This document shows positions 1 to 55,859 of a stretch of DNA of 55,859 nt, piece by piece. The notes under the pieces were generated by a model. That model saw nothing but the letters and a program-made list of their open reading frames with translations. It ran no database searches and had not been told where the DNA came from. The translations under genes and the position numbers were made by a program. The stretch lies in assembly GCA_000388065.2 (NCBI GenBank), contig KB932215.1. One strand, 5' to 3'. Within the stretch, counting starts at the first letter, position 1, and every line of letters starts with the position of its first letter. Source of the stretch: Fonticula alba ATCC 38817 (taxonomy: Eukaryota > Protista > Nucleariida).

Positions 1-114
1 CCCCCCGCCCCTCGTCAGACCATTCACTGATGCATGGCACCCGGTTTGGGTCTTCCTCTCGCCCTGGTTTCCTCGTTCCCTCGTTCCCCCCCCCCCACCC
101 CCCGGCGGGCTTAG

Positions 115-3100
115 CTGGTGGCCGTCCTTCACATGTATCACCAGCACTACCAACGCGTGACCCGAGTGACCACCGGGGCATTGTCCCTCCCGCCGGCCAT
201 CGCCCTGGCCGCGGAGGAAATCCACTCCTTCGGGCTGTATGTGGACCAGCTCCGGGCCGAGGCCGAGGGCAGCACGGCCGCCTCCCCCGGGTCCATGACT
301 CGGTCGCGCTCGGACTGGGAGCTCCTCTCGCTGCCCGGGCTCGATTCCAACACCGGCATCGACAGCAGCAGCTTTGTGGGCCGGTCTCGGGCGGCCGGTG
401 GCGGCCCGGGCAGCACGTCGTCCCTCAGCGGGGGGATGGGCCCCGGCGGGAGCCGGGCCTCGGCCACGCAGTCCGTCCGCACGACGGCCCTGCAGCTGGT
501 GTACGACCGGCGCCGGGCCAAACGCGAGGCCACCCTCCAGGACCCGGAGGGCTGGTTCTCCCGGCGGCTGGCGGCCTACCTGGACGCCGTGAGTCTCGGG
601 GTGCCGCTGACGGCCGTGGCGGCCGCCGGGCTGGCCATATCCCGCGGCACGGCGCAGCAGCTGGGCCCCGGCGACGGGTCGGCCCGGGATCTGGCCCAAG
701 TGGCCATGCGCCTGGCCGGGCCGATCGCCACCCCGGCCGGCCGGCCGCCCCTGGTCATGAGCACCTCCTCGGCCAAGGAGGGCTACGTGTGGAAGCGAGC
801 CCGGGTGCACGGTGGCGGCGGTGGCGGCGGCGGCGGCAGCAGCAGCCACACTGCCAGCAGCATCGCCGGCGGTGGCAACCCTCCTGCAGGCGCCGGTGAC
901 AGCTCGGACGCCGGGTCGGACGAGACAGAGGCGGCGGCGGCGGCGGCGGCGGCAGCGGCAGCGGCGGCAGCAGCCGCCGCCGCCACTGCACACGAGCCGC
1001 GCACCTCCCTGCTGGCCGTGTCGGCCCTGGCATCCGGGCAAATGCCCGTCACACACAGCATCACCCTGGCGCCGCCGGGGTTCGAGCATGGGTTCGGCGT
1101 GGCCGGCGTCCTGCCGAGTCCGCTGTTGCAGCCGGTCGGCTGTCTGGCCTGCGGTACGGGGGCCTGTGCGGCCGCCTGCCAGCCGGCCGGGCCGCGGCAG
1201 GTGATCGGCTTCCCCCGGGCGCCGACCGATGGGCTGGGCGGCCCCTCGACCGGCGGGGCCGATGGGCCTGACATGCAGGCCGACGAGGGGGCCGACCCTT
1301 CTGTCATCCGGCGACCGAGTGTCTCCTTTGCCAATGGCGGTGCCGGGCGCAGTGGTCCGTCCTGCCCCGGCTGCGGGGGGCCCCTATGCATGGGGCTTGG
1401 TCCGGGTGACGGGCCGGTCGGCCTGTGCGATGGGTGCGCCAGCCAGGTGGGCCCAGGGCGGTCGGATTCCTCCGGGTCCTTGACTGGTCCCGGGTCCGGG
1501 GCCTCGGCCACCACATCCATGACGAAGGCCGCCCTGTCGGCGGCCTACTCGCTGGCCACGCTGCCGGTGTCCATGACCAAGCAGCTGGCCACCGGGGCCG
1601 GTGGCGCCGGTGGCGGCGGCACTGGCGGCGGCACTGGCGGCCCCGGCAGTGGGAGCAGCAGCCACACCGCCGGCGAGCCAGTCGGCTCGGATGCCGGGCC
1701 GCGGGATGTTTCCCGCGTCCGGCGGCTCTTCGCCCGGCCGCACAACGAGGTGGTCTATGTGGCTGGCGGCGGGCTGGTGGGGGCCGGCGGCCCGGCGGCC
1801 ACCGTGTCCCTGGAGCAGCAGGCCCTGGCTCGGCAGCGCCCGCTGGACCCGGCGTCGATCCCCTACTTCCCCCATTCGACGCCCTTCCACTTCCACGGGC
1901 GGCTGGGCATGCATCATGCGCAGTCGCCGCTGGAGCAGGGGGCCTGCCTGGCGCCGGCGTATGCCTCGGCCGGGCGCAGCCGGGTGCCGGTTTTGTCGCC
2001 GGTTCCCCTGTCGCCGGTGCCGGCGGCCGCATCGGCGGCTCCTGGTGGCGGGGGCTCCACCGCCTCGGACCAGACGCCCCCCTGGCTCCGGGCGTACCTG
2101 GCCCTGTGTCAAGCCACCGGGCGCCTGGAGTATCGGACCTACACCCGGTCGCGTGGGTACCAGGTGACGGCCGTCGTGCCGAATGTGGTCCTCTGCAGTG
2201 TGCGCATTGTCAGTGGCGTCAGCGCCGGGGAGCATGCGGCGCACGGGCACCACCGGCAAATGGACCCGGCCTCCAGCAGCCTGTCCAACCAGTCCTCCCC
2301 CTCGCTGGTGCATGTCCTCCCGGGCGAGGGGGCCGACCCGAGTGCCGGGGTTCTCTCCCCGTCGACTGGCCCGGCTGCCGCGCACCCCTCCCTTTCGTCG
2401 TCGTCGTCGTCGTCGTCCTCCTCCTCGTCCTCTTCCTCCTCGGCCTTCATCTTCGAAATCATCTCCCCGCAGGCGTGCGTCGCATCCCCGGGCTTTATCC
2501 GCCCCGCCCCCCCCCTCCCCTTTCTCTGCCTTCCCATGGGCCGGCCACCTTGCCGTATTGCTTGCCGCTCACCGCTGATGATCGTCTTTTGCTTGGGCCG
2601 CCCTGCCCCGTCCCACTCCCCGCCCCGGTGGACATGCCCTCAGGACGATCACCGTGCAGACGGAGACCGAGCATGAGCTGCGCGACTGGGTGCAGACCAT
2701 CGAGGAGGTCCGCCGGCAGCAGCTGGACATGTTCCAGGGTATCGAGCGTGCGTGTCTTTCCCCTGCCCCTGTGTGTCTCTGTGTCTGCGTGCTTTCACGT
2801 TCGTGTGTTTTCATGTCTTTGTGTCCAGCTGTGTCCAGCTGTGTCCAGCTGTGTCCAGCTGTGTCCAGCTGTGTCCTTCATTCCTGCCCGCTCCCCTCCA
2901 GCGACGGACCCGCTCCTGATGTCCCCCTGTGTCCTCCTATGTCCTTCGCGCGTCTTTGTTCCTGGCCCCCCTTCCCCTCCGGCCACGAGCTCACTCCTGC
3001 TGTCCGCCCCCCCCCCCCCCCCATCTCTCTCTCCCTCTGACCCTTCTCCTCCCCCGCCCGGCTTGCGCCACAGGTGCGCCCCCGCCGCAGGAGTGCACCC

Positions 3101-6100
3101 TCGCCGCGTCCGGCAGCCGAAGCAGCCACAATCCCCTGCTCGGGGTGGCGCTCTTGGCCTCGCCGACGGCCTCCATGGCCATCGTCCAGGGGCGCTCCTC
3201 GGCCGCGCTGCTGGCCCTGTCAACGGCCCCCTCCTGGTTTAGCGCGCATCTGGCCTCGGATGCCCTGCTAGACTATGACATCGGCGACTCGGTGACCGTG
3301 CTCATGTCGGATCTGATCCAGATGTCCGGCGTGAGCAGCGGCCTGCCGAACAACTTCCTCGGGCTGTCGTCCGGCCATGTTGGCGGCGGCCCGGCCGGTC
3401 CCGGGCAGTTCCAATACCCGGACCCGCACTTCCTCCGGCTGAACACCGAAATGCATGGGCTCTTCAAGTCCATCCCGCTGCGGGACTTTGTCTTTGACTG
3501 TGCGTGCCCTCTCGCTCTCTCTCTCCCCCCCCCCTCACACCGATTGCCCCGGGATGGGGTCTTCCGCGCGCCGCTTGCCAGGCGCGCCCAGCGCGCCTGC
3601 CGGTGCCGCGTGGGCCTGAGCCCTGTCCACTGGAGCCGGCCTGCCGGCCGGGCCGGGTCCGGGCAATCGTGCCGGGCTGTGTGTGTGGCATCCTCGCACC
3701 CGCTCCTCGCAATGGCAGCCCGACGCTGACGCATGCATTAGCCTTTGTCTGCTCCTGGAAGCGGTCCATCCTGCACCAGGGGCGCATTTACCTCACGCAG
3801 AACCGGCTCTGCTTCTATTCGAACATCGTCGGGCGCGTGCGGCTGGTCATCATCCCGCTGACGTCGATCACCAGCATTGAGCTCCGGACGCCGATCATCT
3901 TCCACACGGTGGAGGTGACCGTCGGCGGGGAGGACTCCGCCGAGGAGGACGCCCCGGCGGCGCCGACCGCGCCGAATGCCCCGAATGGCGCCGGTGCCGG
4001 CAGCGGCCCGGCCAATGGCCCGGCAGCCAGCGGCGACAGCCCGGCCGCCGTGCGCCATGTCTTCGTGGTCCTGCCCCGTGTGAGCAGCCTCCTGTACGAG
4101 TCGCTGGACCGGCTGTGGAAGAATGCTCGTAGTGCAAATGTGCGTGCCGCTGCCCTGTCGCGCCGGGGTCTCTCGGGGCGCCCGGCTGCCGGGGGCCCCC
4201 CGGGCGTCTCTCGCCTGTCCGCGCCCCCCCCCCCCCCCCCCCCCGCCTCCTTGGCCCCCTGGCAGCTAACCTCCTCCTCTTTCCCGTCGTCACGGCCGCA
4301 GCCACTGCCCTACCAGCGGCTCTTCCCGTTGATGTATCAGAATTACCGGAACCTGGGCAGTGCGGGCGGCCCGGCGTCTGGGGCCGGGCCGAATGCAGCG
4401 ACACCGCCGAGCCTGGGCCTGCCGGCGGCGCCGGAAACCCCGGGCCGCGGCGGGGCCCCGGGCAGCTCCCCCTGGGCGGACACCGGCCTGGCGGCGGCAG
4501 GGCCTTTGGCATCCCCGGGGCACCCGCCGGCCGAGGCCCTCGCCATGGGCCCCGGCGCGGCTGACATGCCCGGCACCTGGTCCGAAGCTCCGGAGGCGGG
4601 GCCCGGCGGCTTGGCCACCTTCGGCGCGGTGACCGGGTCCCCGGTGCCGGACCCGGTCCTCCCGCTGTCGTCACTGTCGCTGCCGCCGCCGTCAGTGGAA
4701 TTGCCGCTGGTGCCGATCGAGTCGCACTTGCAGCCCATCGGCCAGAAGCAGGCCGAGCTGGATGGCCTGCTGCTGGACCGGATCTACCCGGTCCCGGTGA
4801 AGGTCCTCCATGATCGGCTCTTTGGCGGCGACGCCACCGGCAACTTGATGGGCGTCTTCCACCAGGCACGCGGCGAGGCCGGTACGCATCTTTGCCCGCC
4901 CTTTTTTTTTTCGCCCTCCTCGCCGGGCCGCCTGCCACGCGTGGCTTCCCCTCCCCCCCCCCTGTGCCCGGCGGTGCCGCCTCCTGACCTTCGTCGCTGC
5001 CTACCTGGCATTCCCCCCCCCCCCCCCTGTGCGCACCATCGACAATCGGCCCGCTTGGCCGGTGCCTCGCCGTGTGCCGGGCGCGGGCAGATTTCCGGGC
5101 GGACGCCTGGCGGCGCCTCGGCGCCGGGACCGAACCACTGGCTCGCGTCGTCCGGTACCGCTGCCTTTCGGAGCAGCGCTATCTGTCCCCCAGCCAGAAC
5201 GGCCGGGCGCTCATGCAGTTCTACTCGCACCATGAGGAGTTCCTGCATTATGTCATCGACGGGTGGCTCTCGAATGAGGGCGGCCCGGGGACGGCGGCGG
5301 CGGCGGCGGCCACCGGCCCGGGGCCCGACGGCCAGGCAGACGACCCGGCGGCCGGGCCCCTCGCTGCCTTGGCCCCGGAGGCGGCTGCCGCCCTGCGCGC
5401 CCACCTCCACCCCGGCACCCTGCCCGTGGGGGTGGCCTTCCGGGTGAGCATGACCTACATCAGCCTGCACGAGTCGCGCTTGCAGATTTCCTTCGAGCTG
5501 TCGGACAATCTGCACCGGCATGTGCGCGACCCGGCCAACGGCCCGCTGGCCAACCTGTTTACCCGTCTGCCGGTGATCTTCGGCTCGGCTCAGCGTGCGT
5601 TCTTTTTGTCCAACCCCCCCCCCCCGCCCCCGCCCCTCCTTCCTCCTCGCCCTTCCCCCGGGTGCTGACGCGGTTCTGTGGGCGCCGGGCGGCCCTCCTC
5701 CCTGGCGTGGGGTGCCTCGCGCTGGGGGCCGTGCCGGGATCCAGGCTTCTGGCGCCGGCACGCGGCCACCATGCTCAAGCGGTATGTCTTTGACTTGGAG
5801 GCCTTCCTGCACATGGCCTTCTCGCTGAAGCCCCACCACCGGCTGGGCTTCCGGCCGATTAGCTCCTTCCGGGTGTCGGTCCCCCCGTCGGTGCCCTTCC
5901 TGATGCCGGTGTTCGACAAGCTCCGTCGAACGTTCGACCCGCGGCGGTCTCTGCCGGCGCGCTTGCGCCTGGTCCTGCTGCTGGCCCTTGTCGGGTGGGT
6001 GATCACCGGTCTGCTGGCCTCGCGCTTGGGGCAGCAGGCTCGAGCCTGGCGGCGCCTGGTGACGGCGGGCCTGCACCCGGCGGCCGAGTCGCCGGCCCCG

Positions 6101-7432
6101 GGGTTGCCCATGGCCGGGGACCCCGGGGCGGCCGTGGCGGCGGCCACCGCCGCGGCCGCGGCCCTAGCCGGAGTGGCGGCCGACACCGCCTTCGACCGGT
6201 GGTTCGGCACTCGCTATGCCGAGGGTGCCGGCGGGGCGGCCGGGGCCGACTGGGCCATGCCCGACGCCCGGGCCCCGGGTCGCGGCATGCTCGCCGCCGG
6301 GCACTTCCCCTGTGACGGCCGGCCCGCGGCCGCGTGTGTCGGCGAGGGTGCCCGCTTTGCGGACCTCCAGCATGTGGGCTGGAGCCCGGCCGTGCGCTTG
6401 GCCCGGCCGGCCGAGCCCCCAGGCCGCTGGGCCGGGCTGGCCATGGTCGACACCTGCCCGGCGGCTGGCTGCCATCCCTGTGTCGCTGGCCGGCAGGCGG
6501 AGCCTGGCGACGCGCCCACCGAGGCCCCGGCCCATGGGGGGCATCACGACACCGGTCAGGGCACTTCGCCCCCCGGCACCGGGCAGGATGCCCAGCGCCG
6601 TGCGGCCATCGGCCTGGCCGAGTCCTCGGTTGCCGGGGAGCCCGACCATGGCCATGGCCCGCATCACCACCACCATCACCACCACTTCCACCACTTCCAC
6701 CACCACCACTACCATGTGCCGGCCGGGCTGCATCCCGGGGCCCTGGGTTCCGATGGCTGGCGCACGCTCTCCGAAGGGGAGGTGCTGGCCGGTGGGGGTG
6801 GCCGGCCGGTCGACGGGGCCCGGACGCCGGCCGACCCGGCGCCGGCGGCCCCCACGGCGCCGGCGCCTCCGCCCTCGGTGGCTCCAGGGTCCTGGTGCTT
6901 GGCGGACCTGGTGAGTGATATCAGCCGGTCGCTGACCGACTCGATGGACCCGCCGGCCGGGCTGGAGCTGTGTGTCCTGGCACGGCCATCCCCGGGAACG
7001 GCTCTCGGGGCGCTCATCGGCCGCGGGGACCGGCGGGCGGACCACGCGGCCAGCGTGGTGGTCGGCCTCCGCCGGCGCATGTTCGACGCATGCCGGCAGC
7101 TCCAGGCCGCCGAGCGCGCCCTCTCGGAATCCGTCTACCTGGAGGCTCTGCTGGCCGAGGTGCGGGACTGCCTGGCGGCCGGGCCGCAGCCCGGCCACGG
7201 CCCGGCGGTGGCCACCAATGCCACCGCTGCGGGCATGGCCGCCGGGCTTCCCGGGCTTTCCGGGCTTTCCGGGCTCCTGACCCGTGGCATAGATGCCCTG
7301 CTGCCGAAGTGGCGGCCGAACGCCAGCCCGGGCGACATGGCCTGTGCCGCGGCCGTCCACGAGCTGGTCACCCTGTTTGGGCATTCGCTGCAGGAATTGT
7401 CGGCCAGCTTGGCCTCCGTGCCGGGGCGATGA
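115..7432 (+). CDS. Sip3/Lam1-like lipid (sterol) transfer protein, PH-GRAM-VASt(StARkin)-TM; 5' end lies upstream of the window
   Basis: Exons 115-2474, 2644-2747, 3074-3499, 3742-4139, 4302-4881, 5091-5594 and 5745-7432 (6060 nt, phases compatible); possible micro-exon at 19-43. PH domain: KEGYVWKR ... WLRAYLAL ... FIFEIISPQ/ATITVQTETEHELRDWVQTIEEV. GRAM domain: MHGLFKSIP..DSFVCSWKRSILHQGRIYLTQNRLCFYSNI. VASt-like segment: LLLDRIYPVPVKVLHDRLFG ... FRVSMTYISL..SRLQISFE. TM helix LVLLLALVGWVITGLLA at ~5969-6028. The helical segment before the PH domain fits the end of a BAR domain (inference). Confidence 0.8.
2821..2876. repeat. 10-bp intronic tandem repeat (GTGTCCAGCT x5.6)
   Basis: Perfect tandem copies read directly; inside intron 2748-3073. 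Confidence 0.97.
6647..6715 (+). repeat. Coding His-rich tract (16 His in 22 aa)
   Basis: HGHGPHHHHHHHFHHFHHHHYH in the last exon of gene 1. Confidence 0.9.
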
Positions 7433-7953
7433 TGGGTAGCCGGCTCGGCGTGGCCTCCCGGCGGCCCCGCCATGGGGGCGCCTTGTGTCGTCAGAGCCCT
7501 CCCGCCCGCGCCCCCCCCCCCTTTTTCCCCCGGCGGCCGACCGGGGGCAAGGCGGGAGGGGCACGCGGAATAAATCCCCTCCCCCCCCCCCGACACGGTG
7601 ATGGGCTCTTTCTTTCTCCCCCCCCCTCTGATCAAGCCGCCGGCTCACTTTCGGCCACATTATCGAGTGGGCGGGTGTATTGATGGAGGAGTGCGCGCAC
7701 GCCGGTGGACATCTTCCTTCGCACATGCGTGGGCGTATATATGTGTAAGGCGCCGGGCGGGCGCGTGCCTCGGGGAAGAGGGAGATGGGGAAATCTACAG
7801 GGGAGAGGGGGGGGGCGGCGGCGGCCTCAAGCTCGCCGGGCAGCGCCCAGTGGCGGAGGGGCGAGAGAGAGAGAGAGAGAGATGCAAAGGGCAATCCGAG
7901 GGATGGGCAGGGCGCGGGGTGTCGCAGGATGTGGACGCCGGCATGCTGCACTT

Positions 7954-10900
7954 CTAGAGGAAAACCTGCAGCGGGACGAAGCTCTCCTTGACCAGGATGG
8001 GCGGGGTGAGGCGCTCACGCGACAGGAACTCCGTCGGGTAGGGGACCAGGTGGCCGCGCACGCCGGACAGCATGAAGAGCACCCGGCCAAGGGGGTCGCT
8101 CAGGTCGAAGGCCGCCGGGGAGGCGGGCGGCGGCACGGCGGCCGGGACGGTCGGCGGCTCCGGCGAAGGGGCCGCCGTGCTGTCGTCCGGGTCCGCCACC
8201 GTCGGGGCGCGGCCCCCGGCCAAGGTGTCGGCCTCGTCATCCTCGACGTCGGTCACCAGCCCCGGCGCCGGGGCCGGCCGCGGGCTCGAGGGCCGGGGCG
8301 ATTCCAGCTCCACATGCTCCGGCGACAGGGATGACGCGACGGCCGGCACGACGATCTTGCGCTCGCCGGCGGGCCCATCCCCATGGGCCGGGGCCGTCGG
8401 TGGCCACGGGTCGGGCCCCGGGGGCGGCTTCTTCAACGGGTCGCCCGGGCCGCCACCGAAGCCGGGCAGCGAAGCCGGGCCGGCCCCGAGGCTGACCGGG
8501 CCTCCGGCCTGGCGCGTGCGCGCGGCGTGCTCCACCACGGCGGCCACATTGCGAATGGCCGTCTGGTCGGCCATCGGCACGGCGCCCGGGGTGGATCCGA
8601 TGCCACGCGGGCCGATGGGGCCCGGCGGGCCGACCCCGGCACGCAGGGCCGCATCCGACGGCGACACCGAGTCGGGAATGGTATCCAGCGAGGGGTCGCT
8701 GCTGGGGGGCAGGTCCTCCGGCACGGTGCTCAGCCCGGCGCCGGCCGGGGGAGGGGTCCCGACAGGGGTGGCCCCGCTGGCGGCCGCAGGCCCAGCCGGG
8801 GCCGCCTCCGTCCCTCGACCGGTCATCTTCGACTGGCGCAAGGTGGAGATGACCGCCGGGCCGAACTCCGCCACCGAGGTCGACACGGCACTGGCCAGAT
8901 CCCCGCAGAAGCGGTGGTACTCGTCCCAAGTGCGCACCGCGTCATCCGGCACACAGCGGAAGACGTCGCGGTAGATCCGGGCATTGCGCTGCGACGTGTG
9001 CAGCCAGATGCTGGCGAAGAAGTCCACATGCACCGGGTCCAGCAGTCGCGGGTCGTCGATGCTGGCCATGCCCAGGTGCTCGGCCATCAGTTGCCTGTGT
9101 GGTGTAGGTGGCGAGCGGGGGAGCGGGGAGATGTCAGTCAGAGGCCGGCCGGGCGCCAAGAGGCAGGAGCAAGGGGCCATGCATGTGCCCGCGCGAAAGG
9201 ACCGAGAGGCGCATGCCGGGCTCCCGGCAGGGGGACGGCCGGGAGAGACGACCGGCGCAAGTGGCGAGAGGCCCGACCCCGCGCCAATGCAGCTGACCAG
9301 GCCCCCCCGCGCTCTGCTTGCACCCGGGGGCCGGAAAAAAAAAAAAAAAAAAAAAGGACCCCGCCCCGGACGGGGCGCAAGTGGCATGGGGGGACGCACC
9401 GGCGGAGCATGGCCGGCACGCGGCCGACCATGCAGTCCCGGCCGTTCATGCGCCCGGGGATGAGGTTGGTGTCCTCGATGCGGAGGACAATTTCCGAATC
9501 ACGGAAGCCGAGCATGCTTCGGTCGTTGATGTTGGCTGGAGCCCGGAGGGGGCAGGCGCATGTCGGGTGTCAGTGGGCCGCGTGCCGATACCAGCACCGA
9601 AGGCAAGCAGTGAGAGGGAAGTGCAGGGGGGGGGGGGGGGGGAGGGGGCAGCCTTGGCCTGGACACAGGCGTGCGTACCGGAGCCAATGAGCGCCACGCG
9701 GTCGTCCACCACCATGCCCTTGCTGTGGACGTAGACAATTTCGGTGGCCACGCCGCCGCCGCCCTCCTCCGGCACGCGCTCCCAGTTGCGCAGGCCGCAG
9801 AAGGAAATGTAGTCTCGGGCATTGATGCCCCGGCGCTCGAGGCGCGCCAGCAACGATCGCGGCCCGCGCGAGATACTCTCATACTGGCGCTCCATGACGA
9901 TGCGCAGCGACGCGGCCCGGGTCTCATGGACCCGGCCCTCGAAGGCCGGCAGCAGCGGCAGGATGACATAGATGCGGAAGGCCGGCGCCGGCCCGGCGGC
10001 CAGGGCCCGGAGCTCCTCCTCGTCGGCGGTGGCCAGCGGGCGAACCAGCAGCGGCCCCTCGGGGCCGGCATCGCCGCACGCGGCGCACGGGCTGCCCTCG
10101 GGGGCCGGCGACGCGGCGGCACCGCCGGCCGCCGCTTGGGCCATGACCGCCTGCCGCAGGCTCGACAGCGACCGGGTGGCCGCCGGGGCCCCGGGCCCGG
10201 CGGTGGCCCCAGCACCCCCGCATGCGGCACATGCCGGGCCGACCTCGGCCCGGAGCCGGAGCTCCTCCAGGGCTAGGTCATAGGTCAGGCGGTCCTCATG
10301 GGCGCGGACAATGCGCTCGTAGATGGCCCGGCCGATGTGGTTCTCCACATGCCCGGGGATGTCCAGGTCGCTGTCGGCATCCGGGTGCGAGGACCCGGTG
10401 TCATCGGTGTCGGTGTCCATGCCCAGGCCCCCGCCGGGGCCATGGGCGAAGGAGCTGTCGCCGCTGGTCAGATCCCCGCCCCCGGGCATGGCGTTGCTGT
10501 CTTCCGAGCCGAAGATGGAGCTGGCCCGCGCCGCCGGCCGGCCGCCGGCCGCCGGAATGGCCGCCGAGCTGGTGATGAAGAACTGGTTCTCGATGTAGAT
10601 GAAGTGCTCGGCGTGCGTGATGGCATGCATGTAGGCCTGGTAGATGGAATTGTCCGTGACCGCCAGCCCGCTGGACCAGCGCCCGGCCGAGCGGAGCACC
10701 TGCACCTGGCACGTGGCCGGCACCGGTTCCGTGTCGTACGTGTCGAAGACCGCATCGTCGGCCTCGGCGTCGTCGAACTCCTCGGCCGGGTGGGCGCCGG
10801 CGCCCGGGGCAGCGGCCGCGGCCGCGGCCGTGGCCCCGACCGCCGGCAGCCCGGGCGACATGTCCCGCGACCCGGCCACCGACTCCACCGACCCGCCGGG

Positions 10901-13900
10901 GCCCGCCGCCGCGGCCGGGACCAATTGCGGGCTCGGGGCCATGCCGGTGCTGAGAATGGACCGGGCCGACTGGATGGACCGATTGGACCGGATGGACGTT
11001 TGCCGGTGGAGATCGGCCCCGGGCATGCGGAGGCCGGGGCCGGCCGAGGTGCTGGCCCGCCGGGCCTGGGCCCCTGCCGGGCCGCCCGATGGCGTGGCCG
11101 AGCCCGGCCCCGGCGAGTTGTCGGCCGTCGGGGCCCGACGCGGGTGCCCCATGCCCGGGGGCAGCTCGCGCATTGGCAGCAGGTACGGCAGGGCCGGGTC
11201 ATTCTCGGCCTTGTCGGACTTGATGAAGTTCCATCGCTCGATGAAGAGCCGGGCCACGTCACGCGCCGCGGCGCCAGACACGCGAACCGCGATGTCGTGC
11301 CAGGGCATCCGGGGAACTATGCGTGTGCGTGCGTGTATGTGTGTGTGTGTGTGTGTGTGCGTGTGCATGCGCAAGCGCAGCAAGAGGAGCGGCCAGCGGG
11401 CCGAGGGGGAGTGTGTTCCTGGTCAGTAATGGCGGGGAGCGCTTCCTTTTTTTTTTTCCTACCCCCCTGCTGCCGCCTCCGTGCCCCGGCCAAGCGCACG
11501 GCCACAGGCGTCAGGGGCGCGCGCCCTCGCGCCGGAGGACGCAAGGCACGGGGGAGAAGGAGGAGGAGGAGGTGCGGGGGAGAGAGAAAAAAAAAAGACA
11601 AAGGAGGGAGCCACATGTGGATGGAGGGGCCAGGAGGGACCGCCCCCTGGCCGTGGTCTGGCTGCCGGCTGCCCCCGGGCGCCGGCCCGAGCACAGGGCC
11701 TACGCACCGCGCGTCCGGTCCAGCGAGTCGGAGTAGTAATTCCGCAGCTCGAAGAAGTCCCGCTCAAAGGGATTGGAGTAGTCCTTACCGGGGATCCGGT
11801 GGGCCGGGGCCGGGGCCACCGGGACCGGCAGCATGGACCCGGCCGGCGGCCGGTTATGCCCGGCCGGCAGACGCCCGTCAAAGAGCTTGTGCGCGTGCGT
11901 GTCATACCGGCCGAAGCACAGGTCGATGCCCCCGAGGAAGGCCACCCGCTGGTCGACCACGCAAATCTTCTCATGGTGCGCCCAGTAGAGGGTCCCGCCA
12001 ACCTTCGTGTGGTCCGGGTGCCGCATGACGGCGATCGTGCCGCCGAGGCCATGGCCCCCGGCATCCCCGAGCAGCACGCCATTGGTCAGCTCCAGGAGGG
12101 ACTCCTGGCCGGAGGCGGCGGCCACGGCGGCCGCGGCCGCGGCCGGCGGCACCACCACCACCGACGGCCGCCGGCCGCTGGTGTTTCCGAGCGACGCCCG
12201 AAGCCGGGTCTTCGTGTACCAGGAGTTGTTGGCCACCGCGCCGGGGAACTCCTTGTAGATGAGCACACACACCAGGACGCCCTGGGCGGCCTTGCGCGCG
12301 AGCAGCCGGTCCAGCCGGTACTGCGGGTAGCGGTTGGGTGGCCGGCGAAGGTGAAGCTGCAGTGGCAGGTCGTCCCAGGGGGGGGGGGGCGGCCGCATTG
12401 GCAGGCCATGTCGGCGATACCAGCGGCCGAGGCAGAGAACACCAGGCCAAGGCGGGGCGGCGGGGTCAGTCGTGGAAGGCGCGAGGGGGGGGGGGGCGGC
12501 CCCACCGGAAGGGAGGGAGCGGGCCCCGTGCATTTTTCTCCCCCTCCCCTCCACCTCAGCCCGGCCATCGGGGAAAGACACCACGACCAGAGTGCGAGCA
12601 TGGTCGGGACCGGACGCACCTCCGGCGACAGCCACCAGTCGGCGATGTAGATGCAGGTGGTGGCGCGCTCGATGGCCGCGGCGATGTGCGCAAAGTAGTC
12701 ATGCGCATCGACGTAGGTTCGCACCGCGGCCATCGGCCGAACCGGGGCGAAGGACCCGAAGGGTTTCGGCTGTGTCCAGATGCTCGCTGCCGGGTGGTGC
12801 GGCGCGCCCGGCCACGGAGGGAACACCATGCGCGAGGCACACGGTCAGCAGGGCACCCCAAGGGCAAGGCCCGGCAGGAAGACGGTCAGCGGGACGCCCC
12901 CACGGGCAAGAGACCCAGCACGAAGGTGGCTACCACCGACAGGCGCACCGTATTTGAGGTACATCAGCGCGCAGCCCAGGTCGTATGCCTGGCGCTCGGA
13001 CTCCGTCTTGCAATAGAGGGTACCCTGCGAGGAGGAGATCCACAAGGCCTTGGAGGAGCCGACGATCGACTGCGCGCCCCGGCGCCCGGGGCACAGGACA
13101 GACACAGCGGGGGTCAGTCAGGGAAGAGCGCACAGCAGGGGGGGGGGCCGGGGAAAAGAAAAAAAGGACCCCCACCCCGCGCCCGCCCCCCCCGGGCGTC
13201 CGCGCGCCAGACGCACCTTGCCGAAGAACGCGTCAAACGAGCTGTCCAGCAGGATCACCTGCACCAGGCGCCGATCATCGATGGCCGCGTAGAAGGCAAT
13301 GTGGTCCTGGCGGAAGATCATCCACCGGAAGCGAGCTCGCGCGCCGCTGGCCCCGCCGGAGCCGCTCGGGCCGTACGCCAGGCTGGACATGGTCCGGGCC
13401 GTGCCGGAGCCCCCGCCCGAGGAGGAAGAAGACCCGGCGCTGCTGCCGCCGAACCAGCTGGACCCGCCGGAGCGCGTCAGCGCATCCAGGTGCGCCACGG
13501 AATCCTTGATGAAGTGCTTCCACCGGGTGGGGTCCATGGGCGGCGGCGGCGGCGGCGGCGGCGGCAGGGCAAACATCCCGCCGCCGAGGACCCCCGGCAG
13601 GCCGCCGGCCCCGGTGGAGGCCGTGCTTCCGACGCTGGCCACCGACGAGAAGGAGGCCGTGGAGTTGGACCGCAAGCGCCGGGCCATCAGCGGGCCGGTC
13701 TTGTGCCGGGGCGGCTTGGCCGTCCCGGGGACAGGGCTCGACCCGGCCCCGGGGGAAGTCCCCCCGCCGGTGGGAGAGCCCCCGGCCCCGGGGGCCGGGC
13801 CGGCCGCCGAGTCGGGCCGCTGGCCGGTGCCCATGGCGGCGGCCGGGCCGACCACCGACGAGGAAGACGCCAGGGCCAGCGACGAGGAGGAGGAGGATGA

Positions 13901-14648
13901 CCGAGACAGGGCCCCCGAGCCACCGGTGATCGAGATGGTGGGGAGAGTGCGCGCGGCGGCGGCCGCGGCTGCCACCCCGGCCGTCGACTCGGCCGGCAGG
14001 GGCAACGTCCCGCCGGCCGACACCGACAGGGTCCCGGCCGACAGGGTCCCGGCACTGGCCACGGCCAGGGGCGGAGCCGGGGCCGGGCGCTCGCCCGGGG
14101 CGCCGGCGCGCGACCCGGGCCCCGAGCCGGCGGCCGTGCCCGCGGCATGGGCCAGGACCGGCTGCTGCTGCTGCAGCAGTAGGTGCTGCTGCTGGCGCAT
14201 GGTGGCCTGCTGCTCGGCCGACAGGCGTGGCTGCTGCAGCGCGCTGGCGCTGGCGTCGCTCATGGGCGGCAGCGACCCCGGCCCGGGGAAGTGGTGTGCC
14301 GGCTGCAGCGGATGGGCCTGGGCTCGGGCCAGGCCGGCCGCTCCGCCGGGGCCGTGGTACTGATAGTCCACGGCCGAGGGGAGCCCGTTGACCGCGGTGC
14401 CGGGGAAGTGGCGCTGGGCGCCATTCGGCATTTGCCCATTGCCGCTGCTGCTATTGCCGCTACCGCCGCCGCCCAGTGTGCGGAAGTGCCGGAAGAAGTT
14501 GAACCGAAAGGAGGACACCCCCCCGGCGATCTTGACCCACGACTCGTGGCTCTTGGCACTGTAGTCCGGATCGAAGGACATGGGGCTGATCTCGAGGAAC
14601 TCGCACAGGACAAGCTGCACGTTGGGGTTTGGGATCAAGAGCCGTGGC

Positions 14649-14691
<43 letters not shown>

Positions 14692-16353
14692 AATGTGTGC
14701 GAATATGTGTGAATGGGTGCGAATGTGTGTGTGTGTGTGTGTGTGCGTGTGCATATGCGTAACGAGCAGATGCGCGATGTGTGTGTGCACATGCGCAACG
14801 AGCAGATGCGCGATGTGTGTGTGCACATGCGCAACGAGCAGATGCGCGATGTGTGTGTGCACATGCGCAACGAGCAGATGCGCGATGTGTGGATGTGTGC
14901 ACATGAAAAAAGGAAGCAGGGTGGCAAAGATATGCACGTCAGTCTCCAGGCAACGGCCGAGGAGGGCAGGCGTGCGGACAAGCGGCAGGGCCCCATGCGC
15001 ACCTTGGCCTGCGGGGACAGCTGGCACCGGAGCAGGGCCGTCAGATACCGCAGGAGGTTGGCCCGGGTCCGGTGGATCTCGGATGTGGCGTGGTTGAGGT
15101 TGTCCAGGAACTTGGCGTGCGAGTCGGCGGCAGCGCCGCCGCGGCGGCCGCCGGAGCGCCGGGCCCGGCCGGTGGCCGGGACCGCCGGAGCCGCCGACCC
15201 GGCCCCCGGGGCCGTGGTCGTGGCCGCGGGATCGGCATCGGAGCCGGAAAAAACGCCGAAAGAGTAGGGGAAGTCGCGGTGCTCGTCCTCGTCCTCCTCC
15301 TCGTCTTCCTCGTCCTCCTCCTCGTCCTCCTCCTCCTCCTCCTCCTCGTCCTCCTCGTCCTCGTCCTCCTCGCCCTCCGGCAGGTAGGGCGGAAGATCTT
15401 CATCGAAGTTCATCCCCAGGGGCGGCAGGGAGAAGGCCCCCGGGCCGAGACCGGCGCCGGGGCCGCCCCCGGTCGGGCCCTTCTGCGGCAAGTGGCTGCG
15501 GCCGCGCTGGACCACCTGCAACCACTTGAGCCGCGAATGGAGAATGAGAAAGTCGCGCTGACGCCGGCGAATGGACCAGGAAAAGCACTTCTGCGACAGG
15601 GGCGCCAGGCGCCGGTCGGCCGGGTGCAGCAGCGCCGTTTCCAGGGCCACCGCCGCCGTGGAGGAGGCCGCCGGCAGCATGACCCGGCTCCGGTACTGCA
15701 AGTGGATGGTGAAGAGGGTGTGCGATCGGAAGGACCGCGCCTGGCGGAAGACCTCACACGCCCCCATGGACACATGGATGGCCGGGAAGGTGACCGGCAC
15801 GCCCGGGGTCGGGGCGTAGGGGTGCGGCGCGACCCGCGGCGCCGGGGCCGGCCCGCTGGAGGGGCCCGCCGCATGGGTCCCCCGGAAGGGGGCCAGCGAC
15901 CGGCCAACCATGCCGCCGACCGCGGCGCTGACCGACGCCGCGCGGCTGGTGACCGCGTGCGCGGCGCCGGTTTTCGGGGCCGGAGCCGGGGCCGGGGCCG
16001 GGCCCGCGGTCGGGCCATCCGGATCGGCATCGGCCCCGGGCCCAGGCCCCGGCGTCGAGGAGGACGAAGTCCCGGTCAACAGGGACGTGGTGGCCGAGCG
16101 GCCCCAGCGCACCAGGGCCGAGGAGGACTTGGAGCTTTGGACGGCGGCCGTGGGGGTGGTGGGAGCCGTGGCCGGGCTGCTGCTCATGGCATCGACATCC
16201 TCCTGCGAGGGGTCCGGCATGTCGACAAGGCCCCCGGGCCCGGCGGGGCCCACATCGATGGCGAGCCCGGCCGGCCGCGGGGCCCCGGCCACCAGGGGCG
16301 AGGCCGACCGCGACCCCGGGGCCGACAGGGCGCCATGCTGCTCGGCCGATCCG

Positions 16354-16400
<47 letters not shown>

Positions 16401-18786
16401 AGACACCGCCACCGAGGAGGTTGTGGCCGCCGTGGCGGGGACATCGCCGGCCGTGGCCGGCCCCTGCCCGGATGGCGGCAGCGTGCTGGTGGTGACCGTC
16501 AGCCGGGGGGTGTCGGAGCGGGCCGACCGGGCACGGCCGCCGGCCGGAGAGCCTGGCGCCGGGTCCGGGCTGTCGGCCGATGTGCCGGGCCCTGCGGGCT
16601 CCTGGCCCGGCCGGCCGCCGAAGGTGTACCGGCGGATCCACCGCCGGGCATTGGCACTGAGCTTGGCATTCATGCTGGGGCCGGAGGAAGAGGAGGAGGA
16701 GGGGGGCGTGGTGGCGGCGCCGGCGGATGCCCCGGGCATGGGGCCCAGAGGCCGGCGACAGGCCAGGCAGGCGGGCCCGGCAGCCTGGCCCACCGCGTCG
16801 GGGCCCTCCTCATCCGAGCGACAGTAGTCGGCCTCCTCGTCGGAGGTGCCGCGCTCGTCCTCGAGACAGGTGGCGCAAAGCCCGGCCGGCGGGGCGCCCG
16901 GGCCGGCGCCGCTCGGAGACACCGGGGCCGGGCCCGGGCCCGGGCCCGGGCCCGGGCCGGCGCGGCGCGCAGCCAGGCGGTGCTCCTCGCGGGCCATGCG
17001 CCGCGCGTGGGCCCGCTGCCGGTGCTGGTGCAGGAAATTCAAGTGCGACGCCACCAGCGACCCGAAGAACATGCCCACCGCCTCGGAGGCCGGGTCGTAC
17101 AGGCGAACGGCCGCCGATCGCCGGGCCGCCGACATGGGGCACAGGCTGGGCCCCGGGCACCGGGGCCCACACAGGAACTCCCAGCCTTCGGGCGCGGAGT
17201 CGGCCCCGGCGAAGAGGCCCGGCACGTCGAGCGAGGAGCCGGAATCGTCGGCCAGGGCGGGCAGGCTGTGCCCGGCGGCCCCGGCCCCGCCCGGCCCCAC
17301 CGTCGACACGGTGGAGGTGATGGCCGCCGCGGCCGCCGGCGCGGAGGAGGCCGACCGGCCGACCTGCCAAAGCCGGCGCTTGCGCGGGGTCATGGCCCCG
17401 GCGGGGCCCGGCTGGGCCGTCGCCTCCGACGGCGCCTGGCCCGCGTCCGCGCCCGGCGCAAGGGGATACAGGTCGGCCGGGCAGCCGGCCCCGGGCATCG
17501 GGGCGAAGGTGCTGGCCGAGGGCACCGCCGCCGCCGGCCCGAGGGCCAGGTGTCCATGGAAGGCGCAATCGTAGTCATCCTCGAAGAGGACAATCGGATC
17601 CTCGAGGCTGCCGTCGCCGGCCGCATGGCGCGCCGGGTCGAGGGAGGACCCGCGCCGGGCCCCGGGGCCCGGGCCCCGGCCGGGGTACGGGCCGCTGTCG
17701 GGGCCGTCGCCCGAGCGCGCGCGCCGCCCTGCCGCTGACCCGGCATCCTCGAGGGCCCCGGGGCCGGGGGGGTGGCCGCGCCGGCCGGCCCCGGGCCCGG
17801 GCGCATGGTACGGGTAATCCGGCGACAGGGGATGTGCGAGGCCGCCATGGAAGTCGAACTCGAAACTGCTGTCCGAAGCGAGGTGGTAATCGAGGACTAT
17901 CCGCGAGCAAGAGGGGGGGGATGAGGGCCAGTCAGCGCATGCACAGCGGGGCGGCGGCGAGGGCGGCGGCGAGGGCGAGGGCGAGGGCGAGGGCGAGGCA
18001 GGAGGGACGGAAGAGCAACAGGCAAGGGGGNNNNNNNNNNNNNNNNNNNNNNNNNNNNNNNNNNNNNNNNNNNNNNNNNNNNNNNNNNNNNNNNNNNNNN
18101 NNNNNNNNNNNNNNNNNNNNNNNNNNNNNNNNNNNNNNNNNNNNNNNNNNNNNNNNNNNNNNNNNNNNNNNNNNNNNNNNNNNNNNNNNNNNNNNNNNNN
18201 NNNNNNNNNNNNNNNNNNNNNNNNNNNNNNNNNNNNNNNNNNNNNNNNNNNNNNNNNNNNNNNNNNNNNNNNNNNNNNNNNNNNNNNNNNNNNGGTCGGT
18301 CAGCGAGGCCCAGGGGGCGGGAGGACATGCCACCGGGAAAAGGGCGGGAGGGGCCGGCCGGCCAGCCGGCGGACGTACTCTCCGAGGTGCCGGGCACGAT
18401 GACGCGAATGGCCCCGGAGGGGGAGATATCGGTGACGGTGGAGGTCAGGAGCGGGGCCCGGGGGCCGGCAGCCGGGCGGGGCCCGGCGGAACTGGCCGCC
18501 GGCGCCGGCGACCCGGCCGCTGACGTGGCCCCGGCCGGCGTGGGGGCCAGGACCGGGGACCCGGGGGCCGCGGCCGGCGATCCGGCCGCCGACCCGGACA
18601 GCAGCGCCTGGAAGAGGCGCCGGTCCAGGCGATCGGCCACGCGTGCCCGGCGCCCGGCCAGGGCAATTTCCTCCTCGGCGGCGGCTTGGGCCTCTTCCTG
18701 TTCGCGGCGGCGCCGGTCTTGGTGCGTGGCCACCAGCTGGCGCTGGTGCTGGTCCGGGGTCAGGGCGGTGGGCACCGTGGTGGTGA

Positions 18787-18818
<32 letters not shown>

Positions 18819-19303
18819 CCGGCCGTGGTGGCCGCCAGATCGCCAGATGGCGATGGGGGTCCGCCGTCCGGCGGGGCGCCCCCGGTCCCGAGCAGCCGCC
18901 GCCAGAAGGTCTTCTTTGGGTGGTGCTTGGCCACATCGGGCGAGGAAGGTTCGGTGTTGGCGTTGGCGTTGGCTTTGGCGTTGGTGGTAGTACTGGCGTT
19001 GGTGGTGGTGGTGGTGGTGCTGGCGGTGACGGTGATGGTGGGGCTGGCGGTGACGGTGATGGTGGGGCTGGCCGATGCGGAGGGCAGGGCCGGGGCCGGG
19101 GGCGGAGGCGACACTGCAGGCGAGCTCGCTGGGCCGGGCTGCGAGTGCGACGGCGGCTGCGGGTGTGTGTGCGGCGGGGCTGACAGGGCAGCCGCCGGGT
19201 GCGCAAGCATCTCCGACGGTGGTGAGGGGGGCCCCAGGGACGGGGCCGACGCCGGGCCCGGCGCGGCACCGGCCGTGACCAGGCTCGGCGGCGACGGGCC
19301 CAT
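7954..19303 (-). CDS. PLD1: Phospholipase D, PX-PH class (PLD1/2, Spo14-like), ~3,020 aa
   Basis: Exons (minus strand) 19303-18379, 17896-15003, 14614-13217, 13069-12949, 12786-12620, 12356-11708, 11316-9679, 9535-9400 and 9094-7954 (9069 nt, 3023 codons). HKD1 HHEKICVVD at 11952-11975; HKD2 HSKGMVVD at 9704-9727, followed by IGSANINDRS. Other motifs: FGSFAPVR, IYIADWWLSPE, PRMPWHD..ARDVARLFIERWN, YIENQFFI, and C-terminal PLQVFL*. The start codon is the least certain part. Confidence 0.96.
14743..14886. repeat. 36-bp intronic minisatellite x4
   Basis: Unit GTGTGTGTGCACATGCGCAACGAGCAGATGCGCGAT: three perfect copies plus one degenerate copy, no spacers; inside PLD intron 14615-15002. Confidence 0.96.
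15282..15377 (-). repeat. Coding acidic tract (32 aa, almost all E/D) within the PLD PX domain
   Basis: EGEEDEDEEDEEEEEEEDEEEDEEDEEEDEDE. Confidence 0.9.
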
Positions 19304-19444
19304 GAGGTGGCTCCGGGGAGGGCCGAGAGGGAGCTTGGGCGATGGGGGGAGACGTGCAGGCGAGCTGGCGACCGGGCAGGCAGACGAGGGGGGGGGAGGG
19401 GGGGGGAGGAGCAGGAGGGAGGAGGGGGCGAGCGTTGGGGGGAG

Positions 19445-19476
<32 letters not shown>

Positions 19477-19520
19477 GGGAGTGGGGAGGGAGGAAGCACT
19501 GCAGGACCGCAGAGAGGCCA

Positions 19521-19553
<33 letters not shown>

Positions 19554-19596
19554 GCAGACACACAGACACACAGACACACACACACACACACACACG
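19445..19596. repeat. (GA)n and (CA)n microsatellites upstream of the PLD start
   Basis: Dinucleotide runs read directly. Confidence 0.92.
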
Positions 19597-22500
19597 CGGC
19601 GGGGGACGGAGAGGGGTGCCGCCGGGGGCGCAACGTCCCGGGCCGAGGGTCGCCTACTGAGAAAGCTCCGCCAGGCGGCGGGCCGCGTGCCGGAGCGGCC
19701 TGTGTGCCCGGCCACGACCAGCGGGATCTGCCACGGGACTAGACGCCCGGGCGCCTCCCGGCCCGGCGGGGCAACGATCCGGCCCATCTTCCGCCGAACG
19801 CTTGCCGCCGGGTGCGAGGCCCGGGTGCGAGGCCGAGGCGCCGGACACATATGATCCGTATGCCGCGAGGCCCCCGGCCCGGGGGGAGGCCTTCCGAGAC
19901 AAAGGCGTGTGTGCGCACGGGCGCGGCGCCGGGAAAAAATCCCAGGCGCCCTGTGTGTCGGCAGGCCGGCGCGGCGGGCCGTTGTCAGTTAGCCGGCGGC
20001 CGCGGCGCGGCAGGGGGCCCCGCGCCGGAGGGCTGGCAGCTGGATCGCGCAGTGGCCGCTCCCGCCACCCGGCCGGGCGCGCCGTTTCCCGCAGGAGGAG
20101 GGCGGCCTGCCGCGCCCCTGGCAGGGTCTTAACCACACGCACCCCGGTCTACGGCCGAGCCGCCCGGGGGGGGGGGGGGGAGGGCAGCCGGGCGTGAGCG
20201 CCTCCCGGCGAGTCCCGCCTCCGCCGCCCGGCCCCCCCGGGCTGGGCCCTTCTGCGGCGCCCGGCCGGCAGGCCGAGAAATAGGCCGGAGGCAGGAATGG
20301 GACTACTTTTCCCACGCAGGGTTTCAAACGACCTGCCGCGATGCCGGGTCCCGCGCCCGGGGCCGGGCCGACGAGAGCGAGAGAGAGCGCCCGGCGCGAG
20401 GCAGGCGCGCGACCACAGGGAGCCAGGCATGCGGGCGGGCGGGGGGCATTAGCGAGCAGGGAAAGGCCCCCCGGCCGGGGTGCGGGCGTGTACGTGGCCG
20501 GACCGGACCGGCTGGCGCCCCTCCAGGCTTAACCACCTCCGGGCGGGCGCGGCCGGCTCGGTGGCCCTGCCGGCGTTCGCCCGGGCCAGGTCCGGGCTTT
20601 TGGGGCGCCCGCGCGCGGGGGAGGAGGGGGGACACAAGCGCCGGCATGCTGGTGCGCATGTGAAAGCACCCTGCCTCCGCGGGGGCCGCCAAGGGCCGGG
20701 CAGGCTAGACCAAGCCTCCCGCCGGCCGGGGCCCGTCAGAGGACCCTCGCGTGTGCGCGCGCGCGCGCGCGGATCAAGGAGGGGCCCGAGCGGCCGGGCG
20801 CCGCTCGGCATTCAAGGCCGGCCCTTCTTTCCGCCCGGGCGTCTACCACATCGGGCAGGGGGCGACCGGCGAGTGACCCGGCGGCCGCAACAGCAACCGG
20901 GGCCACGGTGGCAGGCCCCAGCCAAGAATGGCGAGGCAACATGGCAGCAGCCGATAGCGGCACGCCGCCGCTGCCCCGGCGGCGGCGGCGGCGGTGTCGC
21001 GCGCGCGCGCGCGAGCCCAGGCGCCGGAGGCAGGCTGGGGACCAGGAAGGCGCGCACGGGGGGGCCGGCGGTATTGGCGCGCAAGGCGGGCGGCTTGGCA
21101 GATGGCACGTGCGCGCCGGTCATGCCCGGACCGCGAGACCACGCGCCCGCCGGCCCCTGCGTCCTCCGCGCGATCACGCGCCGCCGCGCCCCTCCCACAA
21201 GGACACCCAACCCTCGGCGGAGGGGAGCACAGGCGATGCTAATGGCTGCCCGCGGCCCCGGGGGGCGGTCCCCACGCCGGCAATAACAAGTCCGCCATGC
21301 GAAAGGGCTTCGGCCCGGCCGTGCAGCGAACCGCGCAGCCCCGCATCCTTGGGGGGGGGGGGGGGGCTGACGATCGCGCCGGGCCGGCACGTTCGCGCAA
21401 AGACAGGAACATGCGCCCGCGCGCCGAGACACTTTCGACGGGTGGAAAAAGAAAAGGAAGAAAAAAGAAACGGCGCGCTCGGGTCCGTGCCGTCCGCGGT
21501 CCAGACACCCCCCCCCCCCCCCGCCCGCCCGCCCGCCCCCGCACGCACGCGGGGCGACGGGCCCGGCCGGCCGGCCTGGGGGTCTGAGCACGAAGGGCAC
21601 GGGGGGCGGGGGGTTCGGGGCGCCCGGGGGAGAAGGGGTTCCCCGGCTCTCGCGGGCCTGGTCTTTCTCGCCGGGCGGGGGGGGGGGGTCGTTGGGTACG
21701 CTCGCCTCGGTATGCGAACGAGGTGTTTGTGCGCGCGCGCGCGTGCCCATCGGCACCCACGCCCCGGCGCGCGGCGGCCGGTGTCTGGGGCCCGACACCC
21801 GGCGCGGGGGGGGGCGGAGATTCTCTCGGCCCGCGGAAGAGGTCCCCCGCGCGACCGGGCCTTCCGAAAAGGGCGCGGACATGAGATTGTCGAATGGTGG
21901 TGTTGTTGTTTTTTGTTTTTTGTTTTCTTTCCCCCTCGCCCCGCCCGGACTGTTCCACTGCGGCTCGGGCGCGGGGCGGTGTCGTGTGCCGCGCCCGTGC
22001 GCAAATCTTCCCTTCCGCTCTCTCCCCCCCCCTCACACCCCATCACCGCGCCCGATGTTCAGGCGGCCCTTTGGCTGGTTGACCCGCGGGGGGAGGGCCA
22101 AGCATGCTCCCGTCAGCCTCCGCCCCCNNNNNNNNNNNNNNNNNNNNNNNNNNNNNNNNNNNNNNNNNNNNNNNNNNNNNNNNNNNNNNNNNNNNNNNNN
22201 NNNNNNNNNNNNNNNNNNNNNNNNNNNNNNNNNNNNNNNNNNNNNNNNNNNNNNNNNNNNNNNNNNNNNNNNNNNNNNNNNNNNNNNNNNNNNNNNNNNN
22301 NNNNNNNNNNNNNNNNNNNNNNNNNNNNNNNNNNNNNNNNNNNNNNNNNNNNNNNNNNNNNNNNNNNNNNNNNNNNNNNNNNNNNNNNNNNNNNNNNNNN
22401 NNNNNNNNNNNNNNNNNNNNNNNNNNNNNNNNNNNNNNNNNNNNNNNNNNNNNNNNNNNNNNNNNNNNNNNNNNNNNNNNNNNNNNNNNNNNNNNNNNNN

Positions 22501-23234
22501 NNNNNNNNNNNNNNNNNNNNNNNNNNNNNNNNNNNNNNNNNNNNNNNNNNNNNNNNNNNNNNNNNNNNNNNNNNNNNNNNNNNNNNNNNNNNNNNNNNNN
22601 NNNNNNNNNNNNNNNNNNNNNNNNNNNNNNNNNNNNNNNNNNNNNNNNNNNNNNNNNNNNNNNNNNNNNNNNNNNNNNNNNNNNNNNNNNNNNNNNNNNN
22701 NNNNNNNNNNNNNNNNNNNNNNNNNNNNNNNNNNNNNNNNNNNNNNNNNNNNNNNNNNNNNNNNNNNNNNNNNNNNNNNNNNNNNNNNNNNNNNNNNNNN
22801 NNNNNNNNNNNNNNNNNNNNNNNNNNNNNNNNNNNNNNNNNNNNNNNNNNNNNNNNNNNNNNNNNNNNNNNNNNNNNNNNCCCCCCCCCGCCCCCCGGCC
22901 CCCGGCCCCCGGCCCCCGCTCCCGCGTGCGGGGGACATGTACGACCGCCCGCTCCGGGCGATGCGGTGCGGCTTTTATGGGGCGCGCGGGAAGTCCGCGC
23001 GCGGCCGATGGCGGCGGGCCCGCGCCACCCGACGCCCATGGCATCGAAGCCCCCTCTCCCGCATATATACACGCACCAAGGACAAAGCAAAGAAGGGGGG
23101 TGGGAGGAGGGAGAGGGCCGCGGCCGCGGTGGGGCAGGGCACGCCCGCGCGTGTGTGTGTGAGTGTGGGTGGGTGCATGCGTGCGTGCGAGTGCGTATGT
23201 GCACAGGCACGACAGCCGGCGGGCGCCGCGGCCG

Positions 23235-23681
23235 TCAGTGCCGCGCAGCGCCCCCTTCCGAGTCGGAGGAACTTTCTCCGGACGACGGCCGGTCAGCCGG
23301 GGCCATCAGATGTGCCAAGTCCATGCGCCGAGGCAGGAGCTCCATGGCTGTGCCCGGTCCCGGCGGGGGCGGCACCACGGTCCCCGGCCCCATCACCCCC
23401 GGCCCGAGCGAGGGACCGGCCATGCCTGACAGTTGAAGGGCCCCGGGCGCCAGAGCGGCCCCGGGCAATGTGCCCGCTCCCGGCCAGAGGTCCCCTCCAA
23501 GCAGGACCGGCATGTTCATCATGGGCAGCGACTGGTGCTGTTGTTGCAGCAGCTGCAGCAGCTGTTGTTGCTGCTGCTGTTGCTGTAGCTGCTGTAGCTG
23601 CTGTTGCTGCTGCAGTTGCTGCTGCTGCTGTAGTTGCTGCTGCTGCTGCAGTTGCTGCTGCTGCTGTAGTTGCTGCTGCAA

Positions 23682-23715
<34 letters not shown>

Positions 23716-25791
23716 CACGAAGAACTGAGAGTGTCCATGGCGCCGCCTCGGCTGCCACTGGCCAGGAGGGTCGCCAAGAGGGTCACCAGCTGGGCCTCAT
23801 CCGTCACGGCGGACAGCGTGTCGAGGGCCCCCGGCGGGAGGACAATGCGCGAGGCAGCCAGGTCCGACAGAAGTGTCGACAGGAGTGACATGGCCATCTC
23901 CGAGAGGGTCAGCGGGGCCGCTGGCTGTGCCAGGAACGCCGGCTGCTGCTGCTGCTGCTGTGGCTGTTGCAGAAAGGGCAGCTCCTCCGGGAGCGGCTGA
24001 GCGGGCCGGACCGGCTCGGCGGGCTGGACGGGCGGCGCCATGGGAAGCAGCTGGTACAGGGAGGCCGGGTCTGCCAGTTCCGGGCCCCGGCCCGGGGCTG
24101 ATGCCCCCATGGCTCGGGGGCTGCGGGCCGGGGACACGTTGTCTCTCGGCGCCGCCGTCGGTGCTGCGGCTGCCGGCATTGCGGCCGCCGGCGCTGCTGA
24201 CGCCGGCCTCGACGGGCCCGGGCCCGGGCCCGGGGCCGCGGCCGCGGCCGCGCCACCGCCAGGCGAAGGGCCCGGCTGCTGGGGGCCGGCCCGGCGGTTG
24301 TGCCGGCCCGAGCGCCGCTGGCCAGTCAGCCCGGCCTCGCGCAAACGCAACGACACCAGCGGCACCGAGCGATTCACTCGCCGCGCGATGTCGGTATACG
24401 ACCAGCCCAGCTGGTAGAGCTCGATGATTTTGAGCCGAATCAGCTCCTTCACCTCGCCCGGGGACACGGCAATCGGGCTGGCCTGGCGACTGGACGAGCA
24501 GCTGGAGGAAGGGCCCTCCCCCGTGGCCGAGGGCGGATCGGCGCGGGCCGGGGCCGCCGGCCCGGCGGCCATGGCCGGGGGCTTGTCGTCGGCCGGGCGC
24601 TTGTCGCCGGACCGGCGCTCGGCCGACCGCCGGCCGCCCGCCGGCAAGGCCCCCACCTGTGGCCGGGCCAAAAGCATGCCGCTCGGCGCCGGCAACAGGG
24701 CCCCCGGTGCCAGGAGCAGGTCCCCGGGCGGCGGCAGGACCAAGTCCCCGGACGGCGTCAGCAGCAGCTCCCCATGGTGCGAGGGAAGCAGCAGCTCCCC
24801 CCGGTGTGGCCAGCCGCCGGCCGGGGGCGGCCTCGGCGCCGGGGGGGGCCGCTCCGGCGACGCGGCCGACCCCGAGAGCGGCGCGAGCACCGGCGACGAA
24901 GCGCCCGCCGGCTCCGGCGTCGCGGACCCCGGGCCCGGGGCCAGCGAGGGGACCAGCACCCCGGGCGAGGGAAGCACCGCCGGGAAGGCCGACGACGTGC
25001 CCTCCACCGGGTCCCGGCCCGGGGTGGTGCCAGGCAAAGGGCCGCACGGTGGCCGAAGGGCCGATGTCGGCGAGAGCGGCGGCGGGCTCGCGGCCGGGCA
25101 GGGGCCCACGGACGAAGAGGAGGCCGAGCCCGAGGATGATGGCACCACCGCCGGCCGGGCAGTGGCCGACATGGGCGCCACCACCGGGCCCATGGGCGTG
25201 GCAGACCCGGGCACCGGGGCCGGGGGGGCCGAGCGGGCCGCCGCCGAGGCCCGAGCCCCGGCCAGCGGCCCCACGCTCGGCTTCTCCACCAACAGCGCAG
25301 CCGCCACCGCCTCCACCAGGGCCGCTGTGGCATGGGTGTGGCCGGGGCCCCCGGTGGCCGGCTTGGTCGGTGCGGCCGGAGTCGGGGGCCCGGGCACACT
25401 GGTGCTCGAGGTGCCGGCCGTGGCCGTGGCGCGGGCCTTGCCGGCGCCGGAGCCAGGGCGTTTGGGCGACCGCGGGGAGGCTGCCGGCAGGAGCCCCGCC
25501 GACCGGAGCTCCCGCACTCGCAGATTGATGAGCGACGTCGACCGGCCCAGCATGCTGGCAATCTCCTCCAGCGAGTGCCCATCACTGTAGAGCTCGGCCA
25601 CGCGCAGGCGCGAGGCGTCGGCACTGGCTGATCGGGCCCCATCCAGGGGGAACCCCCGGTAGTGCCGAGAGGAGCTGCTCTCCAGCCGCTGACGCAGGAG
25701 GCCGGTCGAGGAAGCCGGCTCGCTGGGGCCCGGCGACAGGGGCTCCTCCCGGGGCTCCGGTGCCCCGGGCCCGGGGATGGCTGGCGGTGGC

Positions 25792-25848
<57 letters not shown>

Positions 25849-26471
25849 GGCTGCTGCTGCTCTGGCTGCTCTGGCTGCTTTGGCTGCTCTGGCTGCTTTG
25901 GCTGCTGTTTTCGTTGGCCCTGGTGCTGCTGGGCCTGCCTTGTCTGTGGCCCATGCTGCGCCTCGCGCTGCTGCTCGGTCTGGTCCTCACGCTGCGGCTC
26001 GCACTGCGCCTCGCGCTGCGGCTCGGTCTGCTCCCCGCGCTGCGGCTCACACTGCTCCTCGCGCTGCGGCTCGGTCTGCTCCCCGCGCTGCTGCTCCGGC
26101 TCGGGCTCCTGATCTTGGCTCGGCGGCGATGGCGACAACAAGGATGAGGCAGACGCCCCGGAGTTGACCAGCGAGCAGGGGGACAGGGGCAGCCCCAGGG
26201 ACGAGGAGCTGGGCTCGCTGGAGGGGCATGTCGACGCGGTGGCTGACGACCGGCTGCCGGGGCGCGATGTGACGGCGCCCGGCGGCGAGGCCTGCACATG
26301 GCGGCCTGGCATGGGGGCCTTGCGGGTGCTGTCCGGCGTCAGCGGCTTGCCGGGGCTTGGCGCTGGCCGGCTACTGGCCGCTGACGAGCCATCATCACCG
26401 GCAGCACCGGTGGGCGCCGGCTGCGCCTCGCACGAAATGGGTGACCCCTCGCCAGTGTCCCTGGAGAGCAT
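23235..26471 (-). CDS. PolyQ-rich putative transcription factor with two trihelical HTH modules (paired/Tc1-like), 1,078 aa
   Basis: Single open frame from ATG 26471 to TGA 23235. HTH1 RLRVAELYSDGHSLEEIASMLGRSTSLINLRVRE at ~25505-25612; HTH2 IRLKIIELYQLGWSYTDIARRVNRSVPLVSLRLRE at ~24335-24440. Basic stretch RRSGRHNRR follows HTH2. Two polyQ tracts. A CAG acceptor sits just before the ATG (26473-26475), so an upstream exon is possible. Confidence 0.78.
23533..23711 (-). repeat. Coding Leu-punctuated polyQ tract (~60 aa)
   Basis: CAG/CAA runs with periodic Leu codons. Confidence 0.93.
25798..26100 (-). repeat. Coding (CAG)16, QPE/QPK repeats and a 24-bp (8-aa) tandem repeat
   Basis: EQTEPQRE/EQCEPQRG-type units followed by QPKQPEQ and Q16. 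Confidence 0.9.
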
Positions 26472-29400
26472 CCTGCCGAGGGAGGACAGTCATGAATGGG
26501 GGCGTGCCAGTCGGGGAAAGGAGGCGGGAGGGGGAGGCAGGGGGGTGGGGACGAGGGGAAGGCGTGCCCTCACAACAGGTGGCAGTGGATGGATGGACGT
26601 GGGCGACAGCGCCGCCAGGGGCTCCAATCCGGAAGCGAAGGACGCGGCACGCGGACTTGCACCCGACCGCACGGCTGGCAGGGCGTCAACGATGTGACCT
26701 GTCGTGAGCAAGGCGCCAGGAAGAGGCGCACCGGGTAGCAGGGGGGGGGGGGGGGGCAGAGGGGTGGAGGGGGAAAGGCCTGCTTGCGAACAAGGGGCAA
26801 GGCAGGGAAAGACACCGTCCACACACGCGTGCCCAGACACACACACACACACACGCACACACGCACGTGCGCGCATACACACGCAGGCAGGTGGGGAAGG
26901 GGAGAAACAGGGATGGACACGGGAAAGGGGCAGGTAAGGGGTGAGAGAGGGGGAGCAGGGGGCAAAGGGGAGAGAGAGAGGGGGGGGGGCGAGGTGGATG
27001 GAACGGTGTGCCAGCGAGGCTGGGCCGCTCGGGAGCCACCGGTCCCCATCAATGGGACCGGGTAGTGAGACGGGCACGGTGGGGGGGGGGGGACATTGGT
27101 TGGGAGCGCGGCAGGGCTGCTGGCCTTCCCCTGCTCCCTCGGCCAATGTGCATGGCCGTCTCGCGCCTTTTGCCTGTCTCACCCGGCCAGGCGTGCCCAT
27201 CTTTCCGGGCCGGCTGGCGGCAGAAGGGATGGGGGGGGGGAATACTTCACGATTTGGATGTCGGCCGACGGCGGGACATGGCGCCAGCGGCGGCCGGNNN
27301 NNNNNNNNNNNNNNNNNNNNNNNNNNNNNNNNNNNNNNNNNNNNNNNNNNNNNNNNNNNNNNNNNNNNNNNNGGGGGGGGGGGGACTGAGGCACGCGCTC
27401 TGGGAAATTATCGGCCAGAAGAAACGGTCAGGCACGCGGCCCGGGCGTGCGTAGCTCAGCAGGGCAGGCCGAGGGGGCCGAGCGACTTGGACCCGGCCGG
27501 CATGTGACGGACTCCCATCTCGCTCGCCCTGCCGGCGAGATGCGGCACGGGGCTGGACTCGCGGCCGGGTTGCCCGAATCCGCGACCAGACACACGCCGC
27601 GGCCAGCCGCCCTTGCCCCAACCCGGCCCGTCCTCCCCCCCTCCCCCTGGTCCAGGGCCACCCCGCCTGCCCCGCTCGGACCCTGCTCACCGACGGCCCT
27701 CACCTTCGGCCGTGCACGCGCGGCCGCCGGCCCGTGCACAGGCAGGCAGACAGCACATGCGCCCCACACGCGCCGCCCATGCACCCGTGCATCGGAACTA
27801 AACGACAGCTGAGCCCGGGGTAGGGGGCCGGCCGGCCGGTCGGTCGGTCGGTCGGCCGGCCAAGAGTGTGTGTGTGTGTGTGTGACTCTCGAAATGCTCC
27901 GCCGCGCGGAGGAGCTGGTGCGGGGAGATGCCTCACAAAGCCGGATTCGGGCAAAGGGGGGCGCACCTGGAAGGGGGGGGGGGCAGGGTGGAGCCGGCCA
28001 AAGTGGGAGGAGATCCGTGAACGCACGTCCTGAACAGGGGTCCCGGTCGCAGGCGGGTGGCGGAGGCGTGCACGCAATCACCGGCGCCGCAGTTGCCTAC
28101 CCTGTGTCTCGCTCTGGGGGGGTGGGGGGGGGGGGGTGGGGTGGGGCGTGGGCGGGTGCTTCCTTCGACGGACCCTGTCCAGTGAGGGGAGGTAGGAGCA
28201 CCGACTTGCTAATGATTATCAGAGTTGTGCGGGGGAGGGTGGGGTGGGGGATGGGGCGCGCGCGCGCGCACGGAAGAACGCACGCAGCACCGGGGAAGAG
28301 AGCTCAAGTGAAAGGAAGAGGGACGGCGGGCGCGGGGGAGGGGCAGGGGAAAAGAGAGAGAGAGGGGGGCGGGGGAGAGCGAGAATCAGGGGAGGCGTAT
28401 TGCGGTCGTTGGGTAGGCCCAGGCCCCGCGGCGGGGCCCCAGGAATACGCCGTGGGGGGGCCCCCCCCCCCCCCCCCTCTCTCTCCCTCTCTCCCTCTCT
28501 CTGTCTATTTCCTTACCCCCAGCCTTTTCGGGGGGGGGGGGGGGGTGCTGTTTCGGACCCCCGCAATGTCTCTGGAGTCCTCCTCAAAAAAGGGGAGTGC
28601 CCAAGTCAGGGTGCCTATCCCAGGGCGGGGCCAGGAAGTGTGTGTGATGGGCGCTCGCGAGAGCCTGCTCGCGCGCTCGAGAAGCCTCGCGCTTCCGGGG
28701 GGGCGGGGAAATTGTGGAGTCAAGATGACCGGGGGCGGGGGGACGCGATTGCGCGCGGGCGCACGCGGCCCGGGGCCCCAGCGGGTCGGGCCATCACAGA
28801 CTGCCGTGCGCCCGGCGGATGAGCGCCGGAAACCATGCTCCGAGGCCGGTCGCGGGGGGCTCATGTGAAAGAAACACCTTGTGACCGAGAGAGCGAGCGA
28901 AAAAGCGTGAGCCTCCGGAGTTTTGGTGTAGTGTGTGATGTGCCTGTGCAGCCAGGCCCGGGCGCCGGAGGCGGCCGCCCCCTGCCCGGCCTTGCGGAAG
29001 CGCGCGCGATCGGGCCCCGCCTACGCTTCGTACTTGGGAGCCCCGGAACGCCAGATCAGCCAACGTGCCCCTAGACACGGCCGTTTTCGATGACCGGACG
29101 ACCGTGGAGCCTACCTGCCCAGATGGACACGGGGGCCTCCCGGGCGCGTACGGCCCCCCCCCCCCCCCCCCCGCCCGCCCGCCCGTCTGTCCGCCCGCCC
29201 GCCCGCCCGCCCTCGCCGGGCCCCATGATGGGGGGAGCAATGCGCCCGGCTCCCACCCCTGTCCCGGCCGGCGGCGGGCAACCGACTTTGTGGTTGCCCG
29301 CCGCCCGGAAGGCCGGGTGCCGGGCGATGTTTCCACCGGGGGCGGGGGGGGGGGGGAGGGCCTGGCCGCGCGTTTGCTCGCCCGGCCGCACCAACACCGG

Positions 29401-29612
29401 GGCCGCGGGCCCATCCTCTCGTCCGGGCCGGACGGAGGTGATTTCACGCCCCGGAGCGTGGTGCGAGAGGAATGTGCCGGGGCGCCGTTGCATGTTGGGC
29501 CTCGCCCCCGGGGAGCGGAGGGGGGGGGGGGGGGCCGGGGGCCGGGGGCCGGAAGCAGTCACAATGGCCAAGCGACGGACCCACCAGGCCGACGGCTGGC
29601 CCCCCCGCCCCT

Positions 29613-29656
<44 letters not shown>

Positions 29657-32264
29657 AGGGTCGCGGGGCTTGGCCGCTGCGGCCGCCGGCATCACTCACG
29701 GAGGGGGGCTAATATTTCCGCCGTCTCAAGGGCGGCTCGGCTCGCGCTCCCCCCGCCCCAGGGGGCAGCGACATACATCGGAGGTGGGAGAGCGGGGACG
29801 GGGGCCGCCGCGCCAGGGCGGCGCGCCTGTTTGCCGAGCGCAGGTTGGTCCGACCGCGGCCGGACCGTGGTAAAAGGGACGTTGGGAGCGTCGCCAGGCT
29901 GGTCGGGGACTCCCGGCTAGATGCACAGTCAGTCCCGGCGCCGGCGACCGGCCGCCCGCCGGGGCCACAATGAAGGAGGCCCGGCCGAGGGAAAAGGATG
30001 AAGAAGTCCTCGGCGCCGGGCGGCCGGAAGGAGGGGCGGAAGAAAATAAACAAACACCCTCCCGGGAAAGGGCACGCCTGGGAAAGACCCGCGCAGGTCT
30101 TGGCGCGGGGGAGTGTGGGCCCGCCGGGGGAAGTGGGCGGCCGGGCGGCCGGGCAGCGGCCCGGGCCTAAACAACACGCGACACCCCCGACCGGGGCCCC
30201 TCCGCGGCGGCCTCTCGCGCTCGGCTGACTCCGGCCGGCGGGCACGCGCGCCCGGGAGTATTGCGTGCGCACGCGCGAAGAGCACCCCGGCACTTGGGGC
30301 GGCCGGCGGCCGAACGGGCACACGCGTGTCGCCCCCCCCCCCCCCCCNNNNNNNNNNNNNNNNNNNNNNNNNNNNNNNNNNNNNNNNNNNNNNNNNNNNN
30401 NNNNNNNNNNNNNNNNNNNNNNNNNNNNNNNNNNNNNNNNNNNNNNNNNNNNNNNNNNNNNNNNNNNNNNNNNNNNNNNNNNNNNNNNNNNNNNNNNNNN
30501 NNNNNNNNNNNNNNNNNNNNNNNNNNNNNNNNNNNNNNNNNNNNNNNNNNNNNNNNNNNNNNNNNNNNNNNNNNNNNNNNNNNNNNNNNNNNNNNNNNNN
30601 NNNNNNNNNNNNNNNNNNNNNNNNNNNNNNNNNNNNNNNNNNNNNNNNNNNNNNNNNNNNNNNNNNNNNNNNNNNNNNNNNNNNNNNNNNNNNNNNNNNN
30701 NNNNNNNNNNNNNNNNNCCCGCCGCCCGAGCATCCGCACGGGCCAACAGCGAAGCGCCGGTACCCACGCGCGGGGGCGCTCCATCGGACGCGCGGACCGC
30801 GGCGATCGACCCCTCCGGCTGGGGGTCTCGGCCGCACCCTCCCGGGCGACGCTCAGGCCAGGAAGGGCAAAGCGCCGGCCGTCCCCGAGTGCCGGCGCGC
30901 CACAACGGCCGTGTGATCCTGGTCTGCTCGGCCCCCCTCCCCCCGCCCCGGCCGGCGCTCGCCCGCCTTTCGGGCCCGACCACCGGCGGGGAAATATGAC
31001 CTGGAGGCGCTCTCGGTCCGCTTGTTGCCATCCCCCGGGCCGTGCCCCCGCCTCTGTCCGGCCCCCCGTTGCCCGGCCCCCAGGAGCCCGAGCCCGCGGA
31101 TCATCCGAGCTGGGAGCGGGGGGAGCACAGGGGGCGGGGCACTAGACACCGCGCAGCGCGCTCCCAGGGCGGCGGAAAACCCGCCAGACCCGGCCGCCCG
31201 GGCCGGGCCCGCGCACAGCTCAATCGGCCGATCAGAGAGGCATGGATGCGGTCTCCCCCCCCCCTCGGTGTCTGCGTCGGCCGGCGGGGCCGCCAAAGGC
31301 ATGCTCGCCCATGCGCATCGCATGCCCCCCGCCCTCCAGGCATGCGCACACATGCATGGATTTTTAGACGCGTGCGCGCGCGCACCCCCTCCGGCCCCTT
31401 GTTTGTCACACCCTCGCACGCGCGCGCGCGCTCGCGGCCAGGACGCCCAGACCGGGAGTCGGCAGGGGGGGGGGGGGCTCCGCGCGCCGCGCCGCACGGC
31501 CCATGGGAACAGCGCGTGGGGGGCATCTCCCCGGCATATGAGGGCCGCGTGTGCACATCTCCCATGGCCCTGGGATGGGATCGGGGGGGGGGGGGGGGGG
31601 ACGGCGGGCCGCGGTGATGATCGACGCTCGCACGCCCTGGCCACCACACGGCCCATGTCGGCGGCCAGATGGGGGTGGGAGAGACGGCCCGGCGCACGCA
31701 CGCCCGGGTTCAAGCATGCGCGCGCGCTCGTCGGGGCCCATTCCCGGAGGTGCCCCAAAAAGATGCTTGACACTGTCGTGCAGCCCCCCCTCCTCGGCCC
31801 CGGCCCCGCCCCCCGCCCCCCGTGCCGTCAGGGGGCCAGCACCCGTGAGAGAGAGCCGGGAACGACAACGCGGAGGCCCGGACCGGGGGGCGCGGGCGGA
31901 GTCCCCGCCGCGGGGCGGGGTTGGGGGCCGCGCGATGCGCCGGCGTGCATGCGCGCGTGCGCCCTTGTGTCAAACACGGGGGCGACCCGCAGAGGGGCGC
32001 GAGCGGGGAAGGGGGGGGGCGGGGGCGGGGCTGAGAACCTCCCTGGCCGCGTAATCCCGGGCCAGGACACTTTGCCGCCCGGCCCAGGGCGTAACCCAGT
32101 CCCCTGCGGCACAACCGGCCCGCCGAGACGTCTGAGAGGAAACGTCAAACTGGCCACGCTGGTGACACCACCGTGCGGCCCGACCCGGAAAGTAAGACAC
32201 GCCCCCGCCCCCGGGGGGAGGGGGAACCGGGCGGGGGTGGAGCGCCGACACACCGAACGCTACA

Positions 32265-32308
<44 letters not shown>

Positions 32309-33081
32309 NNNNNNNNNNNNNNNNNNNNNNNNNNNNNNNNNNNNNNNNNNNNNNNNNNNNNNNNNNNNNNNNNNNNNNNNNNNNNNNNNNNNNNNNNNNN
32401 NNNNNNNNNNNNNNNNNNNNNNNNNNNNNNNNNNNNNNNNNNNNNNNNNNNNNNNNNNNNNNNNNNNNNNNNNNNNNNNNNNNNNNNNNNNNNNNNNNNN
32501 NNNNNNNNNNNNNNNNNNNNNNNNNNNNNNNNNNNNNNNNNNNNNNNNNNNNNNNNNNNNNNNNNNNNNNNNNNNNNNNNNNNNNNNNNNNNNNNNNNNN
32601 NNNNNNNNNNNNNNNNNNNNNNNNNNNNNNNNNNNNNNNNNNNNNNNNNNNNNNNNNNNNNNNNNNNNNNNNNNNNNNNNNNNNNNNNNNNNNNNNNNNN
32701 NNNNNNNNNNNNNNNNNNNNNNNNNNNNNNNNNNNNNNNNNNNNNNNNNNNNNNNNNNNNNNNNNNNNNNNCGGGGCCAGCTGCCGGACTCCCCCCCCCC
32801 CCCCCCCCCCCCCGCCCCGACTGCCCGGCGGCCCGCCTTTTGGGCCGGCCCAGCGCCCTTGGCCGAGCCGCTCTCGCGCGGGATATGACCCAGTCGGATG
32901 CCTTTGCTCGCTAGCCAGCTGGGGAACGGCCGGCGCGCCGAGCAGGCCCTCGCGTGTGCGGGGGCGTCCGCTCGCGGACTTATTTCCCCCCCCCCCCCCG
33001 CGCCCCCTGCCGCCCGCACTGCGCGCCCCCCCTGCGCCGGGCTGGGCCGAGCAACCCCCCAAGCATCAAGTATTCACCTAT

Positions 33082-33089
33082 TATTTATA
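33082..33089 (-). promoter_or_regulatory. TATA-box-like or poly(A)-signal-like element (TATAAATA on the minus strand)
   Basis: Perfect TATAAATA in a rare AT-rich patch, ~850 nt downstream of the MRPL17 stop on the same strand; function ambiguous. Confidence 0.35.
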
Positions 33090-33940
33090 TTGCCCTCTCG
33101 GCAAATGCCGGCTCCCCCCCCCGCCCCCTCCCCACGCCCAGTGCGCCCCGGCAACAGGGCACCCATCTCCGACGGGGCTGAATGGGCATCCCCCGTCTGA
33201 CCCCGGGCCGGCCGCTCCCACAGCCCCAGTGTCGGCCCGTCTGCCATCCACTCAGCCATACCCGGACAAACAGCAACCCGGTCGTCCCCCCCCCCGTCCC
33301 TCCCACTTCCCCGCCCCACTTGGCGTCCCCACGCCGCGCGCATCGCCTCCCAAAGCCGCAAGCCGCGCTCCGCCAGAATGGCTTGATGGGAGGACATAAA
33401 TTAAGAGGGCGATCACGCGGATATGCAATTAATCCGGCTGCAATGGGCCTAATCACGCCCCGCCGCCTGGGCCTGCTGCCGCCGCCGCCGCCGCCGCCCT
33501 GCATATGTGCCCTGCCTGCCGGCCGGGCGGCGGCCACAGCCGCGGATCCCGGAGACGCCCCCCCCCTCCCCTCTCCCGGACCGAAGGTGCGCAAACACTC
33601 GCCAGGAGGTGCGATCCTCGCCCGTGCCCCGGCCCGGCTGCGTGCGTCACACGCACACTCACACGCACGCAGCAGCAGGCATACATCAAAAGAAGGAGGA
33701 GTCTATTTGGAGGGGGGGGGATGAATGATGTGAGGAGAGGAAAACGCGAGACAGGGGTGTGTGTGTGTGTGTGCACCCGCATCCCCCTCCGAGAGTGGGA
33801 GCGTCTCGGGGGCGGGCTTTTTTTCTTCGGTACGATGGGGGCATGCGTGCACTCGCGCGCCGGTGTGTGCGGAAGCCACACCTCGCAGGAGAGAGTCGCA
33901 AGGGGGGGGGGGGGGGGGGCGCGGCCTCGTGTGTGTCCAC

Positions 33941-34751
33941 CTACTGGGCGCCGCCGGTCTGCTGCTGGCCGCCCTCGGCCTGCTTCTTGTAGAAGTCCTG
34001 CCAGAACTTGCGCTCCTTCGAGGGGGCCAGCGTGTTGCCGAGGGGGCTGTCCACGAACTCGATCACCGACTGCGGGGCGCGGTCACCGAGCCGGGTGCCA
34101 TTCTGTTGCCGATGGCCACCGGATGGGTGCACGGCCGGGCGTGCAGCCAGACCGCGCCAGGGGCAGCGCGGGGGGCAGCGGGTGGAAAGGGGGTCAGCGC
34201 GCATCCATGACTGGCTAGGGTGGCACGTGGAGAAGGGAGAAAGGGAGAGAGCAGGCAACAGAGAGAAAGGAAGAGGCAGGACAGCCGGCAAGCAAGGACA
34301 AAAAAAACCAACTCAAGACAGCCGGGCAGCAGCGGGGGACACACGCACGCGCAGGACACGGGTGTAGCCGCCGGAGCGCTCGCGATACCGGGGGGCGAAC
34401 TCATTGAAGAGCTTGGTCACCAGGGCCGGCTCATTGACGAAGGCCAGGGCCTGGCGCCTCGAGTGCAGCGTGCCATCCTTGGCCAGGGTGACCATCTGCC
34501 GGGGGCCAGGGAGGGGAGAAGCGCGTGTGAGCGTCGCGGGAGAGGGGCGGGGCGAGGGCAGGCGAAGTGCAACACATGGGCGGCGGCCAAATGGCGCGCA
34601 CCTTCTCGGCCAGCGGCTGGATGGCCTTGGCCTTGGCGTGGGTGGTGGTGATGCGCTCGTGCTTGATCAGCTGGGTGACCATGACGCGGAGCATGTGCAT
34701 GCGCGACTTGGAGTCGCGGTTGAGCGAGGAGAAGGCAACACCGTGACGCAT
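33941..34751 (-). CDS. MRPL17: Mitochondrial ribosomal protein bL17m, 152 aa
   Basis: Exons 34751-34602, 34495-34349 and 34102-33941. [46 protein letters not shown]...[22 protein letters not shown]...[13 protein letters not shown] is a classic L17 signature. Confidence 0.95.
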
Positions 34752-35598
34752 TCTGCGCCGGGGGCCGGGCGGCGGCCGGGGAGGGGGGACAAAGGGGGAG
34801 GCGTGAGCCGGATGGCATGGCGGGCAGGGCGGGCAGGGCGGCGGGGACCGGGGCGGATCGGACAGCACACGGCAAGAGCAAGGAAGGAGGGGCGAGAGGC
34901 GAGTGGAGGGGGGCGGGCGGCAGAAGCGAGAGGAGCCANNNNNNNNNNNNNNNNNNNNNNNNNNNNNNNNNNNNNNNNNNNNNNNNNNNNNNNNNNNNNN
35001 NNNNNNNNNNNNNNNNNNNNNNNNNNNNNNNNNNNNNNNNNNNNNNNNNNNNNNNNNNNNNNNNNNNNNNNNNNNNNNNNNNNNNNNNNNNNNNNNNNNN
35101 NNNNNNNNNNNNNNNNNNNNNNNNNNNNNNNNNNNNNNNNNNNNNNNNNNNNNNNNNNNNNNNNNNNNNNNNNNNNNNNNNNNNNNNNNGGGGGGGGGGG
35201 AGAGAGGTGCTGTCTGGTGGGCGGCGCACGCCAGGCTGGCCGCGCACGCCGAGCGCGCCCTTTTCTGGCGGCCCGGCGCGAAAAAATAACATTGCGTGGT
35301 CACGCCACACATGCGTTGGCATCCGCGACCACTCCCACCGATCTCAGCCTCTTAAGCCGATCGCGCGGGGGCCGGTGGCGGGACGATGGCCACCGGCACA
35401 CGCGCATCCCGCCCCCCGCCCTCCCTGTCTGTTGCTGCTGCTGCTGCTGTTGCTGCTACTGCTCTCCCCTTTCCTCCCCCCCCCTTTCCTCTCCGCCACC
35501 GCCACCACCGCCACTTCCCCGCCGCCCGCTGGCCACTTCCCCGCCGCCCGCTGGCCACTTCCCCGCCGCCCGCCGCCCGCCGCCCGCCGCCCGCCGCC
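34752..35598. promoter_or_regulatory. Probable bidirectional promoter between MRPL17 and POP7
   Basis: Divergent ATGs 847 bp apart; short AT-rich patch AAAAAATAACATT at ~35281-35293; partly hidden by gap 34939-35189. Confidence 0.6.
35510..35598 (+). repeat. Tandem repeats abutting the POP7 start codon (22-bp x~3, then 7-bp x~4)
   Basis: GCCACTTCCCCGCCGCCCGCTG repeats, then CCGCCGC repeats ending GCCGCCATG. Confidence 0.88.
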
Positions 35599-36495
35599 AT
35601 GCGTTACCGCCGCCAGATGTCCCGGGCCCTTGTCCCGCAGTCGATGCCGGAGGCCCGGCGCCTTGGCCCGCAGCCGGTGTCCCTGCCGCCGGTGGAGGCA
35701 CTCCTGGCCTGGGTGGCGCCGAAGAGTTCAGGCACCGTGCCTGCCGCGGCGGCCGCGGCCGCCTCCCTCGCGCCCGAGATGGCGGACTCCCCGCCGTCAC
35801 CGTCACAGCCGCCGCCGCCGCCGAGCGCCAAGTCCACTGTCTCCCGGCGCCCGGCCAGCCTGCAGTCCTCCACGCCGCTGGAGTATGATGTGTTTGTGCG
35901 CGGCCCGGGCGGGGCGGGGTCCCGGCGCGGGGGCGTGTCCCCGGGGCCCGGGGCCCGGCGCGCCTCGGACTTCCGGGCGCTGCTGTCGCGTGCCCAGCGC
36001 AACCTGGACCGCCACCGGCGGGTGCGCATCCATGCCCTTGGCCCGGCCATTGAGCGGGCCCTGGCCGTGGCTCTGGCCCTGCGCCGGCAGCACGCGCAAT
36101 CGGCGCTGGCCTGCTCGCCGGCCCATCCGGCCGGTGTGCCTGTCGGGGCCCCGGTTCCCGGGTCGGGCAAGGGGCACTTCGATCGGGCTCCCCTGGCCCC
36201 GGGGCTGCTGGACTGCCGGGTGAACCTGCGCACCGAGTGCCTGGTGGACGATGTGACGCCCCAGGATGATGTGCGTGCCTCCCTCCTGTGGCCCTGCCCC
36301 CTCGCCGCTCCCCCGCTCCCCCCTGCCTGCGCTTTGCGCTTGTCCCAGCACCTGTCTCACATGTGGGAGCCTTCCTTTCCGGCCGCCCCCCCCTCCCGCC
36401 CCCCTTCCCAACGCATGATGATGGGCCAGGATGAGGCTGCATCCACGGCATCCCGCCTGGTGTCGGCCGTCACGGTGGAGGTGTTCTTCCGGTGA
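35599..36495 (+). CDS. POP7: RNase P/MRP subunit Rpp20/Pop7 (Alba fold)
   Basis: Exons 35599-36270 and 36430-36495. DVFVR...SDFRALLSRAQRNLD..VRIHALGPAIERALAVALAL...TECLVDDVTP...SAVTVEVF parallels the Rpp20 pattern DIYV..TDFKAQL.R..KLL..IYIHGLGLAINRAINIALQL...TVELVDELEP...SAIHIRVF (compared from memory). Confidence 0.87.
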   Translation: MRYRRQMSRALVPQSMPEARRLGPQPVSLPPVEALLAWVAPKSSGTVPAAAAAAASLAPEMADSPPSPSQPPPPPSAKSTVSRRPASLQSSTPLEYDVFVRGPGGAGSRRGGVSPGPGARRASDFRALLSRAQRNLDRHRRVRIHALGPAIERALAVALALRRQHAQSALACSPAHPAGVPVGAPVPGSGKGHFDRAPLAPGLLDCRVNLRTECLVDDVTPQDDVRASLLWPCPLAAPPLPPACALRLSQHLSHMWEPSFPAAPPSRPPSQRMMMGQDEAASTASRLVSAVTVEVFFR

Positions 36496-37160
36496 GAGGG
36501 CGCGACGCCCTGGTGTTTTTTTTTTTATTTCCCCCCCCCCCCCCCTCGCCGCTGTCCCACATACTCGCCTCGGGTCGCGAAAACAATAGATGCCCCTCGG
36601 GGGGCGGATCCCGTGCCGGCCCACGATCCGAGATCACGCTCTCGAAAGGGTTGGCATGTGCCACGGAGAGCCAGGCCATCCCCGGGGCCTCTGCCCTGCA
36701 CCGCGGCGGCGGCGGCGGGGGGGGGGGGAGGGGGCGGCTCGCGGGGCGGTCTGTGTTCGCGCGCCGTTCGGGATTGACGAATGGGCCGNNNNNNNNNNNN
36801 NNNNNNNNNNNNNNNNNNNNNNNNNNNNNNNNNNNNNNNNNNNNNNNNNNNNNNNNNNNNNNNNNNNNNNNNNNNNNNNNNNNNNNNNNNNNNNNNNNNN
36901 NNNNNNNNNNNNNNNNNNNNNNNNNNNNNNNNNNNNNNNNNNNNNNNNNNNNNNNNNNNNNNNNNNNNNNNNNNNNNNNNNNNNNNNNNNNNNNNNNNNN
37001 NNNNNNNNNNNNNNNNNNNNNNNCTCCCCTGCTCCCCCGCTCCCCCCTGGGCCCTTGTCCTTCCGGTCTGCCGGCCTGCCATGCAGGGAGCGCCACGTCC
37101 ATGCGTCCGTCTTCTGACCTGCCTGCCTCCCGGGCCATGCACGCTCACCGGGGGGGACAG

Positions 37161-37823
37161 TCCTCTCGAAGAACCACTATGCCTCGTTCATGCGTCCGGT
37201 GGAGCCGACCAACACCTCGCTCACCGAGTACCGGACGTCCATCACCATCAATGACCTGAACCAGCTTAACCAGGAGCTCTTTGCCCGGGCGCGTCTGATC
37301 GGCAAGCAGCCGGGCGACAGTACGTGCTCTTGGGCGCCCTGCTGGCCCTTCTGGCCGGGCCATGCGCCGGCCCGTTGCCCTTGCCGTTTCCTGACCCGTG
37401 CCTTCCCCCTCTCCGGGCCCTGCGTTTGTCCTGGGCCCCGTGTGGCCGGGCCCGACTGTCAGAGCTTGGCAGTGACCGTGTGTTCATCACGGTGGTGCTG
37501 TCCGGCCGGTCGACCGGTGGTGCCGGGCAGCCTGACCCGCTGGATGGCCTGGCTCTCCTGTCGGGCGAGGCCACCGTGCCGGCCATGTCGCTCCCTGCCT
37601 CCGGATCCTCGGCGCCGGAGGACTGGAAGCTCCTGGCCCAAGCCCAGGAGTACATCATGGTTGGCTGTTCCTCCAAGAAGGTGCGTGTGGTGATGGTGTT
37701 CCGTGCATTCTCTCTCCCTCTCTCTCTCCTTGCCCGAGAGGGGGGCAGGCGGGCATGCGGAGGCCAATGGCGCCTTCCAAACTCACCTCCTCCCCTGCCT
37801 CCTCCATGATCTTGTCCTGTCCT

Positions 37824-37875
<52 letters not shown>

Positions 37876-39295
37876 ACACACTTTCTATCCCCTCCTCCCT
37901 TCGACGCACTCGGCCGCGCACGTGCGCACACGCCCGTCACAGACCGAGGAGTGCAACTTCATCCCGCTGGCCCACATTCCGCGCATCGCCTCGTATGACT
38001 CCTTCAAGCTGGACATCACCTTCCACAGTGAGCACTCGCAGCAGTTCCAGAACATTGCCTCCATCGAGTATGAGGTGCGTGAGGAGCACTCGCGTGTGCG
38101 CCCGGCATGCCTGCTGTCGATGGCACATCTGACTCCCGCCCCCCTCCCCTCGCCCGCTCCTCGCGTCGGCCGTGTGTGTCCACGTCTGTCTGTCCGGCCT
38201 GCGTGCGTGTGTGTGCAGCTGTCCTTCGACAACCCCCGGCACACGCTGATGGTCATCTACATGCGCTTCACCATGGTCCTCTGCGGGATCGTGGCCCTCA
38301 CGGCGGCCCTCTACTGGATGCGGCACTTCCCCTGGTCCGAGTGGACCTTCGACCAGCACTGGCTCATTGGTCTGGGGTTCGCCTTGATCGCTTTCAACAG
38401 TGCGTGGCGGGCCTTTTGCACCTCCTCTCCTCGGACCCCTCGCGGCTCTCCGCTCTCCCGGCCCGCGCCCCTCCTAACCTCCCTCCGTGCCTCCCCCCTC
38501 TCACTCCCCCCTCNNNNNNNNNNNNNNNNNNNNNNNNNNNNNNNNNNNNNNNNNNNNNNNNNNNNNNNNNNNNNNNNNNNNNNNNNNNNNNNNNNNNNNN
38601 NNNNNNNNNNNNNNNNNNCATCGGCCTCGTGGTTCCCGAGCTTCGTGTTGGCTTTCGTGTCGAACCTCTTCTTCGCCCTGCTGCTGGTGTACTGGCCCAG
38701 CTCCATGCACTACCAGGCGTCCGGGCCGTCCTCCTCCAACATCATCGGCATCAATGCCGACCTGCTGGCCTCCGGGTCGGTGGATGGCGGCTGGCGGGTG
38801 TGGCTCAAGTTTTACAGCCTCAAGGCGGTGTATGCGCTGTTCATCTTCTTCTTCAGCCTGTCCATCGACCTGTGGCACCGGTACCACCTGGGGTCCAACC
38901 CGACGCTGCACTTCCACGCGGCTCCCTTCTACATTGCCCTGATCCAGGTGCTGCTGATGCTGTGCCTGGCCTTCTATGTGTTCTTCTTCGGGTTCTTCGC
39001 CACCCGGGCGTACCGGTCCAACCGGGGCCAGGAGAATGGCAAGCGCCAGAACTTCATCCTCCTGGTGTCGACCTGCTTCTTCCTGGTGGTCTTCGCGGCC
39101 TACATCGTGTCCATCTTCGAGATCGAGATGGCCGGCTGGGGCTTCTCCTTCCTGGTTTTCTTCAACTTCACCCTGCTCATGTTGATCTTCATCCACATGC
39201 CCACCCGCACGGCCGCCATCAACCAGGCCAATCGCCGGCTGTACACCCGGCCGCTGGTCAACGCCGACGACCGGTCCCTCTATGGGACCATCTGA
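37161..39295 (+). CDS. TMEM181: TMEM181 (GPR178)/Wntless-like multipass membrane protein; the start and part of one exon are hidden in N-gaps
   Basis: Exons 37161-37319, 37463-37680, 37943-38074, 38219-38399 and (gap)-39295. Motifs C...C.FIPLAHI, FDNPRHTLMVIYMRF, FPWSEWTFDQHW, FN, SWFPSFV..LFFALLLVYW, LKFYSLK, LW....NPTL.F and HMP follow the TMEM181 pattern, with several hydrophobic helices. Confidence 0.85.
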
Positions 39296-39314
39296 TCCGG
39301 GGCGAGAGAGGTGC

Positions 39315-39315
<1 letters not shown>

Positions 39316-39356
<41 letters not shown>
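39316..39356. repeat. (GT)n microsatellite just after the TMEM181 stop
   Basis: About 20 GT units. Confidence 0.93.
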
Positions 39357-39359
<3 letters not shown>

Positions 39360-40075
39360 GCTCATGTGTCGGCAGGCCGGCGAGGAGCCGGCGGGGCGTG
39401 TGCCCCCCCGCTGCTGTTCCTTCCGCTGCTCTCCCCCCCCCCCCTCCCCTCCCGCTTCCGCTGAGCCGTGTGTGTCCGCGCATGCATGTGTGCCCGTGTC
39501 CGCGGCCCTTTCCCCTCGCGCGCGCTTCGTGCCCGCACGACAAAAATAGATTCCCCTTGTCTCCCCCCAATCCCCCTCTCCCCGCCCTGCGCTCGGGCGG
39601 GGCTTGTCCGGGGCTCTTTTTTGTTCCGTCGGAACGGTAACCCACGGCAAGGTGCCAACGGAGGGGCGACCTGCGCAGGCGTGCTACACTTGGAGAACCT
39701 GCGCGCGCCCCCCGGGCGGGCTCATGTCTGCGCTTCCGCGCGCGCGCGCGCGCACACACGCCGAGCGGCTGGAGGGCCGTAAAAGTGCGCAGGGCCAGGC
39801 GCGCGCGCAGGCGGGGGCGGGCCGCGCCGCGGGCAAACCGGGGGGGGGGGGGGATGCTGACACTTGTTCCGCGGCCTCGCGCCCTGGCTCCCCCCGCCCC
39901 CCGCCCCCGCCCCCGCCCCCGCCCCCACCCCCCAGAGGGCCGCCCTCTGGTTGGGGTGCGCGCGAGCGTACGCCCACGCCCGCGCGCATTCCTGAGCCAT
40001 TCCTGCAGGGATGCGTGGCGACGCGCGGCTAAGGCTCGGGCTTGAATTCGGCAGACTGCCGCGCCCCCTCGCCCA

Positions 40076-40127
<52 letters not shown>

Positions 40128-41491
40128 GTTCGTTGTTCCCCAGGGGCTCCCGGGCGGCCCGGCCCCAAGTGGGCAGATTGCGCTGGCTCGAGGGGGGCGG
40201 CCAGGCGGCGAGGGCTGGTCCACCGCGGTCGCCCCCAGGGGCGAGAGGCACCGGGACATTGGCTTCTTTTTTTAATTTATTTCTCTCTCCACCGCGGATG
40301 CGCGCCGGCGCCGGTGCATGCACCAACGGCCCCCGCGCTCTCCCGCTTCGCCCGCCCTCGGCCGTCCGGGGCTCCCACTTCCGCCCCAGGGGGGGGGGGG
40401 GGGCGGGGCCGGGATTGGTCCATGACTACCGCCCGCAGGGGCGGGGGCGAGGGGATGGGGAGGGGCGGCGCTTGCTCGCTCTCGCTCTCGCCCTCGGGCG
40501 CGCGTGCGTGCGTGAGGCCCGCGGCGCACCCCTGGCCCCCGCGGCCCCCCCCTTCCGAAAAGCCAACGGACAGATCGGCTCCGCTGGCTGCCGTCACAGG
40601 GGGCGACCGGCGGGCACATCTGCGGGCTTCGCCCTCCCATGTTTCCTCGCATGTCCCCCCCCCCCTTTGGGCGGGGTGGACGGCAGCCGGGGGGCCCCGG
40701 GCCGCGTCGGGGGAGACGGGCGCGCGATGCACTGGCCGGCCCGCCCCCGCCCGCCGGGACCGGCGGATCGCCGATCGCCCGCATCTTGCCCGGCCCCCCC
40801 CCCCCCCGCCCGGCAGGGCGCCGCGAAAGTCGCCGGAGACAGGGCGTGTCCCTGGCCGGTGCACGGCGGCACCCGTGAGGGGGGGGCGGGGGGGGGGGCC
40901 GCCAGGGGCCGTGCGCCCGGGCGATGGGGATCGCGCCCCTCGTTCCCCCTGCCCCCCGGCCGGCCCCCTCCCCAAGGGCCAGGACCCAGTCCCGGCGGGC
41001 GCCGCCGCTCCCGCTCATAGTCACTCCTCTCCACTCTTCGCCCGCTGCACCTTGTCGCCCCTTCCCCGCTCCCTGTCCTCCTTCCCCGCTCCCTGCCTCG
41101 CGGTCCCTCCGTTCCCCTTCCGCTCGTGAGACGGCATCCGCCGGAGCCCGCAAGAGCCCGGCGGGCTCCCCTCCCCTCCCCTTGATTGTCGCTTTTTCCT
41201 GCCCCCCCNNNNNNNNNNNNNNNNNNNNNNNNNNNNNNNNNNNNNNNNNNNNNNNNNNNNNNNNNNNNNNNNNNNNNNNNNNNNNNNNNNNNNNNNNNNN
41301 NNNNNNNNNNNNNNNNNNNNNNNNNNNNNNNNNNNNNNNNNNNNNNNNNNNNNNNNNNNNNNNNNNNNNNNNNNNNNNNNNNNNNNNNNNNNNNNNNNNN
41401 NNNNNNNNNNNNNNNNNNNNNNNNNNNNNNNNNNNNNNNNNNNNNNNNNNNNNNNNNNNNNNNNNNNNNNNNNNNNNNNNNNNNNNNNNNN

Positions 41492-44400
41492 CCGGCGCGC
41501 AGGCCGATGGGGCCCCCTCCAGCGCGCCGGTGTCGCCGCTGGATGCCGCGCCGCCGGGCCTGCCCGGCCGACCGGCCTCCTCGCTGTCGGTGGCCGGACT
41601 ACCACCGGCGGGGCCTGCCTCCCTGCATGGTGCGAGCCGTAGCAGCGGCAGTAGCAGCAGCGGCGGCGGCGGCCTGTCCGCCTACTCGCCCCTGACTCCC
41701 CTGGCGCCCGGATCGACAGGCGGCGGGGGCGCCGGCGGCAGCACCAGCACCCTGAACAGCACCGGCAGTGCGGCTGGGGCGAGCACCGGCGGCCCCGGCG
41801 GCCTGTCCGTGGTCAATGTCCAGCTGATGCAGCGGCTGCACCAGAAGTTTTTACAGCACCTACAGCACCTCGTGGCGCCGGATGCGCCGGTGCCCGGGGC
41901 CGGGCCCGCGGCCGGGCCATCCTTCAAATCCCGATCGACCGTGGAGATGGAGGGGCCGGTGCGCTTCGCCCGGGCCCCCTCGCTGGGGGCCGCGCTGCGG
42001 GTGATGTCCGGCGAGGGGGACGCCCCGCTGGCCGTGGGGCCGCCCTCGCCGGGGGATGCCTCGCTGGCCGGGCCGCCGGTCGGGTCGGACCTCGGGCCGG
42101 ACCCCGGCGAATGGCCGCTGGTTTGGGCCGTGCTCCAGTGGACCGAGCAATTGCTGCCGGTGGTGTCGGCCGGCCCGGGGGCCGGGGCCCTGGCCGGGGG
42201 CTCGACGGCGGCCGGCCCCGTGTCCGGATCGGCCCGATCATCGACCTCCTCGCTGGCGACCGGCATGTCGCGGCCGAGCCCCGGGCCCGGGGCCATGGGC
42301 CCCCCCCCCTCGCCGGGGGGCCTCCTCCTGCAGGAGGATGCCGGCAGTCGTCACAGCATGGGCCCCGGTATGTCGGCTGCCCTGGCCGCCGGGGCCGGGG
42401 CCACCATGCCTGGTGATTCCCGGCGGCCAGCATGGGGGTCCGGCGGGCTGGCCTCCTCGTCGGGCTCCTCGTCGGGCTCCTCCTCGGCCTCCTCGCGTAC
42501 CTCCTCCACCTTGGGCCTGGACTCGGAGCTGTTCCCCGGGTCCGACACCTCCGGCACCAGCAGCTGCCTGGAGGAGGATGAGACCCTCTCCACGCACTTG
42601 AGCTCGCATACCAGCATCGAGTCGGACCTGGATCTGGACGACTCGGACACCGAGGTGTCCATGACGACGGTCCCGCTGGCGGGACTGGCCCCCATGGGCA
42701 CCGGCGATCTGGCCTCCTCGATGGACGACGCCACCGGGCCCGACGCGTGTGAGGACCCCCTGGCGGCCGATGCCGAGGCCGTCATGACCCTCACTCACAG
42801 CTGGTTCTGGACGGCCACCGAGCTGCTGCTCTACCCCTCGCAGGAGGCCTCGACCCTGGGGCAGGCGCCGCTGGTGCGTGCATTGCCGTCGGGTGGGGAT
42901 CAGGGGCGCTGGGGCGGGGCTGCGGCGCTGGGGTGGGTCTGTGGCGCTGGGGTGGGTCTGTGGCGCTGGGGTGGGGCTGCGGTGCTGGGGTAGGGCTGTG
43001 GCCTTCCCCTCTCCGCTTCCCCCTTCCCCCCCCTCTCCGCTTCCCCCTCCCCCCCCTCTCCGCGTCTCCTCCCCCCATCCACTGTTCCCTCGACCTCCCT
43101 CACCCCCTTCGTGCGGCTGGATGCCCGGTACACTGACTCTCGAGCTGCTTCCCGCCTCCCTCCCCCCCCCCCGTTCACCTCCATTGCGCCGCAGATTCGT
43201 GTCAGCCTGCCGGACTGCGTGATGGCCTCGAAGCCGGCCCCGGCGGAGCCGCCCGGGCCGGGGGCCGGCTGGCAGTCGCTGTTCAGCCTGTCGGTGGTCG
43301 AGCCGGCCGGGTCTGGCGGCGATCCGGGCACCACCGGGGCCGGCCCCGGGGGGGCTCTCCTCCTGGCGGTGGTGGACCAGCCGAGCCTGGACGAATGGCT
43401 GGGCACCGTGCGCCGGGCGGCCACACGCACCAACTCCCAACTGGGCCAGCAGCTGCTGTGGTTCCGCAAGTACCTGGCAGCCTCGCCGGCCTCATTGAGC
43501 ATGTCCTCCTCGAACTACAGCCTTTCCAGCATGCTGGGCGGGTCGCAAAGCACCCTGGCCGGGGCCGGGGCCGGCGCGGCCGCCGCCACAGCCAGCCCCA
43601 GGCCCGGGGCCGAGGCGGGCGGGCCCTTTCCCCCGGGGCCCGGGGCCGGGGGCTTCTTCCTGCACCCGCCGGCGCGGCCGCATGCCCACTCTTTCCACTG
43701 CCATCAGCATGGCGGCGGGGGGGACCGGCATGCGGGCCCGGGGCCGGATCGCCAGGAGGCTGGGCCGTCACGGGGCCGGGCCGCCTCGGCCGCCGCGGCC
43801 CCCGGCTCCCGCCGGTCGGGCCTTGACGAGGCCGCCGGCGGCGGGCCGGTTTGCTGTCCGGGGCTCGCGCAGCCGGAGGAGTTCCTCCGGTGGTGCGACG
43901 CCGGGGCCGGGGCCGACGCGCTGCCGGGGCCGCCGGGGCCGGGCCCGGAGTCCGACCGGCTGGCGGCCGGGGCATCGGCCGATCCCGGCCCGGAGGCCGA
44001 TGACCGGGACCGGTTGTTCCCCTGTCTGTGTCACCTGGCGGGGCATGTGTCCACCGGGCTGCCGGGGCCGTCGCCGGTTCCGGCCCCCTCGCCGTTGCCT
44101 TTTGGGCTGACCGGTGGCGGGGGGTCGGTCCTCCGGGCGACCCCCTCGCCGGGCGCGGCCTTCGGGGGGTTTGCCTACCCGGCCGGGGGGGTGCTGGCCT
44201 CGCGGCCGTCGCCGCTGGGGCCGCCATCGCCGCGTGGGCTGCCCAGCCCGGCGGGGTTCCCGCTGCTCGGGGGGGGAGCCGGCTTCGTCGGCGGGCTGGC
44301 CGGCTCGGCCGGGGGCCCGGGGGCCGGTGTGCGGCTGTTGCCGGTGTCCATGCACACCCCTTCGGCGTCGGTGTCATCGGCCTCGTCGTCGGCCTCGTCG

Positions 44401-44542
44401 TCGGCCGGGTCGGCTGCGGCGTCGCCCTTCCCCGGCCCGGGCGGCATGGCGGCGCCGCCCGGCGCCTCGACGTCGCAGCATGCCCGGCACCTGTCCGACG
44501 GGGACTTCACCTACGCCGGGGCCGGGGGGTTTCCCTTTGCCA

Positions 44543-44576
<34 letters not shown>

Positions 44577-47500
44577 CGGCTTCAATCCCCCCGGTCACTA
44601 TGGGGCTGGGGGGATGTATGGGCCGGGGGGGGCCGGGGCCTTCGGCCCGGGTGTCGTGGCCCCCGTCGGGGGGCTGCCCGGGCAGCTGGGCCTCGGAGGG
44701 GGCGCGGCCGCCAGCGCCATGGCCGGGCGTCTTGGGCTCCGGGCGCCCCTCCCCCCGCTGGCCTCCAGCGGCTTGAGTTCCATCTCGCTGGGGGCCATCA
44801 GCAGCCAGGGCAGCGCCGCGGCACTGGCCCCTGTCGGGCCGCTATCCGGGGCCCTGTCCACCGGGTCGATTGCGTCGGCCGGCACGCCGCGGGCGCCTGG
44901 TGGCCCGTCGCACCCTGGCAGCGTGTGGTCGCTGCACTCGCCGGGGGCTCTGCTGGCAAGTGGGTCCTCGCTGGGGCTGCTTTCCGGGTGCGTCTGGCGT
45001 TGCGTCTCTCTCTGTGTTTGTGTGCTTTTGTGTGTGCTTGTGGTTTTTGTGGTTTTTTCTGTGTATGCTTGTGTTTTTTTTGTGGGGTTTTCTGTGTTTC
45101 CGTGTTTCTGCGCTTGTCTGTGCCTGTCTGTGCCTGTCTGTGCTTGTCTGTGTCTGTCCATGTCCGCGACTCCCCGCGCCTGCCCGTGTTTGGACTCCCC
45201 TCCCCTCCCTCCTCACACCCACCGTTCCTCGGGCCATGCCCCTCTTCTTGTCCCGCCTCTGGCACTGGCCCGCCGCCTCGGCCCCCCGGGGACCACAGCT
45301 CGCTCGGGTCGCTTGACGACCAACTCCGCGCGCAGTCGCTCCCGGGGCACCTGTTCAGCGAGCGAACCGGCTCGCCGGTGCCATCGCCCGGGTCGCCCGG
45401 GCCGCTGCTGGCCGGGGGGTCGCGCTCGGCCTCGAGGTCCTCCCTGACGTCGGTGGGGGGGACCGGCACGGGCGGCGGCTCGACAGCGCGTCTGGTGTCG
45501 GCAACGGCGGCAGCGGCCGAGGCCCGGGCATCGCCGACGGTCCCCGAGCGCAGTGCCTCGCCCCTGGCCGGGCAGCCGGGCGAATGGCCGGTGGAGATGC
45601 GCGCCCGGGCCATCACCCGGCACACGCGCCCGGTGAGCCTCAACACGGCGGACTTCCATCTCCGGCCGCGGCTGTCCTTCTCGGGGCAGGCGTCGCCGGA
45701 GCAGCTGAACGCCGCGGCCGGGCCCGGCCGGCCGGAGTTGCTGATCGCCGCGGCGGCCGGGTCGGCGGCCAGCCGGCCGGGGTCGCGGGCCGGGGCCGGG
45801 GCCGGGGCCGGGGCCTTCTCGGCCGCCTCGTCGGCCGCTTCCTCGGCCGCTTCCTCGGCCGCTTCCTCGGCTACTCCCTCGCCGCGGGCCGTGGCCGGCC
45901 CGGCGCCGGCCAATGCGCCAGGTCGGTGGCCATCGCCCTCCCCGGTGGCGGCCGGTGTTGTGTCGGCCGCCGAGCCGGCCGTCAGCCTCCCCCCCCAGCC
46001 GCCGATCATTTTCCTGTCCCCGGAGCCGGCCGACCCGGTGGATGGCCATGGCCGGTCTTCCAGCAATCCCATTTCCTCCTCCTGCTCCGGGGTGGCCGGC
46101 GGGTCGGGGGCCGGGGTCGGCGGGCCGGGCGGGCCGCCGGCCGGTCGTCGGCCCGGGCTCACCTCGGCCCGGTCGACCTCGGCCCTGGGCACGGTCAGCA
46201 GCGCGGAGCTGTCCCGGGGCCGGGGGGGGCCCTACACCGGGGCCGGTGCTCCTGCCCCGGGGTCGGGGCCGCTCGGGGGCCCGGGCCCGGGCCTGGCCGG
46301 CCCGGCTCCCAGCGGTCCGACCCCCCCGGCGGGCTTGGACTTCCGGCTGCCCGCGTCGCCGCTGATGGCCGGGAGCTGGATCACCACGCCGCCTCTGCCG
46401 GCCGGCGGCCCGACCGCCGGGGGGGGGCCCCTCGGCGGGGGCGGCCCGCTGCCTCGGTCGGTGTCCTTCCCGGCCGGCGGCCCGGCCGGCGACGACCCCT
46501 CCGAGCATTGTCTCTTCTGTCCCCGGCACCCGGCGCACCGGGGCTACTACCCGCTGTACCTGTGGCACTTTGCCCCGGACCGGGTGCTTGCCGCGGTGCA
46601 GGCACTTCACAAGGAGGCGGCGGCGGCGGAGGCGGCGGCGGCGGCGGCGGCGGCGGCCGGGGGCAGACACGCGCCGGCCCGCGGCCCGGGGCTGTCCCCG
46701 GGCCCCGGCTCGGCCGCGGCCCCGGCCATGTCGCCCCTCCGCCGGCGGTCGCTCTCCTCGTCGTCCATCTCGACGCACTCGTCGGCCTCGGCCTTTGGCC
46801 GGGTGTCGCGGTCCTCCTCCCGGTCGCTGTCGCCATCCACCTCGGCCGGTGCGCTGGCCGGTGCGTGCTCTCCCTGCTCCGCTCGGTTCCCCGGCCGCCC
46901 CCGGCCGCCTCGCCACCGTCCCCTCCCCCCCTCCCCCCTTGCTGACTCACCTTTCTCGTTTCCCCCTGGCTCCCCCCCCCCCCTGGCCGCGCGCACTGCA
47001 GATGTCGACTCGGAGGGACCCCTGCCACCGGCCCCCTCGGCCGCCGGACACCCGGGCCTCGTGCGGTCGGCCTCCTTCAATGGGCTGTCGCGCATCGACG
47101 AGGGGCCGGGCCTGGTGGAGGAGGCGCATGGCCAGACGGCCGGGCAGGTGTCGCTGCCGTCCGGCAGCCCGCGCGGCGGGGCGTGGCCCGCCCCCTCGCC
47201 GGGGCTCTTCCCCCCGGCGGCGGCGCTGCCCCCGGTGAGCATCTCCCTGGTGACGGCGCCCAAGCACCTGCACTCGCACTTGCTGCTGCTTCAGCAGTTC
47301 CACCTCCTGCAGCAGTTGTACGCGGCCGGGGCGCTGAGCCGGCGCGCTGGGCCCGGCGCCGGCGGGGTGTTCGGCACGTCCGAGCTCCCCGGCGTGCCGC
47401 AGGTCCTGGCCCGGGCCGACTGGCCGGGCTGGCGGATTCTCACGCGGCAAACGTCGCGGCCGGCGGCCCGGCGGGCTGCTCCTGGGCCCGGGCCGGCGGC

Positions 47501-47762
47501 CGTCATGGAGGTGCGCACGACCGGCCTCGAGGTGGCCACGGCGGTGGGCATGGCGGCCGGGGCCGGCCCCCGGGCTCTGAGCCCCGGGGGGCTTGCCCTG
47601 CCGGCCGCGTCGCCCATTGACCCGGCCCGGTCGCCGGGGGGCGAGATGCCCCCCTCGTCGGGCGGGCCGGTGTCCGGGCTGCTGCCGCTGTCGCCGCGGC
47701 CATCACCATCGGCGTTGCCCATGTCGCCGCCGTCATCGCCCCTCCAGTCGCCGCCACCGCCG

Positions 47763-47803
<41 letters not shown>

Positions 47804-48265
47804 GGCGGGCGTGGCCCCCGGCACCTTCAGCGGCCAGTCCCTGCGCAAGCGCTTCCTCCAGCGCCTGTCGCGCATCCGCCCGTCGCCTCAGGGGTCGCCG
47901 GGGTCGCTGCAGGCGGCCTTCCTGCCGAGCCCGACGGCCACGCAGCAGCCGGCGGCCCCGGGGGGGGCAGGGGCCTTGCCTCCGTCGCCGTCGCCGTCGC
48001 CGTCGCCGCTGCTGGCGCAGGCGCCGGTCCCGGTGGCCCTGTCGCCCGGGGGGCCGGCCGAGGGGGTGGACGTGGCGGACCCCCCGGGCGGCGGGCCTCC
48101 CCCGGCGGGGGAAGTGCGCTTCCCCGGGGCCGGGACACATGCCAAGCGCCCCGGGGCCCGGTCGCTGAGCTCGGCCTTCTCCGGCACCCCGGGCCGGCGG
48201 TCTGGCTTCCTGGGGCTCTTTTCCGCGGCCGATGGCGATTACCACCCCCAGCAGTACCACTTCCC

Positions 48266-48303
<38 letters not shown>

Positions 48304-50397
48304 CGGCGGCGGCCTTGGCCGGGTCCACGGCGTACGCCGCGCACAGCCGGTCCGGCAGTGTGGGCAGCGCGGCGCCGGCGGTCCCGATGCATGGGGTCCT
48401 GGTGCCGCACTCGCCGGGGCCCACCCCCGCCACCACCGCCACGTCCTCGTCGTCCTCCTCGTCGTCGTCCTCCTCGTCGTCGGTGGCGGGGCCGGGTGGC
48501 GCTCCGCTGACCCGGCGCGGCACCGGCGGCAGCGCCTCCGCCGCGTCGCCGCCCCTGCTGTCGCCCTTCAAGTACCTGCCCCGGCGGTGGACCCGGCCCG
48601 AGGCGGCGGCGTCGGCAGGGCCGGGCAGCGGCGCGGGGGCGCCCGTGGTGCCGGCCGGGCCCGGGCCCGGGCCCGGGCCCGGCGCCGGTGCGTCGTCGTC
48701 CGGCGCCGGTCCCACGGCCGCCACCGGGCCCGGGCCCGCCGTCCCCCCGGGGCCCCTGCTTCGGTCGGCCTCCGGGCGGTCAATCAATGCCTGGCTGGGC
48801 CCGGCCCCGGCCCCGGTGGAGGCGGCCCTGCAGGTGTCCGGCTTCCTGTGGAAGCACTCGTCGCGGCTCTTCGGCCGGACGCACTGGGCCCGGCGGTGGT
48901 TCTGCGTGCGCGGCGGGCTGCTCATGTATTCGAAGGCGGAGCCGGTGGCCGCCTCGGCATCGTCATCCTCCTCGGCGGTGGCCACCCTGCCGGGGGAGGA
49001 GTCCGAGCCGTCGACCCCGGTCGGGACGGATGCCAGCGGGCCGGAGTCCCTGGCGCCTGGCAGCCCTGGGTCCGGCGCGCCGGGGGCGGTGCCGCCGCCG
49101 GCCTCGCCGGGGCCCATGGCGGCCGCCGCCGGCGGCCCGCAGCTGGTGGCCGCGGTGGACCTGGCCGGGGCCATGCTCGGCGGGGACCTGCCACTGCCGG
49201 AGGCGGCCGATGACCGGGAGCTGTCGGCCGCGGGGGCGGGCTCCGGCGGCCCGGGCGGGCCTCTGCTGGTGCTGACGTCCTCCTCCTCGACGGCGTCGCT
49301 GGTGCAATCGGGCCCGAGCTCGCCGCGGCGGCGGCTCCTCCTGCGGATTTCCTCCGGTAGCCAGTACGTGGCGCATATGCCTCCTGCCCTGGTGTTTGCC
49401 CGGCTCTGACCATGTGCCCGCCGGGTGCCCTCCTCGGGTGCTGCCCCTTGTGCCTGCTTCCCTTTCCCTGTCTTTCCCTTCGGCTTGGCCTCCGCCTCCT
49501 GCCCCGGTGCGTCGGGTCCTCCGGGTTGCGCCTTCCCGCGGCGCAGGCTGCTGACGCTGAGCACGCGCGACCCGGCCGAGCACCGGCGCTGGCACCAGGC
49601 CCTGGCGATCCTGATCGAGTACTACACGGCGGCCTGGGTGGCGGCGGCGGCGGCGGCGTCGGCGGCGCTTGCCGGGACGGCGGCGCCTGCCGGGCCGTCG
49701 GCGGTGACCGGCGTCGGCGGCGCGCCGGCGGCCGGCCCCGAGTCGGGGGCCCCTCCCCCCGGCCAGGCGGCGGGCGCACGGCCGGAGCCGGGGCCGGCCC
49801 CGGTGGCGGCGGCGGCGGCGTCGTCCCCGGCCTCGGTGCCGGCGGCGACACCGGCCCCGGTGGTGGTGGCGGCCGAGAGACGGCACATCGGTGTCCCGCG
49901 CCCGGAGCAGGTCAACCTGAAATGCTTCCACCAGAGCTCCTTCAAGCGGTTCATGCTGCCGCGCGACCTGTCCATGGCCGACCTCCAGGCATTCCTGGAG
50001 AGTGCCTTCTGCTGCGCGGACCGGCACCTGCTCCTGTACCGGGACCCGGACTCGGACTACATGCCGATCACTTCGCAGCACGATCTGGACGTGGCCTTCG
50101 GCGAGGTGCGTGCGGTGGGGCCTTCCCGCGCCCCGCCCCCCTGCCCCCCCCCCCCCCCCCCCCCCCATTTTTAAGAGGATGGCCCGGGAAGAAGAGGCCC
50201 NNNNNNNNNNNNNNNNNNNNNNNNNNNNNNNNNNNNNNNNNNNNNNNNNNNNNNNNNNNNNNNNNNNNNNNNNNNNNNNNNNNNNNNNNNNNNNNNNNNN
50301 NNNNNNNNNNNNNNNNNNNNNNNNNNNNNNNNNNNNNNNNNNNNNNNNNNNNNNNNNNNNNNNNCGCTGCCCGGCACTGACATTATTTCCGCGCCAT

Positions 50398-50446
<49 letters not shown>

Positions 50447-53400
50447 CGCGCGCGGGAGGTGGGCAGAGCGGGCCCGTGCGGCTGGCTGCCATCGTCCCAT
50501 GTGCCACTGACGCGTTTGTGTGCCCGGCCATGCGCGCCACCCCTGGGCGGTTCCCACCTCGGTCCTCGGCGCGCCCGGGGCTGGCCCGCAGTTTGAGCGC
50601 CCGCAAGATGTCATCCGGCTCTTCCTGCTGGACACCTCCGGCGGGGTGAACTTCACCGGCGCCCCGGGCGAGGGGTCGGCCCCGCTGGCGACCGTCGCCT
50701 CGTGGGACCGGTCGGCATCGCCGTCGTCCTTCCATGCCCGGCGCCCGGGCGAGCCCTTCCCCCTGCCGCAGCCGTCGCCCAGGTCGAACTTCACCGCGCC
50801 GCGGTCCCGGTCCAGTGCGTGTCCCGACGGGGCGCTTTGCTTTTCTCTCTCTCTCTCTCTCTTGCTCGGGGGGCGGGGCGGGGCGAGGCCGGGAGTGGGG
50901 GGCCCTTCGCTCGGGGGCTCCCCCTTTCCCGCGGTGGCGGTTGCCCTGCCCGGTCGGGCTTTCCGCCGGGCCGGGGCTGCTCCCGCCGCGCATCCCCCAC
51001 CCCCCGCGGTCTTCCTGGTTCCTCTGCCGGCGCGCGGCCGTGCGCCCATGACTGACCCTCCTGCCATCGGGTCGTGTACCGGACCGCAGCCAAGATGAAC
51101 TGGCTTCGCGGGCCGCAGATCGGGTCCGGCGCCTGCGCCCAGGTGTTCCTCGGGCTGAACGTCAACAGCGGCCAGCTGATGGCCGTCAAGCAGATTGAGA
51201 TCCCCCAGTCGACGGCGGCGGCGGCGGCCGCGGCCGCGGCGGCCGCCAGTTCCGGCAGCCAGGTCACCCGCGGCGGGCACATCCGCATGGCCAGCGCCGG
51301 GCCGGTGAGCATGGGCGCCGATGCCCATGCGGCCGGGGCCGGGCCCGACTCGGCCGGCGGCCGGCATGTCCTATCACCCGGGTCCCTGGGCGGCGGCGGC
51401 GGCGGCGGGCCCGGGCCCGGGGCCGGGTCCCTGTCGCGGGAGTTCGGCGTCCCCGGGCCCGGGCCCGGCAGCAGCAGCGTCGGCCTCGGGGGCAGCACCG
51501 GCCCGGTGGCGGGCAAGCAGCATGCGCCGGGGCACGGCGGCGGCCAGCGGCTCGGCTTCGGCACTCGCCTGCAGACCCTCCTCCGGGAGACGGAGCTCCT
51601 GCGGCAATTGAGCCACCCGCACATCATCTCCCTCTATGGGATTGATTATGACTCCACCTGCACCAGCGTCTTCCTGGAGTATGCCCCCGGGGGGTCGATC
51701 CAGTCGCTGCTCCGGCAGTTTGGGCCCTTTGACGAGCGGCTGGTCCGGCTGTTTGCGGCGCAGCTGCTCGACGCGCTGGCCTACCTGCACGACTTGGGCA
51801 TCGTCCACCGGGACATCAAGGGGGCCAATGTGCTGGTGGATTCCAACCGCGGGTGGGTCAAGCTGGCGGACTTCGGCATGGCGGCATACTACTCGGCGGC
51901 CGGGGCGGGCCTGGGCGGGGCCGTCGGGGCCGTTGGGGCCAATGGCCCGGACCCGGGGGCGGGGTCCGGCCCCGGGGGCGGGTCGCCGGCCAGCGGCGGG
52001 TCCAGCCCCCGGGCCCCGGGCCCGGGGCCCGGGGCCATGGGCAGCCTTTCGCAAAGGTGGCAAGCCATGCAAACCTCGGGCACCCTGTTCGAGATGGTGG
52101 GCACCCCGCACTGGATGGCGCCGGAGGTGGTCCGGCAGCACATGTACGGCCCGCCGGCCGATGTGTGGTCCTTCGGGGCCACGGTCATCGAGATGCTGAC
52201 CGGCAGGCCGCCCTGGTCGCACTTCTCCCACGATGTGGCGGTCCTCTTCCAGATTGCCTCGTGCCAGGAGACGCCGCAATTGCCGGCCGGCTTGTCGGAG
52301 CCGGGCCGGGACTTCCTGGCGGCGTGCTTCCGCATCGACGCCACCGAGCGGCCGGCCTGTCGGGACTTGCAAACGCGCGCCTGGCTGTCGGGCAAGTTCC
52401 TGCCGGCGGCCGGCGCGGGGGCCGGCAGGGCCGTGCCAGCCGCCGCTGCCGCCGCCGCCGCCGCCGCCGCCACTGCCGTGCCCGCCGTGGGCCCGGGCGG
52501 CGAGGCGTCCCTGCTCCAGGCCTTGGCGGCGCGGGCTGCCTCGCGGCCGGGGTCGCCGGTGTCCGGCGGCCCGGGGGATTCGCTGTTGCGGCCGGGGTCG
52601 CCCACGGGCCCGGGCGTGCGGGCCGGATCGCCGGTGTCCGGCGGGGCGTATGCCCTGGGCTCCGGGGCCATGCCGGCCTCGGTGGCCAGCTCGGCCGGCA
52701 GCATTTCCCCCTACCAGCCTTCGCCCTCGAGCCCGCTGCGCACGGACAGCACGCTGGATGTGTCCGGCGGCCGGGGCCCCACCGCCACGACCCCGGCCAC
52801 CACGACCACCTCCTCCTCCTCCTCCTCCTCCTCTTCCTCCTCCTCCTCCCTATACGGGGAGGGGGGCCTGCATGCTGGCGGGCCCGATGGCGTGGATGAG
52901 GCCGTCGGGGGGGACGACCGGCGCGGTGTGCGCGGGCCCCTGGCCCCGCGCGCGGCGCACTCGCTCCCCGGCCGGCCGGGGTCCCCGCCGTCCCTGGCCC
53001 CGGCCGACGGGCGCTTCCACTATGGGACCATCGCCGGGAGTGGGGACCTCCGGCGCTTGGCCGCCGTCGCGGCCGGCCACCACTTGCCCTTCCCGCCGGG
53101 GCAGTTTGCCAATCACGGCCGGCCGGCTGGGGCCTCCGGCCCCGGGCCCGGGTCCGGCTCCAGCTCCGGCGGGTCGTCCCCCCGGCCGGGCAGCCCCTTC
53201 CCCGGGGCCGGCAGCCCGCGCCCCGGCGGGTCGGTCTTCTTCCCGGCCGACGCGCCGCTGGACCCGGCCAGCCGGGCCCGGTCGAGCCTGGCGCTGAGCT
53301 CGTCCCCGCGAACTAGCGGCGGCGGCGGCGGCGGCGGCGGCCGGGGCACCCCCCCGGGCGCGTCGCCCGGGCCCACCTCCCTGCGGGCCCTCTCGCCCGG

Positions 53401-54545
53401 GGGGTCGGTCATGTCCAGCAGCAGCGGCAGCGGCAGCAGCAGCACCAGCAGCAGCAGCAGCCCGTCCCTGCCGAAGTCCGCCTCCACGCCGGACTCCCTG
53501 CGCCTGGTGGCTGAGCATGGGCTGGCCGGGCGGGCGGGCAGCCCGGGTCCCGGTGGGGCCGGTGCGCTGGCGTCCCGCCGGGCGGGCAGCGTGGCGCTGC
53601 TCCCGACCCCGGCGGCTCCGTCCGGCACCGGCGGCGGTCTGTCTGCCTGGCTGAGCCCGAACCACTCGTCCCCCTCGCCGGCGGGCAGTCCATCGCCGGG
53701 CCTCGTCCCTGTGGTCTCCTCGGATTCGAGGTGCGTATGTTTGTGTGCCTGCTTTTGTCGGGGTGTGCCGGTGTGTCTGTATCCCTGCCTATGCCCGTGT
53801 GCCTGTGCCCGTGTACACGCACACGTCCTCGGCGCCTTTGTCCCTTGTGTCGGGGCGGGTGTGCCGGACCCCGGCCTCCCTCCCTCCGATCGTGCGATCC
53901 CGCGTGAGACTCACCCCGGGCCGCCGCCCCCCCCCCTCCCCTGCACTCGTCCCCGCACCTTCCGGACATGGCCACAGCCGGCGCGGGTCGCTGGACGCGC
54001 CGACCCTTGTCGGACTGGAGGGCGCCGGGTCACGCCCTCCCTCCAACCTGCTGACCCGGCGCATCCGAAACCTCCCGCCGCGCGGTGGCGGCCCCGCCGG
54101 GCCGGCCGACGAGGTGCCCACCCCGAGCCCGCCGGTGGCGGGGGCCGGCTGGCCCGGGCCGGCGGCCGATGCCACCGCGCCCGGGGCGCCGGGGCTGGTG
54201 AAGGCCAAGTCGGCGGCCGGGTCGCCGGCCGACCTGTCGGCCCTCGGGCCGGCCGGCGGCCGGGTCGCCGCCGGGGGGGCCGTCCCCCGGCGCCCGGGGC
54301 ACCCGCATCCCGGCCAGCCGGCCGCGGGCATTTACGCCTGGGCCGGTCGCCTGCCCGGCCGGGCGGCCGACTCGCTGCCCTCCTTCGACCACCTGGCCGA
54401 GATGGCCGGCCTGCCCGGGCCCGGGGCTTCGCACCCTGGCACGCCGATGACGCCGCCGGATTCGACGCGCGGCGCGGCGTCCCACTTCCCCGGCGACGAC
54501 CCGGCCACCCAGCCGCCGGTGGACATCGCCGACCGCGATGTGTGA
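41492..54545 (+). CDS. Giant STE11/MEKK-family MAP kinase kinase kinase, PH-PH-PB1-kinase, >3,690 aa; start in or before gap 41209-41491
   Basis: Exons (gap)-42873, 43195-44987, 45299-46860, 47002-49363, 49547-50105, 50592-50814, 51090-53730 and 53978-54545, all phase compatible. Kinase domain ~51095-52390: WLRGPQIGSGACAQV, LMAVKQI, LSHPHII, FLEYAPGGSI, HRDIKGANVL, KLADFG, GTPHWMAPEV, ADVWSFGATVIEMLTGRPPW. Confidence 0.93.
41947..43415 (+). other. Split PH domain 1 of the MAP3K
   Basis: MEGPVRFA / WPLVWAVL / WFWTATELLLYPSQE / IRVSLPDC / SLFSLSVVE / LLLAVVDQPSLDEWLGTVRRAA; the strand order and terminal W-helix are typical of a PH domain. Confidence 0.65.
42905..43002 (+). repeat. 19-bp G-rich intronic minisatellite x5
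   Basis: Consensus GGCGCTGGGGTGGGKCTGY, starting 31 nt after donor 42874. Confidence 0.93.
45114..45156. repeat. 10-bp intronic tandem repeat (TGTCTGTGCY x~4)
   Basis: Read directly; inside MAP3K intron 44988-45298. Confidence 0.88.
48834..49625 (+). other. PH domain 2 of the MAP3K
   Basis: VSGFLWKHSSRLFGRTHWARRWFCVRGGLLMYSK ... VAAVDLAGA ... LLTLSTRDPAEHRRWHQALAILI. Confidence 0.9.
49908..50632 (+). other. PB1 domain of the MAP3K (interrupted by intron 50106-50591)
   Basis: VNLKCFHQSSFKRFML..LSMADLQAFLE...LLLYRDPDSDYMPITSQHDLDVAF...VIRLFL; the beta-1 Lys and an OPCA-like motif are both present. Confidence 0.85.
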
Positions 54546-55859
54546 GTTGTGCGCTCCTGCGCCCGGGGACGGCCCCTGCGCCCTCCTCTCAGTTTTGGCT
54601 CCCGGACATGCGCCGGCGGCGGGCGAGGGCCTGGGGGGGGGGGGGGGGGGCCTGCCGTGCGTTCGCCACTGTCCGGTCCCCTCGCCGCCCCCGGTCCCCC
54701 CGTCGCCCCCGGCCTCTCCCGCCCCCCTGTCCCTTTTGGCGGCTGGCCACGCGGCCAGCCATGGCCCTCTCGGCCCCCTTTTGTACATTACCCCCTTGCC
54801 TCTCCCCCTCTCTCTCCCCCCCCCCCCCCACCTCCAACTATACCATGCCTTTGTGTTTGCCTTTTGTTGCGTGCGCGCCGCCGTCATGTGATGCGCCGCC
54901 ACACGGCCCCCGCCCGGGCATACTCACCTGGTCACACCTGGGGACGCTGGCGCGGGCCAGCACCGCGGCAAGAATGCGCCGTGTATGCGGCCGCGCCGGG
55001 TGGCAGAACGCGCGGAGAATGCGCCTCGGCCTGGCGGCGGTGCATTCCCCGGTGCCGGCGCGTCGCGGCCGGCCGGCCGGGAGAGGGGCAGGGCGACGTC
55101 GCGGCACCCTGCCCCGGCGGATGGCGCCCACGTACGCCCGGCTGTTGTGCGTGTGCGCCTTGCCGTGGTGGTGCTCATGCGTGGGGGAGAGCGGGGGTGC
55201 GCCCGTGTGACGATGCCCCGGCCGCGGCCTGTCTCCCCTGCCCCCCGCCCCCCGCCCCCTCGCGGCGGCCCCTGGCGCTGGGGCATTCTCGTCCATCTGG
55301 CCCCCGCCGCCCTTCTCGCGCCTCCGCCCCCTCGGTCCCCAGTGGGGGGAGGGGGGGATGTTGTGCATGCGCGCGTGACGGCTGACGCGCAGCCCCGCAC
55401 ATCGGCACACAACAGCACCTGCCCCCGGGGGTGGGGCGTGTGCCTCCTCGGGCGGCCCATAACCCTTGGCGCGGAGCCGGTGGGCCGCCAGCAAACACCG
55501 GTACCCGGCGGACTGTGTGCGTGGGGGGGGGGCAGGGGGGGGGGGGCACACCCGGCTCTCCCGTCCACCGACGTGCTCCGCATCATTTGCCGGGCCGGGG
55601 TGCCGGCGTGTCGAGGCCAAACGGCCGGCGTGGCTTTTTGCGTCCAGCCACTTGGCCCGGGGGCCCCTGGGCCACAGGTGCCTTGTGCCTCGCCCCCCCC
55701 CCGCTCCCCCACCTCCACGGAGGCGTGTGCCCCGGGGCGGTGACGGCGGCGCGGTGCTCGGTGAAAGCCACGCGCGCCGGTGAGCCCGAGCCCGAAACAG
55801 CGAGAGCCTCGAAAGGAACGGCAGCGCAGGGGGACGCGGGCCGGGACGGAGCCGACAGG

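Follow-up and report, generated by a model that had tools for sequence, protein, structure and literature searches.

On balance, the reading frame described here is probably a real, species-restricted gene of Fonticula alba, encoding a mostly disordered, lineage-specific DNA-binding regulator that carries a duplicated generic helix-turn-helix (HTH) module and whose match to the animal Pax1/9 paired domain is coincidental. The gene lies in a window of 55,859 nucleotides, which is the whole stretch of DNA that was analysed. A preliminary description of this window had pointed to a "Pax PAI-like" HTH in a non-animal, transcription-factor-like protein. We compared the HTH and its surroundings with profile, sequence and structure databases and weighed several origins for it.

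A single-exon gene for a mostly disordered protein

The exact 1078-residue protein is present on contig KB932215.1 of the assembly GCA_000388065.2 as an NCBI gene call in Fonticula alba (Table 1). Most of the encoded chain is intrinsically disordered, with a high content of Pro, Ala, Ser and Gln. Together with Gly, these residues account for ~61% of the chain (15.6% Pro, 13.5% Ala, 11.5% Ser), and the two polyQ runs comprise 16 and 10 residues, in agreement with the polyQ and Pro/Ser-rich regions reported in the preliminary description. The two HTH modules, termed HTH1 and HTH2, are embedded in this Pro/Ala/Ser/Gln-rich low complexity. The Arg-rich patch following HTH2 is a possible nuclear signal or additional DNA contact. 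The N-terminus of the protein is acidic, with D/E at residues 5, 8, 15, 26, and 27, and appears unlike a mitochondrial presequence.

Table 1. Features of the reading frame, in order from the N- to the C-terminus of the protein
Feature	Position in the window	Strand	Basis
Single-exon ORF, 1078 codons and stop	23235..26471	minus	ORF listing; called as a gene by NCBI
N-terminal Glu/Gln/Pro-rich repeats ending in the 16-Gln run, residues 120-226	25794..26114	minus	48-, 24- and 3-nt tandem repeats
HTH1, residues 287-325, SRLRVAELYSDGHSLEEIASMLGRSTSLINLRVRELRSA	25497..25613	minus	HTH_38 28.4 bits (cut-off 27), HTH_23 25.6 bits (cut-off 24.6)
Basic patch N-terminal to HTH2, residues 613-630, GRRSAERRSGDKRPADDK	24582..24635	minus	Composition
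HTH2, residues 671-712 (motif of the preliminary description plus the start of its helix 1)	24336..24461	minus	HTH_23 30.7 bits (cut-off 24.6)
HTH2 helix 1, residues 671-687	24411..24461	minus	DSSP on AlphaFold2 model
HTH2 helix 2, residues 692-699	24375..24398	minus	DSSP on AlphaFold2 model
HTH2 helix 3, residues 703-712, VPLVSLRLRE; presumed recognition helix	24336..24365	minus	DSSP on AlphaFold2 model
Arg-rich patch immediately C-terminal to HTH2, residues 716-730, TGQRRSGRHNRRAGP	24282..24326	minus	Composition
C-terminal Gln/Leu tract, residues 920-978	23538..23714	minus	18-nt/3-nt CAG-type repeat

Very GC-rich genomes give rise to many long spurious ORFs, and the ORF listing of this stretch contains many overlapping long ORFs in all frames. 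One could regard the frame as no working gene at all, i.e., as an unexpressed annotation in a GC-rich, repeat-rich stretch or as a decaying gene. Besides the overlapping ORFs, the tandem DNA repeats that encode much of the frame speak for such a reading, as does the lack of a recovered homologue in searches that also missed the query. However, the spurious-ORF explanation is insufficient because two independent, significant HTH matches share one frame, which is open over 3.2 kb without interruption. The GC content by codon position (0.76/0.61/0.85 over the ORF) shows a strong signature against it, with the third position (GC3) being the highest in 10 of the 11 ORF segments; the exception is the CAG-rich polyQ segment. 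The HTHs bear the same signature (0.71/0.52/0.85 for HTH1 and 0.63/0.43/0.86 for HTH2), their GC3 of 0.85–0.86 comparing with 0.85 ORF-wide and their GC2 dropping to 0.43–0.52. The nucleotide identity between HTH1 and HTH2 reaches its maximum at codon position 2 (23/34) and its minimum at position 3 (12/34), which fits an old duplication maintained at the protein level. We consider it distinctly improbable that the frame is not a working gene; judged by its sequence, 23235–26471 is a real protein-coding gene, known so far only from Fonticula alba.

Two copies of one three-helix module

On the minus strand, positions 24335–24440 translate to IRLKIIELYQLGWSYTDIARRVNRSVPLVSLRLRE, and translation of the plus strand yields nothing comparable. 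The Pfam comparison proposed in the preliminary description assigned the whole protein to HTH_23 (44.3 bits against a cut-off of 24.6, E 1.3e-11) and HTH_38 (32.6 bits against 27), with both modules scoring above cut-offs individually. We modeled HTH2 by AlphaFold2 using an alignment of 80 modules, which resulted in three helices with a core pLDDT of 94–97, followed by a Gly/Pro/Ala-rich coil with a pLDDT of 57–67. A single-sequence AlphaFold model with two long helices (pLDDT 63) was poor, and the alignment-based model was used instead.

HTH1 and HTH2 share 47% identity over 34 residues (pairwise E 1e-9) and are spaced ~390 residues apart. Their third helices are almost identical, following the pattern [ST/VP]L[IV][NS]LR[VL]RE, in which TSLINLRVRE of HTH1 is the close counterpart of helix 3 in HTH2. 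HTH1 and HTH2 are old internal duplicates of one generic HTH_23/HTH_38 three-helix module, and neither the ORF nor the rest of the window contains any further HTH module. The HTH at 24335–24440 and a second HTH in the same protein, both named in the preliminary description, are thereby confirmed, as is the three-helix fold for HTH2. Its reading as a transposase- or bacterial/phage-type HTH within a transcription-factor-like protein fits the HTH_23/HTH_38 matches as regards the type of module; domestication and a role as a transcription factor would be further steps of that reading.

Comparison with the animal paired domain

The Pax1/9 string used in the preliminary description is genuine Pax sequence, to judge from its matches to Pax5, Pax6, Pax8, and Prd (E 7e-14 to 6e-10). 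The 16/33 identities reported between this string and HTH2 are likewise correct, against 9/33 for HTH1. Identities of Pax5, Pax6, Pax8, and Prd with HTH2 amount to 11–13/33, and those of HTH1, including Pax1/9, to 7–9/33. If HTH2 were a true though divergent relative of the PAI subdomain of the animal paired domain, the 16/33 identities would find an explanation, as would the match of Pax6 to the module-family profile (E 4e-4) and the Foldseek comparison of HTH2, in which Pax-9 has the top percent identity among Swiss-Prot structure matches (44% over 41 residues, Pax-9 residues 24–64, rmsd 2.4), with an E of 0.26 that is not significant. However, about 50 other HTH proteins rank above Pax6 with the same profile. 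Bacterial recombinase, LuxR-type, and Streptomyces HTHs are 46–52% identical to HTH2 over 35–40 residues, metagenomic multi-HTH proteins reach up to 18/33, and the Pax1/9 string obtains 16.5 bits against the two-module profile, compared with up to 36 bits for prokaryotic modules.

The positions of the identities also argue against a specific relationship. HTH2 agrees with Pax1/9 at 7/12 positions that vary among the five Pax strings but at only 9/21 invariant ones, and HTH1 matches 5/21 of the latter. Of the invariant PAI-helix residues tested (RPC.ISR and VS.GCVSKIL), RPC, GC, and KI are each replaced in HTH2. The PAX model (PF00292) gave no match at E≤10 to the whole protein or to either 63-residue module, and Pax chains were absent from PDB sequence searches with HTH2, HTH1, and the two-module profile (thresholds of E≤10 or E≤5, the latter for the profile). 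Before helix 1, the β-hairpin/β-turn of Pax (NQLGG..GRPLP) is absent; HTH2 has SRQASPIAVSPGEV there, and the model contains no strand. A contiguous PAI and RED arrangement of ~128 residues was not found, HTH2 being followed by coil and the sole other HTH lying upstream at the distance given above. The preliminary description was right that the Pax hairpin and recognition-helix residues are missing and that the protein is not a true Pax, but its "Pax PAI-like" label finds no support as a claim of specific kinship. Kinship with the Pax PAI subdomain is exceedingly improbable and close to refuted. As far as these comparisons reach, the 16/33 match is a coincidence inside the large HTH superfamily, in which identities of 45–50% over 30–40 residues arise freely among HTH motifs, and the Fonticula protein, for want of a specific paired-domain tie, has no bearing on the origin of Pax genes.

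Database relatives of the modules

HTH_23/HTH_38-type modules form the N-terminal DNA-binding part of IS30/IS630/Tc1-type transposases and serine recombinases and are common in prokaryotic regulators and multi-HTH proteins. Searching the PDB with the two-module profile returned the archaeal CRISPR-repeat-binding HTH protein 2lvs (E 2.2e-6), Lrp/AsnC (0.007), and the PAI subdomain of Sleeping Beauty (0.01); 2lvs also matched HTH1 alone (E 7.6e-4). With the module-family profile, the Sleeping Beauty PAI was the best natural single-domain solved match (E 2.5e-9). The Foldseek neighbours of the HTH2 model are RcsB, DeoR, resolvase, and Cbp-type HTHs at a probability of 0.93–0.99, all with E >0.1, and Tc3 ranks 41 among the matches. 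An exhaustive HMMER search retrieved 984 proteins at E≤1e-3, of which the best 150 are all multi-HTH proteins of 2–16 modules each. Ten of 20 matches looked up carry names, e.g., transposase, IS30 transposase, sigma-24, and CsgD. Among the best 150, the five richest in Ala/Arg/Pro/Gly originate from metagenomes or another NCBI assembly, and none was traced to Fonticula. The multi-HTH relatives share the extended module signature xxLYxxGxSxxxIAxxLxRSxxxVxxRLxxAG, and, to judge by these matches, the modules are closest, among database sequences, to multi-HTH proteins of prokaryotic or metagenomic origin.

Word-indexed searches with residues 270–720, 668–722, and 280–332 recovered no homologues and missed the query too; the protein searches never returned the query itself and may be blind to Fonticula alba's own proteins. 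Searches of metagenome contigs (HTH2, HTH1) and prokaryotic genome contigs (two-module alignment) produced pattern matches, none of which was confirmed, and a protein-atlas feature search yielded just sub-threshold generic HTH clusters (score 0.76). Several candidates were discarded. The top PDB match, the "CAP repeat" 8vd6, is computer-designed (PMC12339374) and holds no information on ancestry. The mitoribosomal protein mS45 of Tetrahymena (ELYQKGWSIKDI) is not significant with HTH2 alone (E 0.27) or with the two-module profile (0.075). The relative with the most GC-type composition (P0079), considered as a Fonticula paralogue, stems from another assembly, GCA_030157125.1. Another relative (P0072) also matches Myb, but Pfam finds no Myb match for the Fonticula protein, and by our own reading the distance between its Trp and the conserved Ile-Ala pair is not that of a canonical Myb repeat.

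Possible origins of the modules

The two HTHs could descend from the DNA-binding domain of a Tc1/mariner or IS630-type transposase that was domesticated, lost its catalytic domain and became surrounded by low-complexity sequence. Pax has been proposed to originate by this same route. The HTH_23, HTH_38, and HTH_28 models cover the N-terminal HTHs of IS630/IS30/Tc1-type transposases, the Sleeping Beauty PAI is among the solved matches, and positions 2–53 of the 299 of the NCBIfam IS630 transposase model align weakly to residues 288–339 (E 0.034). The paired domain itself has been traced to Tc1-like transposases (PMC4901127). On the other side, there is no DDE/D catalytic domain or remnant among Pfam and NCBIfam matches at E≤10, as the preliminary description had stated, and the Tc1-specific models HTH_Tnp_Tc3_1/2, HTH_SB, and HTH_Tnp_Tc5 have no match at E≤10 to the protein or the modules. 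The Fonticula HTHs are distant duplicates of each other, whereas the PAI and RED halves of transposases are adjacent and dissimilar, and HTHs of the resolvase, LuxR/RcsB, Lrp, and DeoR kinds reach equal or higher scores. Domesticated transposase genes are normally devoid of terminal inverted repeats (TIRs), and the only inverted pair flanking the ORF (23146–23183 and 26820–26856) is GT-rich/CA-rich simple sequence. We regard an origin by transposase domestication as quite unlikely.

It is also unlikely that the protein descends as a divergent branch from tandem-HTH-array proteins, e.g., from the prokaryote-type Cbp1/Cbp2, with two modules left and spread by low-complexity expansion. On that reading, its target may be organellar or repeated nucleic acid, in place of a role as a nuclear transcription factor. 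The multi-module nature of all best 150 HMMER matches, the extended signature in common with them, and the two-HTH 2lvs as the best natural solved match are in line with such a descent. It is at odds with the presence of just two modules (~287–325 and ~671–712 of 1078) that are not arranged head to tail, with the acidic, not presequence-like N-terminus, and with the absence of any Fonticula protein traced among the best 150 matches; moreover, array proteins accumulate their high totals from many modules, each of which scores ≤36 bits. A further proposal, in which the Fonticula lineage independently made a nuclear polyQ transcription factor from a prokaryote- or transposon-type HTH as a nuclear branch of the tandem-HTH-array module pool, is tentative and rather doubtful. 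If true, it would provide a second, non-animal case of the route thought to lie behind the paired domain.

Proposed function and comparison with known systems

For the favoured reading, a lineage-specific regulator built on duplicated generic modules, the domain type and composition lead us to predict that the protein binds DNA and has a regulatory role, probably in the nucleus. The third helix of each module would enter the DNA major groove. As the third helices are nearly identical, the two modules may read similar half-sites, joined via a flexible tether of ~350 residues. Additional contacts or import into the nucleus could come from the Arg-rich patches, and activation or self-association from the Gln-rich tracts. 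Should nuclear DNA binding be true, the protein would extend the small set of known transcription factors in a slime-mould-like fungal relative by one lineage-specific regulator. It would also illustrate, on a modest scale, how a disordered eukaryotic regulator can take up a generic HTH of the prokaryote/transposase type.

Among known systems, HTH_23 (PF13384) and HTH_38 (PF13936) proteins share with both Fonticula modules the three-helix fold and the consensus ELYxxGxSxxxIAxxxxRSxxxV. Their Fonticula host is nevertheless a disordered, polyQ-containing eukaryotic protein without an attached transposase, recombinase, receiver, or sigma domain. Cbp1/Cbp2 (2lvs) and the metagenomic arrays repeat the same module within one chain, including the C-terminal "L..AG" extension, as in the Fonticula protein. 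Their modules follow one another head to tail, separated by short linkers, and fill most of the chain, unlike the widely separated Fonticula modules, and the CRISPR context of Cbp1/Cbp2 does not exist in the eukaryote Fonticula. The Tc1/mariner PAI subdomains (Sleeping Beauty, 6urs/2m8e; Tc3, 1tc3) belong to the same fold class, whereas the Fonticula protein has no neighbouring RED, no DDE, and no Tc1-specific Pfam HTH match. The likeness to the animal paired domain consists of the identities between HTH2 and the Pax1/9 PAI helices; the Pax recognition helix SHGCVSKIL compares with SVPLVSLRL in HTH2, and the GRPLP motif and the adjoining RED half are missing. Compared by description, Pax1 and Pax2 of Giardia offer a precedent as protist DNA-binding regulators termed paired-like. 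Their similarity to human Pax6 is weak (13–20% identity), and they need their basic patches to bind DNA and to enter the nucleus (PMC3280250). How they relate to transposases and to Pax is unresolved (PMC4901127). Unlike the Fonticula protein, they were recognised over the whole paired-like region of ~128 residues and tested experimentally.

The HTH Protein Has a Real Coding Frame

The minus-strand translation of the motif in HTH2, the second of two helix-turn-helix modules, is IRLKIIELYQLGWSYTDIARRVNRSVPLVSLRLRE, and nothing similar was found on the plus strand. The peptide sits within an ORF of 1078 codons. Because the window is GC-rich (65-79% G+C outside N gaps) and contains long ORFs in all frames, this ORF needed independent support. 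The G+C contents at its three codon positions are 0.76/0.61/0.85, with the highest value at position 3 in 10 of 11 segments; the single exception is the CAG-rich polyQ segment. Within both HTH segments, the G+C content is 0.85-0.86 at position 3 and drops to 0.43-0.52 at position 2. The exact protein is also annotated by NCBI as a gene on KB932215.1 (GCA_000388065.2), flanked by a ribosomal L17 gene and the gene of a 3022-residue protein. On the basis of codon-position G+C and the gene call, the ORF is a real coding frame.

Ten N runs (75-753 nt) interrupt the window, one of which ends ~350 nt downstream of the stop codon, leaving the 3' flank of the gene incomplete in the assembly. Between 23 and 67% of the sampled 31-mers of 24150-25650 were found in DNA-type runs and a soil metagenome; the runs with Fonticula-like DNA are labeled as another organism (2025) and as a 2022 soil metagenome (best 64-67%). 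DNA nearly identical to the locus occurs in independent samples, perhaps from a co-inhabitant or a contaminant. RNA runs bearing the other organism's label, and so no guide to expression here, contained no reads from the stretch.

Positions of the features in and around the ORF
Feature	Position	Remarks
ORF	23235-26471 (-)	single exon
HTH2 motif	24335-24440 (-)
HTH1	residues ~287-325
HTH2	residues ~671-712	helices 671-687, 692-699, 703-712
EPQRE(E/A)QC-type units	25956-26096	48-nt tandem repeat, 2.9 copies, 92% match
QQQQQL tract	23532-23713	18-nt CAG-based repeat, 10 copies
Arg-rich patches	residues 613-630 and 716-730
GT-rich tract	23146-23183
CA-rich tract	26820-26856
N runs (three of ten)	18031-18293, 22128-22880, 27298-27372

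Two Duplicated Modules in a Low-Complexity Protein

The preliminary description of a transcription-factor-like protein with polyQ and Pro/Ser-rich regions and no DDE domain agrees with our analysis. The protein contains 15.6% Pro, 13.5% Ala, 11.5% Ser, 11.0% Gln, and 9.2% Gly, and Pfam finds no DDE domain in it. The Gln runs of 16 and 10 residues, the Glu/Gln/Pro repeat region, and the Gln/Leu tract all have tandem DNA repeats as their coding sequence, of which the 48-nt and 18-nt coding repeats likely vary in length among strains. The N-terminus is acidic, unlike a presequence. Two short stretches, HTH1 and HTH2, are conspicuous for their normal complexity. They share 47% identity over 34 residues (pairwise E-value of 1e-9), and their DNA agrees at 23 of 34 second codon positions but only 12 of 34 third positions, indicating an old duplication maintained at the protein level. 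The profile built from both modules (two-module profile) detected no third copy in the ORF and no match elsewhere when the window was translated in all six frames. The GT-rich and CA-rich tracts bracketing the ORF form an imperfect simple-sequence inverted pair (25-37 nt, 73-88% complementary, ~3.65 kb apart), which is probably intergenic microsatellite rather than transposon ends.

HTH Class and Relatives of the Modules

Among Pfam families, the whole protein matches HTH_23 (44.3 bits, cut-off 24.6, E-value of 1.3e-11) and HTH_38 (32.6 bits, cut-off 27, E-value of 6.8e-08), and each module individually exceeds a Pfam cut-off. HTH_28, Sigma70_r4_2, and HTH_24 scored lower, none above its own cut-off, and neither the protein nor the modules had PAX, HTH_Tnp_Tc3, HTH_SB, or Tc5 listed at E≤10. 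NCBIfam gave weak matches only, to the Csa3 HTH, Cbp1, and the first 53 positions of an IS630 transposase (E-value of 0.034). The AlphaFold2 model of HTH2, based on 80 aligned related modules, has three helices with a core pLDDT of 94-97 and no strand. A Foldseek search of the PDB with HTH2 returned RcsB, 2lvs, DeoR, Bin3/Sin resolvase, sigma-4, IstA, NtrC, and the Trp repressor, while Pax5 ranked 37th and Tc3 41st; every E-value was >0.1, as expected with so small a domain.

Against solved structures, the two-module profile matched 2lvs, a CRISPR-repeat-binding HTH protein (E-value of 2.2e-6), Lrp/AsnC (0.007), the Sleeping Beauty PAI subdomain (0.01), and RcsB (0.045), and no Pax at E≤5. With the broader 80-module profile, the Sleeping Beauty PAI reached 2.5e-9 but Pax6 only 4e-4, behind ~50 other HTH proteins. 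The top structure match with both profiles, 8vd6, was discarded as a designed protein. The Tetrahymena mitoribosomal protein mS45 (PDB 6z1p chain BE, 272-292) also aligned, RDDIYELYQKGWSIKDICTRY to RLKIIELYQLGWSYTDIARRV, without significance (E-value of 0.27 for HTH2 by itself and 0.075 for the two-module profile).

With the two-module profile as query, HMMER searched 1.84 billion representatives exhaustively and identified 984 proteins at E≤1e-3. Every one of the best 150 is a multi-HTH protein of 2-16 modules; their high totals are sums across modules, no single module exceeding 36 bits. Of these hits, 20 were looked up, and all originate in metagenomes or MAGs. Half of the 20 have a name at source, among them "transposase", "IS30 family transposase", "sigma24", "CsgD family", and "NarL/FixJ", and the proteins match dozens of HTH families simultaneously. 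The signature xxLYxxGxSxxxIAxxLxRSxxxVxxRLxxAG is common to the metagenomic relatives and both Fonticula modules, and the metagenomic protein P0104 shares with HTH2 the 10-mer LVSLRLREAG and 20 of 43 residues. Proteins built of 5-16 tandem generic HTH modules form a large class in metagenomes, most of them without a name and many AT-rich-type in composition (Lys/Asn/Ile 27-38%); the matched proteins P0001-P0017 are examples (P0001, 818 residues and 12 modules; P0012, 1460 residues and 16 modules). No whole-protein orthologue or paralogue was found by the protein searches, all of which also missed the query, though its exact sequence is in the contig record and the Atlas; they may be blind to this genome's proteins or to strongly low-complexity proteins.

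Predicted Function and Possible Origin

The model predicts with confidence the fold of two duplicated three-helix modules of the HTH_23/HTH_38 type in a long low-complexity protein, and the profile matches identify the pair as ordinary members of this type in a transcription-factor-like protein that appears to be an orphan of Fonticula. In both modules, helix 3 (VPLVSLRLRE, TSLINLRVRE) would enter into contact with the major groove. Since the recognition helices are alike, HTH1 and HTH2 would be expected to read similar half-sites across a flexible ~350-residue tether. The Gln-rich tracts might mediate activation or self-association. The Arg-rich patches may provide additional DNA contacts or nuclear import, as basic patches have been shown to do in Giardia Pax-like proteins (PMC3280250). 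The modules may originate from a prokaryote-type pool, a transposase, or a Fonticula family of tandem HTH arrays.

Resemblance to Pax

The Pax1/9 string, the 33-residue PAI helix sequence given in the preliminary description, is genuinely Pax, matching Pax5, Pax8, Prd, and Pax6 with E-values of 7e-14 to 6e-10, and its reported 16 of 33 identities with HTH2 are correct. In Swiss-Prot models, Foldseek also recovers Pax-9 and Pax-1, starting at rank 7 (44% identical across 41 residues, r.m.s.d. of 2.4), with an E-value of 0.26 and behind TyrR and Bin3. The protein had already been judged not to be a true Pax, in line with the unlisted PAX family and the modeled absence of the Pax β-hairpin. A specific tie to the Pax PAI subdomain is not borne out. 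The BLOSUM62 raw score of 56 corresponds by our arithmetic to ~29 bits (standard ungapped parameters), a level short of significance for a database the size of Swiss-Prot. HTH2 matches Pax5, Pax6, Pax8, and Prd at only 11-13 of 33 positions, and HTH1 matches the Pax1/9 string at 9, near the commonest value of other modules against HTH2 (9-10/33). HTH2 agrees with Pax at 7 of 12 Pax-variable positions but only 9 of 21 Pax-invariant ones, the reverse of the pattern expected in a family member; RPC, GC, and KI of Pax are all replaced. By the model and the two-module profile, no RED half adjoins the module.

Comparable likeness extends well beyond Pax. The two-module profile scores Pax1/9 at 16.5 bits and other Pax at 6-9 bits, against up to 36 bits for prokaryotic modules. 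By tblastn against plasmids, HTH2 shows 46-52% identity over 35-40 residues, also non-significant, to a serine recombinase, Streptomyces HTH proteins, and LuxR-type response regulators; Streptomyces phage HTH proteins reach 39%. The likeness to Pax was correctly observed, but on these comparisons it has no particular meaning. Metagenomic modules match HTH2 at up to 18 of 33 positions, and others match the Pax string itself at up to 15 of 33, showing that the Pax helices are simply consensus-like members of the HTH superfamily.
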